Shown: positions 1-20,000 of the stretch, piece by piece
Layout of the letters: every line of letters begins with the position of its first letter
How positions within the stretch are numbered: position 1 is the stretch's first letter
Source of the DNA: an uncultured virus (IMG/VR IMGVR_UViG_3300008259_004750)
Taxonomy: Duplodnaviria > Heunggongvirae > Uroviricota > Caudoviricetes
Reading direction: 5' to 3' (one strand)
Virus record (IMG/VR): IMGVR_UViG_3300008259_004750
Location: 53,073 to 73,072 of that record
Length of the DNA: 20,000 bases
Notes under the pieces: generated by a model
Told to the model about the DNA's origin: nothing
What the model saw: the letters and a program-made list of their open reading frames with translations, nothing else
Database searches by the model: none
Position numbers and translations under genes: made by a program

Positions 1-6
1 CTGAAA

Positions 7-840
7 TTGAAACCGCTCAATAATATGGAAACAAATAATAACTCTTTTAATGTTTCGGTTATATTACCGATAAAATCCGCAATAGTTCAAGGATTTGATG
101 ACTATTTTAAAAAATGTATAGATTCTATTAAAAATCAAAAAGTAGGTATTAATGAATTAGTAATTGTACACACAGATGAAACTCAGTTGATTGAATTTTT
201 AGATTCATATGATTTTGGGGAAATTAATGTAAAAAAATATTCCTGGGGTGGAGAAGCTAACTACGCGATGCAAATTAATTATGGTGTTAGTGTTGCCGAA
301 TCTGAGTGGGTGTCACTTTTTGAAATTGACGATGAATATTCGAATATTTGGTTTAAAAATGTTAAAAAATATACGGAATCATACCCTGAAGTAAACGGAT
401 TTTTACCTCTTGTTATTGATGTTGATGAAAAAGGTGTATTTGCGGGGTTCACAAACGAAGCGACATTCGCACTTAACATTTCGGCTGAAATGGGTTATTT
501 AATGAACGAAACCTTACACACATATCAAAATTTTCAAATTTCAGGAATGGTTTTGAAAAAAGATGTTTTCTTAGAATATGGTAAAATAAAACCATCATTT
601 AAATTAACATTTGGATATGAATTCTTTTTAAGGTTAACATATAATTCTGTTAAAATTATGACAATACCAAAAATTGGTTATAAACACACCAATATGAGAA
701 CCGGAAGTATTTTTTGGAACTATAAAAATGGTGGAGATGTTTTGACAGAAAATGAAGTAAAGTTTTGGATTGAGTCCGCGAAAAAAGAATATTTTTTCAC
801 AGGTGAGAGAGGCATAAAATACGAACCACAAGAAGTTTAA
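7..840 (+). CDS. Glycosyltransferase family 2 (GT-A fold)
   Basis: VSVILPIK...YFKKCIDSIKNQ...ELVIV N-terminus, INYGV and EWVSLFEIDD (DxD-like) motifs. The true start may be the ATG at 25. Confidence 0.85.
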   Translation: MKPLNNMETNNNSFNVSVILPIKSAIVQGFDDYFKKCIDSIKNQKVGINELVIVHTDETQLIEFLDSYDFGEINVKKYSWGGEANYAMQINYGVSVAESEWVSLFEIDDEYSNIWFKNVKKYTESYPEVNGFLPLVIDVDEKGVFAGFTNEATFALNISAEMGYLMNETLHTYQNFQISGMVLKKDVFLEYGKIKPSFKLTFGYEFFLRLTYNSVKIMTIPKIGYKHTNMRTGSIFWNYKNGGDVLTENEVKFWIESAKKEYFFTGERGIKYEPQEV

Positions 841-1589
841 TGACTGAAATCAGCAGTTTGTCCGGAGAAACAAACGTTGAGCTGAAGAAGAAGGGTAGGA
901 AACCAAAACAGGCAAATTATTTTGACGTAAGAGAGGAGCAAGCGGTAATTAGATTTTTACAAGCAGAAACTTTTGACGAAAAAAATAAAATATACAATGA
1001 GTTTCTAAGAAAGCCCTTAGATAAAATGATATCTTCAATAATAAGAAGATATAAATTATACAGAAAAGATATGGACTTCTATGAAATCCATATAGATACT
1101 CACTCGTTTTTGATGACTAAAATAGATAAGTTTAAACCTTCTAAAGAAAAGAAGGCTTATTCTTACTTTGGTACTATTTGTAAGAATTATCTGATGGGTC
1201 AAATTATAAAAGACCAAAAAGATATGAATCGTAAAATATCTTATGAAGATATATCTAGTAATTTAGAAAACAACGCGGATTTTTCTTACAGTATTGAGAG
1301 GGATACAATAGATACTGAAGATATTATTACAAATTTTTTGAAAGAAATTGATTATTTTTTACATCAAAGTGATTTATCTGAAAATGAGATAAAGTTGGGG
1401 CACGCTCTATATGAATTGTTTGACAACTATAATGACATTTTTATTGGTAACGACAATAACAAGTTTAATAAAAATATTATTTTACTTTCTTTAAGAGAAA
1501 TGACAAATTTGAATACAAAAGAAATAAGAAGTTCTATGAAAAAATTTAAAACTATATATTTCAATCTGGTTCAAAAAATGATTAAATAG
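840..1589 (+). CDS. T4 gp55-like late-transcription sigma factor
   Basis: NYF near the N-terminus and KIDKFKPSKEKKAYSYFGTICKNYL resemble the sigma region-2 segment of gp55-like proteins (FDPxK..AFxYFT.I..N). Lies next to late structural genes. Confidence 0.7.
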   Translation: MTEISSLSGETNVELKKKGRKPKQANYFDVREEQAVIRFLQAETFDEKNKIYNEFLRKPLDKMISSIIRRYKLYRKDMDFYEIHIDTHSFLMTKIDKFKPSKEKKAYSYFGTICKNYLMGQIIKDQKDMNRKISYEDISSNLENNADFSYSIERDTIDTEDIITNFLKEIDYFLHQSDLSENEIKLGHALYELFDNYNDIFIGNDNNKFNKNIILLSLREMTNLNTKEIRSSMKKFKTIYFNLVQKMIK

Positions 1590-1597
1590 TATTTATT
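1590..1597 (+). promoter_or_regulatory. Recurrent upstream motif (TATTTATT variant)
   Basis: 3 nt upstream of the ATG at 1601. Confidence 0.5.
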
Positions 1598-1600
1598 GTT

Positions 1601-1972
1601 ATGCCAAGACCACAAAAAAAAGAAATAAATCTAACCAAAGATTCAATGTTGTCATTGATGCAAGAGATTTACAACGAACTTGTAGAACAGAGAAATACCG
1701 CGATTAGAATACAAAACAAAATGTTGTCAATGATGAAAGAGACCGAAGACATGACAGTACTTGGTCCAATCATCAAAGAACAACAAAAAATAATTAATGA
1801 CTGTGTTGAGAAAAAATTAACTCTATCAAAGTTACAATCTTCATTATGGGAAAAATCAAACTCAAATCAGGAAAGTTTTTCTATTAATGATTTAGATGTT
1901 GATGATGAGATGTTACAAAATTTGATTGAAAAAGATATTTCAAAAAATGACGGGTCATATAAAATGAAATAA
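1601..1972 (+). CDS. Hypothetical helical/coiled-coil phage protein
   Basis: 123-aa ORF in a tightly packed operon, preceded by TATTTAT. Confidence 0.7.
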   Translation: MPRPQKKEINLTKDSMLSLMQEIYNELVEQRNTAIRIQNKMLSMMKETEDMTVLGPIIKEQQKIINDCVEKKLTLSKLQSSLWEKSNSNQESFSINDLDVDDEMLQNLIEKDISKNDGSYKMK

Positions 1973-1983
1973 TAACTCAAATA

Positions 1984-3906
1984 ATGTCATTAGACCTTAA
2001 ATCAGATTATAATAAAGCTAAGAGTAAAATCCAAGCTACCAAATCATACAAAGATTTAAAGGGTCAGTATGATAAAGCTCAAAAAAAAGTTGGTGATTCT
2101 TTAGAAAAAGGAAAGGACACGCTTAGTGACTCTAAAGAAAAATTTGAGGAACAATTAGATGTAATAAAAAATCAGGCAAAAAGATATCAAACTGAGAAAA
2201 AGAACCAATTAGAAGAACTTTTAGATATCAATAAAGTCACAGGTAATAATTCGGTTAGATATATTAAACAAAAAATGATTAAGGCGTTACAGAATATTCG
2301 CCCCAAAATTGATGAAATTTTAATAGAAGAAGCTATAAAGGCTGTTGGATGTGACCAACAACAAACATATGACCCTGTAACTATTTATGTTAAAGTAAAA
2401 TCAGTAGACCCTGCCGGACTTCTTAAAAAAAATCCAACATCTAAAGTTGCCAAAATTTTATATGAAAAGGACGATGTTGTAATACAGAATTTTCCTTTTT
2501 CTTTTAATAAAGAATTATATAATAGAGTTCAAAATCCAGGTCAATTGTATAGTACCGCAAATGGACAAAATTATTTTGGTAATTCGGGTAATGAGTTATT
2601 GGATATAAGTTTTGTAGAATTCAACAATTTTGGCGAATCAGGACCTTGGTTTCAAGTTGATTTGAAACAAAGAGTTGCCAGTTCACCTAATGTTGTCGGG
2701 GAATTTTTAGTAGACTATTTTAAAACGATTAATATTTTTGAATTTACCAATGTAATGGCAAATATTATGAACTCACTTAGTGGGGCCATTTCAATTAAAG
2801 CCAATGTGGGAGTAAATGAAGTCACCGACTCAACAAAATTTGAAAGATATATTGCAAGAATTTTAGGTTTATGTTTTGATAATAGAAAACAAATAGATGT
2901 TAGTGGGGTGGCAAAAGTTGCTGAACTCGATGGGATTGATGAATCTTTTTACGAACTAACACAAATTGAGTTAAGAAATGTTGAAAATAAAGTCAGTAAC
3001 ATCCAAAATGGTGTAGTTGAATTTGAAGATTGTGATACGGAGAAGCTTCCTGTTAATGCTGACCAAATAGTTGACGCTCTTAATCAGTTAAACTTTGTTG
3101 AGGGTAGAGACCTTGACAAAGCTGCGGACTCATTATCGGATATTTTAGCACAAAATCCAGCATGGAAAGGATTAGCAATTAACGGAAATATAAAGGCGGC
3201 AATTGATTTAAATTTTATAAAATTAATTACTCAGGGGTTAGTTTTTGCATTACTTGGACCAAAAGTTCTACTTCCTATTTTCACTATGTTAAAAGCGATA
3301 GGTAAAGAATTATGTGGTAATATTAATGGATTTGTTGATTTGCTTATTTGTTTTAAAGAATTCATGAAAGAGTTAATCTCTAAGATTGGTTCTTTGTTCA
3401 TAAAAGAACTATTCAAATTAATCAAACGAGACATACTAAATCTAATCCAAGCGGTAATTAAAGATTTGTCTAAAGAGTTAAAAGACAAAAGAATTATTAT
3501 GATTTTAAAATTGGTACAATTAATTTTAGTTGTGGCTCAATTTGTTAGGGATTGGAGAGAATGTAAAAGTGTCGTAGACGAAATTTTGTGGTTACTTAAT
3601 ATTGCATTATCGGGTTGGGGGTCTCAAATTCCTCTTCCTCTATTGTACGCATCTCAATTATTAGACGGATTTTCTGCAACCAGAGCTTACATAGGGACAA
3701 TAGAGGAACTACAAAAAATTGGGGTACCTACCGGTCCTATGCCTGATGGAAGTCCTAATTTAACGGTTTTATCAATGTTGAGTCAGTTAAAGGCTCAAGT
3801 TACGGAAGAAGCTGAAAATGGTAAAGTTCAAATAGCGTTACCACCTTTAACCATAACTCCTGCGGGATTAACAGTACCACAAAGCGCATTCGGTAAAAAA
3901 TTCTAA
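1984..3906 (+). CDS. Large hypothetical protein, probably virion/baseplate-associated
   Basis: 640 aa with an N-terminal coiled coil, hydrophobic helices in the C-terminal third and a PTGPMPDGSPNL motif. Lies upstream of the gp5-like gene. Confidence 0.6.
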   Translation: MSLDLKSDYNKAKSKIQATKSYKDLKGQYDKAQKKVGDSLEKGKDTLSDSKEKFEEQLDVIKNQAKRYQTEKKNQLEELLDINKVTGNNSVRYIKQKMIKALQNIRPKIDEILIEEAIKAVGCDQQQTYDPVTIYVKVKSVDPAGLLKKNPTSKVAKILYEKDDVVIQNFPFSFNKELYNRVQNPGQLYSTANGQNYFGNSGNELLDISFVEFNNFGESGPWFQVDLKQRVASSPNVVGEFLVDYFKTINIFEFTNVMANIMNSLSGAISIKANVGVNEVTDSTKFERYIARILGLCFDNRKQIDVSGVAKVAELDGIDESFYELTQIELRNVENKVSNIQNGVVEFEDCDTEKLPVNADQIVDALNQLNFVEGRDLDKAADSLSDILAQNPAWKGLAINGNIKAAIDLNFIKLITQGLVFALLGPKVLLPIFTMLKAIGKELCGNINGFVDLLICFKEFMKELISKIGSLFIKELFKLIKRDILNLIQAVIKDLSKELKDKRIIMILKLVQLILVVAQFVRDWRECKSVVDEILWLLNIALSGWGSQIPLPLLYASQLLDGFSATRAYIGTIEELQKIGVPTGPMPDGSPNLTVLSMLSQLKAQVTEEAENGKVQIALPPLTITPAGLTVPQSAFGKKF

Positions 3907-3909
3907 ACT

Positions 3910-4125
3910 ATGGAAAATAAACAACACGCAGAAAAAGTAGTTCAAATAATAAAAGAGTATAAATCCAGACCTAATAAAGATTTAACAATAGCTATGGATT
4001 TTTTAAAAGAAGATTTTGAAAAAACTAAGGACAGTCTCTTAAAACTAACTAATCATTTAGATAAAGTTGAAAATTCTTATAATTTATTATTAAAAGAATA
4101 CCAAAGTAGGAATCAATCAATATGA
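3910..4125 (+). CDS. Small coiled-coil hypothetical protein
   Basis: 71 aa, ATGA overlap with the next gene. Confidence 0.65.
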   Translation: MENKQHAEKVVQIIKEYKSRPNKDLTIAMDFLKEDFEKTKDSLLKLTNHLDKVENSYNLLLKEYQSRNQSI

Positions 4126-5720
4126 GAATAACCGAACAAAATAAACATCAAATAATATTTCCAGGTATCGTTTACGATGACAATGACCCTATGATGTTAG
4201 GTCGTATTAGAGTTATACCTGAAACTGAAAATTATTCAGATATAATTGCATCAGTACCAAATTGGAATGAAAAAAAGGATATATGGACAAGTCGAGACCC
4301 TTTAATTTTTTTACCGTTACTTCCAGTTTTTTATAATCAGTCACCTAAAAAAGGAGAGTATGTTCATATATTTTATCAAAACAAAGAATTCCCATTTAAG
4401 AATCAATTTTACATACAAGGACCATTCTCAAGTCCGTTATTATTAAATTATGAAAATTACCAAGGGGCTAAAAAATTCTTAGCAACTGGAGATAGGATAA
4501 AACAAGGGTTGAGTATTAAAAATCAAGACGGTACTTATAAAGAAAAAAATAGTAAGGGAGTTTTTGCAGAACCTGAAGATGTTGCAATTTACGGTAGGGG
4601 GACTTCTGACTTAGTAATTAAAGATGAAGAACTATTATTAAGAGCCGGAAAAGTAAGAGGGTTCAAAACTAAAGAATTACCTACGGCAAACATTAACAGA
4701 GCTTTTTTACAACTTTCAAATTTTTCACAAACTAAAGAAAAATTACCAAAAGAAATAAAATTAAGTTTTATTGAAAATGTAAAAAATGTAAAAAAAATTA
4801 TCATTTGGGATATTTCCAACTTAGAGAATGATGCTGACTCGTTCAATGGTTCTGTTGGTTTATATGCTGCAATTCCACAACCAACTGGTGAAAATAACCC
4901 AATAACTACAAAAAATTTCAAAGCTAATACTATAACAAAATTATCGATTGGTACTGAATATCAAGGTCCTATTGAAGAAATAACATTTAACTCTAAATCC
5001 TACACTGAAATAGTTAATATTGTAAATTCATTTATAAGTGGTGTTTTTGGTGGTTTTTTAAATGTTTCTGGTTATACAACAAACAGTCAACAAAATGTTA
5101 CTCCTGAAAATGTATTTCCTCTAATAATTACTCCGTCAAAGGATGCTTACAAAACAGGGTCCAGAGTCAGTCCTAGTATTGACCCTTCACAATTAGTGGA
5201 ATCTAGAAATTTTATGAAATTTTTTAAGGGTATTAACATTGACCCCGCTAAACCTAACAAATCAGGTTTCTTCTTAATTTCTGATAATAGAATCGGTACT
5301 CCTGTATTCGGACCGCAGCAAGATGTTAAGATAAATAGAATAACCCCAACAATATTTACACCTGACCAAATAAGTTACGGTGTAATGGGTGCTCAAAAAA
5401 TTTATCTATTATCCCATAACTCAACACATCCTAGTGGAGGTAAGATAAATTTACAAGATACAATTTACGGAATACCTCAGGATAAATTTATTGGTGATAA
5501 CAGAAGTATTGAATCTCTGAGTTTCTCAAGCATAAGAGGTGAAAAAATGTTAGAATTGATTAGAAAGATATTCTCTTTTGTGAAGGGTCATGTTCATGCA
5601 ATTGCAACAACTCCACCAATACCAGTAACTGAAGGTAATGGTATTACTACCGCTGAAATTGACCAGATACTTGCCGACGCTGAAAATACCATCCTTAATC
5701 AAAATATCCGTATTAATTGA
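4122..5720 (+). CDS. Baseplate hub/central spike protein (T4 gp5/VgrG-like)
   Basis: N-terminal GIVYDDNDPMMLGRIRV (gp5 OB-fold signature) and C-terminal RGEKM...GHVH (HxH spike-tip motif). Confidence 0.75.
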   Translation: MRITEQNKHQIIFPGIVYDDNDPMMLGRIRVIPETENYSDIIASVPNWNEKKDIWTSRDPLIFLPLLPVFYNQSPKKGEYVHIFYQNKEFPFKNQFYIQGPFSSPLLLNYENYQGAKKFLATGDRIKQGLSIKNQDGTYKEKNSKGVFAEPEDVAIYGRGTSDLVIKDEELLLRAGKVRGFKTKELPTANINRAFLQLSNFSQTKEKLPKEIKLSFIENVKNVKKIIIWDISNLENDADSFNGSVGLYAAIPQPTGENNPITTKNFKANTITKLSIGTEYQGPIEEITFNSKSYTEIVNIVNSFISGVFGGFLNVSGYTTNSQQNVTPENVFPLIITPSKDAYKTGSRVSPSIDPSQLVESRNFMKFFKGINIDPAKPNKSGFFLISDNRIGTPVFGPQQDVKINRITPTIFTPDQISYGVMGAQKIYLLSHNSTHPSGGKINLQDTIYGIPQDKFIGDNRSIESLSFSSIRGEKMLELIRKIFSFVKGHVHAIATTPPIPVTEGNGITTAEIDQILADAENTILNQNIRIN

Positions 5721-5728
5721 TATTTATA
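5719..5728 (+). promoter_or_regulatory. Putative late promoter GATATTTATA
   Basis: 14 nt upstream of the ATG at 5743. Confidence 0.7.
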
Positions 5729-5742
5729 ATTAAAAGTTATAA

Positions 5743-7209
5743 ATGTCTATAAACAATTCTTATTTCAGTAAGAACAACACAATACTATCAAATAGTTTTA
5801 CTAATACAGGAAGAAATCCTGTAACAGAATTATTTTTTGGTAATTTTGTTTATTCTGAATTCCCAAATGGATATAGTAGATTCATATTTGATTTAGATTT
5901 AACACTACTTAGGTCAAAAATTGCCGATGGAACAATATCAACAACTTGTTCAAGTGCAATGACTCACACTCTTAGAATGGTTAATACATCGTTCTTTGAA
6001 GAGGAATTAAAAAATACTCCGACTTCAAATGGAAGAATGAGAGCAACCTCGTTTGACCTTATATTATTTAGAATACCTTACGCAAATTCAGAATTACAAA
6101 CTCCTCAAAATTGGGACGAAGGTGTTGGTTATGATTTTGCGGATTTAATTTATGAATTTAAGGACGCGGATAAAAACTTTTCAGATAGACCATCAAACTG
6201 GTTTCAAACTACAACAATTGATAACTGGACTCAAGAAGGTATATACAACAATAAAAACACAGGTACGGTAAACTATTCGGCACTAACCATTGTTGACACT
6301 CAGCATTTTGAATTTGGGGACGAGAATATCTCCTTTGATATGACTGACGAGATTAATAATATTCTTAACGGTAGTTTAGTTAATACAACGGGGTGGGGTA
6401 TAGCATATTTACCTCAGGTTGAAAATTTAACAGGGTTAACTCAACCATACGAAGTTCAATTTTTTACTCGTCATACCCAAACATTTTATGAACCTTACTT
6501 AGAAACTAATTATAATGATTTAATACAAGATGATAGGAACTTATTTACATTAGGTAAAAGTAATAAGTTATATCTGTATTTATTCGATGATGGTAACCCA
6601 ATTAATTTGGATGTATTACCTACGGTGAATTTAACCGATGGGTCGGGTGATTTAATACCGGGAGCGTCAGGCTTAACCGCTTGTAGAAGAACTAAAGGAG
6701 TATATGAGGTTACAATACCACCACTAATCGGGTATAAAACACCTTGTACATTTAGTGATGAATGGTCAGGATTAATTTTAAATGGATTAACACTTTCAGA
6801 CATTACAAATGAATTTGTAGTTTACCCATTAAAGAAATCTTTATCTATTGGTTTAGATTCTGTAGAACCAAAACTATATGGGTTTGATTATTATGGTATT
6901 AAACAAGATGAAAAGATTTTTAATACTGATATTAGAAAAGTTGGTGTAATAATTAAACAAGCTTACTCGACCGCTAAACTTCTACCAAAGGTTGATGCCT
7001 CATATAGAATTTATGTTAGAGAAGGTCAAACTGAAGTTCAGGTACAAGACTGGACTAAGGTTAATAGAACACCGAACGAATATTATTTTATTTTTGATAC
7101 AAGAGATAAAATACCTAATGAATATTACATCGACATACAAGTTGTTAGTTCTGGAGAAGTTAATACATATAAGAGACAAATTAAATTCCAAATAGTTAAT
7201 TACAAATAA
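5743..7209 (+). CDS. Putative virion structural protein (beta-rich, DNRLRE-like domain plus Ig-like C-terminus)
   Basis: SRFIFDLDL, NWDEGVGYD, SFDMTDEIN, GWGIA and FFTRHT..YEPYLE pattern; own late motif upstream. Confidence 0.55.
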   Translation: MSINNSYFSKNNTILSNSFTNTGRNPVTELFFGNFVYSEFPNGYSRFIFDLDLTLLRSKIADGTISTTCSSAMTHTLRMVNTSFFEEELKNTPTSNGRMRATSFDLILFRIPYANSELQTPQNWDEGVGYDFADLIYEFKDADKNFSDRPSNWFQTTTIDNWTQEGIYNNKNTGTVNYSALTIVDTQHFEFGDENISFDMTDEINNILNGSLVNTTGWGIAYLPQVENLTGLTQPYEVQFFTRHTQTFYEPYLETNYNDLIQDDRNLFTLGKSNKLYLYLFDDGNPINLDVLPTVNLTDGSGDLIPGASGLTACRRTKGVYEVTIPPLIGYKTPCTFSDEWSGLILNGLTLSDITNEFVVYPLKKSLSIGLDSVEPKLYGFDYYGIKQDEKIFNTDIRKVGVIIKQAYSTAKLLPKVDASYRIYVREGQTEVQVQDWTKVNRTPNEYYFIFDTRDKIPNEYYIDIQVVSSGEVNTYKRQIKFQIVNYK

Positions 7210-7218
7210 ATAAAATTA

Positions 7219-7228
7219 GATATTTATA
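7219..7228 (+). promoter_or_regulatory. Putative late promoter GATATTTATA
   Basis: 13 nt upstream of the ATG at 7242. Confidence 0.7.
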
Positions 7229-7241
7229 ATAAAAAACCACA

Positions 7242-7628
7242 ATGGCATATAGAAATATGACGGGTACTACCTGTGGAAATGGGGAAGTACTTACATTTAT
7301 AGCGGATGACTCTGGAGTATCAGCCAGTACTTTTTACCAATTAAGTACAGGTTTATGTATACAAATTACTGCGGTTAATACCGCATATACCGAAACTAAT
7401 AACACGGTTTCTTTAGTTAAACAATACGCAAATTGTGCGGCTTGTTTAGCTCCTATTTCGGCAAATACCGAACAAGTAATTGGATTCTATTTAAATAGCG
7501 ATATTAATAATGGTGACGACACTGGAAAAACTTTTGTACCACCTCATCCTGTTTGGACTAATGGTCAAAATCACGCAGTTGTCCAACTTAATATGATTAC
7601 TCTTGGTGGTAATGGTTTAAATTCTTAA
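7242..7628 (+). CDS. Small Cys/Thr-rich hypothetical protein, probably virion-associated
   Basis: 128 aa, YANCAAC motif, late motif upstream. Confidence 0.65.
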   Translation: MAYRNMTGTTCGNGEVLTFIADDSGVSASTFYQLSTGLCIQITAVNTAYTETNNTVSLVKQYANCAACLAPISANTEQVIGFYLNSDINNGDDTGKTFVPPHPVWTNGQNHAVVQLNMITLGGNGLNS

Positions 7629-7632
7629 TACT

Positions 7633-8109
7633 ATGAAAAAAATTAAATTGTCTGAAAACGAATTAAACAAAATCATTAAAAGAGTAATTGAGGAACAAGG
7701 TTCCGATAGATATATGTTCTTTTCAAACTTAGAACAAATGAGAAGACAATGTGATATATTGTTAAGTAAAAATAGAGATGAAATTGATTCTATTTTAGAC
7801 AATGGTCACGATTGGGCTCAAGACCATATTGCCGAAGCAAAAAATAATATGGACCAAGTGTTTGATTTCTTAATGAATGAAACAACCGATGAAGGCGATT
7901 TAGATGACCAATCGGACGAAGAGGAAATGGTTATGATGGAAGGTCGTAAAAAGTCAGGTACAAAATTGTGTGCTAGAGGAAAAGCGGCGGCTAAGGCAAA
8001 ATTTAAAGTTTGGCCCTCAGCTTATGGGAACGGTTTTGCGGTTCAGGTTTGCCAAGGTCGAATGAAAGGGCTTGACGGTAAAAAAAGATGTTCTCCACCT
8101 TATTGTTAA
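7633..8109 (+). CDS. Probable head-associated protein with propeptide and C-terminal basic KFKVWPSAY domain
   Basis: LSENELNKIIKRVIEEQ leader, acidic linker ending MME, Cys-containing basic C-terminal domain. Confidence 0.65.
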   Translation: MKKIKLSENELNKIIKRVIEEQGSDRYMFFSNLEQMRRQCDILLSKNRDEIDSILDNGHDWAQDHIAEAKNNMDQVFDFLMNETTDEGDLDDQSDEEEMVMMEGRKKSGTKLCARGKAAAKAKFKVWPSAYGNGFAVQVCQGRMKGLDGKKRCSPPYC

Positions 8110-8112
8110 TGT

Positions 8113-8481
8113 ATGGAATTTATAAAAAAATATTGGTATTACTCAGTTATATTGGGGTTAGTTCTTTACATAATAACAACTCCAAAAAAAGTTTACAGAG
8201 TTGTCCCAAAAGAGAACGACAAATATGTTAAAGTTATAGATAAGTTAAAAGATAGTATCAATAACTTGAACTTAGAAAAAAATACCTTACTTTTGAATAA
8301 ACCAACTTCCCAAGTTGAGACCGTTACGGTAACCATTAAATCACCACCAAAAGAAAAAATAATTTATCAAAATGAAGTCATTGTTCAAGAATCTGATTGT
8401 ATTGATTTTTATTCTGACCGCAAGCTTGACAGTTTGTGGACAGGAAGTAGAACTACCAAAAAGAATAATCTTAAAAGGTGA
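8113..8481 (+). CDS. Membrane-anchored coiled-coil protein, i-spanin-like
   Basis: N-terminal TM (YWYYSVILGLVLYII) followed by a coiled coil; overlaps the next gene by 110 nt. Confidence 0.5.
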   Translation: MEFIKKYWYYSVILGLVLYIITTPKKVYRVVPKENDKYVKVIDKLKDSINNLNLEKNTLLLNKPTSQVETVTVTIKSPPKEKIIYQNEVIVQESDCIDFYSDRKLDSLWTGSRTTKKNNLKR

Positions 8482-8875
8482 TTCGGGTGTTTTCTTCACA
8501 AAAAAACAAGAAAAAGTATTAATATACAAGTTGAATTATATCAAAACCCTTGAAAGACAGATTGATTCGTTAGAAAACGAAAACCAAAAATGTTCGGTTA
8601 ATTTAAAAGCATCTGAAATAACTAATGAAGTTATTTCAAAAAGAAAAGAAGATTTATATCAAATTGTAAGTATACAAGATTCGTTAATAAAAGGTCAAGA
8701 AAGTATAATCAATACTAAAGACGAAAAATTACGTAAATGGAAAAAAACAACTCTTTGCACTGGAGTTGTTGCGGTTGGTTGTGTTTTTGCCGGAGTCACA
8801 GGTGCTTGGTTACCCGCAGTCGCGGTAATTGCCGTTACCGAAGCCGCAATTATTTTTACAAAAAAAACAAAATAA
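8372..8875 (+). CDS. Exported coiled-coil protein with C-terminal TM, spanin-like
   Basis: Signal peptide ending LTVCGQ, coiled coil, C-terminal hydrophobic segment. Confidence 0.5.
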   Translation: MKSLFKNLIVLIFILTASLTVCGQEVELPKRIILKGDSGVFFTKKQEKVLIYKLNYIKTLERQIDSLENENQKCSVNLKASEITNEVISKRKEDLYQIVSIQDSLIKGQESIINTKDEKLRKWKKTTLCTGVVAVGCVFAGVTGAWLPAVAVIAVTEAAIIFTKKTK

Positions 8876-8876
8876 G

Positions 8877-8909
8877 TTTGTCAGTTATCTAATTTTTTTT
8901 TTATCTTTG
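8877..8909 (+). promoter_or_regulatory. Bacteroidota-type primary-sigma promoter (-33 TTTG / -7 TAnnTTTG)
   Basis: TTTG 8877-8880, 21-nt spacer, TATCTTTG 8902-8909, upstream of the ORF at 8936. Confidence 0.7.
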
Positions 8910-8935
8910 TAGTCATAAATAAAAGAACTATAAAA

Positions 8936-9361
8936 ATGAACATTATTAAGACAAAACTGAAAAAACTTTACTCAAAATTTATTATTTGGTCTCAGAAAAA
9001 AATTAAAGCAAATCAAAGGAGTAAAGAAGAGAATATTAAAACTTGTGTTTCAATATGTCGCAAATTAATAAAACACGAAAGTTCTAAGTTTGTTATCGCA
9101 CCTATATCGGGTAAAAAATATATTAAAAATAAAGAGCTAGGTCTTTTTGTAATTCTAGATGGTGGTAAAGTTAGTATCACAAACCACGTTTACCATTATG
9201 ATATATTTTTAGATTTGAAAGAGTGGGATAGTGTTGTACGAATGTATGATGCGAGAACCGAAAAAGAAGTACAAGTATATGAAAATGAAATAAAATCTCA
9301 GATTGAGGTCTCCCTATCAACGATACTTACAAAAGTTAGTGAAAATAATTTAGTTATTTAA
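8936..9361 (+). CDS. Hypothetical basic protein, probably early-expressed
   Basis: 141-aa ORF downstream of the host-type promoter. Confidence 0.7.
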   Translation: MNIIKTKLKKLYSKFIIWSQKKIKANQRSKEENIKTCVSICRKLIKHESSKFVIAPISGKKYIKNKELGLFVILDGGKVSITNHVYHYDIFLDLKEWDSVVRMYDARTEKEVQVYENEIKSQIEVSLSTILTKVSENNLVI

Positions 9362-10076
9362 TCTCTTTTATAATCTTATCAATTAACCTATCAAGAGATT
9401 CGTTTTGATTTTTTCTTGGTTTGTATGATGTCATTTTTGGTGAATTTCCTGTTCCTGATTTATTATGGGTTTTTTCCGCTCTCCTTTTTTGAGCACAAGC
9501 GGCCTTTTTCTGAGAATCCGACATTTTTGAGGCAACTCCTGCCGCTCTACATTTAGGGTATCCTTTATCAGAAGCTTCAGGTCTACCACATGGAGGGTGA
9601 CCACCACCTTCTTTTGTTCTACATATATTAACCCAAGGACCCTTAGGTTGACTACTACCCTTTGGTTTTTTCTTAGTTCCAAACCATACTGCTAAATCTT
9701 CTGAGATAGTACTCTCATTTATTTCAACCCACTCTTTAATTGGTACAAAATTTAATCCTTTACCAGGGGTTTGATTTATATTATTTCCATCATCATCACT
9801 AAATGTCATGTACGGATTTTTTTTCATTTTATTAGTAATTTTTCGTGCAACCTTTTCAATTTTTTTTATTTGGTCTAATCTTTCATTCATTTTACCATCA
9901 TAACTATCGTACTGTAATAACGGACTATCATATTCTGATACAGGTATATTAAATGGTTGTAATTGTGTTTTATCAAAAGGTCTTATGCCTGGTTGTAGTG
10001 CGGTAATATAAGAACCGGCACCACCTGAATCTGACGCAGCTTCCAATAAAACTTTTTTTATTATGTCACTTAACAT
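9354..10076 (-). CDS. Probable head-associated protein with WF...W/CGR/YPKC basic domain
   Basis: LSDIIKKVLLE|A leader; ISEDLAVWFG..PWVNIC..PPCGR..YPKCR motif. Confidence 0.65.
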   Translation of the reverse strand: MLSDIIKKVLLEAASDSGGAGSYITALQPGIRPFDKTQLQPFNIPVSEYDSPLLQYDSYDGKMNERLDQIKKIEKVARKITNKMKKNPYMTFSDDDGNNINQTPGKGLNFVPIKEWVEINESTISEDLAVWFGTKKKPKGSSQPKGPWVNICRTKEGGGHPPCGRPEASDKGYPKCRAAGVASKMSDSQKKAACAQKRRAEKTHNKSGTGNSPKMTSYKPRKNQNESLDRLIDKIIKEIK

Positions 10077-10098
10077 TTTAAAATAAAATTCTTATTAT

Positions 10099-10108
10099 TA
10101 TAAATATA
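10099..10108 (-). promoter_or_regulatory. Putative late promoter TATATTTATA
   Basis: 22 nt upstream of the start at 10076, in a divergent intergenic region. Confidence 0.6.
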
Positions 10109-10115
10109 TCATTTT

Positions 10116-10355
10116 ATGGAAAACCAAGAAGAAGAATTATACGGAAAAATATTTGATGAAATTCCTTTAATTAGTGAAGAACATTTAGAATTGATTTTGT
10201 CAAATATGTCTTATGATGAGTCAATTTATTTTTTAACTCAAGCATGTAAATCCGCTTACCACAGAGGAGCATTCTCTATAGGAGAAAGTGAAATAATCTC
10301 TAAAGCCATTAGAATTATATCTAAAACAAAAAATAAAACAACTACTGAGGATTAA
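10116..10355 (+). CDS. Small hypothetical protein
   Basis: 79-aa ORF filling the gap between two minus-strand genes. Confidence 0.6.
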   Translation: MENQEEELYGKIFDEIPLISEEHLELILSNMSYDESIYFLTQACKSAYHRGAFSIGESEIISKAIRIISKTKNKTTTED

Positions 10356-10756
10356 TCTCCTGAAGACGGGTCTTCTTTTCCTGTTGTGGATGTATTAGAC
10401 CCTGTCGATGTTACAGTACCTGTTCCTGTGGTATTAGTTCCTGTAGTTGATGTGTTAGTTTGAGTAGTTGCGGTATTACTTCCTGTAGTTTCTGTACTAG
10501 CGGTACTTGGTGCTGATGTAACTCCACCTGTTTTAATAGTATCTAAAGCCTTTACTATTGCTGCTGATGTTTTTGGTCCAAATCTGTTATCCGCGACTAA
10601 ACCCGCATTAAAAGGTGCTTGATTTAATTTGTTTTGAATATCTTGAATTGTATAATTGGTAGTTTGCTCAAACAAAAACGTGTTATACCCAACTTTAAGA
10701 TGCTTAGATAAAATTTGTCTTCTTTCTACTTCTGAAATTAATATTCTTTTTTTCAT
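10352..10756 (-). CDS. Propeptide plus peptidoglycan-binding-like domain plus Thr-rich tail
   Basis: ISEVERRQILSKH leader; IQDIQNKLN...LVADNRFGPKTSAAI matches the PG_binding_1 DGxFGPxT pattern. Confidence 0.65.
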   Translation of the reverse strand: MKKRILISEVERRQILSKHLKVGYNTFLFEQTTNYTIQDIQNKLNQAPFNAGLVADNRFGPKTSAAIVKALDTIKTGGVTSAPSTASTETTGSNTATTQTNTSTTGTNTTGTGTVTSTGSNTSTTGKEDPSSGD

Positions 10757-10775
10757 GTAAATATTTTTTAATTAA

Positions 10776-11849
10776 TTAATCACCGCTTGATGCACTGCTT
10801 GTTGTTGATTGTACTTCGTAAGGTGTTGGTGTCGGCGTTGGTGGTTTAACTCCATTTGTTAGTAAATCCATTATTTTGTTTATAGTTGTTTGGTCCATAG
10901 AACCTGTTGGTTTATAGGTTGAATCCAATTCAACTATTTTGTTTTGTACATTAGATATAGAACTACCTCCAGTTCCTTGTCTATTTCCCTTACTTCGTCT
11001 ATGTCGACTACCACTACTACCACCACTTCCACTACCACTTCCACTACCTGAACTATCAACCGCTCCCCAACCAGCTTCAGTAATCATTCTAACAAACTCT
11101 CTCTTCTTTGACTCCATTTGTGGTGTCAAATCGGTATTTGTTTTGTCCGTATATGCACCTGAAGTTTTTTCTAATTTACCCGCTTTACAAGCGTAATATC
11201 CAAAATCTTTCCAATTTTTATCATATAAACGACCATCACCTATAAAAAATATAAATTCATTATTATTTATATTTGCTCTTAAATAATCACCATACTGAGA
11301 ACAAACTGGTTTTGTGTCAAAAAACATATCAGGACTTGTACAAGGATATTTTTGCTGAACCTTATTCCAATCCCAACCCTTACATCCGCCAGCGGTTGCT
11401 CCTCCTAGAGATTTTGGTTGCACCGTTTCCGCCTGTTGAATTAAATTTTTTAACTGTTCTTTAGCCTTTACTCCATTAGGACTTAATCCTACATAAGTAA
11501 AGGATTCAATTTCATTGAACAGTGTATCCCCTTCATCGGCCCTATACTGTATTAACAAAGCTTGTAATGCGTTTATTAATTTTTTATCATTTAAATTTGT
11601 GTCGTCAAGATACCACTGATTAATTAATCTCGCAGCAATATCCCTAATTTTCACTAAGCCACTCTCAGTCACATAAAAATCTAACGTATCAACAAATGTT
11701 TGAACGTCTCCACTTAAATCATTATCTTTATATGGGTCTTGTTCAGTTCCGGCAGATTCATTTAATAAATATTGATTTTTAGTAGCGTTAGAATGCATCT
11801 CTAAAATCCTATTTTTTTCGCTATCGTCCAAATAATACAATTTTTTCAT
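10776..11849 (-). CDS. Propeptide-bearing protein with Gly/Ser linker and degenerate PG-binding-like C-terminal domain
   Basis: LDDSEKNRILEMH leader; ISNVQNKI...PTGSMDQTTINKI; PT repeat. Confidence 0.6.
   Translation of the reverse strand: MKKLYYLDDSEKNRILEMHSNATKNQYLLNESAGTEQDPYKDNDLSGDVQTFVDTLDFYVTESGLVKIRDIAARLINQWYLDDTNLNDKKLINALQALLIQYRADEGDTLFNEIESFTYVGLSPNGVKAKEQLKNLIQQAETVQPKSLGGATAGGCKGWDWNKVQQKYPCTSPDMFFDTKPVCSQYGDYLRANINNNEFIFFIGDGRLYDKNWKDFGYYACKAGKLEKTSGAYTDKTNTDLTPQMESKKREFVRMITEAGWGAVDSSGSGSGSGSGGSSGSRHRRSKGNRQGTGGSSISNVQNKIVELDSTYKPTGSMDQTTINKIMDLLTNGVKPPTPTPTPYEVQSTTSSASSGD
11008..11050. repeat. Low-complexity coding repeat (CCACTT/CCACTA), encoding a GS linker
   Basis: ccactactaccaccacttccactaccacttccactacc. 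Confidence 0.7.
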
Positions 11850-11865
11850 TTTGAAATGTTTTATA

Positions 11866-11875
11866 TATAAATATC
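11866..11875 (-). promoter_or_regulatory. Putative late promoter GATATTTATA
   Basis: Just past the terminator, 16 nt upstream of the start at 11849. Confidence 0.7.
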
Positions 11876-11883
11876 TAATAAAT

Positions 11884-11909
11884 AAAAAAAGGGAGTAAAC
11901 TCCCTTTTT
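11884..11909. terminator. Intrinsic terminator (potentially bidirectional) after the subtilase gene
   Basis: AAAAAAAGGGAG-TAAA-CTCCCTTTTT. Confidence 0.85.
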
Positions 11910-11927
11910 AAAATACTTTTTTTGTTT

Positions 11928-14252
11928 TTATTCTTTTGAAATTTTTCTTATTTCTACTGTTCCATCAGAGTAATGGATGTGGATTATATTAAGTCCTTTT
12001 TCAAGTATTGCTTCTTCCATAGTCTTATATCTTACAGGATTTTCATACAGTTTACTAAATTGTCTAACCTCAACATAATCAATATCTGATGTAACATCAT
12101 TGTTTGTTGCGGTTGTTAATCTACTAACCGTACAATCAACTTGATTATTATTTAAATTAGTATCACCTGTTCCTCCGTTTACAGTTAGAATTGTAACTCT
12201 CATTATGTTAGTACCTCCAGGTTGAATTGCACAACTTGTCGAACTAAAACAAACCTGAGACGAACTCCAAGAAGCACCAATAGGGTTTGTTGGGGTTCCT
12301 CCTCCAGGTAAAAATATATATTGCCCCGGTAATAATGGTCCTTGCCAAGAAGTTGATGTGGGCCAAGTCAGCACTGAACCACAAGGACTTAATGGATTTG
12401 TATACCCTGAACAATCAACCCAAGTTCTTCTCCAAGTAAATGATGTAATAGGAACTGAACCTGTGTTTGTAACTTTCCATTGGAAAGATACTGCGGCTTG
12501 AGATGATGGAACTGTTATACTCCCTGATAATGGAGAAGTTATAATTAAAGATAAATCCGCACCTGTAACTGCCGGTTGAGTAATTGTGAAACTTGATTGT
12601 TTTGTATTATCTGTGGATATGGTCTCAGATACTGAACCCATATAGTTTACCCTACTTATAATGTATCTTAACCCTGAGGTATTTCCAACATTATATGTTA
12701 AAGTTTCAACATCAGTTGCAACACCACCTCCAAGAGTACCACTAGTTGTACCAATAATAATATCATCAGCATCACCCCAAGTTGTGTTAGTTGATAATCT
12801 ATGTTGAGTCATCACATTAACCGCAGGGTATGAAGGATTTTGAGTTGCAATTGTTGCAGTGATTGTAATACTAGAGTTAGCAAGAACTGATGTTGGATTA
12901 ATAGTTAAAGTATTAATTACAAAATTATGTATTTGTGATGGTGGTGGTGGAGGTGGTACATCTCCTCCCGGATTTGGTGTTGAGTTGATTGCATCTCTCA
13001 AATTAATTCTACCATAACCAAGTTCATTACTTCTTGTAGAATATGGCCAAGTTGGATTATTTGTATAACTATACCCACCAACTTTTTCTGCGGTTTGAGA
13101 TAATATTTGTAACACTTGGTCATCAGTTAATTCCCAATTCTTATAAAAACAAAATGCCGCTGAAGCCGCAAATATCGGACAAGAGAATGATGTTCCACTT
13201 ATTGAGGTGTAATCACCCGAATTATATCCTGCAGTTCCTGGTCTATCGACAGTTCTAATTGAAACGCCAGGTGCGGATATATCACAAATTTGTCCAAAGT
13301 TAGAAAAACTTGCTTTAAAGTCACTTTGTGATGTTGCACCAATACCCCAAACACCACTATAATTTGCAGGATACTGAGCGGCAGTTCCTGAATATTGATT
13401 ACCAGACGATGCAACTACAACCATACCTTTACCGCCTCTCGCAGTTGTTCTTGCGGATTGAAAGGCGGCATCCAATGCTGATGAATAAGATGAACCTCCA
13501 TAAGACATTGCAATTGCAACACAGGTTGGATTAGCCATCGCAGCATTAACACCATTAATTTGGATAACATCAGAAGTAAAAAAACTACCTCCATCAAATA
13601 CTTGTGACATAATGTTAACTGGCATAACTTTTACTTTGTTATTACCAACACTACTAACACCGATACTATTATTTGTAACCGCCGCAATAGTACCTGAACA
13701 AGTTGTTCCGTGTTTGTCAAAAGAATTAACATAAGGAATATTAGTTGTACTGTTAACCGCATTAAATGGATTTGTTGTGTTTCCAGCTAAATCAGGAATA
13801 GTTAAATCAAGCCCTCCATCAAACATTGCAACACTTACTGTTGGATTGTTTGCCGGAACCAAGTCCCAAGCTTCGTCAGCATCAATATCCTTATCCGTAG
13901 ATTGTTTAAGATGCCAACATTGGTTAAACTCAACATCATTTGGAATATAATCCAATTTCATTTCTACTTTTTGGTCTTTGTAGACCTCTTTAATAAACGG
14001 AAGGTCTTTAGATGACCTAACGAATGAATCTTGAGTTAAGTTTTCAGGTAGTAATACAACATACCATCCAAGCTGCTCAAAATTAGCAACAATCTGAGCG
14101 TTACTTCTTTGAATAAACGCTTGGGTTTGGGATTCCATTCCTTTTTGTGGAACCACCATTACTTGTCTGTCAATATTTTTGGATAGGTCATACTGACTAT
14201 ATCCAAAAATAAATGAGAAACAAAACGAGAGTAATAAAACGATTTTTTTCAT
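11928..14252 (-). CDS. Secreted S8 subtilisin-like serine protease with CARDB-like domains and putative T9SS C-terminal sorting domain
   Basis: Signal peptide ..GYS|Q; catalytic motifs FDGG, HGT, SSGN and GTSFSCP; Ig-like ADL..WKVTNTG..DTNLNNN; tail KGLNIIHIHYSDGTVEIRKISKE. Confidence 0.9.
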   Translation of the reverse strand: MKKIVLLLSFCFSFIFGYSQYDLSKNIDRQVMVVPQKGMESQTQAFIQRSNAQIVANFEQLGWYVVLLPENLTQDSFVRSSKDLPFIKEVYKDQKVEMKLDYIPNDVEFNQCWHLKQSTDKDIDADEAWDLVPANNPTVSVAMFDGGLDLTIPDLAGNTTNPFNAVNSTTNIPYVNSFDKHGTTCSGTIAAVTNNSIGVSSVGNNKVKVMPVNIMSQVFDGGSFFTSDVIQINGVNAAMANPTCVAIAMSYGGSSYSSALDAAFQSARTTARGGKGMVVVASSGNQYSGTAAQYPANYSGVWGIGATSQSDFKASFSNFGQICDISAPGVSIRTVDRPGTAGYNSGDYTSISGTSFSCPIFAASAAFCFYKNWELTDDQVLQILSQTAEKVGGYSYTNNPTWPYSTRSNELGYGRINLRDAINSTPNPGGDVPPPPPPSQIHNFVINTLTINPTSVLANSSITITATIATQNPSYPAVNVMTQHRLSTNTTWGDADDIIIGTTSGTLGGGVATDVETLTYNVGNTSGLRYIISRVNYMGSVSETISTDNTKQSSFTITQPAVTGADLSLIITSPLSGSITVPSSQAAVSFQWKVTNTGSVPITSFTWRRTWVDCSGYTNPLSPCGSVLTWPTSTSWQGPLLPGQYIFLPGGGTPTNPIGASWSSSQVCFSSTSCAIQPGGTNIMRVTILTVNGGTGDTNLNNNQVDCTVSRLTTATNNDVTSDIDYVEVRQFSKLYENPVRYKTMEEAILEKGLNIIHIHYSDGTVEIRKISKE

Positions 14253-14273
14253 TTTAAAGGTTAATTAATTTAT

Positions 14274-14858
14274 TTATTTACTTCGTTTATACTTATTAAA
14301 ATCCGTATAAACGGGAGTTTCGTTTTTGAAATAATATATTTCTTCTTTATTTCCATATCTTATTGTTTTTATGAACGCATCAGGAACTGTAGCTCCTGAC
14401 GGAAGAATTAAAGATTTTTTAGAATACACCATTCTAATCTCAACAATAACCGATTGTTTTTTAGACAATTCTCTTTCATATTGTTCTAATAATCTCCACA
14501 CACCTCTATTTAATTTTTCGTGTTGTAAAACACAATTTAAGTATGTGAATGTTAATTTAAGAGTTTCTTTATTACAATTAAAGTCGGCGGCAGGAGCCAA
14601 ATGACCCTTATCGTATATGTTATTCTCGTAATCCCTGTTATCAGAAGTTAAAATAGAATCACAGGTATAAAAATCTAAACCTTTACGAGATATATTCCCA
14701 TCAGAACATTTTACGTGATATTCAATCCATTTTGGTTGTTGTAATTTTTCAGAATAAACTATATCAAAAATAGAGGTTCTTATATAAATTGAATCTCTTA
14801 TTTGTCCGAATGAAAAAATTGATAATAATAAAAAAATCTTAAAAAAAATAAACTTCAT
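14274..14858 (-). CDS. Secreted DNA/RNA non-specific endonuclease (NucA/Serratia family)
   Basis: YDKGHLAPAADF active-site motif; FTYLN..Q..LNRGVWRLLE; VPDAFIK; signal peptide ..SFG|Q. Confidence 0.9.
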   Translation of the reverse strand: MKFIFFKIFLLLSIFSFGQIRDSIYIRTSIFDIVYSEKLQQPKWIEYHVKCSDGNISRKGLDFYTCDSILTSDNRDYENNIYDKGHLAPAADFNCNKETLKLTFTYLNCVLQHEKLNRGVWRLLEQYERELSKKQSVIVEIRMVYSKKSLILPSGATVPDAFIKTIRYGNKEEIYYFKNETPVYTDFNKYKRSK

Positions 14859-14876
14859 TTATAACAAATAATTTAC

Positions 14877-14886
14877 TATAAATATC
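14877..14886 (-). promoter_or_regulatory. Putative late promoter GATATTTATA
   Basis: 18 nt upstream of the nuclease start. Confidence 0.7.
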
Positions 14887-14948
14887 TAAAATTGTTTTCG
14901 AGTTTTGTTTAACTTTATAAATTAGACAAACAACAAAATAGTATAGAC

Positions 14949-14977
14949 AAAAAAAAGGGGTTCATTATGAACCCCTT
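14949..14977 (-). terminator. Intrinsic terminator after the beta-barrel gene
   Basis: Inverted repeat AAGGGGTTCAT/ATGAACCCCTT with an A8 tract (U tract on the minus strand). Confidence 0.85.
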
Positions 14978-14998
14978 AATAATTAATTAATATAATGT

Positions 14999-15790
14999 TT
15001 AAAACATAATCTGTAAATTGGCGGTAATTGGTCTATTAGCAACAGTTGGGTTTGGTACAATTGCGGTTTTATACATAGGATTCACCATTATAGTTAAACG
15101 ACTTTGAGCGTCGGTAGTTTTAGAGAACTGCAATGTTCTTTTAATTACAACTCCTACATTTGTAAAACCAGCTTTAGATTGGAAGTTTAACTGTGATTCA
15201 CCTGTGACATACCCAACAAATAAATCGGCATTGTAATCTAAGTGATAAGTTGCCTCAATATACGCAGCTCCTCTTTTATACGCTTCATTTTGATAAAATA
15301 CAAAGCTACCCCATAAGTCAATTCTTGATTTAAGGTCTCCTTTATATTTTAACGCCAACTCAAAAAAGTGATTTGTTGTTGCTTTGTCAAAATGGAAAAA
15401 AGAAGTATCTGATTGGGTTGGGGTGTTTTGATTAAAATAAACATCCTGTATTCCTATTGATGTGTTATACACATTAAAAAACATTCCGTTTTTAACAGTA
15501 TTACCGTATCCATCTTTAAATTGATTGTATACAACACAAGCTTCTGAATTTAATGTAAACCAATCAACTGGTTGATAGTCGGCTTCCATTTTTATTACAG
15601 GTTGTTTACCAACGTCCATACCTCTCCATAAATTACTTGTCGCCATTCCGTATTCACTCGTAAATGGACTTTGTTTTTTCTTTGGTTTAAAGAATAACCC
15701 TTGTTCAGTTGTATCGGCAATTGAAGTTTGTCCAATCGCAAATATTGATACGAACATCATTAGGGTTAAAAATAAAATTTGTTTTTTCAT
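14999..15790 (-). CDS. Outer-membrane beta-barrel protein (TorF/Gcw_chp-like putative porin)
   Basis: Signal peptide ..AIG|Q; TSNLWRG motif; alternating amphipathic strands; GFTNVGV; terminal Phe. Confidence 0.7.
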   Translation of the reverse strand: MKKQILFLTLMMFVSIFAIGQTSIADTTEQGLFFKPKKKQSPFTSEYGMATSNLWRGMDVGKQPVIKMEADYQPVDWFTLNSEACVVYNQFKDGYGNTVKNGMFFNVYNTSIGIQDVYFNQNTPTQSDTSFFHFDKATTNHFFELALKYKGDLKSRIDLWGSFVFYQNEAYKRGAAYIEATYHLDYNADLFVGYVTGESQLNFQSKAGFTNVGVVIKRTLQFSKTTDAQSRLTIMVNPMYKTAIVPNPTVANRPITANLQIMF

Positions 15791-15821
15791 TTTTTGTTTT
15801 TTAAAATTTATTTATAGTATT

Positions 15822-15831
15822 CATAAATATA
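15822..15831 (-). promoter_or_regulatory. Putative late promoter TATATTTATG
   Basis: 31 nt upstream of the beta-barrel start. Confidence 0.55.
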
Positions 15832-15859
15832 TAAAATTTTACCAAATTTGTAAATTACA

Positions 15860-15891
15860 TTTGGAGATTACTAATTTTCGATATATATTTG
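15860..15891 (+). promoter_or_regulatory. Bacteroidota-type primary-sigma promoter with no downstream ORF
   Basis: TTTG 15860-15863, 20-nt spacer, TATATTTG 15884-15891. Confidence 0.65.
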
Positions 15892-15896
15892 TAAAA

Positions 15897-15980
15897 CATT
15901 TGAAAACAAGGTTAGAACGAAACAATCCTAATCTTTAGGTGGGTTGGAAGACGATTAAGATACAAGGCCCACCTTATTTA
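15897..15980 (+). ncRNA. Candidate two-hairpin small RNA
   Basis: Stems 15908-15915/15928-15935 and 15937-15945/15966-15974, with G-U pairs valid only on +. Promoter upstream and U-rich tail. Confidence 0.5.
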
Positions 15981-16391
15981 TCTCCATAAAACCAATTGAT
16001 TTCTACCAACTCTAAATGGGTTTTCTTCAGATTCTCTGAAAACTGTAGTTATAATAAGCTTCCAATATGTCCCATCAACATGAACAGGAGTAACAGGAAC
16101 CGCGAGCTCCCAATTTAATGATTTTAATATAAAAGATTCATCATCTTTTATTTCACCACTAACTATTTTTTCAGAAATCTCTCTAATAAATAAACTTACA
16201 AATTCTTTTAGTTCGGAATTTGATATTTCTCTTTGATTATACGAATCGCCCAATTCGGGTCTTGTTGCTCTATCAAAAGCATGTTTTTTCCTATCGACCT
16301 CAAAATTAAAAATTATTTTTAACTCAGAAGATATTTGAGCAATTCTTTTTTCTAATAATAAATGTTCTTTTATTATTTTTCTAAGTGTCAT
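15978..16391 (-). CDS. Propeptide-bearing protein with possible RelE/BECR-like RNase fold
   Basis: LRKIIKEHLLLE leader; HAFDRATR...ISNSEL...LIITTVFR pattern. Confidence 0.55.
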   Translation of the reverse strand: MTLRKIIKEHLLLEKRIAQISSELKIIFNFEVDRKKHAFDRATRPELGDSYNQREISNSELKEFVSLFIREISEKIVSGEIKDDESFILKSLNWELAVPVTPVHVDGTYWKLIITTVFRESEENPFRVGRNQLVLWR

Positions 16392-16395
16392 TTTA

Positions 16396-16405
16396 CATAA
16401 ATATC
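16396..16405 (-). promoter_or_regulatory. Putative late promoter GATATTTATG
   Basis: Between the MCP terminator and the start at 16391. Confidence 0.65.
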
Positions 16406-16421
16406 CCCAATTAATAAAAAT

Positions 16422-16450
16422 AAAAAAGGTCAGATTTCTCTGACCTTTTT
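16422..16450 (-). terminator. Intrinsic terminator of the scaffold-capsid operon
   Basis: AAAAAGGTCAGA-TTTC-TCTGACCTTTTT; GAAA loop on the minus strand. Confidence 0.9.
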
Positions 16451-16470
16451 ATTATTCTAAAGATAATTGA

Positions 16471-18324
16471 TTATCTCAATTCTCTTAAGTCGAATGAACG
16501 AACACCATCAACTGTGATACGTCCGTAGAAACGGTTATTAACCATTTTCTTAGCGTAACGTGTCATGATACCCTTGATAGGTGTAAAGTTGAATGGATTG
16601 TACATAGTTGGAGTTAATTGAAGTGGTACATACGGTGCGTAAATGTAACCAGTATCAAGTAACGATGTACCTTTGTGACCAATCAATACTTGGTTTGGTG
16701 GGAAGTATGGGTCACGATATACTTGGTAACGACCAGCAAGTGTACCCACTCTTTCAATACCCATGTTGTATTGGTCTTGCTCAGGTGATGCGTTAGAAAC
16801 GTGGAAGTATTCTAAGTCATCAAAGATTGCAGAAACCTCAGATGATACAACAATCCAGTTAGCTCCACCACGAAGTGTTGACTTGTGGATTTGAGCTGAT
16901 AATTGGTTAATTGCCGTAATCAAAGTTTGGTTCCAGTCTTTCTGAGTGTAAGAAGTTGTGTTAGCAAGTCTTCTCCATCCGTTGTAGTCCCAACGTAAAT
17001 TCCAAGCCGCACCTTTACGAAGGTCACGAAGGATTTCACGGTCAATTTCAGCCGCAACTTGTTCTGACAACAATGCTGTCAATTCAGCTTCAGCGTCAAT
17101 GTTGTGGAATGCCGCAACGTCTTGAGCAAGTTCTGGTGACCATTGTGCTCTCAACTTTCTTTCAGTTACAGAAACTGTTACTGACTCAAGGTCGAAAGAA
17201 ACTTCACCAATCTTGTCTTCAAATTCTAACTCTTCATAACGTCTCCAAGCCGCGTAGAACGAAGTAGTCGTAGCCGCAGATGTGATAGTTGCACCAGTGT
17301 AACCATCGATAGTGTCAGAACCACATGTAGGACATGCAGGACATGATAAGTCAACCTCAAGATAAATAAAACCTTGTGGTGAACAGATGTCATCATACTG
17401 ACCACCATTACCTTGTGTTGGCCATGATGCTGTTCTTTGATTGTAGTTTGGATTAATAATTGCTCTACCGTATTGTTGAGTAACTACTCTATACAATAGA
17501 GGTCCTGATGAAAGTGCGCAAGGGCTACTAGGTGCAGTAAGACCTGAACCTGAATAAATGATTAAGTTCGATAAGAAAGATTCTGTATCATATTCAGCAC
17601 CATCAGGAGCGGTAAGTTTACCAGCACCTGTATTAGAAAATCCTGAAAGACCGATAGTAATTTTTCTTGTGTTACCGGCATAAGAGGCTGAAGATGTTTG
17701 AGGTGCCAATGCGCCGTTTTGCCATGTCATAACAATACAGTTAGATGTAATTGCAGACCAACGACCTTTTGAATAGTCAAAAAGACCTGCTGGGTCAAGA
17801 CCTGGCTCAGAACCTTCATAGAATAAATCGTAAAGGTTTTTAGCGTATGTACCATTGTAAGAACCGTTAGATAACGTGTAACCTGAATTAGGGTCACCAG
17901 GATAATTACCAGGTGAACCTACAGGTGCGTAGTGTTGACCTGAATTAACGTCATAAGCTCCAGTTCCAGCACCAGTACCATCTTGGTAACCCTGAATCTT
18001 TGGTACAAAGTAGAACAATTTACCGATTGGTAGGTTCATAGCTTGTACTGAAACGATTTCATTAGCAAGTAATTTTGAGAATACTCTTCTAACGATAGGG
18101 AATACAACAGTTTCAAAAGAACCTGATGAACCGTCTGAAGTTGCTTCGTTTATCAAGAAGCTAGCTTGGTTTTCATAAAGCTGAGCTACGTTCTCTTTTA
18201 GGTGACCACGAAGGCCTTCAAGGAACCCTAATTTGTCCCATTTGTTAATAGTATCTTCCTTGATAACTTTAAGGTGCTTAAGACCAATGTTACCAACAAG
18301 ACCTGATTCTAATAATGCTCCCAT
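16471..18324 (-). CDS. gp23: Major capsid protein, T4 gp23 family
   Basis: PIVRRVF..LANEIVSVQAM, RKLRAQWSPELAQD, DAEAELTALLSEQVAAEIDREI, YAPYVPL and GIMTRY motifs. Confidence 0.97.
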   Translation of the reverse strand: MGALLESGLVGNIGLKHLKVIKEDTINKWDKLGFLEGLRGHLKENVAQLYENQASFLINEATSDGSSGSFETVVFPIVRRVFSKLLANEIVSVQAMNLPIGKLFYFVPKIQGYQDGTGAGTGAYDVNSGQHYAPVGSPGNYPGDPNSGYTLSNGSYNGTYAKNLYDLFYEGSEPGLDPAGLFDYSKGRWSAITSNCIVMTWQNGALAPQTSSASYAGNTRKITIGLSGFSNTGAGKLTAPDGAEYDTESFLSNLIIYSGSGLTAPSSPCALSSGPLLYRVVTQQYGRAIINPNYNQRTASWPTQGNGGQYDDICSPQGFIYLEVDLSCPACPTCGSDTIDGYTGATITSAATTTSFYAAWRRYEELEFEDKIGEVSFDLESVTVSVTERKLRAQWSPELAQDVAAFHNIDAEAELTALLSEQVAAEIDREILRDLRKGAAWNLRWDYNGWRRLANTTSYTQKDWNQTLITAINQLSAQIHKSTLRGGANWIVVSSEVSAIFDDLEYFHVSNASPEQDQYNMGIERVGTLAGRYQVYRDPYFPPNQVLIGHKGTSLLDTGYIYAPYVPLQLTPTMYNPFNFTPIKGIMTRYAKKMVNNRFYGRITVDGVRSFDLRELR

Positions 18325-18352
18325 TTTTTTGGTTTTTTATTTGTTTTTAAGT

Positions 18353-19954
18353 TTATTTTATTTTAGCCATCAAATCTTTCATTCTCAGGAATTGAGGATT
18401 TTCATAAGTTTTTGACTCAATTAAGTTAGCCGCAGAACCTGATGAAGGTGCTTTATCCATTTTTCTTTCAAAAGACTCATTCATTGGTTGTACGTTACTT
18501 CCTGATAACTCATCTTTGATGATTTTGTACAAATTCTTTGATTCTTTTAGAGTTTCAACACCATCAAATCTTCTCAAGATATTAATTTTTTCTTGTTTAG
18601 ATGTTGAATGTTCAGTAAATAATCTTGTAGCGTATGCCAAGTTTGAGTTGAACACAGCGACTTCATTTAATTTGTTTCTGAACACGTTAAGTGCTTTTCT
18701 GTACTCCTCATTCTTTTCTCTAAGAATTTGTAACTCACCACTATCCACACCTTCAAACGTCAAGTTTCTATTAGGAGTGATTCCTTTTCTTAAACCACGT
18801 CCTTCTTTAGAACCATTTCCGTATGTATGTGAGGCTTCTTTTGTTTCGGATTTCTTAACTTTTGGTTTAATTTTAAATTCACCATCTAAGTTTTCACCCG
18901 ATTTATCATAATCAAATTTTGGTTTGCCTGTCCCAACTGATTTAGGACCTTGTTTCATTTTAGTGTTAAATCCCTTTTCATTTACTTTGCCGTACTTGAA
19001 TTTAGGCGCACTTCCCATACCGACACCTTTAGCCTTGATTTTTTTCATAGCTTCTTCGATATAGTTGTCATCTTCATCCACTTCTTCGTCGGTCATTTCA
19101 ATTTCATATACTACATCGTCCATGTCTTCATCCTCTTCAACACCCATAGATGTTGTATCATCAGACATTTCAATTTCGTACATAACACTTTCGTCTTCTT
19201 CTTCGGAATCTCCAAAGTCGTGGTCTTCAGGGTAATCCATAAACACCTCTCCTTTGTCATATTTATCACCAAATTTATTACGAAGGTCAGAATCTAATTT
19301 ATCCCAAGGGTTTGAGCTTGGCTCATCTAACATTTCTTCATCCTCTTCATCATATTGCTCATCAAAAATATTTTGTATAATACTCTTAACATCAGAGCCT
19401 GATTTATCAGATTCAAAATCGTCTTCAGCCATCTCGCCAGACATATCACCTATTTCAGAATCACCGAATAAATCATCGTCTTCCATCATTCCATATCCTT
19501 CCATAGCGTCAATTTCTGCATCACCCATGAACTCATCATCACTTTCACCAACAATCATATATTCTTTGTTTGATTCATTGTCCTTCAAATTAATGTTTCC
19601 GTTGTCATCTTTTGTTACTACAATTTGGTCATCGGGTCCCATTAATTGAAACACTCTCAAAACTTCAGCATCTGATTTTTTAGTTAAGTCGATAGGTTCA
19701 TCGTCAGGATTATCTGTATCCATTTCCATACCTTCTTCGTCGTCCATTTCTGGTTCTTCCATTTCAGGTTCTTCCATGTCTACATCTGTTTCAACCTCAT
19801 CCTCTTCTTGTTCGGATAAAGATTCTTTTACCAATTCTTTGATTTCTTCCTTCATAGTAGAAGCAAGTATTCCTTTTGCATTTTCAGCAACCGCTTCTTC
19901 TAAATTTTTCATAGAAAGGATTGCCTCTTCAACTAAAGATTTTTCTTTTGCCAT
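18353..19954 (-). CDS. Prohead core/scaffolding protein
   Basis: Directly upstream of the MCP; highly acidic middle; C-terminal coiled coil (KLNEVAVFNSNLAYATRLF); ends RMKDLMAKIK. Confidence 0.8.
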   Translation of the reverse strand: MAKEKSLVEEAILSMKNLEEAVAENAKGILASTMKEEIKELVKESLSEQEEDEVETDVDMEEPEMEEPEMDDEEGMEMDTDNPDDEPIDLTKKSDAEVLRVFQLMGPDDQIVVTKDDNGNINLKDNESNKEYMIVGESDDEFMGDAEIDAMEGYGMMEDDDLFGDSEIGDMSGEMAEDDFESDKSGSDVKSIIQNIFDEQYDEEDEEMLDEPSSNPWDKLDSDLRNKFGDKYDKGEVFMDYPEDHDFGDSEEEDESVMYEIEMSDDTTSMGVEEDEDMDDVVYEIEMTDEEVDEDDNYIEEAMKKIKAKGVGMGSAPKFKYGKVNEKGFNTKMKQGPKSVGTGKPKFDYDKSGENLDGEFKIKPKVKKSETKEASHTYGNGSKEGRGLRKGITPNRNLTFEGVDSGELQILREKNEEYRKALNVFRNKLNEVAVFNSNLAYATRLFTEHSTSKQEKINILRRFDGVETLKESKNLYKIIKDELSGSNVQPMNESFERKMDKAPSSGSAANLIESKTYENPQFLRMKDLMAKIK

Positions 19955-19969
19955 TTATTAATTTTTTTA

Positions 19970-19979
19970 TATAAATATA
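19970..19979 (-). promoter_or_regulatory. Putative late promoter TATATTTATA
   Basis: 15 nt upstream of the scaffold start. Confidence 0.7.
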
Positions 19980-20000
19980 TCAGTAAATTAAAAAAATATT

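Follow-up and report, generated by a model that had tools for sequence, protein, structure and literature searches.

Our analysis uncovered a well-supported new family of small structured RNAs, widespread in freshwater phages with genomes of up to 635 kb, one member of which is, with high confidence, encoded as a real structured small-RNA gene in an intergenic spacer next to the capsid gene of a T4-like phage. The basic unit of these RNAs is one hairpin with a loop of ~20 nt and the core ACrAUUnAGAUAC; it is present 1 to 4 times per RNA, and the RNAs measure 55-150 nt. There are two leads to what the family might do: its regular partner is an uncharacterized protein family with a weak resemblance to the RelE/RegB ribonucleases, and the hairpin is met again at the front of tRNA arrays and of the GOLLD RNA. 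The finding amounts, in our assessment, to a new family of RNAs and to a novel variant of pairing between RNA and protein genes. To our knowledge, small RNAs of phages are few outside the model phages, and none is known to us from the jumbo phages of Bacteroidota.

Genomic setting of the locus

The window, that is, the whole 20-kb stretch of DNA that was analyzed, is the end of a 73,072-bp virus contig rated 25% complete. The RNA-bearing spacer separates the gene for a 263-aa protein from that for the protein here called c0, beyond which is the gene for the major capsid protein (Table 1); a subtilase and a non-specific endonuclease are also encoded in the window. As the original prediction had it, the stretch is free of ORFs (none of at least 40 aa was found in 15791-15977) and locally GC-richer, with a GC fraction of 0.418 in the hairpins vs. 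0.13-0.24 in the other intergenic stretches of the window and 0.325 window-wide. A scan of the window for tRNAs and tmRNA returned none, and blastn of 14900-16500 against named phage records gave no match. Several features place the locus in its biological context: genes neighboring it in relatives code for type IX secretion sorting domains, which indicates Bacteroidota hosts; the complete genomes of related phages are 321-322 kb in size; and freshwater and riverine metatranscriptome runs contain 11-17% of the sampled words of 15000-17000, a figure that pertains to this 2-kb stretch as a whole. The TATTTATA reported at 15809-15816 is likewise there; we prefer its minus-strand reading, TATAAATA, which is the consensus of T4-type late promoters and is located 19 nt before the ATG at 15790.

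Table 1. Features of the small-RNA locus and its flanking genes, in window coordinates
Feature	Position	Strand	Description
263-aa gene	14999-15790	minus	ATG at 15790
RNA-bearing spacer	15791-15977		187 nt, between two minus-strand ORFs
−33 element, TTTG	15860-15863	plus	Bacteroidota-type promoter, from sequence; 20 nt before the −7 element
−7 element, TATATTTG (TAnnTTTG)	15884-15891	plus	From sequence; motif conserved upstream in relatives
Predicted small RNA	15897-15983	plus	~85 nt; predicted to start a few bases past the −7 element and to end in the U-rich tail
Hairpin H1	15908-15935	plus	10-position stem including one A–C mismatch; 8-nt loop CGAAACAA at 15918-15925
Hairpin H2	15937-15974	plus	9-bp stem (15937-15945/15966-15974), two U–G pairs beside the loop
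Conserved single-stranded loop of H2	15946-15965	plus	20 nt: GGA and an A-rich run, then the core ACGAUUAAGAUAC
U-rich tail, UAUUUAUCU	15975-15983	plus	Weak terminator tail; overlaps the stop codon of the convergent c0
c0 gene	15978-16391	minus	137 aa; stop at 15978; convergent with the RNA; possible RelE/RegB-like fold
T4-type major capsid protein (Gp23 family) gene	16471-18324	minus	Adjoins c0

The hairpins and their conservation across relatives

Taken as a single sequence, the fold of the locus is unremarkable and within chance: on the plus strand it consists of the two hairpins at −18.9 kcal/mol (z −1.59), which 11 of 200 shuffles equal, and the minus strand adopts a different fold that is no better (−18.6 kcal/mol, z −0.99). 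The plus-strand fold recovers the two adjacent hairpins that had been described (H1 as 15908-15915/15928-15935, and H2 with its 20-nt loop), together with the UAUUUAU tail after them, the three G–U pairs (one in H1 and two in H2) and the ACGA...ACAA of both loops. Two details had to be revised. The H1 loop, given as 12 nt, is corrected to the 8 nt of CGAAACAA, for covariation adds two pairs to H1, the inner pairs of which are A–U, G–U or G–C in relatives; and the proposed AAUC/GAUU kissing contact between the loops shows no covariation, its H1 half lying inside the extended stem.

Inspection of the DNA surrounding homologues of the two flanking proteins revealed this pair of hairpins in several diverged phages, where the loops are the same and the stems differ; the element is absent from this site in other close relatives of the 263-aa gene. 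An exact scan for the H2 loop matched 29 stretches in viral contigs, 26 of them real family members, and 83 stretches in metagenome contigs, of which 80 were retrieved and about 38 are real members. The same scan over 185,579 species genomes produced 12 pattern matches and no hairpin; a sample of 401 Bacteroidota genomes likewise produced 26 pattern matches and no hairpin. The RNA is, in what was searched, restricted to phages. Mimicry of a host element, be it a CRISPR repeat, an antitoxin or a host small RNA, was rejected in the absence of any copy of the hairpin from either the species genomes (exact loop pattern) or the Bacteroidota genomes. A looser two-part pattern matched 70 stretches of viral contigs, the new ones among which we judged to be without the hairpins.

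Pooling 61 instances from phage and metagenome contigs, two collections that overlap, we obtained 29 distinct cores of 78 nt. In a plain MAFFT alignment of these cores (A2), 79.6% of the cells pair vs. 68.2% in shuffles, none of 500 of which reached the observed value, and change on both sides is seen in 16 of the 19 pairs (8/10 in H1 and 8/9 in H2). When the partner columns were slid as a control, pairing fell to 30-54%. RNAalifold independently arrived at these helices; of the 16 pairs that it called, 10 are compensatory. Across these 29 distinct homologues, the stems covary and the loops are near-invariant. The covariance model R1 scores 91.6 bits against 15904-15981, and the 73-kb contig has one copy of the hairpin RNA. 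The comparison with Rfam 15 at gathering thresholds gave 0 matches in the window; at loose thresholds, 15700-16100 yielded only two chance-level rows (E 4.3 and 7.9), and in the loci of the relatives Rfam recognized only GOLLD, tRNA and tmRNA, at other positions.

Searches with a looser loop pattern and with covariance models brought to light several other arrangements of the basic unit, namely an extra upstream copy, RNAs with three hairpins, tandem sets of two to four, and single hairpins. Considered on its own, the hairpin shows covariation in 10/10 pairs across 47 distinct examples, with 84.5% paired vs. 53.3% in shuffles, a percentage that is partly built in by the pre-selection of this set for stems of at least 6. 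A further 37 distinct hairpins were retrieved through the neighboring c0 gene rather than through the loop, and are therefore unbiased with respect to the latter; in a model-fitted alignment, 10/10 pairs again covary, with 86.0% paired vs. 47.5% in shuffles. In this c0-anchored set, conservation of the core ACrAUUnAGAUAC is 90% or more, and most loops open with GGA or GGG and continue into an A-rich run; the loop-initial GG is not invariant, some loops opening with AGAAAC instead. Thus, we judge the element to be real because its relatives display covarying stems, conserved loops and, as set out below, a conserved upstream promoter motif.

Promoter motif and predicted direction of transcription

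The promoters of the Bacteroidota housekeeping sigma factor have the consensus TTTG at −33 and TAnnTTTG at −7. The promoter TTTG-N20-TATATTTG that had been proposed at 15860-15891 is present, and at the level of the sequence it agrees with this type in both elements, in their spacing (~19-21 nt) and in its position upstream of the hairpins. In the window alone the pattern is within chance, occurring 3 times vs. 1.45 expected, with at least 3 occurrences in 38 of 200 shuffles. Across the family, 46 of 54 distinct hairpin units are preceded by a same-strand TAnnTTTG at a distance of up to 110 nt, as opposed to 10/54 in the mirror control, and in 30 of these 46 units the motif ends 11-15 nt before the loop. 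Moreover, the relatives have 62 G–U pairs on the plus strand vs. 31 A–C mismatches.

At the other end of the RNA, the U run after the last hairpin is weak in the window and clear in several lineages, the relatives featuring either clearer U runs or a separate terminator; at least 6 T in the 10 nt after H2 are seen in 14/29. As a test of strand this asymmetry was set aside as uninformative, the other strand giving 10/29. The terminator scan called none at the hairpins on either strand and, on the minus strand, none between c0 and the next gene.

The c0 protein and its pairing with the RNA

The multi-hairpin RNA occurs in 43 distinct contexts; in 30 of these, c0 is encoded convergently with its stop codon against the last hairpin, and the other 13 are without c0. 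Viewed from the side of the protein, a convergent small-RNA gene is present at 80/80 of the best c0 loci in viral contigs (the best 80 of 147 confirmed). At 65 of these it is the hairpin described here, on the opposite strand and within about 130 nt of the stop codon; at the other 15 the same place is taken by a second new RNA of ~140 nt, which is highly conserved, comes with a TAnnTTTG promoter of its own as well as a canonical terminator, and has no match in Rfam. The RNA/c0 pair is found in different neighborhoods: beside the capsid gene, after a sigma-70 gene, and after a NUDIX gene. The pairing is regular and not obligatory: two c0 homologues (48-49% identity), one in a complete 321-kb genome and the other in the 635-kb record LR745206.1, have no adjacent RNA, the hairpin being elsewhere in both, and in one complete 322-kb genome (G003) the hairpin is present and c0 was undetected. 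A cassette inherited vertically could account for much of the 80/80 count. Two further neighbor genes, c3 (226 aa) and c24 (CHU_C), proved to be unrelated to c0.

The c0 family is found in viruses only; it comprises 277 close proteins, and 132 representatives remain after clustering at 50%. By sequence it has no Pfam or PHROG function and no PDB sequence match, and the protein atlas likewise offered no function. With Pfam hits admitted at E up to 10, nothing consistent emerged in 34 c0 members and nothing at all in 28 distant members, and no sequence-level link of c0 to any RNase family was found. Two AlphaFold2 models (pLDDT 75.5 and 88.8) have a common layout of an N-terminal helix, two helices and a four-stranded sheet; the RelE/ParE/RegB fold is characterized by two helices packed on a four-stranded antiparallel sheet. 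The top rows of both Foldseek searches are almost all RelE/ParE/HigB/YoeB proteins, with T4 RegB listed at rank 9, the matches being weak (E 0.08-0.6, TM-scores of about 0.3-0.5). In a search independent of Foldseek, about 23 of the first 27 rows belong to the RelE/ParE/RegB RNase-toxin superfamily, and VIA-align gave a Z of 5.7 for RelE1 (rmsd 2.9, 71 aligned) and of 4.2 for RegB (96 aligned), no Z reaching 8. The family has near-invariant E14, H37 and T116, and R41, R44 and R119 are common. Going by these models, we consider it reasonably probable that c0 has a RelE/ParE/T4 RegB-type fold. The regular pairing with a gene of this putative kind lends circumstantial support to the decoy- or antitoxin-like role that had been envisaged for the RNA.

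Single hairpins at tRNA and GOLLD islands

Single hairpins are also found at the front of tRNA arrays or GOLLD RNAs, in phages whose genomes measure 322-635 kb. Among the 13 single-hairpin loci scanned, 12 have the hairpin either at the head of a tRNA array or 550-900 nt before a GOLLD RNA, and in 12/12 loci with such genes nearby the hairpin is co-oriented with them; the same arrangement recurs in a 635-kb phage record. At these sites the hairpin has its own promoter and no convergent gene opposite it, and another promoter-like site separates it from the GOLLD RNA. No consistent complement of the hairpin was found in the adjacent GOLLD region, and no GOLLD RNA was seen in the contig of the window, of which 25% is represented.

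Proposed mechanism and alternatives

The fixed single-stranded loops, which are borne on varying stems and repeated 1-4 times, point to a sequence-specific partner acting in trans, and c0 is the leading candidate for it because it is regularly paired with the RNA and possibly RegB/RelE-like. Accounting for these features, we infer that the RNA is transcribed, that it is bound by a protein, that c0 is this partner, and that c0 has RNase activity. The best reading, which we put forward tentatively, is that the host RNA polymerase would transcribe the predicted ~85-nt RNA from the Bacteroidota-type promoter, and that its stems would be free to vary in presenting a fixed single-stranded sequence: GGA, an A-rich run and ACGAUUnAGAUAC. 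The loops would be the working part of the molecule, recognized in trans by a protein that would most likely be c0, acting as a possible endoribonuclease of the RelE/T4 RegB kind. The RNA might then bind c0 as a mock substrate or an inhibitor and so determine the timing and the place of the enzyme's action; or else c0 might cut the RNA. A bolder form of the idea, which we offer as speculation and hold to be unlikely as it stands, is a new two-gene module in which a c0 endoribonuclease of RelE/RegB fold would be held or timed by a convergent RNA with mock target loops, in effect an RNA "anti-RegB", with the stand-alone hairpins of the tRNA and GOLLD islands serving as protective or docking tags.

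Other readings also have to be weighed. The loops might act in trans on a partner other than c0, a translation factor of host or phage origin in the broad sense (for example the ribosome, an enzyme that processes or cleaves tRNA, or a GOLLD-related function), with the closeness of c0 reflecting a shared variable hotspot. This would fit the own-promoter single hairpins before tRNA arrays and GOLLD RNAs (12/13 loci, always on the same strand), the like arrangement in the 635-kb record, and the occurrence of the hairpin apart from c0 in G003 and in 13/43 contexts. However, a hotspot alone explains the convergent small-RNA gene at 80/80 best c0 loci (65 with this RNA) poorly because the pair sits in several unrelated neighborhoods, and no candidate for such a partner emerged; we give this reading a minor share of our belief. 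The partner might also be a nucleic acid, the conserved loop being a seed for host or phage mRNAs in the manner of the phage P1 c4 RNA or the classical trans-acting small RNAs. A long, conserved and exposed loop on a stable stem is indeed the usual shape of a seed, but the complementarity that this predicts did not surface in tests that stop short of seeds of 7-9 nt: the rest of the 73-kb contig has no complementary site of at least 10 nt; in two complete 322-kb genomes, searched on both strands with up to 2 mismatches allowed, the loop core is matched no more often than the reversed-pattern control; the adjacent GOLLD region has no consistent complement; and the 16-nt motif, sought on either strand of 401 Bacteroidota genomes, occurs 26 times vs. 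about 16 in the control with no recurrent conserved complementary context. Hence, we regard base-pairing through the loop as improbable.

Two further alternatives locate the activity in cis. In one, the RNA would pair with the c0 transcript at its 3′ end, or with the late polycistronic minus-strand transcript that passes through the spacer, as in 3′-overlapping type I toxin–antitoxin systems. The convergent layout, with the RNA tail over the c0 stop codon, the lack of any called minus-strand terminator between c0 and the next gene, and the regular pairing with c0 would all be compatible with this; yet such an antisense RNA needs neither conserved loops nor covarying stems, a bidirectional terminator parts c0 from the RNA in some lineages (L045, L048 and L056), the same hairpin also stands alone with no gene opposite, and c0, at 137 aa and soluble-looking, is unlike the typical type I toxins. 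We find this reading quite improbable, and rank it a shade below base-pairing through the loop. In the other, the hairpins would have no RNA product of their own and would be only a terminator or insulator of the minus-strand genes or a DNA-level element, a possibility raised by their position just past the end of the 15978-16391 gene at its stop codon. An intrinsic terminator has a GC-rich stem, a loop of 3-8 nt and a U run immediately 3′, in this case on the minus strand. We rejected this identity for the hairpins, given the 20-nt loop and the lack of a minus-strand U run after H2, and the scan called no terminator on either strand. Furthermore, the G–U pairs favor the plus strand, the loop is conserved, a promoter motif is present upstream, and the hairpin is also found away from any gene end. 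The terminator-only reading is thus largely refuted and, to our mind, extremely improbable: own-promoter hairpins occur where there is no convergent gene to terminate. These stand-alone hairpins, along with the covarying stems, the excess of G–U pairs and the upstream motif, support one part of the original prediction, namely a separate, promoter-driven, plus-strand structured small-RNA gene of a phage that goes beyond the terminator of c0.

Relationship to known systems

The candidate structured viral RNAs drawn from IMG/VR come from the same data source and share the same covariation-type evidence with our family (PMC10690425). The hairpin family is not named in the main-text passages of that work that we searched, and six of our contig identifiers are absent from 6 of its 9 supplementary files; it may be listed in that catalogue without description. 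The 13-nt loop strings were not found in the relevant literature, and in the literature on phage structured RNAs, huge phages and RegB/RelE we found no description of the hairpin RNA or of the RNA/c0 pair.

With the type III (ToxIN-like) toxin–antitoxin systems, the present locus shares a possible RNase beside a small RNA that has its own promoter and a repeated motif, in 1 to 4 copies. The type III RNA, whose repeats the toxin processes and binds, consists of tandem direct repeats upstream of the toxin on the same strand with a terminator between them, and the locus departs from this layout: at each of the 80 best loci the RNA and c0 converge, as against the one-strand order of RNA, terminator and toxin; its repeats are hairpins with differing stems, not identical tandem repeats; and the predicted fold of c0 is RelE-like, not ToxN-like, the pair residing in jumbo phages of a lytic type. 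As for the type I systems, the RNA tail overlaps only the stop codon of c0, a longer overlap depending on read-through of c0; and c0, a 137-aa protein with a predicted globular alpha/beta fold, was rejected as the small hydrophobic toxin of such systems. The cassettes of T4-type promoter-early stem-loops (PeSL) occur in many copies per genome and have flanking small ORFs. Our RNA was not assigned to them, being present in one copy in the 73-kb contig and in one strong copy per complete 322-kb genome and having no downstream ORF on the same strand.

The sequestering RNAs of the CsrB/RsmZ type offer a parallel in form: they too have several hairpins that each expose the same GGA-containing loop, with the number of hairpins varying among relatives and the stems free to vary. 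Unlike them, the present RNA has a much longer and different loop motif, is phage-encoded and measures only 55-150 nt; we know of no CsrA-type partner for it. To the GOLLD RNA (Rfam RF02032) and the tRNA islands of phages the family is joined by single hairpins that lie shortly before these genes, in the same orientation, in related phages with genomes of 322-635 kb. It differs from GOLLD itself in that the hairpin has its own promoter, is parted from GOLLD by a promoter-like site, and has no complementarity to it that we could find.

A parallel for the RNA and c0 taken together is T4 RegB, for which we know of no RNA partner. Like RegB, c0 occurs in a T4-like phage setting, here with the Gp23 capsid gene adjoining it. 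In the passages of the T4 review that deal with the enzyme, RegB is described as sharing the fold of RelE/YoeB, to which it adds a helix at its start, and the predicted layout of c0, with its extra N-terminal helix, two helices and four-stranded sheet, would correspond to that of RegB as opposed to RelE/YoeB (PMC3014915). The target of RegB acting with the ribosomal protein S1 is described as an 11-nt single strand with GGA and then an A-rich run (PMC1702504), and the loops of our RNA are likewise single-stranded and mostly have GGA or GGG followed by an A-rich run. On the other side, c0 has no sequence similarity to RegB and a low structural score against it (Z 4.2), and the loops add the conserved core ACGAUUnAGAUAC, which has no counterpart in the RegB system. 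The same review raises the question of whether T4 encodes an anti-RegB partner (PMC3014915). If the pairing of the RNA with c0 is not functional, the hairpin would still open a new way into the non-coding RNA islands of huge phages; if it is functional, it would furnish the first RNA partner for a nuclease of the RelE fold and would answer the question posed for T4 RegB.

A second RNA beside c0

In 15 of the best 80 c0 loci (out of 147 confirmed in viral contigs), the hairpin RNA, i.e., the small phage RNA with the conserved ~20-nt loop that is convergent with the gene for the 137-aa protein c0, is replaced by a second, distinct RNA of ~140 nt. This RNA is equipped with a TAnnTTTG promoter of its own as well as a GC-rich terminator, shows a mean column identity of 88% among 12 aligned sequences, and features two interleaved complementary segments close to its 5′ end, which suggest a pseudoknot in this region. 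It has no match in Rfam and is thus far uncatalogued.

Features of the c0 neighborhood and related loci (L numbers denote loci from related phage or metagenome contigs, with coordinates within each locus)
Feature	Location	Strand	Remarks
Second RNA	L378-L379, L383-L387, L403, L406, L407, L409, L412, L419, L434, L435	opposite c0	~160 nt past c0 stop codon
Minimal hairpin gene	L437:1460-1560		LR745206.1, 635 kb
Extra promoter-plus-hairpin unit	L227 ~1440-1490		directly upstream of conserved hairpin
TATAAATA	window 15809-15816	-	19 nt before ATG of 263-aa gene
Second full TTTG-N(18-22)-TAnnTTTG match	window 8877-8909	+	spacer directly before + strand gene starting 8936
226-aa gene (cluster c3)	L032:1535-2212 and homologues	-	in many relatives, lies between capsid gene and c0
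Sigma-70 family gene (regions 2 and 4)	L035:560-1372; also L149, L170	+
GOLLD RNA	L227:2132-2525; L228:2039-2432		two complete genomes of ~322 kb
Further GOLLD RNA	L293, L288, L234, L236, L248, L263, L283, L270, L439
GOLLD leader	L227 ~1640-1700		also in L228, L293, L310, L283
tmRNA	L283:1-389	+	truncated by locus end

Variation in the hairpin units

The conserved-loop hairpin also occurs in tandem within one transcription unit, with four copies spaced ~48 nt apart in L254, three in L432 and two in L298; hence, its copy number differs from phage to phage. At the other end of the range is a minimal gene comprising TTTG-N20-TATATTTG, a single conserved-loop hairpin (48.7 bits) and a T run, with an array of 11 tRNA genes ~300 nt further along on the same strand. 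The extra promoter-plus-hairpin unit of L227, which has a longer loop containing AAGAUAC, may be a diverged relative of the conserved hairpin.

Promoter-like sites and neighboring protein genes

The second full match in the window is probably an ordinary host-type promoter. The minus-strand TATAAATA matches the T4-type late-promoter consensus; in the relatives' loci L355, L032 and L034, similar motifs lie ahead of other genes on the minus strand. The 226-aa c3 protein has no Pfam match; by visual inspection, its alignment displays the H-x-D-H … N pattern that HNH endonucleases typically show, and it may be a mobile endonuclease lodged in this variable spot next to c0. In one lineage, the gene for a phage sigma-70 family protein ends ~60 nt ahead of the small hairpin RNA on the same strand.

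GOLLD islands and their leader

Relatives of the window’s phage carry the GOLLD RNA (RF02032; 287-332 bits), which is usually followed by a tRNA; a single conserved-loop hairpin with its own promoter lies 550-900 nt ahead of GOLLD on the same strand. In L283, a phage-encoded tmRNA (63.1 bits) adjoins this GOLLD and hairpin island. In L227, L228, L293, L310 and L283, the leader between the hairpin unit and GOLLD has its own TAnnTTTG motif, after which come a small hairpin and conserved GTTCTTTGAAA; this arrangement may be akin to the boxB-boxA antitermination leader found in rRNA operons.
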